NCBI GenBank assembly: GCA_963727505.1
Contig: CAVSGP010000004.1
Coordinates: 864,001-928,000 of the forward strand
Direction: 5' to 3'
DNA: 64,000 nt
From: an uncultured Trueperaceae bacterium
GTDB lineage: Bacteria; Deinococcota; Deinococci; Deinococcales; Trueperaceae
Made by a program: the position numbers and the translations under genes. Below are positions 1 to 64,000 of the stretch, piece by piece (within the stretch, counting starts at the first letter, position 1; each line of letters opens with the position of its first letter). The notes beneath the pieces were generated by a model that ran no database searches, was not told the origin of the DNA, and worked only from the letters and a program-made list of their open reading frames with translations.

Positions 1-1
1 A

Positions 2-1111
2 CCTCCACTGGCGCTCGGATTCGGTGTGGAGAGGCTACGCGAGACCGCGGTGATCATGAGCATGGGCATCTTCGGCGCGGTCGCCGCCGGGCCCGTGATC
101 GGCGGGCTCCAGGCGAGCGCGCATGGCTGGCGGCCGCTGTTCTGGATCATCGCGGCCATTTCGGCGGCGTCGCTACTCCTCGCTCTGCTGACCTACGAGT
201 ACCAGCCTCCGGCCAACAGGAGCGCGCCGTGGGATCCCAAGGCCATCGGGCTGGCCGCCGTCGGGTCGGTGGCCGCCTTCTACGGCGCGTCGGAACTGTT
301 CAGCCACGAGTTCCTCGCCTTCCGGACGGCCGTGCCACTGTTCGGTGGTTTCGCCCTGATCATCCTGCTCGTCGTCTACCAGTACCGTGCGCCGCGGCCG
401 CTGCTGATCGTCCGGCCCATGCTCGGGAGCACGATCCCGGTGGCGGGCATCCTGGTCGCGCTGTTCGCGGCCGCGGCCTCCGTCTCGGTCACCCAGCTGA
501 CTGCGAGCCTGCAGGCCGGGCTCTACAGCCCAGTGCACCTGGGGCTGCTCTACCTACCCGAGCTCGCCGGCGCCGTCCTCACGGCGGTCGCTCTGGGCCT
601 TCTCATCACCAGATGGGAGCTGCAACTCCTCCCGTTGGTGGGGATGGGCTTCCTGGCCGCCGGGATCGGGATCTTCCGCATCTCCTTGCCGCCCGGCCAG
701 GCACTTACGCTGATCGGGTCGGGGGTGATAGGGATCGGTCTCGGCGCCACGGTCGCCCCGGCGCTGTTCGCCGCCGGCTTCTCCCTCCCCTCGGCGAGCC
801 TGCAGCGGGTGTTCGCGCTCGTCGAACTCCTGCGCGCGGTGGCCGCGTTCATGATCGCGCCGATCTTCGCGCACTTCGCCACCGGAATCGTCGGCACGGG
901 CGTTGCCTTGTGGATCAGCCTCGGCCTCGCCCTGGGCGGTGCCGCGATCGCGGTGGCGCTCTACCTCCTGGGCGGTGCCCGCCCACAGACGCCGGACCTC
1001 GACGGGTTCGTGGGTGGTGAGACGCCAGCCTGGCATTCGCCTCCGCTGCTCGATCGCCTGCGCAGGAGCCGGGCGGCATCGGAAATGGACCGGTATCCGG
1101 CGACGCGTTGA
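2..1111 (+). CDS. MFS transporter, C-terminal part (gene starts before the window)
   Basis: Frame open from base 2. Many hydrophobic TM segments, with a GPVIGG...GWRPLFWI motif typical of drug:H+ antiporter-type MFS. Confidence 0.8.
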   Translation, partial: PPLALGFGVERLRETAVIMSMGIFGAVAAGPVIGGLQASAHGWRPLFWIIAAISAASLLLALLTYEYQPPANRSAPWDPKAIGLAAVGSVAAFYGASELFSHEFLAFRTAVPLFGGFALIILLVVYQYRAPRPLLIVRPMLGSTIPVAGILVALFAAAASVSVTQLTASLQAGLYSPVHLGLLYLPELAGAVLTAVALGLLITRWELQLLPLVGMGFLAAGIGIFRISLPPGQALTLIGSGVIGIGLGATVAPALFAAGFSLPSASLQRVFALVELLRAVAAFMIAPIFAHFATGIVGTGVALWISLGLALGGAAIAVALYLLGGARPQTPDLDGFVGGETPAWHSPPLLDRLRRSRAASEMDRYPATR

Positions 1112-1281
1112 CGCCTTCACGGACGACCGGCCGGACGAACACCTCGACACACCGTCCACCGAGAGCAGCTCGGCGTTGCCGTCGGCGAATAGATACGTCC
1201 TGGCGCGATCGTGGCGGAAGCCATCGAGATCGGAGCCCGGTGCCGGAGCGCCGAACGAACGGACGTCCTCCGGCCCGCGGC

Positions 1282-1722
1282 TCATGAGGGGAGCGGCGCC
1301 TCGACCAGGGGAAGGAGGCGAGCGTCCTCGATCGCGGCGGTGCGATGACCGAGGCCGGCGAGATAACCCGCGTGGCTCTCGAAGGCGAGGAACGACGCGA
1401 CGCTGCTCTGCCGGACCAGCATCACGAGGTCCCACGTCTCCTGCTCCGGCCCGATCAGGTACGGCCCGCCGGACCCGAGGAACACGAGATCCCCACCGCT
1501 CTCACGGAGGAACGGGAGTGTGTGGCGGATGTAGCGGTCGAAAGCTTCGGCGCCGCTGATGGGCGTTTCGGGAGCCAGGTCCGGATGGGCCGAGTAGTCG
1601 GCGACGCCGCGTAAGCGCAGCAGGTTCAGCATGACGACGCTGCCTGCGATGCCGCGCAGCACGAAGGCCCTGCCGGCTGCTTGGGTAGGTTCGAGATAGC
1701 GGATGGGTTCGGGTGCGGTCAT
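1282..1722 (-). CDS. DUF1330 domain protein
   Basis: MLNLLR...ADY...SGAEAF.RY...WDLVMLV pattern typical of DUF1330 dimeric alpha/beta barrel proteins; RBS-like GAGGAGAGG upstream. Confidence 0.75.
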   Translation of the reverse strand: MTAPEPIRYLEPTQAAGRAFVLRGIAGSVVMLNLLRLRGVADYSAHPDLAPETPISGAEAFDRYIRHTLPFLRESGGDLVFLGSGGPYLIGPEQETWDLVMLVRQSSVASFLAFESHAGYLAGLGHRTAAIEDARLLPLVEAPLPS

Positions 1723-1863
1723 GGTGCCTCTCCTCGGGTCGGTGCGAGCGTTGGATCGGGGACGCTCCGGGGCTCCGGGGCTCCGGGGGCAGGGCGGGGA
1801 CGCGCCACGCCGTCGGGCCGTCGGGCCGTCGGGCCGTGGATCGGCCTCTCGCTCAGGGCAAGA

Positions 1864-1892
1864 ATAATACCCGGTGGATATTGTGCTGTCAA
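1864..1892 (-). promoter_or_regulatory. sigma70-type promoter for DUF1330 gene
   Basis: Minus strand TTGACA (1887-1892), 17 bp, TATTAT (1864-1869) in an AT-rich patch. Confidence 0.7.
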
Positions 1893-2201
1893 TATCCCCC
1901 GGGTGTTAATCGTGGCGCTCCACGAGGGCGCTCGCTCGGACCGGCGCCGAGAGCAGGTGACCGTGGAACGGGCTCCGCCCCGGTTCCGCGGTGGCCGGGT
2001 GCTCCAGGGCGCTGCCAGGCCTACCTTCCTGGTACGCCCGGCACCCTCGCGGCAGAACCCGACGCCGTTGCTCCGGCCCGTCGGCCCCGGTTGTGAAGCC
2101 GGGGCCACATCCAGTGCGATCGACTGCTAATCTCGCTCCATCGCAACCCAAGGCGCAAGGGAGGTCGTGATGACGTCGTGGTGTTGCGTAAGGAGGAGTC
2201 C

Positions 2202-4112
2202 ATGAAGGAGAGAGCCCGTTCGTCCACCCACGTACGTCGACGACAGTGGGCCCTGCGCGCCTTGGCCGCGCTCTCGACGTTCGCCCTCGTCGTCGCGCTG
2301 ACCGGCTGTAGTGGCGGCGGAGGCGCGACCAACAACGTCGACGGCTTCGTGCGGGGACTGCCGTCCTGGTCGAGTCTTTCACCGTTGCCACCGGAGAACG
2401 ACGGTGTGCCCACGACCGATCCACCCTCGACCGCCCAGGTCGACGACGGGGGCACGCTCTACACCTGCACGACCCAGCACTACTCCATCTCGAAGAACCC
2501 GGGGGAGCTCGTCCTCGCCACGCCGGACCTCGACGTCATGTGGCCCGGCGCTCTGGTGCAGGGCGCGTCCCACCTGAACGGGTTGGGGTCGCTGCTCCCC
2601 CTCGTGGTCGACAAGAGCCGGCGCGGCCCCATCAGCATCTCGATCGCCGGCGGGGGCGTGCTCGGCATCCCGGGCGGCGTGAGCGACACCATCGACCAGC
2701 CGGCGCCCAGCACCGTCCGCGAGGCCATCAACCAGCTCGTCGTCAACGCGATCCAGTCCAACGTGGCCGTCGGCGCCGGCATCAGCAGTTTCACGTCGAC
2801 CGAGAGCTTCAGCGGCACGCAGACCGCGATCTCGGTCGGCCTGTCGGGGCGCTACCTCGGCGCCACACTCGACACGAATCTCGACTACAACTCTACGGCC
2901 AGCCAGCACACCTACACGGCGTACTTCATCCAGCGCCTGTTCACGGTGGCGATGGACCCGCCGCAGAACCCGTCGGACATGTTCGCGTCCGACGTGACGC
3001 CGACCGAGCTCGAGCAGCTCGGCGTGAGCCCGTCCAACCTCCCCCTATACGTAGCGTCGGTCAGCTACGGCCGCGTGCTGATGTTCTCGCTCAAGTCCAC
3101 GGCAAGCAAGCAACGCATCCAGGCGGCGCTCGACTTCGCTTACGACGGTGTCGTGGCGAGCGGAAGCGCCTACACGGACGTGGAGCTGCGGCAGACGCTG
3201 AGCCAGTCCCAGATCAAGGTCGTGGCCATCGGCGGGCCCAACACCGGCGTGGAGAACCTGATCAAGGACGCCAACCTCAAGTCGTACTTCGGTTCCAGCC
3301 TCCAGATCAACCAGGTCGAGCCGATCTCGCTCGTGCTCAAGAACCTGGCCGACAAGACCGTCGCGAAGGTGGTCAACACCACCGACTACGACCAGCGCGA
3401 GTGCGCGCCGGCCGTAGCTCTGCCGACCCCGGACTTCTGGTGGCGCGGCGAGGGCAACAGCGATCTGCAACCCAACGCGCTCGGGATCACGAACTCGTTC
3501 GAGAACAACCTCACCTACGGGGCGGGGCAGTTCGGCGAGGCGTTCTCCCTCAACGGCATCGATGCCTATGTGGCGAGCTACCTGACGCCGGACCCCAACT
3601 CCGAGTACCTGCTCGGCACCACCGGGGCGTTCACCGTGTCCGCCTGGGTGAACCCGCGCATGACATCGGGCTACGGCACCATCGTGGCCGAGATCGGTCC
3701 CTCGGCGCGCGCCGGCAACTTCTCGCTGGGCGTGTGGTCCAGCGGCGCCGTCTCCTTCCATCGCCGGCCGCTCGACAACACCGGCGTCGACGGCGTCACC
3801 ACCGGCGGAAGTGTGGCTCCCGCAAACCAGTGGAGCCTGGTCACCGCGGTCTACGGCGGCGCGCAGCCCGGACAGCCCGACCTCCGCATCTACGTCAACG
3901 GCGTGTACAAGAGCGGCGCCATCTACACGGGCACCATCCCGACCACGTACAGCGACGGGCGCACGCGAGTCGGCACGCGCGGCTACAACGCCAGCGTCGT
4001 CCAGTACGATCCCTACGAGGGCTACATCGACGAGGTCATGCTGTTCGGCCGGGCCTTGGGTGAGGACGAGATCCTCTCGATGTACGCCAACTTCGACAAG
4101 ATGGTCCCCTGA
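2202..4112 (+). CDS. Thiol-activated-cytolysin-family (CDC-like) lipoprotein with C-terminal LamG/ConA-like domain
   Basis: RBS AGGAGGA at 2191; lipobox LTGC. CDC core motifs WPGALVQG, YVASVSYGRVL and IGG. C-terminal FTVSAWV...W.LVTAVY...YVNG...GYIDEV LamG signature. Confidence 0.8.
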   Translation: MKERARSSTHVRRRQWALRALAALSTFALVVALTGCSGGGGATNNVDGFVRGLPSWSSLSPLPPENDGVPTTDPPSTAQVDDGGTLYTCTTQHYSISKNPGELVLATPDLDVMWPGALVQGASHLNGLGSLLPLVVDKSRRGPISISIAGGGVLGIPGGVSDTIDQPAPSTVREAINQLVVNAIQSNVAVGAGISSFTSTESFSGTQTAISVGLSGRYLGATLDTNLDYNSTASQHTYTAYFIQRLFTVAMDPPQNPSDMFASDVTPTELEQLGVSPSNLPLYVASVSYGRVLMFSLKSTASKQRIQAALDFAYDGVVASGSAYTDVELRQTLSQSQIKVVAIGGPNTGVENLIKDANLKSYFGSSLQINQVEPISLVLKNLADKTVAKVVNTTDYDQRECAPAVALPTPDFWWRGEGNSDLQPNALGITNSFENNLTYGAGQFGEAFSLNGIDAYVASYLTPDPNSEYLLGTTGAFTVSAWVNPRMTSGYGTIVAEIGPSARAGNFSLGVWSSGAVSFHRRPLDNTGVDGVTTGGSVAPANQWSLVTAVYGGAQPGQPDLRIYVNGVYKSGAIYTGTIPTTYSDGRTRVGTRGYNASVVQYDPYEGYIDEVMLFGRALGEDEILSMYANFDKMVP

Positions 4113-4240
4113 GGCTCCACTCCGGTCACCTTCGCGCCCGCCCCCGCCACGACAGGCGCGGGCGGGCGCGCCACGGCGCACGACGCAGCGCCCGTCACGC
4201 GCGGGACCCGCACGGGACCGCCGCTGCCCTACCCTGGCGT

Positions 4241-4654
4241 ATGAGCGACAACCCGCCCGGTCCGAAGGTCGACCTCGACGATCCCGCAGTGAAGGACCGC
4301 CTCTCCCCCGAGGCGTATCGCGTGCTGCGCACGGAGGCCACCGAGCGCCCCGGCTCGAGCCCGCTCAACAATGAGTGGCGGGCAGGCACGTACGTGTGCG
4401 CCGCCTGCGGACACCCCCTCTTCCGGGGAGACGTCAAGTTCGACGCCCACTGCGGCTGGCCGTCCTTCTCGGAGGCGTTGCCGGGGGCGTTCGAGACCAA
4501 GACGGACCACCACATCGGCTACCCGCGGACCGAGTACCACTGCGCGAACTGCGGCGGGCACCACGGCCACGTGTTCGACGACGGCCCGGAGCCCACCGGG
4601 TTGCGCTACTGCAGCAACGGCGTGGCGCTGCGATTCGTACCCGACGACACCTGA
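4241..4654 (+). CDS. msrB: Peptide-methionine (R)-S-oxide reductase
   Basis: CGWPSF, GHVFDDGP, RYCSNG motifs and two CxxC zinc sites. Confidence 0.95.
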   Translation: MSDNPPGPKVDLDDPAVKDRLSPEAYRVLRTEATERPGSSPLNNEWRAGTYVCAACGHPLFRGDVKFDAHCGWPSFSEALPGAFETKTDHHIGYPRTEYHCANCGGHHGHVFDDGPEPTGLRYCSNGVALRFVPDDT

Positions 4655-4694
4655 GCGATCGGTCCGCGGCGCTGGCGGCGCGCGTGCCGGGGAC

Positions 4695-5297
4695 CTAAGG
4701 CGCGGTCTCCCGGCCTCCCTCCTTCGCCAGAGCGGCGTGATGCATCTCCACGAGCCGCGCGAAGCTTACGTCCAGGTCGAGCGGGAGCCCGAAGCCGCCG
4801 GCGCTCTCGAGCGCTACGAAACCGTGCAAGGAGCTGCGAAGCGCCCGCGTGGCATGCAACGCTTCGTCGCCCTCCAGCGCATATCCCTGCAGGACGCTGA
4901 GCACCACCTGCACCAGCCTTCCGGCCGCCTCGGCGGCGGCCGGGGCGTCGCGCTCGGCCCCCGACGCATCATCCACCGCGCCCAGCGTCAGAGCGTAGAG
5001 CCCCGGGTGCTCGTGCGCGTAGGCGCGGTACGCCTGCGCCAGCGCTTCCAGCGCGTCGCGCCGGGCGCGGCCCACGGCGGCCCGTTGCAGGCGCTGCTCG
5101 AGGGCTTCCAGGCCCCTGAGTCGGAGCGCACCCCGGAGGTCTCCGAGCCCGCCGATATGGTTGTAGAGCGAGGGCGTCCGCACCCCCAGGGCCTGGGCCA
5201 ACGAGGCCAGCGAGAGAGCGGCCAGCCCGTCTTCGTCGACCATCGCGGCTGCCGTCTCCACCACGCGTTCGCGGGTGACGCCGGGCCTACGAGGCAC
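4695..5297 (-). CDS. TetR/AcrR family transcriptional regulator (WHG-type C-terminus)
   Basis: N-terminal HTH LAQALGVRTPSLYNH; C-terminal SSLHGFV; overlaps end of the hydrolase gene. Confidence 0.9.
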   Translation of the reverse strand: MPRRPGVTRERVVETAAAMVDEDGLAALSLASLAQALGVRTPSLYNHIGGLGDLRGALRLRGLEALEQRLQRAAVGRARRDALEALAQAYRAYAHEHPGLYALTLGAVDDASGAERDAPAAAEAAGRLVQVVLSVLQGYALEGDEALHATRALRSSLHGFVALESAGGFGLPLDLDVSFARLVEMHHAALAKEGGRETAP

Positions 5298-6105
5298 GAC
5301 GTACCCGCCCCAGGAAGGCGAGGATGGGCGCCGACGTGGCCTCGGGCATCTCGCTGTGCGGATAGTGGCCCGCCCCCTCGATCATCACCACGTCGCCGCG
5401 CAAGCCTTTCGCCAGTCTCACCGCCTCGTCGGCGGGATCGCCGAAGTCCGGGTCCTTGCTGCCCATCACCACCAGCGTCGGCGCTGTGACCTCAGCAAGA
5501 CGCTGTGCGATGTCCGGCTCGCTGCTGAGCATCATGGCCTTGACCGCCTCGAAGCGTCCCGGTTCGGCGAGGTTGGCGCGCAGGGCAGCACGGTAGTCGC
5601 GGAAGTCGGCGGGCTTGCGGGTCGGGAAGAGCGTGCCGAAGTACGCGTTCCAGGCCGCCACCTTCCAGGGGCCCGAGAACAGCACGCGCATCAGCGCCTG
5701 CATCATCGGCTTCGCCGGTTGCGGGAGCACGAACGGCCCGACCAGCACCAGACCTTCGACCGCCTCCGGCCGCTCGGCCGCCGCCCACACGGCGGGCGCG
5801 GCTGCGAACGAGTTGCCGACGATGGTGGCCGGGCCTGCGTCCAGCGTGTCGATGAGGGCGAGCAGGTCGGCGCCCGTAGCCTTGCGGCTGTAGTCGGCCC
5901 AGCCCACGCTCGAGCCGCCGTGCCCGCGCAGGTCGACGCTCACGGCACGGTAGCCCGCGGCCACCAGGTCCTTGACGAGGAACCGGTACTCCTGCCGGAG
6001 GTCGCCCAGACCCGGCATCAGGATCACCAGGGGTCCGGTCCCCCGGTCGTCGTAGGCGAGGGTGCCGCCATCGATATGGAGCAACTGGGTGGTCCCATCG
6101 TTCAT
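5287..6105 (-). CDS. Alpha/beta fold hydrolase
   Basis: DLRGHGGS, GNSF nucleophile elbow, GAGHYPH catalytic His region; RBS GGAGGG before ATG 6105. Confidence 0.85.
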   Translation of the reverse strand: MNDGTTQLLHIDGGTLAYDDRGTGPLVILMPGLGDLRQEYRFLVKDLVAAGYRAVSVDLRGHGGSSVGWADYSRKATGADLLALIDTLDAGPATIVGNSFAAAPAVWAAAERPEAVEGLVLVGPFVLPQPAKPMMQALMRVLFSGPWKVAAWNAYFGTLFPTRKPADFRDYRAALRANLAEPGRFEAVKAMMLSSEPDIAQRLAEVTAPTLVVMGSKDPDFGDPADEAVRLAKGLRGDVVMIEGAGHYPHSEMPEATSAPILAFLGRVRRAS

Positions 6106-6234
6106 CGTCGTTCCCTCCGATGCCGCTGTGTGGATGGAGTGCGGGGTCGAATCCTGCGTCGCTCTCTGGGAAAGCGGGGCGTGCATCTCGACTCCCGCTT
6201 GTTGCGTCGTTCGGCTCGAGCGTAACATGCCTAG

Positions 6235-6263
6235 GTTATACACTAATGCCATTAGTCTGTCAA
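6235..6263 (-). promoter_or_regulatory. sigma70 promoter with palindromic TetR-type operator in the spacer
   Basis: TTGACA (6258-6263), 17 bp, TATAAC (6235-6240). The spacer holds the palindrome ACTAAT-gcc-ATTAGT (6242-6256). Confidence 0.8.
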
Positions 6264-6364
6264 GGGCGCGGCCCGGGAGGGCAATCGTCGCTGCCACCCC
6301 CCGACCTCGACCCCTACGTCGCGGTCCGCCGCCGCGACTCTAGGCCGCGACGCTCCCGAACACC

Positions 6365-6940
6365 TCAGCCCGCGCGGGCTTCGGCGGGGAAGGCGTCGCG
6401 CGCAAGGTCCGCGAGGTAGCCCCGGATATCGTCCGGCCAGCCGGCGGTGAGCGACTCGAAGCGCCGCCGATCGCCGGCGTCGAGTGCGCGGTAGGCCTCC
6501 TCGAAGTGCTCGCGATCGCCGGCGAGGGCGGTCATGGCGCGGCCGGCGGAGGCCGCAGCGCGGCGCGCGCGGTCGCGCGCCGTCTCGTTGGCCCTGGCCT
6601 GCTGCACGAGGCGACGCAGGGTACTGGAGATGCTGCCCGGCTGCTGCTCGAGCCAGCGCCAGTGCCCCGGCAGCAACGACACCTCGCGCGACACCACACC
6701 CATCCTCGGCCGCCCGCGTCCGGCCCGCTTGGGAAGTGGCGCCTCGCGCTCGAGGACGTCCGGCAGCGTGCCGCGCAGGTCGAAATCGACCTGCCGGCCG
6801 CTGGCGTCTTCGAAGAACAGGGGCATCGCGCCGGGGTCGTCCCCTACCCCCTTCTTGACGGCGGAGAGAACGTCCCGGAGGGGACCGCGGGCGAGCAACC
6901 GATCGGCCTGGAAAGCGGCATAGGTAGGCGTGTCGTCCAT
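6365..6940 (-). CDS. DUF2239 family protein
   Basis: GRQVDFDLRG and GRPRMGVVSREVSLLPGHWRWL...S.TLRRLV, and AGD..HFEEA.RAL.AGD signatures. Confidence 0.85.
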   Translation of the reverse strand: MDDTPTYAAFQADRLLARGPLRDVLSAVKKGVGDDPGAMPLFFEDASGRQVDFDLRGTLPDVLEREAPLPKRAGRGRPRMGVVSREVSLLPGHWRWLEQQPGSISSTLRRLVQQARANETARDRARRAAASAGRAMTALAGDREHFEEAYRALDAGDRRRFESLTAGWPDDIRGYLADLARDAFPAEARAG

Positions 6941-6947
6941 GTGGCTA

Positions 6948-6965
6948 TTATTACCCGGGCAAAAT
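6948..6965. promoter_or_regulatory. CCCGGG-centred imperfect palindrome (putative operator) over the DUF2239 promoter
   Basis: TTATTACCCGGGCAAAAT lies between TTGACG (6972-6977, minus) and the ATG; similar sites at 1864-1881 and 1892-1909. Confidence 0.6.
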
Positions 6966-7085
6966 AGCTTACGTCAAGCCCCTGTCACCCCCGCGGGACG
7001 GATGCCCCCCGCCCCGTATGGCGCCAGCGACGATAATCGCACGAAGGCATCCCGGCAACGCGGCCGGGAGGAAGGTCGTGGACCC

Positions 7086-7646
7086 GTGGCGGACGCCCAC
7101 CAACTCGGCTTCTTGAGCGTCGCGATCCCCACCGTGGTGGTCCACACGGTGACCTACACCCTCGTCGGCATCGCGGCCATGAACGCCTTCCGCTACACCG
7201 GCGCACTTCGCGACGACCCCGTGCGGCAGGTCACGCTGCGCGACACCAGCGACGCGCGCGTGATGGCAGGCCCGCTCTTCCAACCGCTACGAGGGATCCT
7301 CTTCGCGATCGTGCTCTACCTCCTGAGGGACACGCTCTTCGCCCCCGGTGGGTGGCTCGTGCTGTGGACCATGCTGCTCGCCGTCGGCATCTTCGGCACG
7401 TTCGCGCCGGCCGCCGCCTCCGTCGAGGGCTGGATCTACCTCAAGCCCTCGCCGACGGGCGCGCTGTGGGGCGGCCTCGTGGAGATCGTGACGCAGTCGT
7501 TCCTGCTCTCGGTCCTGACCTTCCTGTGGGTCACGCACCCCGGTATCGCCTGGCTGGACTGGATCTTCGGGATCCTGTTCGTTCTGGCGCTGGCGCTGCC
7601 CGCGCTCGGGTTGGTGGCCCGACGCATCACACGCGAGACTCCGTAG
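7086..7646 (+). CDS. Hypothetical integral membrane protein
   Basis: About five hydrophobic segments, high-GC codon pattern, GGAGGAAGG upstream of GTG; start uncertain. Confidence 0.7.
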   Translation: MADAHQLGFLSVAIPTVVVHTVTYTLVGIAAMNAFRYTGALRDDPVRQVTLRDTSDARVMAGPLFQPLRGILFAIVLYLLRDTLFAPGGWLVLWTMLLAVGIFGTFAPAAASVEGWIYLKPSPTGALWGGLVEIVTQSFLLSVLTFLWVTHPGIAWLDWIFGILFVLALALPALGLVARRITRETP

Positions 7647-7677
7647 CACCGCGCCTCGCCGTGCGCCACCCGGCCGA

Positions 7678-7935
7678 TCACGTTCCCCGCGTCGCCAGCG
7701 CGTCACGGCCTGCCGGAGTCAAGCGGTAACACAGCCGACGGTCGTCGCCGCGGAGCTCGTACTCGTGCACCAGCCAGCCACGCCGGACCAGATCGGCCAG
7801 TAGCGGCATGGCGCCGTCGCCGATGCCCGTCGCAGCGGCCACATCCTCGCCACTCACGGGTGCCTCGTCGGCCTTCTCCGCCAAGTACTCCAGCACGCGC
7901 CGCATCCGTCGTTCGCGTTCACGCCTCGCGGTCAT
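7678..7935 (-). CDS. Small winged-helix protein (hypothetical)
   Basis: Ends in a PadR/MarR-like wing RRLCYRLTPAGR, with a helix-turn-helix-like middle. Confidence 0.55.
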   Translation of the reverse strand: MTARRERERRMRRVLEYLAEKADEAPVSGEDVAAATGIGDGAMPLLADLVRRGWLVHEYELRGDDRRLCYRLTPAGRDALATRGT

Positions 7936-8203
7936 ACGCTACCCCCGCCGCCACCGTTCCCATGGCGTCACAGGGTCACTCTAACCACTACGCGTCATGC
8001 AGGGGTCATAGGCACACTCTCATGAGAACAAGGTGCGACCATCACAGGCCCAGCGGAGGACGCCGTCTACACTCAGTCCAGTAGGTTCCGAAAACCGGAA
8101 CGGGGCGTCTCGAGTGACCTCCTGCATCCCCGTCGCGCTCTCGGTCGTTCGACCCGAACGACGGTATGTGGGCTTGTCTCCGGAGAGGTCCAGAGGGGTA
8201 TCG

Positions 8204-8737
8204 ATGCGCGTTTGGGTCCAGTCTCGCTATCGTATCTTCACGGAGGGCCTGATCCTTCTCCTTCGGCTCTACGGACTCCACGGCGATACCGATCGCAACG
8301 ATCAGACCGAGGTGGCCCTCGTGGACCTGAGCGTGCGACAGCCGCCGTTCCCTCATCCGCCCGATCTCCCGACCCTGGCCATCTCGCGCGGCGACGACCA
8401 GACGGCCATCGCGCTCCTGGAACGAAAGTACCGCGGCTTCGTGAAGCCGTCGGACGAGGGCGAAGTACTCGCCCGGGCACTTCGCGCCGTGTGCCGCGGC
8501 GAGATCTGGGCCGAGCGGAGGTTGTTGACCGAGTTGCTGCTCGCCGAAGAGGCGCCGAAGCTGACGCCGAAGCAGAGCGAGATCTTGCAGTTCCTCAGCA
8601 AGGGCATGACCAACCGGGCCATCGGAGAGGCCCTCGGCATCGCCGAGGGCACGGTCAAGATGCACGTGACACAGGTCTACAGCAAGCTCGGGGTCCAGAG
8701 CCGTGCCGAGTTGTTCGCCCGCATCCTGGCCAAGTGA
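8204..8737 (+). CDS. LuxR-family regulator with degenerate receiver domain
   Basis: C-terminal LTPKQSEILQFLSKGMTNRAIGEALGIAEGTVKMHV HTH; N-terminus REC-like but lacks the acidic pair. Confidence 0.85.
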   Translation: MRVWVQSRYRIFTEGLILLLRLYGLHGDTDRNDQTEVALVDLSVRQPPFPHPPDLPTLAISRGDDQTAIALLERKYRGFVKPSDEGEVLARALRAVCRGEIWAERRLLTELLLAEEAPKLTPKQSEILQFLSKGMTNRAIGEALGIAEGTVKMHVTQVYSKLGVQSRAELFARILAK

Positions 8738-8797
8738 AGGCTGGCCAAATGAAGGCTGGCCAGAGGAAGGGCCTCCGGATCGCAGTGCCGTGACGGT

Positions 8798-9799
8798 TCA
8801 ATGACAGCTCGCGCTGCCGCTGTCGGTGAAGGTCTTGCCGGGTTCCGGCACGAAGCGCCAGTCGTACCCCGACGGCCGTAGCGTCAGCGCCAGCACCCCG
8901 AAGGTGTCGTCGTTGTGCACCTGGCTGTGGGAGAGGATCGTACCGGAGATCGGGTAGTGGTTCTTCCCGCCTGTCCCGACGACGAACTGCCGGATCCCGT
9001 TGGCGGCGTCCAGCGTCCCGTCGGCGTCCTGCGGCGCGAAGCGCTCGTAATCGTGATCGTGCCCCGAGAGCACGATCTCTGCGCCCCCGTCCTGCAGGGC
9101 CTGCCACAGCGCCGCCATCGTGGCGTGGCTGCCGTGCTCGCCGGAGCTGAAGCGCGGATGGTGCCAGTAGGCCAACGCGCAGGTCGTGGGATGCGCGGCC
9201 AGGTCCGCGCGCAGCCACGCCTCCTGGGGTGAGCCCACGCCGCACCCTCCCGCCTGAGAGCAGTTCGAGTTCAGCGAGATCAGATGCCACGAACCCACGT
9301 CGTAGCTGTAGTAGCCCTTCGAGGGATCGCCGGCCACCGCGCCGAAATAGCCGAAGTAACCCGCAGCCTTGCTGGTCAGATACTCGTGGTTGCCGGGGGC
9401 GGGTTTCGTCTTCGCCTTCAGGCGCCCCCAGCTCGGACCGTACGACTGACGGTACTTGGCGAGGGCCCCATTCTCGTACTGATTGTCCCCCAGCGTCAGC
9501 ACCGCGTCGGGATCGAGGCCGAGCAGCAGGTCGGAGGTCACCCCCATGTGGCAGGAGGTCGACGTGCCGGACCCACCCTTGAAACTCCCCGAGGAAGGGT
9601 CGCACGCGATGTCTCCTGCCGCCGCCACGGTGACCACGGCGGCGCCGGCAGCGCGCGGACCGTCGCACCCCACAGCGAGGAACAGCAGCGCGCCCAGGAA
9701 GACGGGGAGCGTGCGCAGCCGTGTCCGGCCACGCGACCCCGCGCCTGCCAGCCCCGGCCTGGTCGTCGGACGGCTCCACGATCCGAACCTCCGGGGCAT
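8798..9799 (-). CDS. Exported calcineurin-like metallophosphoesterase (lipoprotein)
   Basis: AGDIA, LGDNQY, PGNHEY, WHHP, SGHDHDYER motifs; lipobox LAVGC. Confidence 0.85.
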   Translation of the reverse strand: MPRRFGSWSRPTTRPGLAGAGSRGRTRLRTLPVFLGALLFLAVGCDGPRAAGAAVVTVAAAGDIACDPSSGSFKGGSGTSTSCHMGVTSDLLLGLDPDAVLTLGDNQYENGALAKYRQSYGPSWGRLKAKTKPAPGNHEYLTSKAAGYFGYFGAVAGDPSKGYYSYDVGSWHLISLNSNCSQAGGCGVGSPQEAWLRADLAAHPTTCALAYWHHPRFSSGEHGSHATMAALWQALQDGGAEIVLSGHDHDYERFAPQDADGTLDAANGIRQFVVGTGGKNHYPISGTILSHSQVHNDDTFGVLALTLRPSGYDWRFVPEPGKTFTDSGSASCH

Positions 9800-9896
9800 C
9801 ACCGGTCGACCTTCCGCCCCGGCCGGGCGGGACCGGCAAACACGTGCGGGGTCGGGCGCCCGCTGGGCGCCCGACCCCCCCTTCCCGCCTGCAACG

Positions 9897-10565
9897 TCAC
9901 GGATTGTCCATCTGGTAGGCAGCCACGAGGTTCGACAGCAGTTGCTCCGACTGTCCCAGCACGGCGCCTTCCACCGCCTTGTTCGGGCCGTTCTCGTCGA
10001 CAACGTTCTCGTCGAAGCCCTGGAAGTGCAATCCCGCCAGCGTGGGGTCATCGGAGTTCCGCTGCTCCGGGGAAGCGTACTGGCCCACCTGCACCCAGAT
10101 GGCGTAGCTGAACGGATGGCGCCCGTAGCGCCGGTAGACGTTCGGGTCGAGCGCGGTGATGCGGATGTCGACCGCCAGGTAGGCGGCGTTCCCGACGCAC
10201 GATCCCCGGTGCAGCGTCGCTCCATGGACAAGCCTGTTCGTGAGCGCGCCCATCGCGTGGGTCACGCCCGGAAGAAGCGTCTTCTGCGCTCCGCCGCGCC
10301 TCGACGGCGTCAAGCCGTCGAGATGGACGGCAACCGAGTCCCGGTCGACGCACATCGTGACGCGTTTCAAGGCGTGCAGCAGGTTGTCCTGATCGCCCTC
10401 GTCCTTCTGACCGCCTGCCCACACCGCGACGGGCGCGACGAGGAGCAGTGCGACCAGCAGGGTCTTGGCCAGACGACCGTGACGAGCCGGTCGTGCGGAT
10501 CGGCTCTGGCGCAGCCGGGCCAGAGCCCGGCCCATCGCGCCCGTTCTCTCGCGGCTCAGTGGCAT
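9897..10565 (-). CDS. Hypothetical exported protein
   Basis: Signal-peptide-like LLVALLLVAPVAVWA; sits co-oriented between two phosphoesterase genes; start uncertain. Confidence 0.6.
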   Translation of the reverse strand: MPLSRERTGAMGRALARLRQSRSARPARHGRLAKTLLVALLLVAPVAVWAGGQKDEGDQDNLLHALKRVTMCVDRDSVAVHLDGLTPSRRGGAQKTLLPGVTHAMGALTNRLVHGATLHRGSCVGNAAYLAVDIRITALDPNVYRRYGRHPFSYAIWVQVGQYASPEQRNSDDPTLAGLHFQGFDENVVDENGPNKAVEGAVLGQSEQLLSNLVAAYQMDNP

Positions 10566-12382
10566 GATGCACTCCCTGTATCGGTGAAGGTGCCGTTGTC
10601 CGGGACGAACGTGAACGAGTAGCTGTCCGGCTTGAGCACCATCTTCAGGACCCCCATCGTGCCGGAGTCGGTCACGATGCTGTTGGGAAGCGGCGTCCCG
10701 ACGTGGGTGGGGTTCTTGCCGCCGGTCCCCACCACGAACTCGACGATGCCGTTGGGATCGGCGTTGCCATTCACGTCCTGCGGGCCGAAGCGCTCGTAGT
10801 TGTGGTCGTGACCGTTGAGCACGATGTCAGCGTCGTAGTCCATCAGCGCCTGCCACAGGTCCTGCGTCCACCAGCGACCACCGATGGCGCCGGAACTGAA
10901 CAGCGGATGGTGCCAGAAGGCCAGCGTGCACGCCCGCGGGTGCGCAGCCAGATCCTGGCGGAGCCACAGCTCCTGAGGGGACCCCGCGCGGCATCCGCCC
11001 GCCTTGGAGCAGTTGGAATTCAGCGCCACGAAATGCCAGTTCCCCAGGTCGAAGCTGTAGTACCCCTTGCTCGGGTCCCCCGCGGCCGCGCCGAAGTACT
11101 GGTAGTAACCGGACGCTCCGTCGGTGATGTACTCGTGGTTGCCGACGGAGGGGAAGGTGATGTTCTTGAGGCGGCCCCAGGTCGGGTCGTACGAGCCGTA
11201 GAACTGATCGAGCGCGCCCTTCTCGTACTGCGTGTCCCCAAGCGTCAGCACGGCGTCCGGGTTCATGTCGACCAGCAGGTTCGACGTGTAGAGCTCACGG
11301 CAGTCCTTCGAGGTTCCGAGGCCGCCGTTGAACTTCGTCGAGGTGGTGTCGCAAGCGATATCCCCCGCTACGCCGATGACCACCGTTCCCTGCACCACCA
11401 TCGGGATCGTGGCGCGTACCACCGTGTTGTCGGTGTCCTTGACGCTCAGGACGGCGTCGTAGCTGCCGCTGTCGGGATAGGTGTAGCTCTGCCCGCTGCC
11501 GCTGTTGCAGTCCGGGTAGCTGAACTCGGGCGTCCCATCGCCGTTGACATCGAGGGTGCAGGACAGCGCCTGGCCCTCGGCCGACGAGGCCGACCACGTG
11601 AAGGTGGCCGGCTCCCCCCGGCTCGCCGGGTTGGGATCGGCCGAGAAGCTGTCCACGCTCGGCGGGTGGTTGTCGATCAGGGTCTGCACGTTCAAGGTCG
11701 GTGGCGCCGTGGGCTGCCCGTCGTAGGACCACGCAACCCGGGTACCGGAACCGGTGATCATCAGCACGATGGCGTTCCCCGCAACCCATCCGGGACGGTT
11801 CACGATCTCCTGGATGACGGGGGCCAGGTCGGCCGTCCGCTGGTCCGCTCCCTGATCACCCGAGATCCAGGTGGGCGGGGTCCACGTCACCGACGCCGCC
11901 GTCATCTTTCGGCTCGTCAGATCGTAGTTGTGCGACGTCAACGGCTCGGCGTTGTCGGCCGCCTCAGCACGAACTTGAAGTGAGACCGGGCCGCTGGTCG
12001 TGCTGGCAGCAGCGAACTGCACGAAGGCGTGCGTGACCGGAGACTTCGGCGCCAGGTCCACGTTTCCGAAGTACATACCGATGGTCTGGTTGGTGGCCCC
12101 GTCGACGATCTCGAGTTGCTTGCTGCTCCGGTTCACCCTGCCGTCGGAATACTCTTCGGCATCGGAGCCGCCATCGGCCACGGGCACGACGACCTGCTCA
12201 GGAACGATGATCTGCGTTCGCATGCCCGGACGCGGCGCCACGGTCTTCGGCGCCTTGGGAGCTGAAGGCGCGCCGCAGCCCGCCAACGCCACGATGACCA
12301 GGACGCTCAGCGGGAGCCGCGATCGCCGGAGGATGCCCCGCCCCTCGGAGCCACCCTCCATCACTGCTTCTCTCTTCAACAT
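10556..12382 (-). CDS. Multidomain lipoprotein metallophosphoesterase with PKD domain
   Basis: Lipobox LAGC; PKD-like YTYPDSGSYDAVLSVKD; AGDIA, LGDTQY, VGNHEY, NGHDHNYER motifs. Confidence 0.85.
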   Translation of the reverse strand: MLKREAVMEGGSEGRGILRRSRLPLSVLVIVALAGCGAPSAPKAPKTVAPRPGMRTQIIVPEQVVVPVADGGSDAEEYSDGRVNRSSKQLEIVDGATNQTIGMYFGNVDLAPKSPVTHAFVQFAAASTTSGPVSLQVRAEAADNAEPLTSHNYDLTSRKMTAASVTWTPPTWISGDQGADQRTADLAPVIQEIVNRPGWVAGNAIVLMITGSGTRVAWSYDGQPTAPPTLNVQTLIDNHPPSVDSFSADPNPASRGEPATFTWSASSAEGQALSCTLDVNGDGTPEFSYPDCNSGSGQSYTYPDSGSYDAVLSVKDTDNTVVRATIPMVVQGTVVIGVAGDIACDTTSTKFNGGLGTSKDCRELYTSNLLVDMNPDAVLTLGDTQYEKGALDQFYGSYDPTWGRLKNITFPSVGNHEYITDGASGYYQYFGAAAGDPSKGYYSFDLGNWHFVALNSNCSKAGGCRAGSPQELWLRQDLAAHPRACTLAFWHHPLFSSGAIGGRWWTQDLWQALMDYDADIVLNGHDHNYERFGPQDVNGNADPNGIVEFVVGTGGKNPTHVGTPLPNSIVTDSGTMGVLKMVLKPDSYSFTFVPDNGTFTDTGSASCH

Positions 12383-12461
12383 GCTCTCCCCCTTCCTCCA
12401 GAGGTCGTACCCGCGTCGACGCAACACCGACGCCGCGCTCGACACCGGGGGTGGAGACGAA

Positions 12462-13553
12462 TCACGCTTCCACCGCGGTGGAACCCGCCTGCAGCGCCGC
12501 TAGATCTAGATCCTGGATCTCGATCCGCTCGGTGAGTTGTTTGATGTCCTGGACGCGGTCCTTCGCAACCAGCAGAACGACGCCGCCGCGCCGAACCACC
12601 ACGATGTCGCGAACGCCGAGGGTCGCGATGACGCCTTCGTCATCGTCGTTGTAAACGATGCTTCCCTCCGTCTCGATGCCGACGTGCCGCCCAACGATCG
12701 TGTTGCGCAGCTCGCCGTCCGCCGTACGGACACGCTCCAATGCGCCCCAGTCGCCGAGATCGTCCCAACCGAAGCTGGCGGGCACCACGTAGGCGCGCTT
12801 GGTCTTCTCCAGGACCGCGTAATCGAGGCTCCGCTTGGGGAGCCGACCGTACGCGTAATGAACGCTGCCCGTCTCGATAGCGGCTTCCAACGGCCTGAGC
12901 ACGTCCGGCGCGTAGGCGGCCAGCTCTTCGTACATGACGCCGGAACAGAACACGAAGATGCCGGCGTTCCAGCTGTAGCGCCCCGAACCCAGGTAGGTGG
13001 CAGCCGTGCTCAGGTCGGGCTTCTCGACGAAGCTCTCCACACGGAAGCCGGGACCGACGGGCGCACCACGCTTGATGTATCCGAACCCGGTGGCCGGGCG
13101 ATCCGGCGTCATGCCCAGCGTGACGATGCCGCGGGTCTCCACGGCCATCGCCACGGCCGCACCGAGCCCCCAGGCGAACGCCTCCTCGTCCTCGATCCGA
13201 TGATCGGACGGGAAGATCGCCATCGGGACGTCGCCCATGCGGGAGCGCATCTCGAGCACCGCCAACGCGATGGCCGGAGCGGTGTCACGCGCGACGGGCT
13301 CGGTGAGCACGTGATCGAGGGGGAGCTCCGGGAGCTGCGCACGGACCTGGGCCTCGTAGCGCGCCGAAGTCTGCACGTAGACGTTACGCGTGCCACCGCC
13401 GACCGTTCGAAGGCGATCGTAGGTTTGCTGCAGCAGCGTCCGCCCCTTCCCTTCCAGATCCAGGAACTGCTTGGGGTGCTGGGCGGTCGAGAGCGGCCAG
13501 AAGCGCTTGCCCCCACCGCCGGCGAGAATGACCAACGCGACCTTCGGGTTCAT
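12462..13553 (-). CDS. manC: Mannose-1-phosphate guanylyltransferase
   Basis: ILAGGGGKRFWPLS...PKQFL, EP..RDTAPAI, FVEKP, WNAGIF, GWDDLG.W motifs. Confidence 0.92.
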   Translation of the reverse strand: MNPKVALVILAGGGGKRFWPLSTAQHPKQFLDLEGKGRTLLQQTYDRLRTVGGGTRNVYVQTSARYEAQVRAQLPELPLDHVLTEPVARDTAPAIALAVLEMRSRMGDVPMAIFPSDHRIEDEEAFAWGLGAAVAMAVETRGIVTLGMTPDRPATGFGYIKRGAPVGPGFRVESFVEKPDLSTAATYLGSGRYSWNAGIFVFCSGVMYEELAAYAPDVLRPLEAAIETGSVHYAYGRLPKRSLDYAVLEKTKRAYVVPASFGWDDLGDWGALERVRTADGELRNTIVGRHVGIETEGSIVYNDDDEGVIATLGVRDIVVVRRGGVVLLVAKDRVQDIKQLTERIEIQDLDLAALQAGSTAVEA

Positions 13554-14839
13554 ATCGGCCCTCCTTTGCGGGCCGCCGGCGCCGGCACGGCGCTCCGACG
13601 CTCGGACCGGCCGGCCCGAACGAGGGAGAGCGCGAACACGGCGATGAGCGTGAGACCCGTTGTAGCCACCAGCGCAAGGCGCGCCCGATCGTGACGATCG
13701 GTGGCGCCAGGCGCGCTGGAGTCGAAGTCCATGGTGGTGGCGACGGCAACCGTGTGGCGCGTCCCGAGCGCGCGGAGGGCGGTGTCGCCGAACCGCTCGC
13801 TCGGCTCGATCTGGGTGTTCTCACTGAACTCGTTCCAGCTGATCAGCCCGACCGCGTCGGGCGAGGACTGCAGAGCCACGCCGAGCTCGTGCTGGAGTGT
13901 GGCGGTGCCGTCGCGCGGGATCACCATGGACCCGCCGACGAGTCTGGCGTCGAACCCGGGAGCGGCCGGCGCGATCCACAACCCGCCGTCGGCATGGACC
14001 GCATCGCCCATGCTGCGGAGCTTGCCCAGGTAATGCGCAGGGGCGCTGGCGGGGTCTGCCGATGCCCAGTAGTAGGCGTTCCCGTCGACCCCGCCGGACA
14101 GGCGCCGATATCCCTCCACGTTCCGCTCGCTGGCCAGGATCAGCATGTGCGGCCGGAACGTGGCGGCGACGGAGCGGACGTCGCCCGTGGCGACCTTCCA
14201 CGTCCCCGACCAGATCACGACCGGCTCGCCGTCCACCGGGTTCAGCGACGGGTGGTGGGCGAAGGTTTCCAGGAAGTGCTGCAGGTCCATGTCGACCTGA
14301 TCGACCGGGAGCGGATCGCGCTGGAAATCGAGCCCCTGGTAGATGACCCACAGTTTGAAGCCGCGCCGATCCGCGATGGTCGCCAGTTGCTCCAGGCGCC
14401 GGTCGAGCTGGTCGGTCCACTTCCAGCTCACGATGAACCCCTGGATCCCCGCCTCCTGAGCCCATGCGATGTGCTGCTCCATGACGGCGGCATCGTCGCT
14501 GCTGTAGCGCCCGAGTCGCGGATAGTCCGTCTTCGCACGGCCCCAGGACGAGGGGTCGAACCAGATGTAGTAGTAGGCCAGGATCGGCACGGCCTCGGGG
14601 GCGGCGTTGAGGGAGAAAGCCTCGGGGGCTGCGGCGCCCGAGTCTGTCACGACCGGAGCGGAGGCGGGGGCAGCGGCTTGGGCCGCGGGCAGCACCAGCG
14701 CGGCCAGGACGATGAGCAGCTCACACAGCCGTACGCTCACGGGCGACTGCGTTCGAGGGCGCGTGACGGGCACCTCAGCCACTCCCTTCGACTGCCGTGT
14801 GCTGCCCCCGGGAGGTGCCGTCGGCGCCTTCCCGACCAT
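13550..14839 (-). CDS. Membrane-anchored glycoside hydrolase family 99/71-like (endo-alpha-mannosidase-like)
   Basis: AYYYIWF, LGRYSSDD, FIVSW, PGFD and ISWNEFSENTQIEP (ExxE catalytic pair); signal peptide and C-terminal TM helix; start uncertain. Confidence 0.75.
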   Translation of the reverse strand: MVGKAPTAPPGGSTRQSKGVAEVPVTRPRTQSPVSVRLCELLIVLAALVLPAAQAAAPASAPVVTDSGAAAPEAFSLNAAPEAVPILAYYYIWFDPSSWGRAKTDYPRLGRYSSDDAAVMEQHIAWAQEAGIQGFIVSWKWTDQLDRRLEQLATIADRRGFKLWVIYQGLDFQRDPLPVDQVDMDLQHFLETFAHHPSLNPVDGEPVVIWSGTWKVATGDVRSVAATFRPHMLILASERNVEGYRRLSGGVDGNAYYWASADPASAPAHYLGKLRSMGDAVHADGGLWIAPAAPGFDARLVGGSMVIPRDGTATLQHELGVALQSSPDAVGLISWNEFSENTQIEPSERFGDTALRALGTRHTVAVATTMDFDSSAPGATDRHDRARLALVATTGLTLIAVFALSLVRAGRSERRSAVPAPAARKGGPI

Positions 14840-16169
14840 GGCCCCAGGCGCTTCGCGCCTCGGAAGCGCGCGCCTGGCGCCGCCTCCGCCACGCCGGCAG
14901 TCCGCGTCCGACCAGCAGAAGGCCGAGCGCCAGGATCACGCCCGATCCCACGAGCACTGCGATGTCGAGCGTCGTGAGCACCTTGAGCGCGGTGTTCTGG
15001 TCGCGCGAGAGCGCCAGCGGCGCCACCGGCGCGAAGCCGCTAGCGCCCACCACTTGTACGTGGTAGTCCCCGCGCGCAAGGCCTTCGAAGCGCGCCTCAC
15101 CGGCGGCGTCGAACGGCCGAACGACCGTACGTCCGCTCGGGTAGCGCAGCAGCACGCCGCTTCCGACGCTCCGGCCGAAGAGGGCATCGCCCGAACGCAG
15201 CACCGCCCCGAACAGCAGCAGCGAAACGTCCCAGGTCGCACCGGAAGCCACCGTGAAGCGTTGCTGGAAGCGATTGACCACGTTCGCCCCGTCCACCTCG
15301 ACCGATGCCACCGCATACTGCAACGTGGTCGGGATGAGGCCGTTGCGCAACCGCTGCACCCGGTTCGCCATGAGCCAGTGCGGCCCGAAGTCGTTGTAGC
15401 TGAAGCGCGTGCCGTTGCTGGCCTGCAGCGTGATCGCCGCGATGCGCTCTGCGGGCACCGGCGCACCCTGGCGGTCCAGGGCGCGCAGCATCACAGGGTG
15501 GCTCAGCGCCAGTCCCACCTTGACCGCGATGTCGCCCGCCACCTCGACCTCCCGGCTCGGGTGGAACTCGGAGTCGCCCCAGCGAACGAAGCTGACGCGT
15601 GTGTCGGCGTTCAGCTGCAGGTCATCGGGGACGTCCGCCATGAGCCGGTAGGAACCGGGCTCGGTGACCTCGAGGCGTGCGACCCCGTCGGCATCGCTGA
15701 CGAAGCGCCGCTCTCCCAACTGGAACGGGATGCCGGCCAGGGCGGGCACCGTCGTCACCGAGACCACAGCGGGTCGGACGAGTACGGTGGTCTGCCCGAG
15801 CGCGCCGTCGTAAACCGCGTCGCCGGAGAACGCCACGTCCACGGCGTGGCGGCCGGCGGCCGGCGCGTTCAGACGGACCTCGACGGATCCGTCCTCGGCC
15901 GTCCTCGCCCGACGGGAGGCACCCTCGTCCGTCCGGACCTCGAGCGGCCGGTCGGCCAGCGGTCGTCCGGCCGCGTCGTGGAGCACCGCCCGCACCTGCA
16001 GCGTCTCGCCGACCGCAAGCGCGTCCGGAGCGTGGACCGCGATGACGGTCGCCGCCGCCATGGCCACCCCGCACAGAACCGACCCGGACAGGGCGGCGAG
16101 CGCGAACGCGCCTACCAGCACCCTCACGGACCGCCGGAAGGGCGACGCGGCCAGGGACGGGAACCTCAC
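14775..16169 (-). CDS. Exported Ig-like repeat protein with C-terminal membrane anchor
   Basis: Signal peptide, beta-rich segments (AFSGDAVY, F.GL..GDY.V), C-terminal TM followed by a basic tail. Confidence 0.7.
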   Translation of the reverse strand: MRFPSLAASPFRRSVRVLVGAFALAALSGSVLCGVAMAAATVIAVHAPDALAVGETLQVRAVLHDAAGRPLADRPLEVRTDEGASRRARTAEDGSVEVRLNAPAAGRHAVDVAFSGDAVYDGALGQTTVLVRPAVVSVTTVPALAGIPFQLGERRFVSDADGVARLEVTEPGSYRLMADVPDDLQLNADTRVSFVRWGDSEFHPSREVEVAGDIAVKVGLALSHPVMLRALDRQGAPVPAERIAAITLQASNGTRFSYNDFGPHWLMANRVQRLRNGLIPTTLQYAVASVEVDGANVVNRFQQRFTVASGATWDVSLLLFGAVLRSGDALFGRSVGSGVLLRYPSGRTVVRPFDAAGEARFEGLARGDYHVQVVGASGFAPVAPLALSRDQNTALKVLTTLDIAVLVGSGVILALGLLLVGRGLPAWRRRRQARASEARSAWGHGREGADGTSRGQHTAVEGSG

Positions 16170-17515
16170 GTCCGCCGCCTCCGTTCCCGGCGCTCGTCCC
16201 CGCGGAAAGCCGCCAGGAACACCAGGATGGACACCGCCAGGCCACCGCCGTAGGCGACGTAGATGACGGCCCGCTCGGGCGCCGACGGCGACGAGGCATT
16301 CACACGATTGAAGGGGATGACGACCGCCGTTCGCGGCGCCGCCGCGAAGTCGAAACCGCTGGCGATGCTGTTCGCCTGCGCGTCACGCGTCGAGAGCGAC
16401 GGGACGCCCCAGTTGTCCTCGATGAACCGGAGGATCGACGTGAAGTCCAGGGTGGTCGAGTCGACGACGCCGCGGCGCGCGTACGGGCTCACCAGCAGGC
16501 TGGGTACGCGGAAGCCGTAGCCGTGCTCGTCGACCTGTGGAGGGACCACGTGGTCGTACCAGCCACCCCAGTCATCGTAGGTGAGCAGGAAGGCCGACGA
16601 CCTCCAGGCCGAGCTCTGCATGAGGGCCTGTACCAGGGTCTTGACGAATCGTTCGCCCGAGCGGACGTTCGACGGCGGGTGCTCGCTGGGCCCGGAGGGA
16701 ACGATGAACGACACGCTGGGCAGGGCGTTCGCGGCCAGGTCGTTGTAGTACTGGTTCAGGTCCACGATATGGCTGTTGAGGGCGGGGTCGTCGAGGAAGC
16801 GGTCGATGTTGAGCAGCGGCACCCAGATCACCTGCGACGAGCGGTTCCCGACATGCTGGTCGAGCGTTCGGTAGTTGATCGTCGGATCGTAGTTCTGGAC
16901 GTAGAACTTCCAGCTCACACCCTGTCGTTGCAGCAGATCGAAGATCGTCAGGTGGTTCGCGAGGTACTCGTTGATCGGCTGCTGGCCCGAGGTGTCGGGG
17001 ATACCCGCAACCCAGTACAGGTGATTGACGAAACTACCGCCCAGCGCGGAACTGAAGAAGCGGTCGTACAGCACATACTGGTCGGCCATATTCCAGTAGT
17101 AGGAGAGCTCGGTGGCGTCGTAGTGCCCCATGGCCAGCCGCCCGTCCTGGTTGCGCCGCTCGAGCGCGGCGACGAAGCCGTCGAGCCGCCCGTCGTTGTA
17201 CTGCAGCTGGGCGGTGCCCAGGCTATGGCTGGGATCGTCCAGAAGAACGTCGTTGCTACCGATGTGGAAGGGGCGCACGCAGTCACTGGCCGCGGGCGCG
17301 CCCGGGTCGACGGGCATGCAGGCGCCCTTGGGGATGCCATCGGCGCCGGGGTAGGTGCCGAAGTAGTTGTCGAAGGAGTGGTTCTCCTGCATCATCACGA
17401 CCAGGTGTTCGATCGGGGTCGTCGTTGGCGCGGTCGCGGCGCTGGCGACGCCCAGCACCACGACGCTCGCCACCAACGCGACACCAACCACCAGGCGGAG
17501 GCTGCGCTCGGTCAT
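16166..17515 (-). CDS. Phosphoesterase (phospholipase C / acid phosphatase family), membrane-anchored
   Basis: IEHLVVMMQENHSFDNYFG, TYDDWGGWYDHV.PP, GFRVP.LLVSPYA motifs. Confidence 0.88.
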   Translation of the reverse strand: MTERSLRLVVGVALVASVVVLGVASAATAPTTTPIEHLVVMMQENHSFDNYFGTYPGADGIPKGACMPVDPGAPAASDCVRPFHIGSNDVLLDDPSHSLGTAQLQYNDGRLDGFVAALERRNQDGRLAMGHYDATELSYYWNMADQYVLYDRFFSSALGGSFVNHLYWVAGIPDTSGQQPINEYLANHLTIFDLLQRQGVSWKFYVQNYDPTINYRTLDQHVGNRSSQVIWVPLLNIDRFLDDPALNSHIVDLNQYYNDLAANALPSVSFIVPSGPSEHPPSNVRSGERFVKTLVQALMQSSAWRSSAFLLTYDDWGGWYDHVVPPQVDEHGYGFRVPSLLVSPYARRGVVDSTTLDFTSILRFIEDNWGVPSLSTRDAQANSIASGFDFAAAPRTAVVIPFNRVNASSPSAPERAVIYVAYGGGLAVSILVFLAAFRGDERRERRRRT

Positions 17516-19086
17516 GGGTGCACCTCGTAGATCACGATCACGGGTTTGGTGACCACGGTGCCGTCGGGGGCCCGCACGTCCACGGTCTCGCTGTGGACGA
17601 CCCTGCCGTGGTACTTGCGGGCGTAGGCGAGCAACTTGTCGCTGAAGAACGTGGACCGCCCTGCCGAGAAGGTGTCCCAGACGACGTACTGGATCTCCCC
17701 GATGCGGATCTGGTAGTCCGGATTGACCACGGGGTCGTAGGAAGGGTTGCGATGCAGCGGGTTGGGGCTGACGGACAGACCGAGCGCGTTACGGTGCCCG
17801 TAGTACTGCACCAGGTTGGCCATGGACGGCCCGATCGTCATGAAGGTCGTACCCCAGGGAACGCTCGCTCCGATCCAGCGGCCCGCTTCGCGTCCGCCGG
17901 GAACCCCGCCCGATCCGGCCAGGAAGGTGTCGCTCGACGACGGGTGGATACGCGCCCAGGTCGCTGGAGCCAGCGAGCCCGCCACGGCCAGCGTGAGCAC
18001 GACCCCGAGGAGGGCCGCCGGAACGCGCCCCCAGCTCCGCGGCAGCCACCGCACGGGCCCGCGCGCCAGCGTCCGCCCCGCCAGGACGGCCACGGCCGGC
18101 GCGATCGGGATCAGGTACTGGAAGCCCTTGGTGGGCCACAGCGTGAAGAACAGGACCGGCACCACGATCCAGCACAGCAGCAGCAGCTCGCGCCAGCTCC
18201 GCTCGCGGTAGAGCAGGAACAGGCCCGCCAGGGCGGCAAGCAGCACCACCACACCGATGGCAGGCGGCACGACCAGGGCGTAGAAGTCGGGCAGGTGGTT
18301 GGGGCGGCGGAAGAGCTGCCACACCAGGTAGCTCTTGGTCGTACCGCTTCCGTGGGCGCCCGCAAGCACGACCGAGAGCGGGTACGGCAGCATGATCATC
18401 ACGAGCATCACGGTGAAGCCCACGACGTCACGCAGCCGGATGGGCAGCTTGGGCGAAAGCGCGATGAAGGCATAGACCGCACCGACCATGATCAGCCCGA
18501 TCTCCTTGGCCAGGAAGGTCAAGCCGAGCGCCGCTGCGCCGGCGTAGAGCCAACGCGCGCGACGCGACCTGCCGAACATGACCATCGCGAACAGCGCCAG
18601 GGTGGCGAACAGTGTCATCGGTCCGTCCAGCAGGACCTGACGCGAGACCACTACGTGGTACGGCATGAGGGCCAGGATGAGCGCCGCCGCGAGGCCCGCG
18701 AAGCGCCCGTAGAGCTGCCGGCCGACCGCGTGCGTGAGCAGCACGGTGAGCACGCCCACCACGACGGCTGCGGTCCGACCCACGACGTCGCTGAAGTGCC
18801 AGGAGTACAGCAGCGCCAGCAGGAACTGGAACAACAGAGGGTGTGCGCGGAAGATCGGGAACAGGTCGCGCAACACCGGGACCTGCGCCATGGCGGCCGC
18901 CTGCCCGGCGTAGACCGCCTCGTCGCTGTTGAAGCCGACGGCATTGAGCGCGTAGAGCCGCACCGCCACCGCGAGCAGCGCCACCATGGTGAGCGCGATC
19001 GCCTCCACGACAGCGAACGGCACCGTCGCGCTGCCGATGCGCGGAAGGGCGGCGAGGCGCGGCCGGAGCGGGAAGCGGCTATCCAT
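17512..19086 (-). CDS. GT-C glycosyltransferase (GT39/ArnT-PMT-like)
   Basis: FNSDEAVY DE motif, HP motif, LAKE, multiple TMs and a C-terminal extracellular domain. Confidence 0.85.
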   Translation of the reverse strand: MDSRFPLRPRLAALPRIGSATVPFAVVEAIALTMVALLAVAVRLYALNAVGFNSDEAVYAGQAAAMAQVPVLRDLFPIFRAHPLLFQFLLALLYSWHFSDVVGRTAAVVVGVLTVLLTHAVGRQLYGRFAGLAAALILALMPYHVVVSRQVLLDGPMTLFATLALFAMVMFGRSRRARWLYAGAAALGLTFLAKEIGLIMVGAVYAFIALSPKLPIRLRDVVGFTVMLVMIMLPYPLSVVLAGAHGSGTTKSYLVWQLFRRPNHLPDFYALVVPPAIGVVVLLAALAGLFLLYRERSWRELLLLCWIVVPVLFFTLWPTKGFQYLIPIAPAVAVLAGRTLARGPVRWLPRSWGRVPAALLGVVLTLAVAGSLAPATWARIHPSSSDTFLAGSGGVPGGREAGRWIGASVPWGTTFMTIGPSMANLVQYYGHRNALGLSVSPNPLHRNPSYDPVVNPDYQIRIGEIQYVVWDTFSAGRSTFFSDKLLAYARKYHGRVVHSETVDVRAPDGTVVTKPVIVIYEVHP

Positions 19087-20227
19087 CGAGCGCCGCCATC
19101 TCGTTGACGACGCGCTGCCCCGGCGCGGGCATACGATCCCGCAGCCTTCGACCCATAGGCTCCCCGACGCCGGACCCGACGGCGTCGGCAGCCAGCGACA
19201 GCAGGTACTCGTGCCAGGCGAAGCTCGAGCTCCGAACCCGCACGGCGGGCTTGCCGGCCAGCGTCGCCGCAACGATGGCATGCTCGCGTTCATGCAGGTC
19301 CTCTCCGCCCCACCGGCACAGCTCGCTCTCCAGAACCGGATAGGGCGGGAAGCCGTAAGCGTCCTCCGCGTTGGCCACCAGCAGGTCGGCCAGAGCATCG
19401 GCCGGGAGTTCCTGCCGTCCATCCGGACCCCGTTCGATCACGACCACCCGCTCGAGCCAGGCCGACTCCACGTAGCGCGCGTCCGGCACGAGGCGATCGA
19501 CCATGTACTTGGGGGGTGGAACGAGGCGTTGCACGACGGCGCTCAGCGTCGCCGCCGGAAAGCCCCTTCGGTAGAGGTCCATGCCGACGCCACGCCCCTC
19601 CTTGGAGTGGAGCCTGCTCTGCGGCACCAGCTTGATCCGCTCGAGAGCGGTCAGCGGTGCGCCGCCGATCGCCTGGACGGTGTGCCGGCTGATCGTGAGC
19701 GGCTTGGGGTAGGCGAGCACGCGCCCGTCGGGACAGAAGATGGTCATGTCGTCGGACAGGAAGGCGTAGCGGCCGTTCGAACCACGGAGGGTGTTCAGGA
19801 TGGTCGTCGTCTTGCCGGTATCCGTGCGCGCCGTCACGAACACGGCCGATCCACCCGAGGCGAGGCAGGCGCCGTGCATCAGGGCGTAGCCCTTGCGCAC
19901 GAGGAGCCACCGCAGCAGCGGCTCCACCACGTTGGTGTAGAGCACGTGGGGCGAGGCGGCGATGAGCGGCGACACCCGCGCCACGGTGTGTTCCGGAGCG
20001 CGGTCGAGAGCGATCTCGAAGCCCCACCGGCCGAACAACTCGCGATAGTGCAGCGTCTCGAGCGTCGTCGGCCGGCCCGGGCTCGCCGTCACGACGACCT
20101 CGATGTCGGGCCGGCCTTCGAGCGCGTTCACTCGGAAGAACTCCAGCTCCGGGAGCTTGCGCTCCGAGCGCACGCGTACCAGGTCGTGGACGTTGTAGGC
20201 GTGGATCGTTCGCACGGTCGGCCTCAC
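19079..20227 (-). CDS. HPr-kinase-like P-loop protein
   Basis: LMHGAC...ARTDTGKTTT...FLSDD arrangement; GTG start overlaps the upstream stop (GTGA). Confidence 0.7.
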   Translation of the reverse strand: MRPTVRTIHAYNVHDLVRVRSERKLPELEFFRVNALEGRPDIEVVVTASPGRPTTLETLHYRELFGRWGFEIALDRAPEHTVARVSPLIAASPHVLYTNVVEPLLRWLLVRKGYALMHGACLASGGSAVFVTARTDTGKTTTILNTLRGSNGRYAFLSDDMTIFCPDGRVLAYPKPLTISRHTVQAIGGAPLTALERIKLVPQSRLHSKEGRGVGMDLYRRGFPAATLSAVVQRLVPPPKYMVDRLVPDARYVESAWLERVVVIERGPDGRQELPADALADLLVANAEDAYGFPPYPVLESELCRWGGEDLHEREHAIVAATLAGKPAVRVRSSSFAWHEYLLSLAADAVGSGVGEPMGRRLRDRMPAPGQRVVNEMAALDG

Positions 20228-21462
20228 CCTTCCTGCACAGGCACGTTGGATTCGCGGATCAGAGCAGCGGTCATGGAGACGGCCGGCCGGCCGCGCCAGA
20301 TCAGGCGGTCGGAGATCAGGTAGCGGAGCAGGAAGATCACCAGGATCGAAACCACGTTGGCGACCAGCGGCGAAAGCGCCACGGCCGTCATCAACAGCAG
20401 CAGGAGCGGTCCGCGGGGCACCAGCAGGGCGTTGTTCATGGCCGCGTAGCCGACCAGCCGAGCCCATCGCCGGCCGCGCACGCGATCCGGGAACACCCAG
20501 GTCTCGGACAGGACGAAGTTCCAGAGCGTCGACCCTTGCGTGGCGATGGCGGCGGCGAGCAGGTAGTGCCCACCCATGAGCGCCGCGGCGAGCGCGAAGA
20601 GCACCGTGTTGACCACGATGCCGGTCCCACCCACCGCACCGAAACGGAGCAGCCGGCTGCGGGCACTGAGGCTGAGCCGGATCATCTGGCGGAACAGCTT
20701 CGCCATCTCGGCCCCACTGGCCTTGCTCGTCCCCGCGACGCGTTTGCCGAACTCGAACGGGATCTCGCTCACGACGAGCTGGGGGCTTCGCACCACGAGC
20801 TCCAGCAGGATCTTGAAGCCCTCGGGCCGCAGGCGGTCGGGGTCGACACGGTCGCGGCGAACGAGGAAGAACCCCGTCAGCGGATCGCTCAGTTCCCGGA
20901 GGCTGCGGGGGAACAGGAGCCGGGAGACCAGGGCCAGCCCGTAGGAGAGAAGCCGCCGGAAGACGCTGAGGCCCTCCGTGCCACCGCCGTCGGTCAGGCG
21001 GCTGGCGGCCACCAGCGTGGCCCTTCGCGCGCGGGCCCGATCGAGGAGCTGCGGAACGACCTCCGGCGGATGCTGCAGGTCCCCGTCCATGACGCACACC
21101 CACTCCGCCTTCGCGGCACGGATCCCCTCGACCACCGCCATGCCGAGACCGTTGCGGCGCTCGGGCGGACGGGCGATGAGCCGCACCGCGAACGGGTGCC
21201 GACCCGCCTCGGCCCGAACGGCGTCCGGTGTGGCGTCGGAGCTGTCGTCCACGACGATGACCTCGCTCACGAGTCCGGCGCACGAGTCTTCGATCCGCGC
21301 CAGCAGCGGACCGATGTTCTCCGCCTCGTTACGCGTCGGCACGACGACACTGACCGTGGTGCCGGCTCCCACGATCACCGGAGCGACTCCGGCCAACCGC
21401 GACGCGTCGGCGTCAGCGAACAAACCCGCGACGGTTCTGCCTTCCGGCATAGGATCAACCAC
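20224..21462 (-). CDS. Polyprenol-phosphate mannose synthase (GT2, DPM1-like) fused to GtrA domain
   Basis: VVPTRNEAENI, VDDS.D, MDGDLQHPPE, DPLTGFF, GFKILLE, R.AG.SK motifs; C-terminal RFGAVGG.G.VVN GtrA helices. Confidence 0.9.
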   Translation of the reverse strand: MVDPMPEGRTVAGLFADADASRLAGVAPVIVGAGTTVSVVVPTRNEAENIGPLLARIEDSCAGLVSEVIVVDDSSDATPDAVRAEAGRHPFAVRLIARPPERRNGLGMAVVEGIRAAKAEWVCVMDGDLQHPPEVVPQLLDRARARRATLVAASRLTDGGGTEGLSVFRRLLSYGLALVSRLLFPRSLRELSDPLTGFFLVRRDRVDPDRLRPEGFKILLELVVRSPQLVVSEIPFEFGKRVAGTSKASGAEMAKLFRQMIRLSLSARSRLLRFGAVGGTGIVVNTVLFALAAALMGGHYLLAAAIATQGSTLWNFVLSETWVFPDRVRGRRWARLVGYAAMNNALLVPRGPLLLLLMTAVALSPLVANVVSILVIFLLRYLISDRLIWRGRPAVSMTAALIRESNVPVQEG

Positions 21463-21532
21463 GACGTACCCCCTCCCGAGGTCCCACGCATGCGTGAGCG
21501 ATGCACGACGTCAGCTACTATTTGGACAAGCG

Positions 21533-22060
21533 ATGGATGATCCTAAGAAACATGAGACAGAGCCACAAGACACCAACGAGGGGTCGCACCCCAGACCATG
21601 GTCATACGACCCCCGCCGTTCGGCGGGCCCCGTGGCGGCCACCGTGCGCCGCGAGGAATCGGGCTACAGCGTGTCGGTCAAGCAGTCGGGCGTGCGCGTC
21701 GACGAGGCCGTCTTCGAGGCCGGGACCACGGGCGAGCAGCAGGCCATCGCGGACCTCGAGTCTCGCGTCTTCGAGGGCAGGGCGATAGCGACCGAGATCC
21801 GCTGGCGCCTGCGGGAGCACGCCACCCGCGCCCGCGACGCCCGAGGCTCAACGCGCCGCGACCGCCCTCCGGGCCGTCTCGGCACGGACCGCAACCGCGC
21901 GCAGCAGTGCGGGGAACATCAGGCGATGGAACGGATAGAGCGTCCACCAGTACAGGAAGCCCGCCAGGCCGTGCGGCTCGAAGAGGGCCGTCTGGGTGAG
22001 TTGGCAGGTGAAGGCGTCGAGACGGACGACGTCGTAGCGCAACCACGCGCGACCGGGTAG
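21533..22060 (+). CDS. Possible hypothetical protein
   Basis: Protein-like stretch 21533-21850 fills an otherwise empty gap, but the frame overlaps the convergent gene by ~210 bp. Confidence 0.3.
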   Translation: MDDPKKHETEPQDTNEGSHPRPWSYDPRRSAGPVAATVRREESGYSVSVKQSGVRVDEAVFEAGTTGEQQAIADLESRVFEGRAIATEIRWRLREHATRARDARGSTRRDRPPGRLGTDRNRAQQCGEHQAMERIERPPVQEARQAVRLEEGRLGELAGEGVETDDVVAQPRATG

Positions 22061-23347
22061 CTTCATCTCGGCGCGCAACTGGAGGTGGTGGGGCGCATCG
22101 ACCGACTCGACCCGCCAGAAGTCGAGGGGATCGCCGGGCAGCAACCGGTCCGGATCGCGTCGTCCCCGCCGCATACCGATCCCCCCTTGGAGGCGGTCGA
22201 GCCAACCGCGAAGGCGCCACAGGCCGTCGTAGGCGTACCATCCGCGCTCGCCCCCCTGTCTGGCGAGCACCGCGAAGGTTCCCTCGGCGGGGGCGCCAAC
22301 GGACCGCGAGCGCCGGTCGACCAGCAAGCCCTCGGTGTCGTGCAGCCGGTCGGGTGCGGGCGTACCGCGCGGCACCGCGGAAACGCTGTCGCTCCAGAGC
22401 GTCGCTACCGAGCCTTGCCGGGTCCGGTCCAGTGCCACGGCCAACGCTGCCCGGTAGGGCAAAGGGGTCACATCGTAGGCCATGGACGGCCCCGGATCCC
22501 GCACCACCACCTCGCTGGTGAGGCCTTCGACGAGTGGACGGGCGATGGAGGCCGGGATCGGCGTGACGAGGTTCACCCAGTACGACGACAGCCGAGGGCT
22601 CAGCACGGGGACCGGCAGCAGGTGGCGCCGGAGGCCTCGCGCCCGGGCGTATCCCAGCATGAGCTCCCGGTAGGTAAGCACGTCGGGGCCGCCGATCTCC
22701 ACCACCTGGTGACCGTCGGGGGTTCGCGCGATCGCTGCCACGAGGTACTGCAGCACGTCGCGTACGGCGATCGGCTGCACGCGCGTCTCGACCCATCGCG
22801 GCGTCACCATCACCGGGAGGCGTTCGGTCAGGTAGCGGATCATCTCGAACGACAGCGAACCGGAGCCGACGATCACCGCCGCGCGGAACTCGGTGACGGG
22901 CACGCCCGCGCGGGCGAGTTCCCGGCCCGTCTCCTGGCGGGACGCGAGGTGCCGCGACAGGTCTTTCCCCGCTTCGCCCAGGCCGCCGAGATAGACGATG
23001 TGGCGCACGCCTGCCCGCTTCGCCGCCTCGCCGAACCGGCGCGCCGCCAGCCGGTCGCGGTCCTCGAAGCCGCGCTCGGACGCCCCCATCGAGTGGATGA
23101 GGTAGAAGGCCGTCCGGCAACCTCGAAGGCTCGCCTCGAGCCCCTCCGGGGCCAATACATCGGCCTCCCGAACGTCCACCGCGTCTCTCCATGGCCGTGC
23201 GGCGAGCCGTTCCGGCTCGCGCACGAGGCAGCGAACGGGATATCCCGCCTCCAGCAGCAGGGGTACCAGGCGCCCGCCGATGTATCCGGTCGCGCCCGTC
23301 ACAGCGACGTCCGCCATGTCGACATCCGTCATGCCGACTCCTGTCAT
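21848..23347 (-). CDS. NAD(P)-binding atypical SDR with DUF2867 domain (YbjT-like)
   Basis: VTGATGYIGG, FYLIHSM, IVGSGSLSFEMIR, LDFWRV, RAEMKLPGRAWL motifs; start could be 23347, 23332 or 23317. Confidence 0.88.
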   Translation of the reverse strand: MTGVGMTDVDMADVAVTGATGYIGGRLVPLLLEAGYPVRCLVREPERLAARPWRDAVDVREADVLAPEGLEASLRGCRTAFYLIHSMGASERGFEDRDRLAARRFGEAAKRAGVRHIVYLGGLGEAGKDLSRHLASRQETGRELARAGVPVTEFRAAVIVGSGSLSFEMIRYLTERLPVMVTPRWVETRVQPIAVRDVLQYLVAAIARTPDGHQVVEIGGPDVLTYRELMLGYARARGLRRHLLPVPVLSPRLSSYWVNLVTPIPASIARPLVEGLTSEVVVRDPGPSMAYDVTPLPYRAALAVALDRTRQGSVATLWSDSVSAVPRGTPAPDRLHDTEGLLVDRRSRSVGAPAEGTFAVLARQGGERGWYAYDGLWRLRGWLDRLQGGIGMRRGRRDPDRLLPGDPLDFWRVESVDAPHHLQLRAEMKLPGRAWLRYDVVRLDAFTCQLTQTALFEPHGLAGFLYWWTLYPFHRLMFPALLRAVAVRAETARRAVAAR

Positions 23348-23662
23348 TCCCGAGTATCGGAGATCCAGGCGGCTGGAACAGCAAGCGGCGTCGCGTTCAC
23401 TGCTCGCACGAAGGGCCCCCGGGCGCGCCCCTGCCTCACGGGCCGGTGGCGGAAGCGCCTCACACTCTCCACGTCGGAAAGTGCATAGACTGGTGGGCGG
23501 TCCACACCTGAGGGGACCCGAAGAGATGAATGTGGCGACGTCGCGCAAACCTTCGCGACGCCCCCACCCGGCCACGCTCGGCCGCATCGCCATATCGGCG
23601 CCACCCACGCACCTGTCGGAATCGCAGGCGCTGCGCGGGCGACGCTCCGGAGAGGACCCCTC

Positions 23663-23992
23663 ATGAGCCACTTCTTCCACGACCCCACCAACGACGATTC
23701 CGGCGACACCTTCGTCATCCACACCGCCGACGGCCTCACGCTCGAGCTCTGCCCGAGTTGCCTGACGGTGCGGAGCCGCGGCGCGAGCGATGCGCTGGCG
23801 TTGGCGCGGGTGCCGCTCAACCTCGATCGCATCGAAGGCGTGTCGGCCGGGAGTCAGGTCACCGCCCACGCCACGCACGCGCACAGCCTGACCGTGCGCC
23901 GGGAGCCCGGCGGCCTCGACGTGTGCGTCCGCACCCCGCACCTCGAGGTACTGAGGCGCCACCTCGCGATCCCCGCCGCGGGCGCTTACTAG
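23663..23992 (+). CDS. Hypothetical protein
   Basis: RBS GGAGAGGA, high-GC codon pattern, fills gap; no family recognised. Confidence 0.55.
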   Translation: MSHFFHDPTNDDSGDTFVIHTADGLTLELCPSCLTVRSRGASDALALARVPLNLDRIEGVSAGSQVTAHATHAHSLTVRREPGGLDVCVRTPHLEVLRRHLAIPAAGAY

Positions 23993-24079
23993 ACCGACAC
24001 GGCAGACCCGGCCCTGCCACCGGCGCCCACTAGACCGACTCGTCGAGCTTCGCCGCGCCATGGGCGGGTCCGGGGGCCG

Positions 24080-24886
24080 TCAGCGGTGGCGCTCGAGCCC
24101 TGCGCGCTGCAGCACCAGCGCGGCGAGCTCCTCCACGGAGAGCGTGCTGGCATCCTGGAACGGGATGCCGTGGCGATGGAACAGTCGCTCGGCCTGCCTG
24201 ACCTCGAACGCACAGCGCTCTAGCGCCGAGTAGGCGCTGGCCGGCCGCCGCTGCTCCCGCAGCTCGTGCAGCCGCTGCGGCGCGATGGTCAGCCCGAAGA
24301 GCCGTCCACGGTAGGACGCGATCGGCCCGGGCAGCCCCTCGAAATCGAAGTCGTCGTCGGCCAGCGGGTAGTTCGCCGCCCGCACCCCGTACTGCAGCGC
24401 CAGGTAGAGGCAGGTGGGGCTCTTGCCGACGCGTGACACCCCGATCATCACCACCTCGGCGTGCCCGTACCGATTCACGTTGGTGCCGTCGTCGGTCGCC
24501 AGCGTGTACTCCACGGCGTCGATGCGCGCCTGGTAACTCGCCAGGTCTCGTATGCCGTGGAAGGCGCCCACGTGCGCCTGCGGCTCGCTTCCGAACAACG
24601 ACGCCAGCGGCCCCAGGAAGGGCTCGAAGAGATCGAGATGCGCGCACGGGGCCGCCGCGAGGCGCTGCCGGATCGCCTCGTCGGTGATGGTCGAGAACAC
24701 CACGGGGGTCTCGGGCAGGGCGGCGAGCTCCTCGGCGAGGGCGTCGGCCCGCTGCAACGTGTTCACGAACGGCCGAGTGAACGTGCGGATGGGCACGCCG
24801 GTGAAACGAGCGAGCAGGCTGTGGCCCAACACCTCGGCCGTGACGCCGGTATGGTCCGAGACGAAGTACACCGAGCGGGCGTTCAT
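24080..24886 (-). CDS. ppsR: PEP synthase regulatory protein (kinase/pyrophosphorylase, DUF299)
   Basis: VSDHTGVTAE, DDG, GVSRVGKSP.C.YLA motifs; divergent from ppsA. Confidence 0.92.
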   Translation of the reverse strand: MNARSVYFVSDHTGVTAEVLGHSLLARFTGVPIRTFTRPFVNTLQRADALAEELAALPETPVVFSTITDEAIRQRLAAAPCAHLDLFEPFLGPLASLFGSEPQAHVGAFHGIRDLASYQARIDAVEYTLATDDGTNVNRYGHAEVVMIGVSRVGKSPTCLYLALQYGVRAANYPLADDDFDFEGLPGPIASYRGRLFGLTIAPQRLHELREQRRPASAYSALERCAFEVRQAERLFHRHGIPFQDASTLSVEELAALVLQRAGLERHR

Positions 24887-25091
24887 GGCGCCTCCATTCC
24901 TTGCGTCGGGCGCAAGCTCCGGGGCTCCCTCCGGCCTCGAAGCGCGGCGCGCGTGCTTGTACCACCGTCGGGACACGGAGCGCGCGCCGTGCGGTAGTTT
25001 GGGGCCGGACCGTGCAGGTACAGGCCAGGGGAGCCAAGTCACTTCCGAGTGTCGTCGCTCCAAAGCATAGGCCGCGTCGGGAGGAGTCGTC

Positions 25092-27461
<2,370 letters not shown>

Positions 27462-27534
27462 CACCATGCCGGCGTCGGCCGCATCGGGTGCCGGCCGACA
27501 TACGGCCGACGGCGACGCCCGCTAGAGTGGACGC

Positions 27535-28119
27535 ATGAGCGATCCGACCGCACGGGGCCCCGGCGGCCCCACCCTCGTCACCGCCACGCTGGCGGGCGGT
27601 TGCTTCTGGTGTCTCGAAGCGGTCTACGCCGAGCTGGCGGGCGTGAAGTCCGTGGACTCAGGCTACACCGGCGGGCATGTCGACGCCCCCACGTATCAAC
27701 AGGTGTGCGGTGGCGCCACCGGCCATGCCGAAGCGGTGCGCATCCGCTTCGACCCCGGTGTCATCGGCTTCCGCGACCTGCTGCAGGTGTTCTTCTCCAT
27801 CCACGACCCCACCACCAAGGACCGTCAGGGCAACGACGTGGGGACGCAGTACCGCTCGGCGATCTTCTACCACGACGACGATCAGCGCGCCGAGGCCGAG
27901 GCCGTGATGCGCGAGGTCGGCGACGCGAAGGTCTACGACGCGCCGCTGGTCACCGAGCTGGCGCCGGCCGGCCCCTACTACCCGGCCGAGCCCTACCACC
28001 GCAACTTCTTCGCGCAGAACCCCGATCAGGCCTACTGTCGTGTGGTGATCGCGCCCAAGGTGGCCAAGTTCCGCAAGCAGCACGTGGACCGGCTGCGGCG
28101 CACCGTCCGTAGCGACTGA
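27535..28119 (+). CDS. msrA: Peptide-methionine (S)-S-oxide reductase
   Basis: GGCFWC, GYTGG, TGHAE, HDPTT..RQGNDVGTQYRS motifs. Confidence 0.96.
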   Translation: MSDPTARGPGGPTLVTATLAGGCFWCLEAVYAELAGVKSVDSGYTGGHVDAPTYQQVCGGATGHAEAVRIRFDPGVIGFRDLLQVFFSIHDPTTKDRQGNDVGTQYRSAIFYHDDDQRAEAEAVMREVGDAKVYDAPLVTELAPAGPYYPAEPYHRNFFAQNPDQAYCRVVIAPKVAKFRKQHVDRLRRTVRSD

Positions 28120-28142
28120 GCACACCCTTCGGCCTCGAACAG

Positions 28143-28182
28143 CGAAAGCGCGGGGCCCGCCGTGGCGGGCCCCGCGCTTTCG
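28143..28182. terminator. Bidirectional intrinsic terminator
   Basis: Perfect 19-bp inverted repeat CGAAAGCGCGGGGCCCGCC/GGCGGGCCCCGCGCTTTCG between convergent msrA and fbcB. Confidence 0.85.
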
Positions 28183-28213
28183 TCCTGGATGCGCCGGCCG
28201 CTTGTGCCGGAGG

Positions 28214-29482
28214 TCAGTCGCCCGGGGCGGCGTCGGATCCCGGTCCGGCTGCCTCGCGCTCGCGAGCCGAGGCCGGGTAGATGGCGCGGAGCAGGCCGTA
28301 GGTGATGGCTCCGACCACGACCGGCCCGCCGAGCACCAGCAGCCACAGGAAGCCGGTGCTGAAGCCGAGGCCCTCCTTGAAAGCGGCCATGGTCGTGGCG
28401 ATGAAGAAGCTCAACACCCCGATCACCGTCGCGGTTCGGACCTTGTGCTGGCTGGGCAACTCGATATAGCGCAGTTTGCGCTTCGATGGCTGCAGCAGCG
28501 GGAAGAGGAAACCGACGACGATGAGCACCGAAGGGAATAGCACGCCGATGAACTCGCTCCCGACGTGAATGCCGAGGACGGTGAACTGCCAGCTCGAGGG
28601 GATCATCTTGAGGAACCCGAAGATCCACAGGAAGTACCAGTCCGGCTTGACGTTGGGCGTCGACGGGCCGGGAGGCCCGAAGTGCTCGATCGGGTTCGCG
28701 TTGAAGAGGCCGGCCACCAGCGCCAGAACCGCCACCAGCACAGCGAACAGCACCCCCATGATGAGGGCCTGCTGCGGCCAGAAGGGCACGCCGAGGATCT
28801 TGTTCGGCGCGATCCTCTCCGAGTACTTCGGTTGCGTGTGCTTCTGCAGGAACATGATCAGCACGTGCGCTCCGATCAACGCCGCGATGATCAGTGGCAG
28901 CCAGATCATGTGGATGGCGGTCAGGCGCGGGATCGAGTGTTCCGTCGGGAACGTGCCACCGAAGAACAGCTGCGCCAGCCAGGTCCCGATGAGCGGGATG
29001 GCGGCTGCAAGCTGGTAGCCGACCTTCGTGGCGGTCGCCGAGAAGGCGTCGAACGGCAAGGAGTACCCCGTGAAGGCCGCCACCACCGCGAAGCTCAGCA
29101 GCGCCAGGCCGATGAGCCAGTTGATCTCGCGCGGCTTCTTGTACGCCCCTGTCAGCAGGATCCGGATCATGTGCAGGAAGGCGGCGGCGATGAACACGCT
29201 GGCCGCCCAGTGGTGCATGCTGCGGATCACCAGCCCGAAGGGCAACGTGTCGATGAACTGCACCGAGGCGTAGGCGGCGGGGAGCTGCTTGGCGCCCACC
29301 TGCACCATGCGGATCGAAGGCTCGAAATTGATGGATAGGAAGATGCCCGTCAGCACCAGGATGACGAACGAGAACATCGTGATCTCGCCCAGGAAGAACG
29401 AGTGGTGCACCGGGAACATCTTCCGGAAGAACTTCTTGTACAACCTGGACAACGCCAGACGCTCGTCGAGCCACTTACCCAT
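28214..29482 (-). CDS. fbcB: Cytochrome b subunit of the bc complex
   Basis: RSMHHW, HMIR, FTGYSLP, heme-ligand His pairs and Qo-site PDWY. Confidence 0.92.
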   Translation of the reverse strand: MGKWLDERLALSRLYKKFFRKMFPVHHSFFLGEITMFSFVILVLTGIFLSINFEPSIRMVQVGAKQLPAAYASVQFIDTLPFGLVIRSMHHWAASVFIAAAFLHMIRILLTGAYKKPREINWLIGLALLSFAVVAAFTGYSLPFDAFSATATKVGYQLAAAIPLIGTWLAQLFFGGTFPTEHSIPRLTAIHMIWLPLIIAALIGAHVLIMFLQKHTQPKYSERIAPNKILGVPFWPQQALIMGVLFAVLVAVLALVAGLFNANPIEHFGPPGPSTPNVKPDWYFLWIFGFLKMIPSSWQFTVLGIHVGSEFIGVLFPSVLIVVGFLFPLLQPSKRKLRYIELPSQHKVRTATVIGVLSFFIATTMAAFKEGLGFSTGFLWLLVLGGPVVVGAITYGLLRAIYPASAREREAAGPGSDAAPGD

Positions 29483-29494
29483 GATCCACCACCC

Positions 29495-30172
29495 TCAACT
29501 GCATCCGACGCTCGTCAGGAAGCCGCCAGCCACTGTCAGCTGTCCGCTGGTTGCCTTGAGCGGGATGAGCGGCTGCGGGCGGGGTGCGGGGCCCGCCATG
29601 ACCTTGCCTGCGGCCCGCGGATTGAACTGCGAGTGGTGGCAGGGGCACAACATCCAACTGTTCTTGCTGTCCCAGTCGCTGACCGTGCAGCACAGATGGG
29701 TGCACACGGCGGAGTAGCCGACCACGCCGTCAGCGGCATGAGGGGCCGTATCCGGACCCAGCGCGCTCGGGTCGAAACGGGTCAGCATGATCAGGTTGTT
29801 GTCCGTGCCGCTCTTCACCACACCCGACTTGGGGTCCTTGGGGTAGCACAGAATCTGCTTCGTGTCCCGTTGGACGTCTCCCACCTGTACCAGCTTGGTC
29901 TGGTCCTCGGCGTGCACAAGCACATCGCCTTCGGCGGGGGGTTCCTGTTGCGGGGTGGTCTTGGCGATCGGCCTCAGGCTCCCGGTCACGGTCAACGCCG
30001 ACAGGCCCGTGACCGTGAGGGCAACCGTCACGCCCACGCTGGCCTGCAGGAAGCGGCGCCGCTGGATCAGGCGCTCGTGCTCGTCGGCCTCGGGCGGGTG
30101 CACGCTCACGGCGTCGCCGCTGCGCTCCGGATCCCCCTGCGGGGCATCCGTGCGCTCGTCATCGTTCGGCAT
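29495..30172 (-). CDS. fbcF: Rieske [2Fe-2S] protein with Tat signal
   Basis: RRRFL Tat motif; CTHLCC and CPCHHS boxes; GPAPRP; TAATG overlap with the upstream gene. Confidence 0.92.
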   Translation of the reverse strand: MPNDDERTDAPQGDPERSGDAVSVHPPEADEHERLIQRRRFLQASVGVTVALTVTGLSALTVTGSLRPIAKTTPQQEPPAEGDVLVHAEDQTKLVQVGDVQRDTKQILCYPKDPKSGVVKSGTDNNLIMLTRFDPSALGPDTAPHAADGVVGYSAVCTHLCCTVSDWDSKNSWMLCPCHHSQFNPRAAGKVMAGPAPRPQPLIPLKATSGQLTVAGGFLTSVGCS

Positions 30173-30651
30173 TACCAAGGCACCTCCGAATCCTCGGACT
30201 CGATGTGGACCTCATCGTCCTGGTAGTAGTTCTTGTAGAGCATGAGGAGCCCCGCCACGCACAGACTGATCGCGGCGAAGATGATGCCCTCTGCCGCCGG
30301 GTGGTTCTGCTGGGTCCGGAGGCTGTGCACGATGGCCTGGACGAACAACCCGGACAGCGCGACGGCCAGCGCCGACAGCACCATGCCCACCCACTGCGCG
30401 CGTCCCGGACGCGCCTTGTGCACGCCGGGGCGGAGCTCGGAGCCCTCGAGCCAGACCGAAATCAAGCCGATCACGCCGTAGACGAGGAACACCGCCCCGA
30501 AGCTGATCAGGCCGATCTGGCCGACCGATAGCGGCTGCGGCTTGCCGCCGGATACCGCCGTGATGTAGCGGCCGTCGAGGTAGGACATGAAGAACAGGGC
30601 CGCCGCGAACACGAGGGTGAAGAACGGGATCACGCGGTCGTTGCGATACAT
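30172..30651 (-). CDS. fbcX: Small membrane subunit of the bc complex (FbcX-like)
   Basis: Four TM helices; located between cytochrome c and Rieske genes as in the Thermus fbcCXFB operon. Confidence 0.75.
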   Translation of the reverse strand: MYRNDRVIPFFTLVFAAALFFMSYLDGRYITAVSGGKPQPLSVGQIGLISFGAVFLVYGVIGLISVWLEGSELRPGVHKARPGRAQWVGMVLSALAVALSGLFVQAIVHSLRTQQNHPAAEGIIFAAISLCVAGLLMLYKNYYQDDEVHIESEDSEVPW

Positions 30652-30720
30652 CTCAACGCCCCTTCCCACGGTCGGTGACGAGGGCCCGCAGCGGCATCGT
30701 GCGGCGCGGACCTGCGGCGA

Positions 30721-32001
30721 TCACTGGGCCGCCTTGGGCGCAGCCTGCGCGGCCTGGTCGGTACTGACGGAGCCGTAGGCGTTGCCCCAACTGTTGCGGA
30801 TGTAGGTCGCCACGTCGGCCAGCTCCTTGGCGGTGTACGACGGGTGCGGCGGCATCGTGCCCTTGCCGTCGAAGATGCGCTGCACGACCGCAGCCGGGTC
30901 GCTCAGGAAGCTGTTGCCGGCCAGCGCCGGGAAGGTCGGCGGCATGCCCGCGCCGTTGGGCTGGTGGCAGGCCACGCAGTCGGCGGTGTAGAGCTTCTCG
31001 CCGGCCTGCATGGCATCCGATCCAGCGGCGGCCGAGGCGCTTGCGGGTGCGGTGGACGTGCTTCCGGACGCCGCGCCCGAGCCATTCGTGGACTCAGACG
31101 GTGCGGCGGCCGACGACGTCGTGCTCGACGACGAGGCACCGGACGACGAGGCACCGGACGACGAGGCACCCGACGACGAGGGGGTCGAGGACGCTCCCGC
31201 AGAAGCTCCCGACGTCGTCCCTCCGCCGGCGCTCGCCTGCGGCGCGGCGGCCGCGGCGTCATCGACGCTCACGCCGCCGTAGCTGTTGCCCCAGGTGTTG
31301 CGGACGTAGGTCGCCACCGCCGCGAGCTGCGTGGCGGTGTAGGAGTGATGGGAGGGCATGGCGCCGGAACCGTCGTAGATGCGCTTGACGGTCGCCGCGG
31401 CGCCACTCAGGAAGCTGTTGCCGGCCAATGCCGGGAAGGTGGGCGGCATGCCCTGACCGCTGGGCTTGTGGCAACTCGCGCAGTCCGAGGTGTAGAGCTG
31501 ATCGCCGGTCTTCAGCAGCGCCTGGTCGACCGGCGGACCGGCGGCCTGGGATCCGGCGGCCGCCTCACTGGGCGCCGGCACCAGGCTGCTGTAGATGGGC
31601 ACCACCATGAAGAACACCCAGATCCCACCGAGGATCAGCACGGTGGCGAGCACGTAGAGCCAGTTCGCCGGGCCCCCAACGGGAGTCGGCGGGGGCGGCG
31701 GCACCGCGGCCGTGACCACATCGACGTCGACGCGGCCCGTCACGGTGGCGCCGGGCTCGAGCCCCTGGACCTCGAGGCCGGGGCCGTGCTCGACGGTGAA
31801 GGGGATGGTCCTCTCTTGCCTCCGCCCGGCGGCGTCGACACGCACCAAACGGAGCCTGTGCTCCCCCTCCCCCAGCGCCGCCGTGTCGAGTTGGAAGCGG
31901 AAGGGCGGGGCGGTCAGGACCTGGACCGCCTCCGGCCGACCGTCGAGGTACACCTCGACGCGGACGGCCGCGTCGGACGAACTGGAGCCTTGTCCACTCA
32001 C
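30721..32001 (-). CDS. fbcC: Diheme cytochrome c (FbcC-like) with N-terminal beta-sandwich domain
   Basis: CASCH and CVACH heme motifs each followed by MP; one TM helix; RBS GGGGAGG before GTG 32001. Confidence 0.85.
   Translation of the reverse strand: MSGQGSSSSDAAVRVEVYLDGRPEAVQVLTAPPFRFQLDTAALGEGEHRLRLVRVDAAGRRQERTIPFTVEHGPGLEVQGLEPGATVTGRVDVDVVTAAVPPPPPTPVGGPANWLYVLATVLILGGIWVFFMVVPIYSSLVPAPSEAAAGSQAAGPPVDQALLKTGDQLYTSDCASCHKPSGQGMPPTFPALAGNSFLSGAAATVKRIYDGSGAMPSHHSYTATQLAAVATYVRNTWGNSYGGVSVDDAAAAAPQASAGGGTTSGASAGASSTPSSSGASSSGASSSGASSSSTTSSAAAPSESTNGSGAASGSTSTAPASASAAAGSDAMQAGEKLYTADCVACHQPNGAGMPPTFPALAGNSFLSDPAAVVQRIFDGKGTMPPHPSYTAKELADVATYIRNSWGNAYGSVSTDQAAQAAPKAAQ
31127..31181. repeat. 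15-bp tandem repeat encoding the SSSGA linker in fbcC
   Basis: GACGACGAGGCACCG x ~3.7. Confidence 0.85.
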
Positions 32002-32391
32002 GACAGATTTCCTCCCCACGCTGAAAGCTTGCGCGTCAGCAGGTTCTCGTAGGCCGAGGGCGTCGACGATACCGCGCTGACGGTGCGCCCACTTCGGCAC
32101 TCCTTGGGCGACCCGACCGGAAGCACGGGCCGCTCGCCCGGGCATCGCCGCACCTCGTGGCGCCGCGACTCATGGTGGGGTCGGGGCTCAAGCATGGCCG
32201 TAGTCTAAAGGCAGACGGACCGTATGTGGCATCCCTTCGAGCTCCTTCGTTGACATCGTCGCCGTGCCGGCCGCGCGTTCGCCGCTGGGCGCCTGCGGTC
32301 CTCGAGGAGCCGGACCCGCCTTTCGAGTACCGCTTCGAGGACCTGCCGCACTGCGCGACGACGGCGCGCGCCCGGCAGGAGCCTACCTCAC

Positions 32392-32422
32392 GGGACGAAC
32401 GTCCCCATGGGGCAAATGTCCC
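32392..32422. promoter_or_regulatory. Tandem GGGAC-N4-GTCCC-type boxes
   Basis: GGGACGAACGTCCC (32392-32405) and GGGGCAAATGTCCC (32409-32422), next to a minus-strand TAGGCT at 32380-32385. Confidence 0.5.
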
Positions 32423-32524
32423 TCCGTCGCGAGCACCGGTACGCGGCGTCTCCGCCGGCCACGTCACGGTAACCGAGGTCACCGATGCCACCCCCGCCGC
32501 GCCCCCGGCGAGGCACACTGGAGC

Positions 32525-32941
32525 ATGGCTCCGACGCCGGACGCGCTTCCCATCGATTTCGAGACCATCAGCCGACGACTCCACGACCTGTCGATCCCGG
32601 CGGTGGACGTGGTGGTGGGGATCGCCTCCGGTGGCACGGTCCCGGCTTCGCTCCTGGCGCACCAGCTGCGTAAGCCGCTGGCGTTGGTGACGATCAACTT
32701 CCGCGCCCCGGACAACGCGCCGCAGCGGCCCGCGCCGGAGCTCCTGAGCGAGGTGCCCGACCTGCCTGCCGGCAGTCACCTGCTCCTGGTGGACGAGGCG
32801 AGCGTGACCGGCGCCACGCTCGCGACAGCGCGGACACTGTTCGCGGACCACCCCGTCACCACGCTCGTGCTCAAGGGCAAGGGGGACCTGGTGGCCTTCC
32901 CGGAGGTCCGCACCTGCGTGGCGTGGCCCTGGAAGCGCTGA
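32525..32941 (+). CDS. Phosphoribosyltransferase family protein
   Basis: VVGIASGG.VPA and PRPP loop LLLVDEASVTGATL. Confidence 0.85.
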   Translation: MAPTPDALPIDFETISRRLHDLSIPAVDVVVGIASGGTVPASLLAHQLRKPLALVTINFRAPDNAPQRPAPELLSEVPDLPAGSHLLLVDEASVTGATLATARTLFADHPVTTLVLKGKGDLVAFPEVRTCVAWPWKR

Positions 32942-33140
32942 CAAGCGGAAGGCAGTCCAGCACGACAACCGAAGGACGACGTCGGGCGCGCTACGTTGCC
33001 TGCGTCACCGGCCCGACGCTTCAGTCCGGGACAATTGCACGTTGCAGGGCGCCGGGCCGTGGCAGGTAGGCCTCGTCCGCCCGGCGGCATCGACCCAGAC
33101 GGGACCGCGTCCCGCTACATCGACCTGGAAGGAGCCCATC

Positions 33141-33644
33141 ATGGCGTCCGCCACGACGAGCCAGACAGGATCCAACCTCAACCAGGAACTCGTGCGTCCG
33201 GCCCTGCTGGGCCTCATGGACGGCACCGTCTCCACGCTGGCACCGATCTTCGCCGCCGCGCAGCTCACGAGCAGCATCCACGTGTTCTGGGTAGGGTTGG
33301 CGGCGGCGACCGGAGCCGGTCTGAGCATGGGGCTGGCCGAGGCCCTCTCGCACGGTCCCGACGAGAAGATGGACGTCGCACCGGGGTGGAAGGGGGTCAC
33401 CACCGGCCTCGGCACCACCCTCGGCGGGATCTTCCACAGCTTGCCCTTCCTCATCCCCAACCTCACCCTGGCCCTGATCATCGCCTACATCGTGGTGGGC
33501 GCCGAGTTGCTGGTGATCTCGGCCATCCGCTGGCGCTACCTCAAGTTCCCCCTTTGGAGGACGCTCGTCCTCGTCGTCGGCGGAGGCATCCTGGTGTTCT
33601 TCCTCGGGATCTTCCTGGGCAGCATCGGCAGCGGCGCCATCTGA
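33141..33644 (+). CDS. VIT1/CCC1 family metal transporter
   Basis: LGLMDGTVSTLAP, GLSMGLAEALS, H.LPF motifs; RBS GAAGGAG. Confidence 0.85.
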   Translation: MASATTSQTGSNLNQELVRPALLGLMDGTVSTLAPIFAAAQLTSSIHVFWVGLAAATGAGLSMGLAEALSHGPDEKMDVAPGWKGVTTGLGTTLGGIFHSLPFLIPNLTLALIIAYIVVGAELLVISAIRWRYLKFPLWRTLVLVVGGGILVFFLGIFLGSIGSGAI

Positions 33645-33669
33645 AGCCAACATCCAGAAGGAAAAGGTC

Positions 33670-33695
33670 GCGCCGGCCTCGTTCGAGGCCGGCGC
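33670..33695. terminator. Intrinsic terminator hairpin between convergent genes
   Basis: 12-bp perfect inverted repeat GCGCCGGCCTCG/CGAGGCCGGCGC, preceded by AAAA (U-tract on minus). Confidence 0.7.
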
Positions 33696-33746
33696 CTTCG
33701 TCGCAGCCGCACCAGCGTGGGGGCGGCCGCGCTCGCCGGCCGCGCC

Positions 33747-34619
33747 TCAGCTCAAAGGCACGATCCGCACGGCGTTGTCGTTGAACAGCGGGATCAGGAG
33801 CAGGTTGCGGGAGCTGTCATAGCCGATGTCAGCCGGCGCCGGCGCGTCGGAAGCGACGGTGACGGACGACCCGTCGGGCGACACCCGCACCACCGAGGAC
33901 GAAGCCCAGCTCGACACCAGCACGTCGCCACCCGGTAGCAGCACCACTCCGTCGAGCTGCCGGACCGGCAGCGCCCGGCGGCTCGTGACGCTTCCGCCCT
34001 GCACCTCGTACATCGCCTTCGAGCCCCCGAACGGCACCACCAGCAGCGCGCCCGACGGAAGCACCGTCACGCCGTTGGGATGGTCCAGCTCGGGTCCGCC
34101 GATGACCGGCTGCAGCTCGCCGTCCCGGTAGCGGTAGATGGCGTCGGTCCCGGTCGCCTGGAACTGCGGGTCCAGCCCGGAGTCCGTGACGTACACGGCG
34201 CCGTCGGGCCCCGCCGCCACGTCGTTGAGGAAGGTACTCCCCGGCACCGCGACCGACCCCACGGGTTCTCCGCTCGACGCGTCGAACATCCGCAGCTCGG
34301 TGATGTCGGCGACGTACAGCACGCCGCCCGTGATGGCCATGCCCTTGGGCCCGTCGAGCGCGACACCCGCCGCGCCACCGTCGATCCACTTCAGATCGAG
34401 GACGCTGCCGTCCGGCGCCAGCCTGCTGATGAAGCCGTTACCGTCCTTGTCGAGCGGCGCGCCGTTGATGTTGGAAACGAGATAGACGTCGTCACCCGGA
34501 ACGTAGAGCACCGACTCCGGCGTGGCGAGCCCGATGTCGTGGAGGGTGTCCGGCGCCTGCGCCACCGCCAGCCCCAGGAGCGCCAGGGCGACAACCGCCC
34601 CCATCCGACGAACGATCAT
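33747..34619 (-). CDS. Exported SMP-30/gluconolactonase-like beta-propeller protein
   Basis: Signal peptide; TPESVL, KDGNGFISR, PKGM, FLNDV, PNG, ADIG motifs. Confidence 0.85.
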   Translation of the reverse strand: MIVRRMGAVVALALLGLAVAQAPDTLHDIGLATPESVLYVPGDDVYLVSNINGAPLDKDGNGFISRLAPDGSVLDLKWIDGGAAGVALDGPKGMAITGGVLYVADITELRMFDASSGEPVGSVAVPGSTFLNDVAAGPDGAVYVTDSGLDPQFQATGTDAIYRYRDGELQPVIGGPELDHPNGVTVLPSGALLVVPFGGSKAMYEVQGGSVTSRRALPVRQLDGVVLLPGGDVLVSSWASSSVVRVSPDGSSVTVASDAPAPADIGYDSSRNLLLIPLFNDNAVRIVPLS

Positions 34620-34925
34620 GGTGTACCTCCCGTTCCACGAGAAGAGCCCGGGCGCGAAGTGAGAGACGTCGCCGGCACCCCGCCCCGATGGTCTCGGGGC
34701 AGGGGGCCCCGTTGGGATGCCGCCCGACGCTGCCCAGCCTAGCGGCCGCCCGCGTCGTGGGCAAGCGCGACCGCACCGCGTCCGACAGGCGGCCGTCGGG
34801 GGCGCATGCGATTGCGCTAACGGCGTCCACGGGCCTACCCTGCGGGTGAAGGAGACGGCATGGCGCGGCAGCCAGGGACCGCGGAACGCCGCGATGGCCG
34901 GGCCACCGGGGCCCGAGGAGGCAGC

Positions 34926-35939
34926 ATGAACACCGTCCGCTGGGGCATCATCGGCTGTGGCAACGTCACCGAGGTCAAGAGCGGGCCCGGCTTCCAGAAG
35001 GCGCGGGGCTCGAGCCTGGTCGCCGTGATGCGCAGGAACGGCGCCCTTGCCGAGGACTACGCGCGCCGCCACGGCGTGCCCCGCTTCTACGACGATGCCG
35101 AAGCTCTGATCCAGGACCCCGATGTGGACGCGGTCTACGTTGCGACGCCGCCGTCCAGCCATCGCCTCTACACCGAGATGGCCGTGGCGCGAGGCAAGCC
35201 CGTCTACGTCGAGAAGCCCATGGCGACGACCGGTGCCGACGGCGAAGCCATGCGCTCGGCCTGCGCCGAGGCGGGCGTGCCGCTGTTCGTGGCCTATTAC
35301 CGGCGCGCCCTGCCGCGCTTCCTCCAGGTCCAGGCACTCCTCGCAGACGGCGCCATCGGCGATCCGGTGGCGGTGGTGGTCACGCACCTCAGCCCGCCGG
35401 CCGACAGCGAGAGCGCGGCACTCGCTGGCTGGCGCGTATCCCCCGAGATCGCAGGAGGCGGGTACTTCGTCGACCTGGGGAGCCACACCCTCGACCTGCT
35501 CGACTTCCTGCTGGGGCCCGTGCAGCGGGCGGACGGGAGCGCGGCCAACCGTGCGGGCCTATACCCGGCCGAGGACCTGGTCACCGCCCGGCTCACCTTC
35601 GCGTCCGGCGTCCAGGGCGTGGGCGTGTGGTCGTTCAGCGCCGCAGAGCGTCGCGAGCAGGTCGAGATCTTCGGCACGCGCGGCACATTGCGCTTCTCCG
35701 TGTTCGCCGATGCACCCGTAGCGCTCAGCCGCCAGGGGGTCGAGGAGCTCCTGCCCCTCGTGCCCCACCCGCCGCACGTGCAGCAGCCGCTGATCCAGAC
35801 GGTGGTGAACGCACTCACGGGGAGCGGCACCTGCCCCAGCACCGGCGAGAGCGCCGCACGCACCAGCCACGTCATCGACCGTTTGCTGGCCGACCACCGC
35901 GCCGCGCTCCGCACCGACGGCGCACCGGCAGCGTCCTGA
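34926..35939 (+). CDS. Gfo/Idh/MocA family oxidoreductase
   Basis: WGIIGCG, VYVATPP..H, VEKP, GGG.FVDLGSH motifs. Confidence 0.92.
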   Translation: MNTVRWGIIGCGNVTEVKSGPGFQKARGSSLVAVMRRNGALAEDYARRHGVPRFYDDAEALIQDPDVDAVYVATPPSSHRLYTEMAVARGKPVYVEKPMATTGADGEAMRSACAEAGVPLFVAYYRRALPRFLQVQALLADGAIGDPVAVVVTHLSPPADSESAALAGWRVSPEIAGGGYFVDLGSHTLDLLDFLLGPVQRADGSAANRAGLYPAEDLVTARLTFASGVQGVGVWSFSAAERREQVEIFGTRGTLRFSVFADAPVALSRQGVEELLPLVPHPPHVQQPLIQTVVNALTGSGTCPSTGESAARTSHVIDRLLADHRAALRTDGAPAAS

Positions 35940-36125
35940 CGAGCACCGTCCCGACGAACGGCATCCAGGTCACGTCCTCCTCACGGATCGGCGCTACGCT
36001 CGTCTGCGGGCCGGCGGCGGATTCGCAGGCCCCGGCCTGTCCGACGGGCCCGGGTCGCACGACGGACCCGCCCCCACGGCTCCATGCCCTCGTTCGGCGC
36101 CCGCAAGGCGCAAAGAGGAGCGCTC

Positions 36126-36908
36126 ATGCAGATCCGACTGGACGGCAAACGAGCCCTCGTGACCGGTGCCAACAGCGGCATCGGCGCGGCCATCGCCGAG
36201 GCCCTCGGCGAGGCCGGCGCACGCGTGGCCATCAACTTCCTCGAGGGCCAGGACGCAGCCGACGGGGTCGCCGAGCGTGTTCGTAAGGCGGGCGGTGAGG
36301 CTCTCACGGTCCAGGCCGACGTGGCGTCGACCGAAGGCGTGGACGCCATGTACGAACGCCTCGACGAAGCCTGGGGAGGCATCGACATCCTGGTGAACAA
36401 CGCCGGAATCGACGGCGCTCGCGCCGAGGCGTGGCAGAGCGAGCCGGACGCTTGGCGCAAGGTGATCGACGTCAACCTCTTCGGCGCCTTCAACTGCGCG
36501 CGCCAGGCCCTGAAGCGCATGATCCCCGCCGGGAGCGGCGTGGTGCTCACCATCACTTCCGTGCACGAAGTCATCCCCTGGAGCGGCTACAGCGCCTACA
36601 CGGCGGCCAAGGCGGGAGCCGGGATGATGACGCGCACCCTCGCTCAGGAGGCCGCGCCGCACGGCGTGCGCGTCCTGGCGCTGGCGCCGGGCGCCGTCAA
36701 GACCGCCATCAACAAGTCGGTATGGAGCGATCCCGGCGCGCTGTCCGATCTGCTGGACAAGATCCCGCTCAATCGCCTGGGCGACCCGGCGGACATCGCG
36801 CGCATGGCGACCGTGCTGGTCTCCGACGCGGCCGGTTACGTCACCGGCACCACCATCTTCGTGGACGGCGCGATGACCGACTACCCCGACTTCGCGCACG
36901 GTGGCTGA
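36126..36908 (+). CDS. SDR oxidoreductase (glucose 1-dehydrogenase-like)
   Basis: TGANSGIG, NNAG, SVHEVIPW, YTAAK, PGA.KT.IN motifs. Confidence 0.9.
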   Translation: MQIRLDGKRALVTGANSGIGAAIAEALGEAGARVAINFLEGQDAADGVAERVRKAGGEALTVQADVASTEGVDAMYERLDEAWGGIDILVNNAGIDGARAEAWQSEPDAWRKVIDVNLFGAFNCARQALKRMIPAGSGVVLTITSVHEVIPWSGYSAYTAAKAGAGMMTRTLAQEAAPHGVRVLALAPGAVKTAINKSVWSDPGALSDLLDKIPLNRLGDPADIARMATVLVSDAAGYVTGTTIFVDGAMTDYPDFAHGG

Positions 36909-36940
36909 TCCCGTGGCTGATCCCGTGGCTGATCCCGTGG
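36901..36940. repeat. 12-bp tandem repeat at the SDR/GH15 junction
   Basis: GTGGCTGATCCC x3 plus GTGG. Confidence 0.9.
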
Positions 36941-39264
36941 ACGCCCCCGGTGCGCCCGGTATCGCCCCGACCTGGACCTCGAGCGCCAAGGACCTCGTCA
37001 CCACGGCGCTCGGACCCTCCAGGCTGTGGGCCACGCTCGGTCACGGCATCGTCAACGAGGTCTACTATCCGACCACGGGCCAGCCTCAGGTCCGCGATCT
37101 GGGCTTCATCGTGGCCGGTGAGGACGGCTGGTGGGAGATCAAGCGCGTGGCCCGCTACCGCATCGCTACGCCGGCTCCGACCGTCCCGCTGCCCACGTTC
37201 CATCATGAGCACGAACGCTACCAGCTCGAGCTCGAGGTGCTCCCCGACCCCGAGCGCGAGGCCCTGCTGGTGCGCTACCACCTCGAGGGTCGAGGCATGC
37301 GGCTCTACCCGTTGCTCGCCCCGCACCTCGGCGCCAACGGCGCCGACAACGACGCCTGGCTCGGGGCCTCCGGCGCGCTCTGTGCCCGGGGCGGCGACGA
37401 GGCGCTCGCGCTCGTGTCCGATGCCGGTTTCGCACGCAGAAGCGCAGGCTACGTCGGCACCTCGGACGGCTGGCAGGACTTCGCGCGCAACGGCGCCATG
37501 ACCTGGGGCTACCAGGCGGCCCGGCACGGCAACGTGGCGCTCATGGGCGAGCTGCCGGCAGCAGAGGGCGTGCTAGCGCTGGGCCTCGCCGAGACCGTGG
37601 AGGGCGCCTTGACCCGCGCGCGCTCCAGCCTGGCCATGGGGTTCGACCATGCACGCCGCGTCTTCGTCGATGCCTGGACCGGCTGGGGCGAGACCTTGAC
37701 GACACCCTCGCTGCCCGACGATCTAGCGCACGAGGCGCTGCTATCGGCGACGGTCCTCAAGGTCCATGAGGACAAGGCCTACCCGGGTGCGGTGGTGGCC
37801 AGTCTCAGCATCCCGTGGGGCAACGCCCGCGACGACCTCGGCGGCTACCACCTGGTGTGGCCGCGCGACGCCGTCGAGACCGGCCTCGGCCTGCTGGCGG
37901 CCGGCCAACGCGGCGACGCTCGCCGCATGCTGGCCTACCTGATCGGCACCCAGAAGCGCGATGGCCACTGGACGCAGAACATGTTCCCCGACGCGCGACC
38001 GTTCTGGTCAGGGGTGCAGCTCGACGAGGTAGGTTTCCCGCTGCTGCTCGCCGCCAAGCTGCGGGAGGAGGACGCCCTCGACGGGCTACAGGGCGTGGAG
38101 GCGATGGCACGCGCCGCGGCCGGCTTCGTGGCACGTCATGGCCCGCTCACGCCGCAGGACCGCTGGGAGGAGAACGGCGGCGCCAATCCCTTCACCATGG
38201 CGGTCGAAGTCGCGGCGCTCGTGGCTTCGAGCGCGTTCCTGGAGGCGGACGAGAGCGCTTACGCGCTCTCGCTGGCCGACAGCTGGAACGAACGCATCGA
38301 GGACCTCACCTACGTCGTCGACGGCCCGCTAGCGGCGCACCACGAGATCGCTGGCTACTACCTGCGCATCGCGCCCCCGCTGTCCGCCGGCGGGCTGCGC
38401 GGCCGGATCGAGGTGCGCAACCGCGTCGACGACAGCCTCGAGGCCGCTCGTCTGGTGAGCCTTGACTACCTGGCGCTGGTGCGCCTCGGACTGCGTGCCG
38501 CCGACGATCCGCGCATCGTGGACACCACCAAGCTGGTCGACCGGATGCTGGCCGTCCCGCTCCCCACCGGCACCGCCTACCACCGCTACAACGACGACGG
38601 CTACGGCGAACACCCCGATGGCAGCCCCTTCGACGGGACCGGCGTCGGCCGCGCCTGGCCGCTGCTGGCCGGCGAACGCGCCCACCTGGCCCTGCAACAA
38701 GGTGAAGATCCGCTGCCCGCACTTCGCGCCATGGCCGCCATGTCCGGTCCCGCGGGCCTCATCCCCGAACAGGTGTGGGACGCGGACCCCATCCCGGAAC
38801 GCTTCCTCGAGCCCGGCAAGCCGTCGGGCAGCGCCATGCCGCTGGTATGGGCGCACGCGGAGTTCGTCAAGCTGGCGTTCGCGCGCGACGCCGGCCGGCC
38901 GCTCGAGCTGCTCGACGCCGTGGTCGATCGCTACCACGGCACGAGGCCACAGGCCGCCTGCTGGCACTGGCGCGACGCCGTTCCCTTCGACGCCCTCCCA
39001 AGGGGTCGGGCATTGCAAGTCGAGCGCCCCTCCCCCTTCACGTTGCACCTGGGCTTCGACGGATGGAACGTACCTCACGACCGCGCGGCCGTTGCGCTGC
39101 CGTTCGGGATGTACGGGGTGCGGCTCGACGCCGACGAGCTGGTGGGGCGCACGACGCTCGAGTTCACGCTGCGCGACGAGGCGTCCGGCGCATGGTCGCC
39201 CGACCGGCAGATCCGGCTGGACGCCGCGGGCCCGCGAGGAAGCATGGAACAGACGGCGGCTTAG
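36901..39264 (+). CDS. Glycoside hydrolase family 15 (glucoamylase/glucodextranase-like)
   Basis: APGIAPTWTSSAKD, VASLSIPWG, GYHLVWPRD, QLDE, RWEE, IPEQVWD, SAMPLVWAHAE motifs. Confidence 0.92.
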   Translation: MADPVADPVADPVDAPGAPGIAPTWTSSAKDLVTTALGPSRLWATLGHGIVNEVYYPTTGQPQVRDLGFIVAGEDGWWEIKRVARYRIATPAPTVPLPTFHHEHERYQLELEVLPDPEREALLVRYHLEGRGMRLYPLLAPHLGANGADNDAWLGASGALCARGGDEALALVSDAGFARRSAGYVGTSDGWQDFARNGAMTWGYQAARHGNVALMGELPAAEGVLALGLAETVEGALTRARSSLAMGFDHARRVFVDAWTGWGETLTTPSLPDDLAHEALLSATVLKVHEDKAYPGAVVASLSIPWGNARDDLGGYHLVWPRDAVETGLGLLAAGQRGDARRMLAYLIGTQKRDGHWTQNMFPDARPFWSGVQLDEVGFPLLLAAKLREEDALDGLQGVEAMARAAAGFVARHGPLTPQDRWEENGGANPFTMAVEVAALVASSAFLEADESAYALSLADSWNERIEDLTYVVDGPLAAHHEIAGYYLRIAPPLSAGGLRGRIEVRNRVDDSLEAARLVSLDYLALVRLGLRAADDPRIVDTTKLVDRMLAVPLPTGTAYHRYNDDGYGEHPDGSPFDGTGVGRAWPLLAGERAHLALQQGEDPLPALRAMAAMSGPAGLIPEQVWDADPIPERFLEPGKPSGSAMPLVWAHAEFVKLAFARDAGRPLELLDAVVDRYHGTRPQAACWHWRDAVPFDALPRGRALQVERPSPFTLHLGFDGWNVPHDRAAVALPFGMYGVRLDADELVGRTTLEFTLRDEASGAWSPDRQIRLDAAGPRGSMEQTAA

Positions 39265-39430
39265 AACACGCAACCTGACACACCGGCGGACGGCCGGGGG
39301 CCTGCACGACTCCTGCACGCAACGCAGCTTCCCCGTGCACGGCCACCCGGCATGGTGGGCTCAGGCGTCCTGGCGGACGCCCTGTCACACGCGGCGCGGC
39401 GCCCACGCCCGCCGCCGGAAGGAGCCTTCC

Positions 39431-40255
39431 ATGGTCCGATCGCTACGGCGCGGCGCCACCGCCGCACTTGCCACCGCCGTCCTCCTGGTGCCCTCGCTAG
39501 CCGCCGCCCAGTCCGGTTCGAACCCGTCCGGCTCGAACACGTCCGGCTCGAACACGACGGGCACGAACACGACGGGCACGAACACGACCGGCACGAACAC
39601 GGCCGGGCCGAACACGGCGGGGCCGAACCAGCCCACGACCCCGAACGCGCCCTCGACGTCGTCCCGAACGCTGGCGCAACTGGAGCGGGAAGCACTCCGA
39701 CTCACGCTCATCGCCCGCCTCCCGGCCGCCGACCGGCCGCAGGCCGGGCAGCTGCTCGACCGCGCCGACGCTCTGCGGCAGCGTGCCACAGACATGAGGC
39801 GTCAAGAGCTGCAGGCGTACGTCGACGCCCTCCAGGCTGGAGCCACACCGACCGACGCACGCACGCAGGCGCAGAAGAAGGTTGCCGGGGAACGCTCCAG
39901 CCTGGCGCAGGACGAGGCGACCCTCCGTACCGACGCGCAGACCTTCGTTCAGAAGGTTCCGCAGGCAAGGGCGCTGCTACGTAACCTGAGCCCGGGTCGA
40001 AGCGCGCGGACGCAGACCCTCGGCCGCGGGTTCGGTTCCGGGCAGGGCTGGGGGCAGGGACGCAGCATGGGCCAGGGTATGAACCGCAAGGGCATGGACC
40101 GCGGCTGGATGGGCCCGGACCGCAACGCTCCCTGGCAGCGTCCCGGCACGGGACCCCGCAACAGTCCCCCCCAGAACGGAACGCCACCGACAACACCCCG
40201 GTCAACGCCACCGAGCAGCACCCCGCCCGCTGGAACCGGAACCGGCGGCGCCTGA
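39431..40255 (+). CDS. Exported low-complexity helical protein
   Basis: RBS GAAGGAG; signal peptide ending AAA-Q; NT[S/T/A]G[S/T/P] repeats, helical core, Gly/Met- and Pro/Thr-rich tail. Confidence 0.75.
   Translation: MVRSLRRGATAALATAVLLVPSLAAAQSGSNPSGSNTSGSNTTGTNTTGTNTTGTNTAGPNTAGPNQPTTPNAPSTSSRTLAQLEREALRLTLIARLPAADRPQAGQLLDRADALRQRATDMRRQELQAYVDALQAGATPTDARTQAQKKVAGERSSLAQDEATLRTDAQTFVQKVPQARALLRNLSPGRSARTQTLGRGFGSGQGWGQGRSMGQGMNRKGMDRGWMGPDRNAPWQRPGTGPRNSPPQNGTPPTTPRSTPPSSTPPAGTGTGGA
39511..39629. repeat. Degenerate 15-bp tandem repeat (about 8 units)
   Basis: Units such as GAACACGACGGGCAC encoding NTTGT-like pentapeptides. Confidence 0.85.
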
Positions 40256-40459
40256 GACCGCGATCCCGCAGCGCGGCCGCCTCGCCACGCCCGATGCGCG
40301 GGACTACACGCGCGCGGAGCCGCGCACGCAACCCCTTCGCACGAACGATGCCGGCGTCCCATCGACGCCGGCATCGTCTTCGTCGCGTGCGACGCCGTCG
40401 CACCCGCCCGCCCGTTCGACCCCGATGGCAGAACCGACGTCCGGCAGGGCTGCGGACCC

Positions 40460-40567
40460 TACAAGTGGAGGGCCCCCGCTTTCGCGGGGGCCCGGGACGG
40501 AATCGTCCACCATCCACACCTTAGGAGGGGTATGAAGAGAGGTTGCCACGCTCGTTGGCAGCCACGA
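40460..40567 (-). ncRNA. Candidate small RNA with CU-rich anti-SD-like core
   Basis: TATCCT -10 (40573-40578), 5' hairpin, UCUCUUCAUACCCCUCCUAAGGUGUGGA core and 3' hairpin; core repeated at 23501-23526. Confidence 0.45.
40470..40493. terminator. GC-rich hairpin (terminator-like)
   Basis: GGGCCCCCGC-tttc-GCGGGGGCCC perfect 10-bp stem. Confidence 0.65.
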
Positions 40568-40720
40568 GTAGAAGGATAGGCCCGTCTCTTGAAAGAAGGT
40601 TGAAGGATTCGTGAGAATCGTGACTGCGTTGCATGAAGTCGACTTCAGACGGTGCCCTCGGACGGTCCGCTCAGGCCGGGCATGGGTGGCGGGCGCCCGC
40701 CACCACGCCCACGGTGCGCC

Positions 40721-41365
40721 TCAATCGAGGAGGTTGTGCTCGAGCGCCCAACGCACCAGTTCGGCTCGGGTCTTGACGCCCAGCTTCTCCGACGCGCGCT
40801 CGCGGTAGGTAGCCACCGTCTTCTCGCTGATCCCCAGCGCTTCCGCGATCTCCTTGTAGGTGCTGCCGTGGGCGATGTGTCGCACCACCTCGTGCTCACG
40901 CTGCGTGAGCCGGGCGTTGCGGTAGGGGTCACCGGTGGCCATCTCCCGTGCCAGCTCGGCCAGCAGCCGCGCAGGAGCATAGTACTCGCCCCGGGACACC
41001 GCCAGGATGGCGTCGACGAGCTGCATCTCGAGCGAGCTCTTGGGCACGTAACCGGAGCCGCCGGCCTCCAGGAAGCCCTGTACGTACTCCGGGTCCTCGT
41101 GCATCGACAGCGCGATGAAGCGGGTCTCGGGCATACGCTTGCGCAGGCCCCGCACCGCTTCGATGCCGTTCATGCCCGGCAACGACAGGTCGAGCAGCAC
41201 CACGTCGGCGCCGATCTCGGGGAGCACCTCCAGCGCCTCCTCGGCGCTCTCGGCCTCACCGACCACCTCGAGCGAGTCCTGGGCGTTCAGCAACATGCGC
41301 ACACCGGCCCGCACGATGGCGTGATCGTCGACGATGAAGAGGCGGATAGGTTGGCGCGTGTTCAC
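40721..41365 (-). CDS. NarL/NreC-family response regulator
   Basis: IVDDH, LLDLSLP, LSM, VPK receiver residues; LuxR HTH LTQREHEV...LGISEKTV. Confidence 0.93.
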   Translation of the reverse strand: MNTRQPIRLFIVDDHAIVRAGVRMLLNAQDSLEVVGEAESAEEALEVLPEIGADVVLLDLSLPGMNGIEAVRGLRKRMPETRFIALSMHEDPEYVQGFLEAGGSGYVPKSSLEMQLVDAILAVSRGEYYAPARLLAELAREMATGDPYRNARLTQREHEVVRHIAHGSTYKEIAEALGISEKTVATYRERASEKLGVKTRAELVRWALEHNLLD

Positions 41366-41372
41366 GAGGCCT

Positions 41373-42485
41373 TCAGCGTACCGGAAGTCGGGCGTAGAGC
41401 GCGGTGCCTTGCCCGGGCTCGCTCTCGATCCGCAGGCTTCCGCCGAGCACCTCGAGCCGCTCACGCATCCCCATCAGGCCCACCTGCTCGCCGGGAAGCA
41501 GGGCCCGCTCGTCGAACCCGATCCCGTCGTCCTCCACCACGCACTGGACGTAGCTGTTGTAGGAAGTAACCACCACCGATGCCTGCCGGGCCGAGGCGTG
41601 ACGCACGATGTTCGTCAGCCCCTCCTGGACCACGCGGTAGAGCACGATCTCCTCCTGGTGCTGCAGCCTCGAGGGGAGGTTGACGAGCACGCTCACGTCC
41701 AGGCCGTAGCGCTCGTGGATGTCACGGGCGTAGCGACGGATCCCCGCGTCCAGACCGAGCTCGTCCAGCACCGACGGACGCAGGTCGAGCGCGATGCGCC
41801 GCACGTCGGACAGCGTCACCGACGTGAGCTCCTTCAGGCGCTGCAGGCTCTTGGCGTCGGCGTGGTCGATGTTCTGATCGAGGCCCAGCAAGAGGGCGGT
41901 GAGCGCCTGCCCGATCTGGTCGTGGAGGTCGCGCGAGATCCTGCCCCGCTCCTCCTCCTGCGCGGTCAGGAACGCCTGGAGCAGGCGCGAACGCTGCTGC
42001 TCCTTCTCGGCCAGCCGCTGGTGCAGGTGGGTGTGCTGCAGCGATGCGCGCATGACGTCGACGACCGCGCCGAGGAAGCTTTGCGAGACGTCCTCCCCGC
42101 CCGAGAGCGCCAGCAGCGCGACGTCGTCCACGGGCACCAGCAACCAATCGCCGGTACGCGCCACGTCGCCGTCGGACAATGCCTGTTCCCCCTCGGCGAT
42201 CAGGTCGGGGCGCTTGGGGCAGGCCCGCAGCGGGTCGAAAGGGCACAGCCCCACGGTCACGGTCGCCAAGGGGCGACCGGGTCCTTCCCGCAGGAGCCCC
42301 TCGCCGCAGGTGAACCAGCCCATCTCCAGCAGGGCGGTCAACGAGCGCTCGAGCACCTCCGACGCCTGGACGGTATCGGCGACGGCCTCGGCCAGGACGT
42401 GCAGCGTCTCCAGCTCGCGGGTACGACGACCCGCCTCGTCGAGCGTGCCGGTCATCCGGACCATCGGAAGCACCCGCCTGAGCAT
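41373..42485 (-). CDS. Soluble HisKA_3 sensor histidine kinase
   Basis: EEERGRISRDLHDQIGQ, QEGLTNIVRHA, DDGIGF, GLMGMRER motifs; no TM helix; Cys-containing GAF-like N-terminus. Confidence 0.9.
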   Translation of the reverse strand: MLRRVLPMVRMTGTLDEAGRRTRELETLHVLAEAVADTVQASEVLERSLTALLEMGWFTCGEGLLREGPGRPLATVTVGLCPFDPLRACPKRPDLIAEGEQALSDGDVARTGDWLLVPVDDVALLALSGGEDVSQSFLGAVVDVMRASLQHTHLHQRLAEKEQQRSRLLQAFLTAQEEERGRISRDLHDQIGQALTALLLGLDQNIDHADAKSLQRLKELTSVTLSDVRRIALDLRPSVLDELGLDAGIRRYARDIHERYGLDVSVLVNLPSRLQHQEEIVLYRVVQEGLTNIVRHASARQASVVVTSYNSYVQCVVEDDGIGFDERALLPGEQVGLMGMRERLEVLGGSLRIESEPGQGTALYARLPVR

Positions 42486-42503
42486 GTCCCCATCATAGGC
42501 GGC

Positions 42504-43049
42504 CTACCCGGCCGTGGGCACTCCGGCCGGAAGCGTCTCTCCCACAACGGTGGGCTGCGGGCGGACCATCATCACCGGCACGTGCGACCGCCGCAGGACG
42601 GCCTCGGCGACGCTGCCCATGACCAGCCGCTCGAGTCCGCTGCGGCCGTGCGTGGCCATGACCACCATGGCGACGTCCTCGCTCCGTGCCACGTCGATGA
42701 TCTCCCCCGCTGCGTCGCCGAAGCGAACGACCGTCGTCACCGTGAAGCCCGCCTGCGCCAGGAGGTTGACCTCGGGTTCCAGGTTGGCGCGCAGCTCGGC
42801 CTTCAGGCCGTCCCACACCTGGCTCTGGAAGATCGGATGGGTACGGTCCGCGTCCCCCCGGCCCAGCAGCCAGCTGTCGAGCGCCAGCGGGCGCGGAGGA
42901 GGACTGGTCACGCCCTCGGGCGTCGACACGACCCGCAACAGCATCACCGCGTAGGTGCTCGAGTCGAGCAGCGACCGCACGTACGGCAGCACCTGTCGGC
43001 TGAACTCCGAACCGTCCAACGGCACGAGAACCTTCCGGTCGCCCATCAC
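42504..43049 (-). CDS. Universal stress protein
   Basis: VLVPLDGS and MATHGRSG...GSVAE motifs. Confidence 0.9.
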   Translation of the reverse strand: MMGDRKVLVPLDGSEFSRQVLPYVRSLLDSSTYAVMLLRVVSTPEGVTSPPPRPLALDSWLLGRGDADRTHPIFQSQVWDGLKAELRANLEPEVNLLAQAGFTVTTVVRFGDAAGEIIDVARSEDVAMVVMATHGRSGLERLVMGSVAEAVLRRSHVPVMMVRPQPTVVGETLPAGVPTAG

Positions 43050-43101
43050 GCCACCTCCTCCGGATCCCCCGAAGGTCGGGATGCCACGCGGGGCACCCCG
43101 C

Positions 43102-43551
43102 TCAATCCTCCTGGTCGTGCGTCCGGATCAGCAGGAACGGCTTGCTCGAGCGCCTCAGCGCACCCTCGGCCACCGACCCGAACATCCAGCGGTTGAACCC
43201 GCGCCGGCCGTGGGTCCCCATGATCACCGCGTCGCACTCCGCCTCGGCCTCGTGGATGGCCTGCACCGGATCGCGGTTCTCGACCAGCCGGGTCTCCACC
43301 TTCACGCTGGCCTGCTCGGCCTTCGCCGCCGCGTCGTCGAGCACACCCTGCGCCGCGGTCTTGAGGTCCTCGTAGAGCTGCGCCGAGTAGGGCAGTGTCT
43401 CCGGTGTGGCGTAGCCCGTGGTCAGTGGATTCTCCAGCACATGCAGGAACAGCACCTCGGAGCCGAGGCGCCGGGCGAGGTCGAGCCCGTGCTCGATCGC
43501 GTGGTTGGCGCATGCGCTCCCGTCGGTCGGCATCAGGATCTTCTGGTACAT
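43102..43551 (-). CDS. Universal stress protein
   Basis: MYQKILMPTDGS and MGTHGRRG...GSVAE motifs; RBS AAGGAGG. Confidence 0.92.
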   Translation of the reverse strand: MYQKILMPTDGSACANHAIEHGLDLARRLGSEVLFLHVLENPLTTGYATPETLPYSAQLYEDLKTAAQGVLDDAAAKAEQASVKVETRLVENRDPVQAIHEAEAECDAVIMGTHGRRGFNRWMFGSVAEGALRRSSKPFLLIRTHDQED

Positions 43552-43637
43552 GGCTCCGGCCTCCTTGCGAACCGCACACAGCGCGGCCTTGGCGACCGCC
43601 CTCGAGTTCAGCCTAGGGAGGCGCTCCCACGGCTCCA

Positions 43638-43677
43638 TCCTGGATTGTGCCGACGCCCGTGTCGGAGTTTTCCCGAC
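43638..43677 (-). promoter_or_regulatory. Tandem 17-bp palindromic boxes upstream of the usp-usp-kinase-regulator unit
   Basis: GTCGGAGTTTTCCCGAC (43661-43677) plus a weaker box ending CCGAC at 43654; -10 TAGGCT at 43610-43615. Confidence 0.55.
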
Positions 43678-43987
43678 GCGACCCCTCGGAGGTCCATGCT
43701 CGACTAGGAGAGGATCGAGGAGTGCGGCCGCGCCGCACCCGACAGCCCGACGCCCCAGCGCTCCTCACCCATGGTCACCGTGACCTACCCCCGGCAACCC
43801 GCGGTCACGGTGGCCACCCTTCGCAGGTGTCCGGCGCGCCGATCCCGGCCGCCGGATGCCGCCTAGGGCGTCCCTTCCGGGGACGGGGCATCGCCGCTGG
43901 CACCTGAAGGGCGCCGTGGACGATCCCCAGCGCGTTCCCGCGGTCCTCGGCGTTCGGGTCCACCGGGCGCACCCCATGGGAGGCCGT

Positions 43988-44191
43988 ATGATCGCCGTCG
44001 CCTGCCCCATCTGCGAAGCCGTCATCGAGCTCGAGGATCCCGTCCTGGACGCGACGCTGGCCTGCCCCGATTGCGGTGAGGAGTGGCGTTTGGCCGCCCT
44101 CGACCCGCCCGAGCTCGTCTACGCCCGGGACATGGAGGAAGAGATCGCCATCGAGCCCGACGAGGACCACCCCCGGCAGAGTCCCGCCTGA
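43988..44191 (+). CDS. LysW-like zinc-ribbon protein lacking C-terminal EDWGE
   Basis: CPIC...CPDC...LDP.EL plus acidic tail; RBS GGGAGG. Confidence 0.7.
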   Translation: MIAVACPICEAVIELEDPVLDATLACPDCGEEWRLAALDPPELVYARDMEEEIAIEPDEDHPRQSPA

Positions 44192-44278
44192 CCCCTTCGT
44201 TCGCTCCGACGTCGCGCGGGGGCGTCCATCAGGGACGCCCCCGCGTTCGATGCCGCAGCGCGCCGTTCGCGCGTCCGG

Positions 44279-44833
44279 TCAGTCGTCGGCCACCGGCCGT
44301 CCGGCGTCCCCGCCTGCGCCCACCACGGACGCCTCGAGGCGATCGGCGATGTGCGTTGCCCACGCCTCGACCCGCGCGAAGTTGCGGAAGTCCCCGCTCA
44401 CCCCCCGCATCGAGCGGTTGATCAACCAGTCCTGCAAGTTGAGCGCGTCGGGATCGATCTTGCCGGCGAAGAGCGCGATGTCGAGGGGCCGCACCACCGC
44501 CACCAGGCCACGGAGCTCCTCGGGATAGACCCAGCCCCCCAGCGCTTCGACCGGGTCGCCCGGCACGGTAGGTCCGCTGGAGAAGAGCCACACCGGAAGC
44601 GCGCTCAGATCCTCCTGGAAGCTCTCGAGCAGCTCGCGGGCGTCCTCGAGCCAACCACCGGAGTAGAGCGCACTGCCCAGCACCACAGCGCGGTAGCCCT
44701 CCAGGCGCGCGACTTCCGCCGCAGCCCGGACGTCCACGGCGCTGCCACGTTCCTGCAGCACCCGCCCGATCGTCTCGGCGATCTCCCGGGTAGCTCCATA
44801 GCGGCTGGCGTACGCGATGAGGATCGGCACCAA
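44279..44833 (-). CDS. Flavodoxin-domain protein (HemG-like)
   Basis: LIAYASRYGATREIA, VVLGSALY, WLFSSGP, FAGKID, GDFR motifs. Confidence 0.85.
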   Translation of the reverse strand: MVPILIAYASRYGATREIAETIGRVLQERGSAVDVRAAAEVARLEGYRAVVLGSALYSGGWLEDARELLESFQEDLSALPVWLFSSGPTVPGDPVEALGGWVYPEELRGLVAVVRPLDIALFAGKIDPDALNLQDWLINRSMRGVSGDFRNFARVEAWATHIADRLEASVVGAGGDAGRPVADD

Positions 44834-44897
44834 GCACCTCCACGCTCCAACGAAGGTCGCGTCTCCCCGAAGGTAGTGCCCCGAGCGGCGCCTCCCC

Positions 44898-44937
44898 AGG
44901 GCGAATCATCCGACACCGCTGTAGGATTTTGCCGGAC
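44898..44937 (-). promoter_or_regulatory. Tandem 17-bp boxes upstream of the flavodoxin gene
   Basis: AGGGCGAATCATCCGAC, 6 bp, GTAGGATTTTGCCGGAC; -10 TACCTT at 44870-44875; same geometry as 43610-43677. Confidence 0.5.
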
Positions 44938-44960
44938 GCTCGCGGAGGACCCGCGCCGGC

Positions 44961-45275
44961 TCAGCCCTGCTCGTCCAGCACGTCCTCCAACCAGGTCATG
45001 GCGCGCATCATCGCGGGGAAGCCGAGGGTGGTCGTCGCCTGCAGCACGGCGTGCTTCAGCTCGTCGGCACTCACACCGGCCTTCAAGGCGCGGCGCGCAT
45101 GGCTGTGCAGGGCTCCCTCGTGCGCGGCTCCCACGGCGAGCGCGAACTTCACCAGGCGCTGCTCGCGCTCGCTCAACGGACCCGCATCGGTCGCGGCCTG
45201 GCCGAGGCTCTCATAGGCTCCGACGACGTCGGGATAGCGCTGCTTGAGGCGTTCGTACGGCTTGGGAAGGCTCAT
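44961..45275 (-). CDS. Carboxymuconolactone decarboxylase family protein
   Basis: GPLSEREQRLVK.ALA...HSHARRAL.AG.S.DEL...TTLGFP pattern. Confidence 0.85.
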   Translation of the reverse strand: MSLPKPYERLKQRYPDVVGAYESLGQAATDAGPLSEREQRLVKFALAVGAAHEGALHSHARRALKAGVSADELKHAVLQATTTLGFPAMMRAMTWLEDVLDEQG

Positions 45276-45422
45276 TGGGCTCCTCTCTCGGTTCCGGGGC
45301 GGCAGGTCGGCCGCTTGCCGGCCCTGCCCGGCGGTGGGCGACGAGGCGGTGGGCGAACCGCCGCGGCGACCGTGCAACGCGACGTTCACGTTCCATGCTA
45401 CTCGCGCGCCCGGCACGACAGT

Positions 45423-45457
45423 GGGCGGGGCCCGAAGCGTTCGCCCGGGCCCCGCCC
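45423..45457. terminator. Hairpin downstream of the psr-rhodanese operon
   Basis: 12-bp perfect stem GGGCGGGGCCCG/CGGGCCCCGCCC; no clear U-tract. Confidence 0.5.
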
Positions 45458-45481
45458 TCCTCGGTCCCGCTGCTCGAAGCG

Positions 45482-45931
45482 CTAGTGCGCGACCGGAAGA
45501 CCGGCGCTGGTCCAGGCACCCAACCCGCCGGCGATGTTCTTGACGTTCGAGTAGCCGAGCATCTTGAGGTACAGCGTGCCGTAGAAGCCACGCGTGCCGG
45601 CGGCGCAGTACACCAGGATCGGCTCGTCGAGGTTCGCCGGGAGCTTGTCCAGGCTGTTCGCGAGGTCCGTGATCGGCACCAGCACCGCGCCCTGGATGTA
45701 GCCGTTCTGGTCCCACTCGCTCTGGTTACGCACGTCGAGGAGGAAGGGCTGGATGGCGTCGATCTGCTGCAGCGCCGCCTCCGGCTGGACCTGCAACCAG
45801 CCGGCCTGGCTGGCCTCGGCGATGACCTTGGCGAACGCTTCGGAGCCAGGCGTCGGGGCGGGTCCCTGCGCGAAGGCGGGGAGCATCGCAAGGAAGGTGA
45901 AGGCGGCAAGCGTGGCGAGGATGCGTTTCAT
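45482..45931 (-). CDS. Exported single-domain rhodanese (Sud-like sulfur transferase)
   Basis: Sec signal MKRILA...AFA; LLDVR..EW...I.GA, catalytic YCAAGTRG, GG..AW motifs. Confidence 0.88.
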   Translation of the reverse strand: MKRILATLAAFTFLAMLPAFAQGPAPTPGSEAFAKVIAEASQAGWLQVQPEAALQQIDAIQPFLLDVRNQSEWDQNGYIQGAVLVPITDLANSLDKLPANLDEPILVYCAAGTRGFYGTLYLKMLGYSNVKNIAGGLGAWTSAGLPVAH

Positions 45932-46044
45932 GACAGGTGTTCTCCCTTCTCTAGGGGTTCGAACCCCCATTGGAGCCGATGGGTGGGGTCGGACCCGTAC
46001 GGGGCCCGGGTGTTGCGCGGCCCGCTGGGAGCGGGCGGCGCGGG

Positions 46045-46851
46045 TCACGACAAGGGCGGCATGAACGCTCCGATCTCGACCAGCAACGTGCGGGCGAGGA
46101 CCGCGCCGGCCACCACCAGCACGCCAGCGAGCGCCGGGTAGCGGCGGAGCAGGGCGGGCCCCAGCAGCATGGCCGCGAGCGCGGCGACGAACAGCGTGCC
46201 GCCCTCATGCCAGAGGTGGGCCAGGCCTTCGCGCGCCGCCAGCCCGCCGGTGGCGAGCCCGACCAGGTAGAGGCCGCCCAGCAGGGCTCCGGCGAGGCCC
46301 AGGACTGCCACCGCGGGGCGCAGATCGGTCTGCCGGAAGAGCAGAGCCAGCCCCCAGGCCAGCAGCAGGCCGGTGACCGGCATGAAGGCGAGCAGCAGCG
46401 GTGTCCACAGCGGCCGAGCGCTGTTGGCGGCCAACGCCAGCCCGGGATAGAGCAGCGCCATCGTCGAGGTCAAGACCAGCAGCGCACCCCACAGACGGCG
46501 CGGGCCCCAGCCGAACGCCAGCAGCAGCCCGAGAACGGCCGACCCGGCCAACCCCCACGCCCCCCACCAGATGGCAGACGCGGGCCGGATGCTCAGGAAC
46601 AGGTAGACGTGGGTCAAGCGCCAGCGCGCCAGCGACTCGGCCCACAGCACCACCATGTCCAGGGCGATGAACCCCACCGAGAGAGCGGGCAGGCGCCAGC
46701 CCAGGCGGCCGCGACCGAGCGCGCGGTAGGCGACCAGCAAGGCCACCCCGCCGGCCAGCGCCACCAGGCAGAAGTGCAGCAGCGTCGGCCAGTGCCAGAA
46801 GGCACCGTCGTTGACCGCGCCGTAGAAGGTCGTCACAGGATCTCCCGTCAC
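46045..46851 (-). CDS. psrC: Polysulfide reductase membrane subunit (NrfD/PsrC family)
   Basis: FYG..N...FWHW...HF.LV.LAGG N-terminus as in Thermus PsrC; multiple TMs. Confidence 0.85.
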   Translation of the reverse strand: MTGDPVTTFYGAVNDGAFWHWPTLLHFCLVALAGGVALLVAYRALGRGRLGWRLPALSVGFIALDMVVLWAESLARWRLTHVYLFLSIRPASAIWWGAWGLAGSAVLGLLLAFGWGPRRLWGALLVLTSTMALLYPGLALAANSARPLWTPLLLAFMPVTGLLLAWGLALLFRQTDLRPAVAVLGLAGALLGGLYLVGLATGGLAAREGLAHLWHEGGTLFVAALAAMLLGPALLRRYPALAGVLVVAGAVLARTLLVEIGAFMPPLS

Positions 46852-47429
46852 CGCAGCACCCCCTCACGCGTGAGCCCGAAGCGGGCGGGAGCGTTCAGGT
46901 ACACAAGCTTCGGGTGTGTGCCCTGCTCGGGCTTGAGCACCTCGACCCGGTCGGCGGCGCGGATGGCCCGACTCACATCGCTTCCGGGGTCGTCCAGGTC
47001 GCCGAAGGTGCGGCACAGGGTGGGGCAGGTCTCCACGCAGGCGGGCATACGCCCTTCGGCCAGCCGGTGCTCGCAGAAGGTGCACTTGCCGACGAAGCCG
47101 CGCTCATCGAAGTAACGCGCTCCGTAGGGACACGCGGCGATGCACGCGCCGCAGGCGATGCAGGTCTCGGCATCCACCAGCACGATGCCGTCGTCGTTGA
47201 CGTGGCTGGCACCGGTCGGGCAGACCCCGACGCAGGGCGGGTCGGCACACTGCATGCACTGCTCCGGGCGGTACTGCATGGCGAGATCGGGGAAGGTGCC
47301 CGACTCCTCGAGCCGGATCCACAAGCGACTCACCCCGGCCGGGACCTGATTCTCGAGCTTGCAGGCGACGGCGCACGCGGCGCACCCGACGCAGGACGCC
47401 AGATCGATCGCCATGGCGTAGCGGGCCAT
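46848..47429 (-). CDS. psrB: Polysulfide reductase 4x[4Fe-4S] subunit
   Basis: CVGCAACAVAC, CMQC..PPCVGVCP, CIACGACIAACPY, KCTFC...ACVETCP. Confidence 0.9.
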   Translation of the reverse strand: MARYAMAIDLASCVGCAACAVACKLENQVPAGVSRLWIRLEESGTFPDLAMQYRPEQCMQCADPPCVGVCPTGASHVNDDGIVLVDAETCIACGACIAACPYGARYFDERGFVGKCTFCEHRLAEGRMPACVETCPTLCRTFGDLDDPGSDVSRAIRAADRVEVLKPEQGTHPKLVYLNAPARFGLTREGVLR

Positions 47430-49735
47430 CACACGCTCCTCTCGGCCAGCTTGCTGAGGCGCGGCAACCTCGGCCGCGGCGCACCTGGCACGAGCTTGAC
47501 GAAGGTCACGTGCATCCCAGCGCCGCCCGAGATCGGGTCGAGCCGGTAGTGGCTCATGAGGGCGGTATCGGACGCGCCGCGGCCGTTCGCCACCTTCATG
47601 TCGGGAGCGCGGTGGCCGAACCCGTGCACCATGTAGACGCAATCGCGGCGCAGCCGCTCGGTCGCGAAGACGGCGATCGGGCCGTCACGCACGCCGTCCT
47701 GATTCTCCAGCCAGACGTAGTCGCCGCTCTTCAACCCCAGTGCGGCCGCCTCCGCGTTGTGGATCCACACGGCGTTCTCGCTGTGCATCTCCATCAGCAC
47801 CCAGTTGTTCTGCGTCTTGGCGAAGGTGTGCACGGGACTGCGGCCGTAGAGCAGGCGGTAGCTTCCGGCCGGGCCCTCCTCGGGCGGCTCGTACACCGGC
47901 ATCGGGTCGAAGCCTGCGTCGGCGAACGTCTGCGAGTACAGCTCGATCTTGCCCGAAGGCGTGCCGAAGGGGTCGAGGTTGCGTTGCTCCCAGTCGGCGA
48001 GGTACGGGCGCCCGCGCTGCACCAGGGTGCCCGCCTTCTTCGCCTTGGCGAGGCTCGAGCCGATGCTGCTCAGGCGCTTGTCGAGGTAGGACTCGATGTC
48101 CGGCCAGTCGAAGTACGCCTCGAGACCCAGCCTGAGCCCCAGCTCCCGCGCGATCCACCACCCCGGCTTGGTGTCCCAAAGGGGCTCCACCGCCGGTTGT
48201 CGCAACTCGATGAAGGGAGTCTTGTGCGCGATCTCGACCAGATCGTCGTAGCGCTCGAGGTAGGTGGCCTCCGGCAGGATGACGTCGGCCCACATCACGT
48301 GGTCCATGGGGAGCACGTCGATAGCAACGTAGAGGTCGAGCTTCTTGAGCGCCTCCTGGGTTCGGGCCACGTTCGGGATGGAGTGGAACAGGTTCACGCC
48401 GTAGGCGATCAGGCCGGCGATGCGGTAGGGCTCACCGGTGATCATGGGCGGGATGAGCTCCTGCACCGCCGTGGTCTTCGCGAAGAACATGCCGTGATCG
48501 ACCGAGGCGCGGTAGCCCGTGTCGATCGTCTCGCCGCCGGAAGCGCCCGAGCAGCCGCCGGCGGCGGGTTCGAGCGGGAACGCGGCGTGCGGATACTTCT
48601 CGATGTAGGGCGGTTGCGCGAAGTAGAAGCCACCCTCCACGCCGTAGTTGCCAAGCAGCACGTTGACCAGGTAGAGCGCCCGCATGCGCTGGGTGTCGTT
48701 CCCGTACCAGACCGTGTGCCGGCCCGGAGGCACCACCGCGCGCGGTGCGTGCGCGGCGAGCTCGCGAGCGACGGCACGGATCACGTCCGCATCGAGATCG
48801 GTGACGTTCGCCGCCCACTCCGGCGTGAACGTCTGCACGTGCTCCGTCAACTTGTCGATCCCGACGGTATAGCGCTCGACGTACGCCTTGTCGTAGAGCC
48901 CCTCGGTGATCAGCACGTGGAGCCAGGCGAGCAGCAGGGCGGTGTCGGTGCCGGGCCTGATGGGCAGCCAGCGGTCGGCCTTCGAGGCCGCCACCGAGAA
49001 GCGCGGATCGACGACCACCAGCTTCGCCCCGCGCTTGAGCGCGAGGCTGAAGTCCTGGAGCTGGGTGTTGTGGGTGTCCTCGCCGATATGGTGCCCGACG
49101 AGGACCATGTAGTCCGTGTTCTCCCAGTCGATCGGCTCGTGGCCGCCGATGCCGCGCCCGAACGTCCACTGAGCGGCCGTCTCGCGCGGGCCCGTGCACA
49201 GCGACACCGACGGTTTGCCGACGTTGGGAGTGGCCCATGCCGCCGGGAGGTACTCGCCGAACCAGGTGTCACCGCTGCCGTGCGCGAAGAACGCCATCGA
49301 CTCGCTGCCGTAGCGCTCCTTGATCGCGAGCATGCCGGAAGCGATGACCGCGAGGGCCTCGTCCCACGTAGCCTCCCGGTACTTGCCGTCGCCGCGCTCG
49401 GTGCCCTCCATGCGGATCAAGGGGCGCTTCAGGCGGTCGGGATCGTAGGTCTGCGCCACCGCACCCTGACCCCGCGGGCACAGGCGGCCGCGGGACTTCG
49501 GGTTCTGCTCGTAGCCGTCGACCTTCCACACCCGGCCGTCGGCCACCGAAGCGCGAACGCCGCACTTCCAGAAGCAGTTCTCGCAGTAGGTGAGGACGGT
49601 GCTGACGTCGCCGTCGTACCAGGCCTTCGGCGCCCGCGCCAACGGGTTGGGCAGCTTGAGGGCCTGCGTCTCCGAGGCCACCATCAGCGCGCCCACCGAA
49701 GCGGCGGACAGCTTGAGAAACTCACGCCGTTTCAT
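47429..49735 (-). CDS. psrA: Polysulfide/thiosulfate reductase molybdopterin subunit
   Basis: Tat KRREFLK; FS0 CENCFWKC...LCPRG; Mo-ligand region SLCTGPRE; HTFAKTQN. Confidence 0.88.
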   Translation of the reverse strand: MKRREFLKLSAASVGALMVASETQALKLPNPLARAPKAWYDGDVSTVLTYCENCFWKCGVRASVADGRVWKVDGYEQNPKSRGRLCPRGQGAVAQTYDPDRLKRPLIRMEGTERGDGKYREATWDEALAVIASGMLAIKERYGSESMAFFAHGSGDTWFGEYLPAAWATPNVGKPSVSLCTGPRETAAQWTFGRGIGGHEPIDWENTDYMVLVGHHIGEDTHNTQLQDFSLALKRGAKLVVVDPRFSVAASKADRWLPIRPGTDTALLLAWLHVLITEGLYDKAYVERYTVGIDKLTEHVQTFTPEWAANVTDLDADVIRAVARELAAHAPRAVVPPGRHTVWYGNDTQRMRALYLVNVLLGNYGVEGGFYFAQPPYIEKYPHAAFPLEPAAGGCSGASGGETIDTGYRASVDHGMFFAKTTAVQELIPPMITGEPYRIAGLIAYGVNLFHSIPNVARTQEALKKLDLYVAIDVLPMDHVMWADVILPEATYLERYDDLVEIAHKTPFIELRQPAVEPLWDTKPGWWIARELGLRLGLEAYFDWPDIESYLDKRLSSIGSSLAKAKKAGTLVQRGRPYLADWEQRNLDPFGTPSGKIELYSQTFADAGFDPMPVYEPPEEGPAGSYRLLYGRSPVHTFAKTQNNWVLMEMHSENAVWIHNAEAAALGLKSGDYVWLENQDGVRDGPIAVFATERLRRDCVYMVHGFGHRAPDMKVANGRGASDTALMSHYRLDPISGGAGMHVTFVKLVPGAPRPRLPRLSKLAERSV

Positions 49736-50337
49736 ACTCTGGGGGCCACCTCCTTCAGGACCGACCGTAGGAAGCGGCTCATCTCACCGTAGAAACCGCT
49801 GTCATCGGCCTCCGACACGGCGTCGGCGAAGCGCGCGAACCAGGCGGACAGGTACGTCGACGCCACCGCCGCCGCGGCGCCGACGCGTCCGCGCTCGAGC
49901 AGTAGCTCGACCGCCTCCGCCACGGCCGCGACGTGATCGGGCAGCTCGCGCCATTCCGGACGGACGCGCAACCCCAGCGACTCCAGGTCGGAGCGCAGGC
50001 GCTGCACGCTGGGACCCAGCAGCTCGGCGTCGCGCGCCAGCCCCACGTAGGGGGGTGCGGGAACGCCGCCGGCACGGCTCACGAAGAGCGCGACGTAGGC
50101 GGTGCGCAGCGTGTCGAAATCGGGCGGCGCGTGCGGGCCGCGCGGCTCCTCGAGGCCGGCATAGTGCGCCAAGGCGTCGGTGACGCTCCGCAGGCGTCCG
50201 CTGACGAGGTCGTCGCGCAGCCCCTCGCCCGGCGAGCGGTAGAGGGCGGCCACGACCTGGCAGGCCGCCGCCAGAGCGTCCGCCGATCGATCGCCGTAGA
50301 CGGGTCCCTGCGGGTCCAGCGAGTTCAAGACCTCCAT
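49732..50337 (-). CDS. TorD/DmsD family molybdoenzyme chaperone
   Basis: Y..LF...APPY and ELPDHVA motifs; first gene of the psr operon. Confidence 0.85.
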   Translation of the reverse strand: MEVLNSLDPQGPVYGDRSADALAAACQVVAALYRSPGEGLRDDLVSGRLRSVTDALAHYAGLEEPRGPHAPPDFDTLRTAYVALFVSRAGGVPAPPYVGLARDAELLGPSVQRLRSDLESLGLRVRPEWRELPDHVAAVAEAVELLLERGRVGAAAAVASTYLSAWFARFADAVSEADDSGFYGEMSRFLRSVLKEVAPRV

Positions 50338-50391
50338 CAACACGACCTCCCCAGTCGCTTCAACGCTAGGGCCGAGGTCGGGTAGGGCCAA

Positions 50392-50405
50392 GGGCAAAAC
50401 GTCCC
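50392..50405. promoter_or_regulatory. GGGAC-N4-GTCCC-type box at the psr promoter
   Basis: GGGCAAAACGTCCC; minus-strand -10 TAGCGT at 50363-50368. Confidence 0.5.
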
Positions 50406-50674
50406 CTACGGCATCGCTCGATCCCAGGGGCATCGAGAAGGCCGTCCCGACGCCGCTCGGCGGCGGCGCCAGGCGAGCGTCCGAATGCCGGAGGACGCGG
50501 GAAGCGCCGAGGTTCCTATGAATCCCGAAAGGACATTCTTACCTGTACCCTGCCTCCCGACCCCACCTAGCATGAGCCGAGGGTGTCCTGCGCGAGAGCT
50601 TTCCTCCACGACCACGGCGCGGGTTGCGCCCGTCGGGCCGGCCCGCAGCGGCCGCCCCGGGGGAGAGGCTCGAC

Positions 50675-51340
50675 ATGACGAAGCAACCGGTCAGAGGACG
50701 CCGCAAGGGGACCAAGACCGCGGTCTCCAAAGCGTCCGCGACGCGCAAGCGCCGCGCTGCCGACGAGCCGGGAACCGTACAGGACCCGCGCCCGGTACTG
50801 CTTCTGGGAGTCGGCAACATCCTCTACGGCGACGAGGGACTCGGCGTGTACGTCGTGCACCGACTTCGCCGCGCTTACAAGATCCCCCCTGCGCTGCGGA
50901 TCATCGACGGAGGCGCGGCCGGCTGGCATCTCGAGCCCTACATCGCCGAGGCCCGGCGCGTCGTCATCGTCGACGCGGTGGCCGGCGAGGCGGGTTCGAT
51001 CTACCGCTTCAGCCATCGCGACATCCCCGCGAGCGTCCAGAAGACCACGCTGATGTCCCATGAACTCGAGGTCGGCGAGCTTCTCAAGGTCATGGATACC
51101 CAGGGCGAGCTCCCCCCCACCCGCATCATCGCCATGGGCGTGACGCCGACCACCTCCGCGCTCGATCACCTGTCGATGGGCCTCTCCCCCGAGGTCGAGA
51201 CGCGCCTTCCGGCGCTGGAGCTGGTGCTCCTGGCGGAGCTCGCCGACGCCGGAGTGCTCTTGGAGCCGCGGAGCCGACCGCTCGCGGAGGCGCAGGCCCC
51301 ATCGGGTGCCCGACGGCCGCGCCGTGGGCAGCATGCATGA
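50675..51340 (+). CDS. [NiFe]-hydrogenase maturation protease (HyaD/HybD family)
   Basis: LGVGNILYGDEGLG, IDGG, IVDAV, SHE motifs. Confidence 0.9.
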   Translation: MTKQPVRGRRKGTKTAVSKASATRKRRAADEPGTVQDPRPVLLLGVGNILYGDEGLGVYVVHRLRRAYKIPPALRIIDGGAAGWHLEPYIAEARRVVIVDAVAGEAGSIYRFSHRDIPASVQKTTLMSHELEVGELLKVMDTQGELPPTRIIAMGVTPTTSALDHLSMGLSPEVETRLPALELVLLAELADAGVLLEPRSRPLAEAQAPSGARRPRRGQHA

Positions 51341-51680
51341 ACTCTCCATCGCCCGCTCCGTCGTAGATCTCGCTGTCCAAGCCGCAAGCGACGATGCCGC
51401 CGAGCGCATCCTGCGGGTCGGCGTTCGCGTCGGCGCCTTCTCCGGGGTCGACGCCGGCGCCCTCGACAGCGCCTTCCAGGTGGCGCGCCTCGGCACCGCG
51501 GCCGAGGCGGCTGCGTTGGAGATCGACACCGTCCCCCTGGTGTGCCACTGCGAAGGGTGCGACGTCGACTTCGACGTCGACGACCGTCACGGCGTCGCGC
51601 GCTGCCCGCGCTGCGGAGTCCCGAGCGGCGATATCCGCAGCGGCATGGAGCTCGAAGTGAGTTTCGTCGAGGTGATGTGA
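51333..51680 (+). CDS. hypA: Hydrogenase nickel incorporation protein
   Basis: MHELSIA N-terminus, CEGC and CPRC, G.EL. Confidence 0.95.
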   Translation: MHELSIARSVVDLAVQAASDDAAERILRVGVRVGAFSGVDAGALDSAFQVARLGTAAEAAALEIDTVPLVCHCEGCDVDFDVDDRHGVARCPRCGVPSGDIRSGMELEVSFVEVM

Positions 51681-51681
51681 G

Positions 51682-52404
51682 ATGAGCGACCGACGTACCA
51701 TCGGTATCAGCCTGCTGTCCGATCGCAACGACGAGCGCGGCCGCCTCCTCGAGGTCGAGAAGGGCGTGCTGGCACGCAACCAGGAGATCGCTGCGGAGAA
51801 CCGCGCGCGCTTCGCGAGCGCGGGGCTCAGCGTCCTGAACGTGCTGTCCTCGCCAGGATCGGGCAAGACCACCTTCCTGGCAAGGTTGCTGGGGGACCGC
51901 CACGACCTCCCAGCCGCGGTCATCGTCGGCGATCTCGCCACGGACAACGACGCCGAGCGCCTGCGCGAGGGTGGCGCGGACGTGGTGCAGATCACCACCG
52001 GCGGGGTGTGTCACCTCGAGGCCGCCATGGTCGCGGGCGCGGTCGAGCGGCTCGAGCTCGACGGGAAGCGCCTTCTCATCATCGAGAACGTCGGCAACCT
52101 GGTCTGCCCCGCGGCCTACGACCTCGGGGAGGGCTTCCGGGTGGTGCTGGTCTCGGTCACCGAGGGGGAGGACAAGCCCCTCAAGTACCCGCGCATGTTC
52201 AAGACCGCCGACGTGGTCGTGATCAACAAGATGGACATCGCCGAGGCGGTCGGCTTCGACCGCGACAGCCTGCGCGCCAACCTCGCCGCGGTGTGCCCGC
52301 AGGCGACGGTCTTCGAGGTCTCCGCACGCACCGGTGCCGGCATGCCGGCGTTCTACGCCCATCTCGACGAGCACATCGCAGGTAGGGCCGTGCCCCTTGA
52401 CTAA
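51682..52404 (+). CDS. hypB: Hydrogenase nickel incorporation GTPase
   Basis: SSPGSGKTT, CHLEA, IENVGNLVCPA, EGEDKPLKYP, NKMD. Confidence 0.95.
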   Translation: MSDRRTIGISLLSDRNDERGRLLEVEKGVLARNQEIAAENRARFASAGLSVLNVLSSPGSGKTTFLARLLGDRHDLPAAVIVGDLATDNDAERLREGGADVVQITTGGVCHLEAAMVAGAVERLELDGKRLLIIENVGNLVCPAAYDLGEGFRVVLVSVTEGEDKPLKYPRMFKTADVVVINKMDIAEAVGFDRDSLRANLAAVCPQATVFEVSARTGAGMPAFYAHLDEHIAGRAVPLD

Positions 52405-54703
52405 CACCGTCCTGGGCAGCCAGCGCGTCCGGATCCGGGTGCAGGGCGTGGTGCAGGGCGTGGGCTTCCGACCCTTCGTCTACCTGCTGGCGCACCGTCA
52501 CGGGCTGGCGGGCTGGGTGTTGAACGACGCTCAGGGCGTGCTGATCGAAGCGATCGGAAGCCCGCAGGCGCTGGCAGCGTTCACCGCAGCCCTTCGAGAT
52601 GAGCCGCCGGGCGCGGCACGGGTGGGCAGCGTCAGGACACTGGAGCGCGAGCCGTTCGACGCACCGGGGCCTCCTTCTTTCTTGATCCGCGAGAGCGCCG
52701 AGGGGGGCGCCGTCACCACCCTGATCTCCCCGGACCTGGCGATCTGCGACGCCTGCCTGGAGGAGCTGTTCGACCCCCGCGACCCGCGCTACGGCTACCC
52801 GTACATCAACTGCACGCACTGCGGCCCGCGCTACTCGATCATCGAGGCCCTCCCGTACGATCGCCCGAAGACCACCATGGCGGCCTGGCCGCTGTGCGAG
52901 CGTTGCGCCGAGGAGTACGCCGATCCGGCGAACCGGCGCTTCCACGCGCAGCCCGTGGCCTGTCCTCGTTGCGGCCCAGACTACCGGCTGCTGGACGCCG
53001 ACGGCACGCCCCTCACCGCACGCGACTCGATCCTCCAGGCCGCGCGGCTGCTGGCCGAGGGTGCCATCGTCGCGCTCAAGGGTATCGGTGGCTACCACCT
53101 CGCGTGCGACGCCCGGAACCCGACGAGCGTTGCGGCGCTCCGCCAGCGCAAGGTCCGCAAGGAGAAGCCGTTCGCACTCATGGCCAGAGATCTCGCCTCG
53201 GCCCGCGAAGCGCTGAGCGTCTCGGCGGCCGAGGCCGCCGCGCTGCTGTCCCCGGCCCGCCCCATCGTGCTGCTCGACCGCAGCGGCGCCGGCCTGCCCG
53301 AGGCGTTGGCGCCCGGCAATGCCGATCTCGGGCTCATGCTCCCCTACGCCCCGCTCCACCATCTGCTGTTCGCGGCTGGCGCGCCGGAGTTGCTGGTCAT
53401 GACCAGCGCCAACCGCGCCTCCGAACCGATCGCCTACCGCGACGAGGAGGCGCTCCGGGTGCTGGCCGGTCTGGCGGACGCCTTCCTCGTCGGGGAGCGA
53501 GGCATCGCGCGGCGCGTGGACGACTCCGTGGCGGCGCTGTTGGACGGCCGGATCACCCTGCTCCGGCGTTCCCGCGGCTTCGCCCCCGAGAGCGTCGTCG
53601 ACGACCCGCGCTTCGCCGGGGATCTCCCCATCCTGGCGCTCGGCGCAGGCCTGAAGAACGCCATCACGCTGGCGGTGGCAGGGCATGCCTTCGTCAGCCA
53701 GCACCTGGGGGATCTCGACCAGGTAGGGGCGTTGCTCGCGTTCGAGGAGACGGTGCACGATCTGTGCGCCATGTACGGCGTCGACCCCGCCCGTGCGCAG
53801 GTGGTGGCCGACCTCCACCCAGACTACGGCTCCAGCCGGCTGGCCGGGGGGCTGGGCGGACCCACGATGCGGGTGCAGCACCACCGCGCCCACGTCGCCT
53901 CGGTGCTGGCCGAACGACGCGCCTGGGAATCGGTGGTGGTGGGGGTCGCCTTCGACGGCGCGGGGCTGGGGGAGGACGGCACCGTGTGGGGTGGCGAGGC
54001 GTTCGCGGGCAGCCTGGCGACCGGCCTCGCGCGCGTGGCTCATCTACGTCCCGCGCCGCTGCCCGGCGGGGACGGCGCAGCAAGGCGGCCCGCTCAGGCC
54101 GCGGTCGGTTTCCTGTGGGGGCAACCCGCTAACGTGGCGTGGCGCGAGCTGCTGCCGAGCGAAACGGTGGCGCTCGCCGGTCGCCTGATCGAAACGGGGG
54201 CGCGCACGCCGCAGACGACCAGCGTGGGACGGCTCTTCGACACGGCAGCCGCGTTGCTTGGTTTCGAGCGAGCGATGACCTTCGAAGGGCAAGCGGCGAT
54301 GTTCCTGGAATCGCTGGCGCGAGGCCTCGGGGCATCGGGCAGCGTCGAGGAGGGCTATCCGCTACCGTTCGACCACGGCGTCTGGGACCATCGGCCGCTG
54401 CTGGCGGCGCTGGTGGCCGACGTGCGCCGGGGGGTGGACACGCCGACCTGCGCACGGCGGTTCCATGCCGGCGTCGCGCAGGGAGTGGCCCGTGGCGCCG
54501 CCGACCTGGCCGAGGAGCACGGCACCCGAACGGTGGTGCTGTCGGGAGGGGTGTGGCAGAACCGCTTGCTGCACGCTTCGGCCGTGGCGGGCTTGCGCGC
54601 GCTCGGGCTCGAGGTGTGGTGGAACCACAAGGTGCCGCCTGGCGACGGCGGCATCTCCCTGGGGCAGGCGGCGTTGGCCGCCGCATCCCGACCGATTTCT
54701 TGA
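52397..54703 (+). CDS. hypF: Carbamoyltransferase
   Basis: GVVQGVGFRPF, zinc-finger CxxC pairs, RRFHAQPVAC, DLHPDY, QHH.AH, DGGISLGQA; start uncertain. Confidence 0.95.
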   Translation: MTNTVLGSQRVRIRVQGVVQGVGFRPFVYLLAHRHGLAGWVLNDAQGVLIEAIGSPQALAAFTAALRDEPPGAARVGSVRTLEREPFDAPGPPSFLIRESAEGGAVTTLISPDLAICDACLEELFDPRDPRYGYPYINCTHCGPRYSIIEALPYDRPKTTMAAWPLCERCAEEYADPANRRFHAQPVACPRCGPDYRLLDADGTPLTARDSILQAARLLAEGAIVALKGIGGYHLACDARNPTSVAALRQRKVRKEKPFALMARDLASAREALSVSAAEAAALLSPARPIVLLDRSGAGLPEALAPGNADLGLMLPYAPLHHLLFAAGAPELLVMTSANRASEPIAYRDEEALRVLAGLADAFLVGERGIARRVDDSVAALLDGRITLLRRSRGFAPESVVDDPRFAGDLPILALGAGLKNAITLAVAGHAFVSQHLGDLDQVGALLAFEETVHDLCAMYGVDPARAQVVADLHPDYGSSRLAGGLGGPTMRVQHHRAHVASVLAERRAWESVVVGVAFDGAGLGEDGTVWGGEAFAGSLATGLARVAHLRPAPLPGGDGAARRPAQAAVGFLWGQPANVAWRELLPSETVALAGRLIETGARTPQTTSVGRLFDTAAALLGFERAMTFEGQAAMFLESLARGLGASGSVEEGYPLPFDHGVWDHRPLLAALVADVRRGVDTPTCARRFHAGVAQGVARGAADLAEEHGTRTVVLSGGVWQNRLLHASAVAGLRALGLEVWWNHKVPPGDGGISLGQAALAAASRPIS

Positions 54704-54715
54704 AGGAGACGGACC

Positions 54716-54991
54716 ATGTGCCTTGGCATCCCCTATGAGGTCCTGGAAGTGCTCGATCGCGACAGCTGCCACGTGCGAGTGGGGACCGGCGCGCAACCGT
54801 GCTTCACCGGCCTCGTCGACCCGGTGGCGCCAGGCGACTGGGTGCTGGTCCACGCCGGCTTCGCGCTCCGGCGCATCGAGCCCGAGGACGCGCGCGCCAA
54901 CCTGGACTTGATCCGGCGGGCGCTTGCGGCCCCGGAAGCGGCCACCCGCGCAAGCCCGGAGAGCGACGCACCGCGGCAGGACGAACCGTGA
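54716..54991 (+). CDS. hypC: Hydrogenase assembly chaperone
   Basis: MCLGIP and GDWVLVHAGFA. Confidence 0.95.
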   Translation: MCLGIPYEVLEVLDRDSCHVRVGTGAQPCFTGLVDPVAPGDWVLVHAGFALRRIEPEDARANLDLIRRALAAPEAATRASPESDAPRQDEP

Positions 54992-56223
54992 CCGTTCCGC
55001 GTGGAGCGGGTTCCGCGCCTGCCAGTGGAGGGGCCGAATTCCGTCCCGGCGACTACCGCGATGCCGCCTGGGTCCACGCCCTGGCTCGCCGCATCGCCGA
55101 CGTCGCGGCCGAGCTCGACCGGCCGGTCAAGCTGATGCACATCTGCGGCACCCACGAGCACGAGATCGGCCGCTACGGCCTGCGCGACCTGCTCCCGGAC
55201 TCGGTCGAGGTACTGGCCGGTCCAGGCTGCCCGGTGTGCGTGTGCGACAGTGCCTGGATCGATCTGGCCATCGCCCTGGCCGCGATCGACGACGTCATCG
55301 TCACCTCCTTCGGCGACATGCTGGCCGTTCCCGGAACCATCCCCCTGCGCGGGGAGGCCAAAGGCGACGTACGCATGAGCCTGCTCGACGCTCGCGCCCG
55401 CGGTGGCGACGTCCGTGCGGTCACCAGTGTCTTCGAAGCTGCCCGGCTGGCTGCCGAACACCAGGAGCGGCAGGTCGTGTTCTTCTCGGTCGGTTTCGAG
55501 ACCACCGTCGTCGCGACGGCCGCACTGCTGCGCCGGGGCGCCCCACCCAACTTCAGCATCGTGGAGGCCAACTATTTCACCCCGCCCGCCACCCACCTGC
55601 TGCCGACCCTGCCCGGGTTCGACGTCCAAGGCTTCCTCCTCCCGGGACACGCCAGCGCGATCACCGGCACCGGCGTCTACCGCCACCTGCCCGAGCAAGG
55701 GCTGGCGTGCGCGGTCGCCGGCTTCGAGCCGGTCGATGTCCTGGCGGCCGTCCTGGAGCTGCTGGAGCAGCTCGCGCGGGGCCGCCCGCGGCTCGCCAAC
55801 AGCTACCAGAGAGTGGTGGCGCCCGAGGGGAACCCGCGGGCGCTGGCAGAGCTCGATCAGGTCTTCGAGCCGACCACGATGCGCTGGCGCGGCGTCGCCG
55901 ACATCCCAGCGTCCGGTTACCGGCTTCGCCCCGCCTACCGGCAGGCCAGCGCGCAGCTGCGCTTCCCCGCTGCCGCTGCCGTGACGGGGAACGAGCGCGC
56001 CTCCGAGCACCCTGCGGGTTGCCGCTGCGCCGACGTCACCCTGGGGCTGGCCCGCCCCGACGCTTGCGCCCTCTTCGGGCGCCGCTGCTCGCCCGACAAT
56101 CCGTACGGACCCTGCATGGTCAGCCATGAGGGCACCTGCCGCGCCTGGCACCTCTACGGCACCGCGCGCGGCCGCCTGCAGGTCGAGACCGCCGGAGGGA
56201 GCGCCGCCCGTGGGCCGCTATGA
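54988..56223 (+). CDS. hypD: Hydrogenase formation protein
   Basis: CGTH, GPGCPVCV, GFETT, PGH, GPCMVS.EG.C motifs. Confidence 0.95.
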   Translation: MTVPRGAGSAPASGGAEFRPGDYRDAAWVHALARRIADVAAELDRPVKLMHICGTHEHEIGRYGLRDLLPDSVEVLAGPGCPVCVCDSAWIDLAIALAAIDDVIVTSFGDMLAVPGTIPLRGEAKGDVRMSLLDARARGGDVRAVTSVFEAARLAAEHQERQVVFFSVGFETTVVATAALLRRGAPPNFSIVEANYFTPPATHLLPTLPGFDVQGFLLPGHASAITGTGVYRHLPEQGLACAVAGFEPVDVLAAVLELLEQLARGRPRLANSYQRVVAPEGNPRALAELDQVFEPTTMRWRGVADIPASGYRLRPAYRQASAQLRFPAAAAVTGNERASEHPAGCRCADVTLGLARPDACALFGRRCSPDNPYGPCMVSHEGTCRAWHLYGTARGRLQVETAGGSAARGPL

Positions 56224-57223
56224 GTCGATCCGGCTGGCGCACGGAAGTGGCGGTCGCCTCACCGCCGAACTGATCCGCGAGGTCTTCGCCGCCACCTTCG
56301 ACAACGTACCGCTGGCCGCACTCACCGACGCGGCGGTGCTCGACAACCCCGGCGGACGGCTAGCGTTCGCCAGCGACTCGCACGCCGTGAAGCCCTGGCG
56401 CTTCCCTGGCGGGGACATCGGCCGCCTGGCCGTCGCGGGCACCGTCAACGATCTGGCCGTGATGGCGGCCGTTCCGCGCTATCTGTCGGCCGCTTTCATC
56501 CTCGAGGAGGGCTTCCTGGTCGACGATCTCGTGAGCGTGGTGCGTTCCATGAAGCGGACGGCGGATGAGGCCGGGGTCGAAGTGGTGACGGGCGACACCA
56601 AGGTGGTGGAGCGGGGCAAGGGGGACGGCATCTTCATCAACACCACCGGGATCGGCTTCCTCCCACCGGGGCGGGACGTGGGCCCACACCGCCTCACGGC
56701 CGGCGACGCACTGCTCGTGAACGGCACCCTCGGCGACCACGGGCTGGCGGTGCTGGCGGCGCGTGAGGAGCTCGCGTTGGGGACGACGCTCGAGAGCGAC
56801 GTCGCGCCGCTCGGCGGCCTGATCGCAGCGCTGCTGGCGGCGGCCCCAGACGTGCACTTCATGCGTGACCCCACGCGCGGCGGGCTGGCGGCGGTGGCCA
56901 ACGAGATGGTCGCCTCCCGTCCCTTCGGCGTCCGCGTGTGGGACGCGAGAGTGCCCCTGAACCACGACGTGGCCGAGCTGAGCGAGATGCTGGGGATCGA
57001 TCCGCTGCTGGCCGCCAACGAGGGCAAGGTCGTCGTCGCCCTGCCCGCGGACCAGGCAGACGCGGCCCTCGCCGCCCTGCGCGCTCACCCCCTGGGCCGG
57101 AACGCCGCCCTCATCGGCGACCTGGTGCTTCAGCCCGCCGGCATGGCGCTGGTCGAGACGGCCTACGGCAGCCGCAGGGTCCTCGAGATGCCGGTCGAAG
57201 AGCAGCTTCCGAGGATCTGTTGA
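56210..57223 (+). CDS. hypE: Hydrogenase expression/formation protein
   Basis: LAHGSGG, FPGGDIG.LAV.GTVND, GDTKVVE, RDPTRGG, C-terminal LPRIC. Confidence 0.96.
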   Translation: MGRYESIRLAHGSGGRLTAELIREVFAATFDNVPLAALTDAAVLDNPGGRLAFASDSHAVKPWRFPGGDIGRLAVAGTVNDLAVMAAVPRYLSAAFILEEGFLVDDLVSVVRSMKRTADEAGVEVVTGDTKVVERGKGDGIFINTTGIGFLPPGRDVGPHRLTAGDALLVNGTLGDHGLAVLAAREELALGTTLESDVAPLGGLIAALLAAAPDVHFMRDPTRGGLAAVANEMVASRPFGVRVWDARVPLNHDVAELSEMLGIDPLLAANEGKVVVALPADQADAALAALRAHPLGRNAALIGDLVLQPAGMALVETAYGSRRVLEMPVEEQLPRIC

Positions 57224-57347
57224 CCGCCCGACGGCGTCCGAACGCGGCTTTCACCCCGTGCAGGCGGGCGTTCCCTGCTAGAGTGAATAGGATGAAGCGA
57301 GCCGGTCGCGCTTCGCGACCAGGCCGTCGGTGAACCGGAGGTAGCGC

Positions 57348-58199
57348 ATGCGTATTCTGCACCCCACCGACTTCTCGTCCACGGCCGAGAAGGCCCTTGC
57401 CTTGGCTCGTGACCTTCGGCAGCGCCTCGACGGTGAGCTCCACCTGGTGCACGTGCAACAGCGCTTCGAATCGGCGCGCTCCCATCCCTACCTGCAACCG
57501 CAACTCGACAACCTCAACCCCGAGCTGACGCGCCGGGTCGAGCAGGACCGCAAGGACGAGGTCGATCGCCTTCGCAACTCGTTGGAGCACCTCGCCTCTC
57601 CCGACGCCACCGCGGAGTTGCGCTGGGGCGATCCGGTGCGGGAGCTGCTCGATGCCGAGAAGAACGTCGATCTCGTCGTCATGGGAGCCCACGGCGCCAA
57701 CCGCCTCGACAACTACTTCCTGGGTGGCATCGCCGGACGGCTGGTGCGGCGTTCCACGGGCCCCATCATCACCGTCCGTGACGAGGTCCCCTCCCTACAG
57801 GTCCGGCGCGTCCTGGTGGCCACCGACTTCGGCGACGCCTCCCGAGCCGCCTGGGAGTTCTGCCGGCGTCTGGGCCGCAGCGGCATCAAGCTCGTCATCG
57901 CCCACGTGCTCGACGATGCCCGGGTGCGCGACAAACCCGACTACATGAACACCGTGACCGACGCCCTCGATGCGCTCGCGGGCGATGTCGCCGAGCGGCA
58001 TCTCGTGCTCGACGGCAACCCGGCTCGCAAGCTCCCCGCGGCTGCAGATGAGGTCGGTGCCGATCTCATCGCCATCGGCCTACGGCGCCATTCGAGCGCC
58101 ATCGGGCTGCTCCTGGGCAGCCGCGCCGACATGCTCATCCGCAGCAGCGCGGTGCCGGTGCTGAGCGTGCCCCACGAGCACGGTAACGGACGCCCCTAG
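57348..58199 (+). CDS. Tandem-domain universal stress protein
   Basis: ILHPTDFS and VLVATDF repeats; MGAHG...LGG; LLGS. Confidence 0.9.
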   Translation: MRILHPTDFSSTAEKALALARDLRQRLDGELHLVHVQQRFESARSHPYLQPQLDNLNPELTRRVEQDRKDEVDRLRNSLEHLASPDATAELRWGDPVRELLDAEKNVDLVVMGAHGANRLDNYFLGGIAGRLVRRSTGPIITVRDEVPSLQVRRVLVATDFGDASRAAWEFCRRLGRSGIKLVIAHVLDDARVRDKPDYMNTVTDALDALAGDVAERHLVLDGNPARKLPAAADEVGADLIAIGLRRHSSAIGLLLGSRADMLIRSSAVPVLSVPHEHGNGRP

Positions 58200-58341
58200 G
58201 CGAGAACGGCGGCCGAGCGGAGCCTCACGTGGCCGCCGTCCCACCAGGGACGCTAGCGGTCGCCGCAGCGCTCGTCATCGGGGGCTGTCCGACATGGGTT
58301 GTACGGGTTTCTTGGACGAACCGTGTGCGCCAACTCCAGGC

Positions 58342-58629
58342 TCAGACCTCGGGGATGCCGAAGCGGGGCGCCTCCTCGACGTGCACCGCGCCGTCCTCCA
58401 CGCGCACGTAGCGGAACTGCTCCAGCTCTTGCAGCGCCGCTTCGACGCTCGCCGGTGCGTCCCGACAGTGCCGCGCGATGTCCCTCACGCGACAACCGTT
58501 TCCCAGCAACGTCACCGACCCGAACACCCCTTTGGCCGCCAGGCTCAGCCGTTCGTCGTCGATGACGATGTCGCTGGACCGCATCCTGGGTCGCGCATCG
58601 GCCTTGCCCTCGAGGGGGGTCCTGGTCAT
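58342..58629 (-). CDS. Small HTH-domain protein (hypothetical)
   Basis: DERLSLAAKGVF...IA......SVEAALQELEQFRYV pattern of winged-helix domains; start uncertain. Confidence 0.55.
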   Translation of the reverse strand: MTRTPLEGKADARPRMRSSDIVIDDERLSLAAKGVFGSVTLLGNGCRVRDIARHCRDAPASVEAALQELEQFRYVRVEDGAVHVEEAPRFGIPEV

Positions 58630-58716
58630 AGAGGCCACGCTACCGGGCGCCGACCATGAAGGCAATGAACAAATCGTCACGACGCGCGGCACCGACGGCC
58701 CCGAGCGGTTCCTCGC

Positions 58717-60363
<1,647 letters not shown>

Positions 60364-60563
60364 GAGGACCTCCTTCCGAGCGACACGCCCACCTTACACC
60401 CCGGCCCGTGCGCGCTTCCGGGGCCCGGGGACCGGCTCCGGGTCGCGTGCGGTGCCTCGTGGTACACTTTCGCTTGCGTTTCGAACCGGAGAAGGATCCG
60501 TGTCACGGCACGTTGAATCGTGGCCCGATCCCTGCGGAACCACGACTTGACCCTGGAGGCAAG

Positions 60564-62669
<2,106 letters not shown>

Positions 62670-62925
62670 CGCAGCGGCCCGTACGGGCCTCGACGCACGT
62701 TCTTCCCGCGGGGTGGCGCACGGCGCCGCCCCGCGGCTCGCTTGCGCGTCAACGCGCGACGCCACCCTCGCGCCGTTCGGGCCCGTGTTGTCGAAGGGAA
62801 GGTCGTTCTTTGAGGGGGCGCCCGTCGCCTCGTGCGGCCCAACTTTCCAATTATAGCGCAAGCCCGGTCCGCGCACTAGGACCCGGGACCCCGAGTGGTC
62901 TGCCGGACCGGACTATCATCGCATT

Positions 62926-63304
62926 GGAAGGAGGTCTAAACCATAGAGGCCAAAGACCACTTCTCGAAGAGCAACCCTCGGCCCACTAGAGGCTCGACCG
63001 AGTAACTCCTCAAGCGGAGGAGCACCGACAGAGCAGGAATAGGCGATCGAGGGTTGCTCTCATGTGAACTCCGCTGCAGCCTGCGGCCCCACCCAGGATG
63101 GGTGCGGGCCTTTCGCATGCCGCAAGGCCCCACCCGAGCCCGTCCGGTACGGCTAGACCGGAACCTTCGAAACGCCCGTGCTGAATCGCGATGGGCAGAT
63201 CGCGAACCCACGAACAAAGCCCCCTTGGCTGACGCCGGCCTCGTGGACAGCGCCTTTGGGGGCTTGATGCGAGGAGCCGGCGCCGTTGCGACGGCGGCTC
63301 CTCG
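62926..63304 (+). ncRNA. Large structured ncRNA candidate (6S/Ms1-like)
   Basis: TATCAT -10 at 62914-62919; 13-bp perfect stem 62968-62980/63048-63060 and at least six further hairpins; no credible ORF. The 3' end is uncertain (63114 or 63304). Confidence 0.55.
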
Positions 63305-63563
63305 ATCCGATGTCCTTGTACCACTTCCGGGGCAACGCTCGATCGCCGTTCGTTGCGCGATCACCCTTCGTCGGCGCGGACCGAACGGCGCCATGGACAT
63401 TCGTCCTTGCCGGGTCGCATCGCCCCCTGTTACAACTCCGATGTGAGGGTCCGACATCCCCGGTCGCGACCCCTCGGAACTGCTACGCTGGAGTCAGGCA
63501 CACCGTCTGGCACACCGCGCGAAAGGCGGCGCGCGCTTCGGTGCGGCCCGGAGAGGAAGCTCG

Positions 63564-63800
63564 ATGGCATACGTGATCGCTGAGCCCTGCATTGGCGTCA
63601 AGGACGCGTCCTGCGTGGACGTCTGCCCTGTGGAATGCATCTACGAAGCCGAAGACCAGTTCTACATCCATCCAGAGGAGTGCATCGACTGCGGTGCCTG
63701 CGTCCCCGCCTGCCCGGTCGACGCGATCTTCCCCGAGATCGACGTGCCCGATGAGTGGGCGTCGTTCACCGAGAAGAACGCCAAGCTCTCCGGCCTGTAA
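63564..63800 (+). CDS. fdx: 7Fe ([3Fe-4S][4Fe-4S]) ferredoxin
   Basis: EPCIGVKDASCVDVCPVECI and CIDCGACVPACP; RBS GGAGAGGA. Confidence 0.95.
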   Translation: MAYVIAEPCIGVKDASCVDVCPVECIYEAEDQFYIHPEECIDCGACVPACPVDAIFPEIDVPDEWASFTEKNAKLSGL

Positions 63801-64000
63801 GCCGGAGAGCCGCTGTCTGAACATTCGACCGGACAGCCGCAACGTGATGCTGGGGACCTGAGCGCCCGGCCCGCGGGCACATCTACCGTGGGTTAGCGGT
63901 GGGTCGGCGCGGTGATCCTGTCGCGTCACGCTCGCTGTCGGCACTCGCCCACCGGCACTCCGACACCGGCGCCATCGAGTGCTTCGCCGCCGCCCACGCC

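Follow-up and report, generated by a model that had tools for sequence, protein, structure and literature searches.

What is encoded in the long gap downstream of the H+-pyrophosphatase gene of this uncultured Trueperaceae bacterium, and how might its product act? The window, a stretch of 64,000 nts, carries hppA on the plus strand at 60561..62669 (membrane H+-pyrophosphatase; PF03030 match at window positions 60600-62627, G000:C4:924600-926627), with a probable start at 60561, where the ORF begins MDGLII. The next gene on the same strand encodes a ferredoxin of 78 aa (63564..63800; PF00037 Fer4, E 3.6e-12). The original prediction had placed one large structured non-coding RNA between the two genes, at 62914..63304, and had likened it to the RNA polymerase-binding RNAs Ms1 and 6S. 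A conserved, structured and non-coding RNA was indeed found here, but neither its being a single unit of that extent nor the likeness to Ms1 or 6S RNA held up. Judged from sequence comparison, the gap very probably contains a member of a new family of stand-alone structured sRNAs, which our searches detected only within Trueperaceae.

Extent and structure of the conserved RNA

The gap, described earlier as gene-free, spans 894 bp from the hppA stop at 62669 to the ferredoxin start at 63564, both flanking genes were checked against Pfam, and the ORFs of 173, 130, 104 and 59 aa within it match no Pfam family and are spurious. Several sequence features noted earlier could also be located: a TATCAT hexamer at 62914-62919; a perfect 13-bp stem (62968-62980 with 63048-63060) that encloses CTCCTC (63006-63011) and GAGGAG (63017-63022); a reduced GC content (0.55 in the RNA core versus 0.699 in the genome); and further stems at 63085-63110 (a GC hairpin followed by TTTCG) and near 63143-63162, 63186-63205, 63217-63265 and 63270-63304. 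The whole 391-nt stretch folds better than its shuffles (z -3.72; 0 of 100 shuffles as good), and so does 62923-63115 (z -3.90; 0 of 200).

This stretch is nevertheless not one RNA. Homology to relatives splits it into two pieces, approximately 62910-63115 and 63208-63324, which lie about 4 kb apart in five of the nine congeners (G002, G005, G006, G007 and G009), with a gene for a LonC-like protease and a Usp gene between them. The conserved RNA thus stops at 63065, or at the latest at 63115, rather than at 63304. The plus-strand spacer at 63116..63207, with two small hairpins, aligns only with G004 and lies outside the conserved RNA. According to the alignment, the genus-conserved hairpins 63217-63265 and 63270-63304 (within 63208..63324, plus strand) are assigned to the sequence preceding the ferredoxin gene, where conserved promoter-like boxes, TGTTACAACT and TGCTACGCT, were also recognized by alignment.

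The conserved core of the sRNA, about 145 nt (143 nt), occupies 62923..63065 on the plus strand and was matched by our covariance model R1 with 169.1 bits (E 5.7e-38); 47 homologs were aligned. Its gene is about 145-190 bases long, the upper figure including the hairpin at 63085-63115. The architecture is a 5' hairpin (P1) followed by a rod (P2-P3-P4) with two near-invariant internal-loop blocks. P1 (62926..62964) consists of the helices GGAAG/CUUCU and GGUCU/AGACC and a loop with AUAGA, in both consensus and single-sequence folds; double changes were observed at all 10 pairs of its two helices, in which 91.3% and 89.9% of alignment cells can pair. The long stem P2, with its 5' arm at 62968..62980 and its 3' arm at 63048..63060, is supported by folds and by covariation, with double changes in all 11 model pairs and pairing in 94.1% of cells. 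Inside it, invariant alignment columns define the block CCACUAGAGGCUCGACCGAGUAAC (62983..63006), which supplies the 5' strands of P3 (62992-62995), P3b and the internal loop and is kept in genera ranging from 43% to 65% GC. Then follows P4 (63006..63022), a covarying hairpin of variable length with compensatory changes, which reads CUCCUC/GAGGAG here and has length insertions that reach about 60 nt among homologs. The second conserved block in the alignment, CACCGACAGAGCAGGAAUAGGCGAU (63023..63047), contributes the 3' strands that complete P3b and P3 (63031-63034), as well as a purine-rich internal loop.

Covarying homologs, whose absence had been named beforehand as grounds for abandoning the prediction, are plentiful. 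When 15 sequences were aligned with MAFFT alone, RNAalifold recovered P1 to P4 with double changes in 15 of 40 pairs. In the alignment of 47 sequences, which was fitted to the covariance model, double changes occur in 35 of the 40 pairs, and the fraction of cells that pair is 90.5%; in a slid-partner control on the same sequences only 36.8-49.0% of cells pair, and none of 500 shuffles attained any of the measures. The base pairs are backed by compensatory changes, as in a stand-alone structured sRNA gene, and this support is on par with that of curated Rfam families, such that the RNA could enter Rfam as is. The plus strand was assigned because of G-U pairs (for example, 24 G-U at pair 4/73). 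Although the opposite strand folds better (z -5.53), it was ruled out as the RNA by these G-U pairs and the conserved motifs. The 110 nt upstream were also considered as part of the RNA and rejected, as RNAalifold gave no consensus structure for them (26 sequences).

Distribution, transcription signals and neighboring genes

A blastn search with the core detected it in all nine congeners; among genomes from other genera of the family, 5 of 15 gave a match. With model R1, matches were found in 109 of 128 Trueperaceae genomes, 65 of the 79 high-quality genomes and 29 of 36 genera; of the 113 matches, 112 are full length, and genomes usually carry a single copy. A search with the filter off added one genome (G133, 40.3 bits). 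Within the family, the RNA was not found in genus g30 (0/3), in G125 or G011, or in the complete genome G138, and the covariance model did not detect it in 138 other Deinococcota genomes searched. As had been proposed, the host is not an actinobacterium; the homologous loci come from Trueperaceae, Deinococcales or Deinococci. A mobile or viral origin was also considered and rejected, with 0 matches of the core pattern in viral contigs.

Metatranscriptomic run X19 yielded one contig of 238 nt with 8 differences that covers 62935-63121; its depth of 2.3 is too low for defining transcript ends, and the library may hold DNA. RNA runs X18 and X20 gave cover on the ferredoxin side only, and positions lacking reads were given no weight.

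For transcription, comparison of TAnnnT sequences across homologs points to TATCAT (62914..62919, plus strand) as the -10 box of a predicted promoter. All 46 homologs have a TAnnnT hexamer 7-19 nt upstream of GGAGG, and in 38 the distance is 10-11 nt; T1, A2 and T6 are kept and the inner letters vary. No -35 box of the sigma-70 type accompanies it, a scan with the sigma-70 consensus returned no promoter-like site, and the promoter emerged only by comparison of homologs. The predicted 5' end is at about 62926. On the minus strand, the conserved -10-like hexamer TATAAT (62850..62855) is a possible divergent promoter, also recognized by comparison: an opposite-strand TAnnnT is present exactly 64-65 bp upstream of the plus-strand -10 box in 38 of 46 homologs. 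Between the two boxes, upstream alignments revealed a conserved block, CYAGGAC ... GnCCCTA (62876..62893), which forms a dyad, TAGGAC-N5-GnCCTA, in many genera, lies about 42 bp from either predicted start and is possibly the site of a regulator.

With regard to termination, a GC hairpin followed by UUUCG (63085..63115, plus strand), which covaries in congeners, is the likely sRNA terminator in this genus, and the lonC-usp insert of the five relatives starts after it. A U-tract directly follows P2 in 17 of 47 homologs, not in this genome. The 3' end is accordingly predicted directly after P2 or, in this genus, at the 63085-63115 hairpin. The only terminator-like site in our scan is on the minus strand, inside P1/P2. 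Thus, with both transcript ends being predictions, the RNA appears to have a promoter and a terminator of its own and not to depend on neighboring genes for either.

The genes downstream are variable. They encode ferredoxin, LonC-Usp, ClpB or BrkB and, on the other strand, GH94, MPG glycosylase or sigma-70. Because the downstream genes differ, the RNA is not regarded as cis-regulatory; a riboswitch or cis leader was rejected, since there is no constant same-strand downstream gene, the next gene is often convergent, and no Rfam riboswitch matches.

Upstream, the RNA gene has hppA as its neighbor, and 82 of the 113 copies are found no farther than 6 kb from hppA, in three orientations: 59 are on the same strand no more than 700 nt downstream, 10 more are 0.7-6 kb downstream, and, within 700 nt, 9 are divergent and 4 convergent. 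Could the RNA be tied to hppA, either as a 3'-UTR-derived or co-regulated RNA, as a ligand sensor of pyrophosphate or ion metabolism, or as part of a two-way control region from which transcription also runs towards hppA? These counts are in line with such a tie, as are the opposite-strand -10-like box, which aims towards hppA in 38 of 46 homologs, and the finding that neither hppA nor the RNA was detected in the Thermus and Deinococcus genomes searched. However, genus Truepera (g43) has hppA in 0 of 6 genomes and the RNA in 4 of 6, all three genomes of g30 have hppA and none has the RNA, the upstream module accompanies the RNA to loci without hppA, and an hppA terminator hairpin stands between hppA and the RNA promoter. 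Therefore, we consider a direct tie of this kind very improbable. The persistent linkage hints at a connection that a generic trans-acting role leaves unexplained, and it offers a starting point for physiology.

A stand-alone, single-copy gene with its own predicted promoter and terminator and with conserved single-stranded stretches also brings to mind a classical base-pairing sRNA, whose seed would be an unpaired stretch such as CCACUAGAG or the purine-rich loop. Complementarity across the genome nevertheless nowhere exceeds 15 nt (best E-value 0.46), and the duplex with the hppA leader, which we considered as a specific target, is no better than shuffles in six genomes. In addition, both sides of the internal loop are conserved, a pattern that fits folded binding sites better than linear seeds. 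A base-pairing role thus seems unlikely.

A ribosome-binding-site look-alike and the possible action of the RNA

The 5' strand of P1 begins with GGAAGGAGGU (62926..62935, plus strand), a 10-nt complement, with one G-U, of the 3' tail of the organism's own 16S rRNA (16S end ...GGAUCACCUCCUUUCU in contig C9), which in this genome reads CACCUCCUUUCU. Of the 47 homologs, 46 contain GGAGG or GGGGG. Downstream of it, AUA opens a frame of 20 codons (62943..63005, plus strand) whose UAA lies inside the invariant block; we describe it as a pseudo-initiation site with a mini-frame and do not take it as a protein gene. The same arrangement recurs throughout the family: AUH follows GGAGG at 5-10 nt in 46 of 46 homologs (30 AUA, 14 AUC and 2 AUU), and a canonical start codon is nearby in only one of the 46. 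The first two codons are AUH GAN in 37 of 46, with variation at third letters only, and the distances from AUH to P1 are mostly 17 or 20 nt. Although the frame is open for at least 11 codons in all 46 homologs, the +2 frame is likewise open in 38, so openness by itself says little. Eighteen frames stop at the UAA/UAG of GAGUAA, 17 at the UAG/UAA of CACUAG and 10 no more than 15 nt from the block, counts that leave out L060 (41 codons, no stop inside the match).

One explanation of this arrangement would be a small-protein gene or a dual-function RNA whose peptide of 11-21 residues starts at AUH. It could draw on the strong Shine-Dalgarno (SD) sequence at ideal spacing, the AUH GAN start with its third-letter variation, and a GC content in the high-GC group that is highest at third codon positions (0.73 versus 0.56 and 0.49). 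Since the frame is open in every homolog and GC peaks at third positions, some translation is still conceivable. As a protein-coding gene, however, the small ORF was rejected: AUG, GUG and UUG starts are absent in 45 of 46 homologs; homologous nucleotides are read in different frames among genera, with stops in two frames of the same invariant block (18 versus 17); variable sites are distributed over codon positions as 4:8:6 in 11 close sequences, with no third-position excess; and the same stretch of nucleotides shows covariation in favor of RNA pairing. We regard a peptide product as the least probable of the readings weighed here.

A second way to account for these features is a translation-coupled switch, in which SD and AUH form a real but weak initiation site and the ribosome melts the rod, which in many genera is at the same time the intrinsic terminator. 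A ribosome on the 11-21-codon frame would enter the 5' arm of P2 and stop in the invariant loop, and the RNA would toggle between a terminated sRNA and a read-through or remodelled RNA, depending on initiation conditions such as IF3. The constant SD-AUH spacing with invariable use of AUA, AUC or AUU, the open frames, the clustered stops and AUH-to-P1 distances, the U-tract directly after P2 in part of the family, and the same-strand genes downstream in two genera, lonC-usp or ferredoxin in g1 and ferredoxin in g12, would all suit such a switch. Set against them are the lack of conservation of downstream genes, which are often on the other strand, the similarly open +2 frame, the absence of a conserved peptide among frames that differ between genera, and the two loop blocks, which are far more conserved than a terminator requires. 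On balance, a switch is an unlikely explanation.

The sequences themselves show that the RNA is conserved, covaries and is single copy, and they show the fixed geometry of its promoter, the SD/AUH arrangement and the hppA linkage. Our best guess at the mode of action, to which we give somewhat less than an even chance, is a trans-acting RNA that binds a factor and has a 5' hairpin for docking of the 30S subunit. The rod P2-P3-P4 would present its two near-invariant loop blocks in fixed geometry, and these would form the site for a protein or other macromolecule encoded elsewhere. P1 may serve as a pseudo-initiation site, with a complement of the 16S anti-Shine-Dalgarno followed by AUA, AUC or AUU and with canonical starts avoided, at which the 30S subunit would dock without productive translation. 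Docking requires opening of the hairpin, because the SD-like strand is paired inside P1. By analogy with STAB-SD stabilizers, it might protect the 5' end; the organism encodes the 5'-exonuclease RNase J (TIGR00649, 536.6 bits versus a cut-off of 400). Taken whole, the sRNA family together with this proposed mechanism seems to us evenly balanced between right and wrong.

A variant with a low probability is that P1 acts as a decoy initiation site, where the ribosome would read the RNA without its being a gene and occupancy by the 30S subunit would decide whether the rod folds. It is equally doubtful that this occupancy would depend on IF3 or initiation fidelity, with the rod serving as binding module and, in many genera, as terminator. 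If such a decoy exists, the RNA would, on its own, sense the state of translation initiation in the cell, and we know of no such sensor class described outside infC mRNA itself. Three features of the RNA are unusual: the conserved SD look-alike with a non-canonical start triplet, the rod with two near-invariant loop blocks, and the promoter region of fixed geometry, in which the opposite strand bears another -10-like box. Through them, either a novel RNA-protein partnership or a novel coupling between an sRNA and the ribosome might be uncovered.

Comparison with known RNA families

A scan of the whole window against Rfam 15 at gathering thresholds gave no match to any known family. Searched permissively (E<=10), the gap gave only chance-level matches (mir-4854, sul1, mir-9279 and two Pyrobaculum snoRNAs), of which sul1 reached 19 bits against a cut-off of 36.2 and lies upstream of the RNA. 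In 12 homologous loci (E<=5), none of seven matches falls on the RNA; 5_ureB_sRNA and ALIL lie elsewhere, and five are at chance level. In the full-text literature, surveyed at the level of search results, no description of a Trueperaceae sRNA was found, and to our knowledge few regulatory RNAs have been characterized in Deinococcota. Two other types of RNA were considered and rejected: a CsrB/RsmZ-type sponge, as CsrA (PF02599) was not found at E<=0.001 in this genome, which is 97.4% complete; and a bacterial Y RNA, as the TROVE domain of Ro60/Rsr (PF05731) was not found and the ends of the RNA do not pair.

Is the RNA then a 6S- or Ms1-like RNA that binds RNA polymerase, as originally suggested? 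Like 6S RNA, it is a single-copy, stand-alone and lineage-wide RNA of roughly 150-190 nt, with a rod that has a large internal loop between helices, and since the genome has no detectable 6S RNA, the 6S role may be vacant. The 6S model RF00013 (cut-off 46.4 bits) had no match in the genome at E<=1 or in the gap at E<=10; because it is also silent in Thermus and Deinococcus control genomes, its silence here proves little either way. Unlike 6S RNA, the Trueperaceae RNA has an extra 5' hairpin that bears the SD look-alike, and neither the consensus fold nor the single-sequence fold shows a closing stem between its 5' and 3' ends. Its rod of about 95 nt is about half the length of 6S RNA, its loop letters are near-invariant, and it occurs in one family only, without a match in the other Deinococcota genomes searched. 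With Ms1/MTS2823, it shares the character of a structured stand-alone sRNA where 6S RNA is not detected, but it comes from a different phylum and is about half the size: the unit is 143 nt, at most about 190 nt, compared with about 300 nt and several helical domains for the Ms1 type. The Ms1 model RF02566 (304 positions, cut-off 162 bits) matched nowhere in the genome at E<=10, and the likeness of the ordered motifs to Ms1/MTS2823 was reproduced by no model search. We therefore rate an RNA polymerase-binding role of the 6S or Ms1 kind as quite improbable.

The remaining comparisons concern the 5' part of the RNA. As in the leader-peptide attenuators of trp and his operons, a short frame enters the 5' arm of a hairpin, which in 17 of the 47 homologs is followed by the U-tract. 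Unlike these attenuators, the RNA has no conserved downstream operon, no run of regulatory codons and no alternative antiterminator, and its loops are near-invariant. STAB-SD elements are 5' stabilizers of Gram-positive mRNAs such as cryIIIA. Similar to them, the RNA carries an SD look-alike near its 5' end without a canonical start codon in an organism with RNase J; its element differs in being placed in the hairpin of a non-coding RNA and in being followed by a conserved AUH at fixed spacing. Autoregulation of infC, the gene for IF3, acts through an AUU start codon, and IF3 rejects AUH starts. The RNA differs from infC in that no IF3 gene is attached and the product of its 11-21-codon frame is not conserved, but it resembles infC in keeping AUA, AUC or AUU after a strong SD sequence and in avoiding canonical starts.

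A structured RNA gene between hppA and the ferredoxin gene

The 894-bp gap between the stop codon of hppA (ORF to 62669; PF03030 profile match at window 60600-62627) and the start of a 78-aa ferredoxin gene (63564-63800; Fer4, E 3.6e-12) contains the gene for a structured RNA (hereafter sRNA; core at 62923-63065, + strand) that is new, occurs across the family, and is usually present once per genome. Its promoter geometry is fixed, its 5' hairpin resembles an initiation site, and two of its loop blocks are nearly invariant. No Pfam family was found for four long ORFs overlapping this gap, and GC content is 55% in the conserved core vs 69.9% in the genome. All features listed in the original prediction were present in the sequence at their positions, including TATCAT (62914-62919), a perfect 13-bp stem (P2, 62968-62980 with 63048-63060) enclosing CTCCTC (63006-63011) and GAGGAG (63017-63022), a GC hairpin (63085-63110) followed by TTTCG, and additional hairpins up to 63304. 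Both the 391-nt span (z -3.72, 0/100 shuffles as good) and 62923-63115 (193 nt; z -3.90, 0/200) fold better than shuffled sequences. The minus strand of this region also folds well, and the + strand was fixed by the frequent G-U pairs.

In a MAFFT alignment of 15 homologs, two blocks are nearly invariant (CCACUAGAGGCUCGACCGAGUAAC and GCACCGACnGAGCAGGAAnAGGCGA) and flank a hairpin whose pairing persists despite changes in length and letters; a long outer stem and a 5' hairpin are also apparent. RNAalifold predicted 40 pairs from this plain alignment, 15 of them with compensatory changes. In a larger set of 47 sequences aligned to the model, changes on both sides were observed in 35/40 pairs, so that covarying homologs, whose absence would have spoken against the original prediction, are plentiful; standard pairs occupied 90.5% of cells, vs 36.8-49.0% when partners were slid by 1-3 columns, and none of the five measures was reached by shuffles (0/500).

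The proposal of a single large ncRNA reaching 63304 was borne out for ~62910-63115 at most. Using 62860-63330 as the blastn query against 40 relatives, we obtained matches in 9/9 congeners, 5/15 genomes from other genera of the family, and 0/16 genomes from four other families of the order. Homology splits into two pieces (~62910-63115 and 63208-63324), which lie ~4 kb apart in five genomes (G002, G005, G006, G007, and G009), separated by genes for a LonC-like protease (AAA_32, LonC_helical, Lon_C) and a universal stress protein. This insert is absent from the window's own genome (G000), G003, and G004, and the contig of G008 stops soon after; G004 is the one relative sharing positions 63116-63207. 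Because the second piece runs on into the region 5' of the ferredoxin gene, which is conserved in the genus and has two TGnTAnnnT-like boxes, the hairpins at 63217-63304 belong to the ferredoxin side and lie outside the RNA. That upstream region (63217-63560) is strongly conserved in the genus and has two long hairpins followed by promoter-like boxes, TTGCCG-N17-TGTTACAACT and TGCTACGCT; a small hairpin, GAUGU...ACAUC, is found in the ferredoxin leader. The lonC-usp pair is an insertion/deletion polymorphism inside the genus: in 5/9 congeners (loci L021-L025) the ~4-kb insert, with a lonC-like gene of ~810 aa, follows the sRNA terminator and precedes the conserved sequence upstream of the ferredoxin gene.

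In 17/47 homologs a U-tract directly follows P2, so that the rod (P2-P3-P4) would itself be the terminator there. The likely 3' end in the window's genus is a GC hairpin with covarying pairs, located 20-40 nt past P2 (63085-63115). As a weak sign of expression, one contig from a metatranscriptomic run (238 nt, 8 differences) covers 62935-63121, at low depth and from a library that may contain DNA.

Distribution in the family and relationship to hppA

A covariance model (R1) detected the sRNA in 109/128 family genomes, including 65/79 high-quality genomes and 29/36 genera; these tallies take in the unpublished genome G118, which has an hppA match and no RNA match and on which nothing beyond the tallies depends. 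Nearly all R1 matches (112/113) were full length. In R1-negative G133, a filters-off search gave a diverged copy (40.3 bits) after its hppA; the same search found no copy in G011, G125, and three genomes of genus g30, and none was found in complete genome G138. A second model, R2, built from the 47 sequences, located the sRNA in 11/12 family genomes and in none of 82, 48, and 8 genomes from three other Deinococcota families, for which filters are stricter at this size. A 23-letter core pattern occurred at 33 loci among 185,579 species genomes, with titles naming Trueperaceae, Truepera, Deinococcaceae, Deinococcales, or Deinococci, the rest being "uncultured bacterium"; viral contigs gave no match.

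Two copies were present in four genomes. They are in tandem directly after hppA in G131 (C13:1659684-1660198) and G137 (C32:17735-18245), dispersed on contig C1 of G086, where the 90 nt upstream of each are nearly identical and an IS3-type transposase gene adjoins one of them, and on two contigs in G119.

The sRNA is tied to hppA, though not obligatorily. An element functionally linked to this gene would fit the 59/113 copies that lie on the same strand ≤700 nt downstream of hppA; it is nevertheless highly improbable, since Truepera has the sRNA (4/6 genomes) without hppA (0/6), and g30 has hppA (3/3) without the sRNA. Ten of the 113 copies lie 0.7-6 kb downstream of hppA, nine divergent and four convergent copies are within 700 nt, seven are >6 kb away, and 24 are on contigs, often short, that lack hppA. 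Downstream of the sRNA are a ferredoxin gene, lonC-usp, ClpB, or opposite-strand GH94, MPG glycosylase, sigma-70, or BrkB genes; a cis leader was rejected, as these genes differ between loci and several are on the other strand. A base-pairing sRNA is quite unlikely, given that no complementarity >15 nt was found in the genome and that pairing with the hppA leader did not exceed chance in six genomes. This leader (60440-60560 and homologs) is conserved across genera, follows an extended -10 box (TGGTACACT here), begins with CGCTTGCGTTTCGAACC, ends in CTGGAGGCAAGATG, and may itself form a structured 5' UTR.

Predicted promoter and initiation-like 5' hairpin

A TAnnnT hexamer is located 7-19 nt 5' of GGAGG in 46/46 homologs (10-11 nt in 38). 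Free variation at its inner positions (TATCAT, TACCGT, TAGCAT, TATAGT, etc.) is the behavior of a -10 box rather than of an RNA motif; as a -35 box is lacking, a sigma-70 consensus scan found no promoter. A second TAnnnT, on the opposite strand, precedes this box by exactly 64-65 bp in 38/46 homologs (here TATAAT, 62850-62855, - strand). Between both boxes is a conserved block, CYAGGAC...GnCCCTA (62876-62893; a TAGGAC-N5-GnCCTA-like dyad in many genera), ~42 bp from either predicted start. By the geometry of class II activators, this arrangement suggests a regulator that would bind as a dimer and serve a pair of divergent promoters, and the two -10-like boxes with a midway dyad would resemble a bidirectional, regulator-dependent promoter. 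In this genome, the opposite-strand arm is directed towards the 3' end of hppA, in antisense orientation. No consensus RNA structure was found in the upstream 110 nt.

The 5' hairpin P1 (62926-62964) is formed by GGAAG/CUUCU and GGUCU/AGACC, and its 5' strand GGAAGGAGGU is the complement of ten letters in the genome's own 16S tail, ...CACCUCCUUUCU. GGAGG or GGGGG is present in 46/47 homologs and is followed 5-10 nt later by AUA (30), AUC (14), or AUU (2) in 46/46 (AUHGA in 37/46), and a canonical start codon occupies the same interval in only 1/46. The AUH frame is open for 11-21 codons in 45/46 homologs (L060 has 41 codons without a stop) and ends within an invariant block, at UAA/UAG of GAGUAA in 18 and UAG/UAA of CACUAG in 17. 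A translation-coupled switch is an unlikely reading of this arrangement. A small-protein gene would account for GC being highest at third positions (0.73 vs 0.56 and 0.49 in the high-GC group) and for AUH-to-stem distances of mostly 17 or 20 nt, but is the least probable alternative: homologous letters are read in different frames to reach these stops, so that no peptide is conserved, the +2 frame is likewise open for ≥11 codons in 38/46 homologs, and variable sites are distributed 4:8:6 over codon positions (11 close sequences). A conserved peptide from the AUH frame is thus unlikely, whereas ribosome contact is likely. We infer that P1 would dock the 30S subunit, for protection or control, while the rod would bind a factor, with the sRNA acting in trans. 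UAGAGG is found at two places with similar surroundings, CCAUAGAGGC (P1 loop, within 62926-62949) and CACUAGAGGC (internal loop, 62985-62993); counting GGAGG, there are three SD-like purine motifs, and a single factor could use them as repeated binding sites.

Comparison with known RNA families

Rfam 15 placed no family on the sRNA: there was no match in the whole window at gathering thresholds, only chance-level matches in the gap at E≤10, and nothing on the sRNA in 12 homologous loci at E≤5. SRP RNA was found elsewhere in the genome. A strong 5_ureB_sRNA match (84.7 bits, cut-off 40) was observed in another Trueperaceae genome, G016 (L072:4302-4597, - strand), where it runs antisense inside the region of the urease alpha/beta genes; this host is distant from the group in which that Rfam family was first defined. 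Full-text literature searches turned up nothing on an RNA like the sRNA among the entries listed. The window's genome lacks genes for CsrA and Ro60 (TROVE), so the two best-known protein-sponge models do not apply.

The originally suggested likeness to Ms1/6S polymerase-binding RNAs was not upheld, and such a function is very unlikely. The Ms1 model (RF02566, 304 positions) matched nothing in the entire genome at E≤10, and the sRNA is half the size of Ms1. The 6S model (RF00013) had no match at E≤1, although it may be out of reach for this phylum, as Thermus and Deinococcus control genomes were also blank; the sRNA ends do not form the 6S closing stem. STAB-SD elements offer a likeness. In these, an SD look-alike that is close to the 5' end and has no start codon after it protects transcripts in organisms with RNase J; P1 likewise has a 5'-proximal SD look-alike lacking a canonical start, and RNase J is encoded in the window's genome (536.6 bits).
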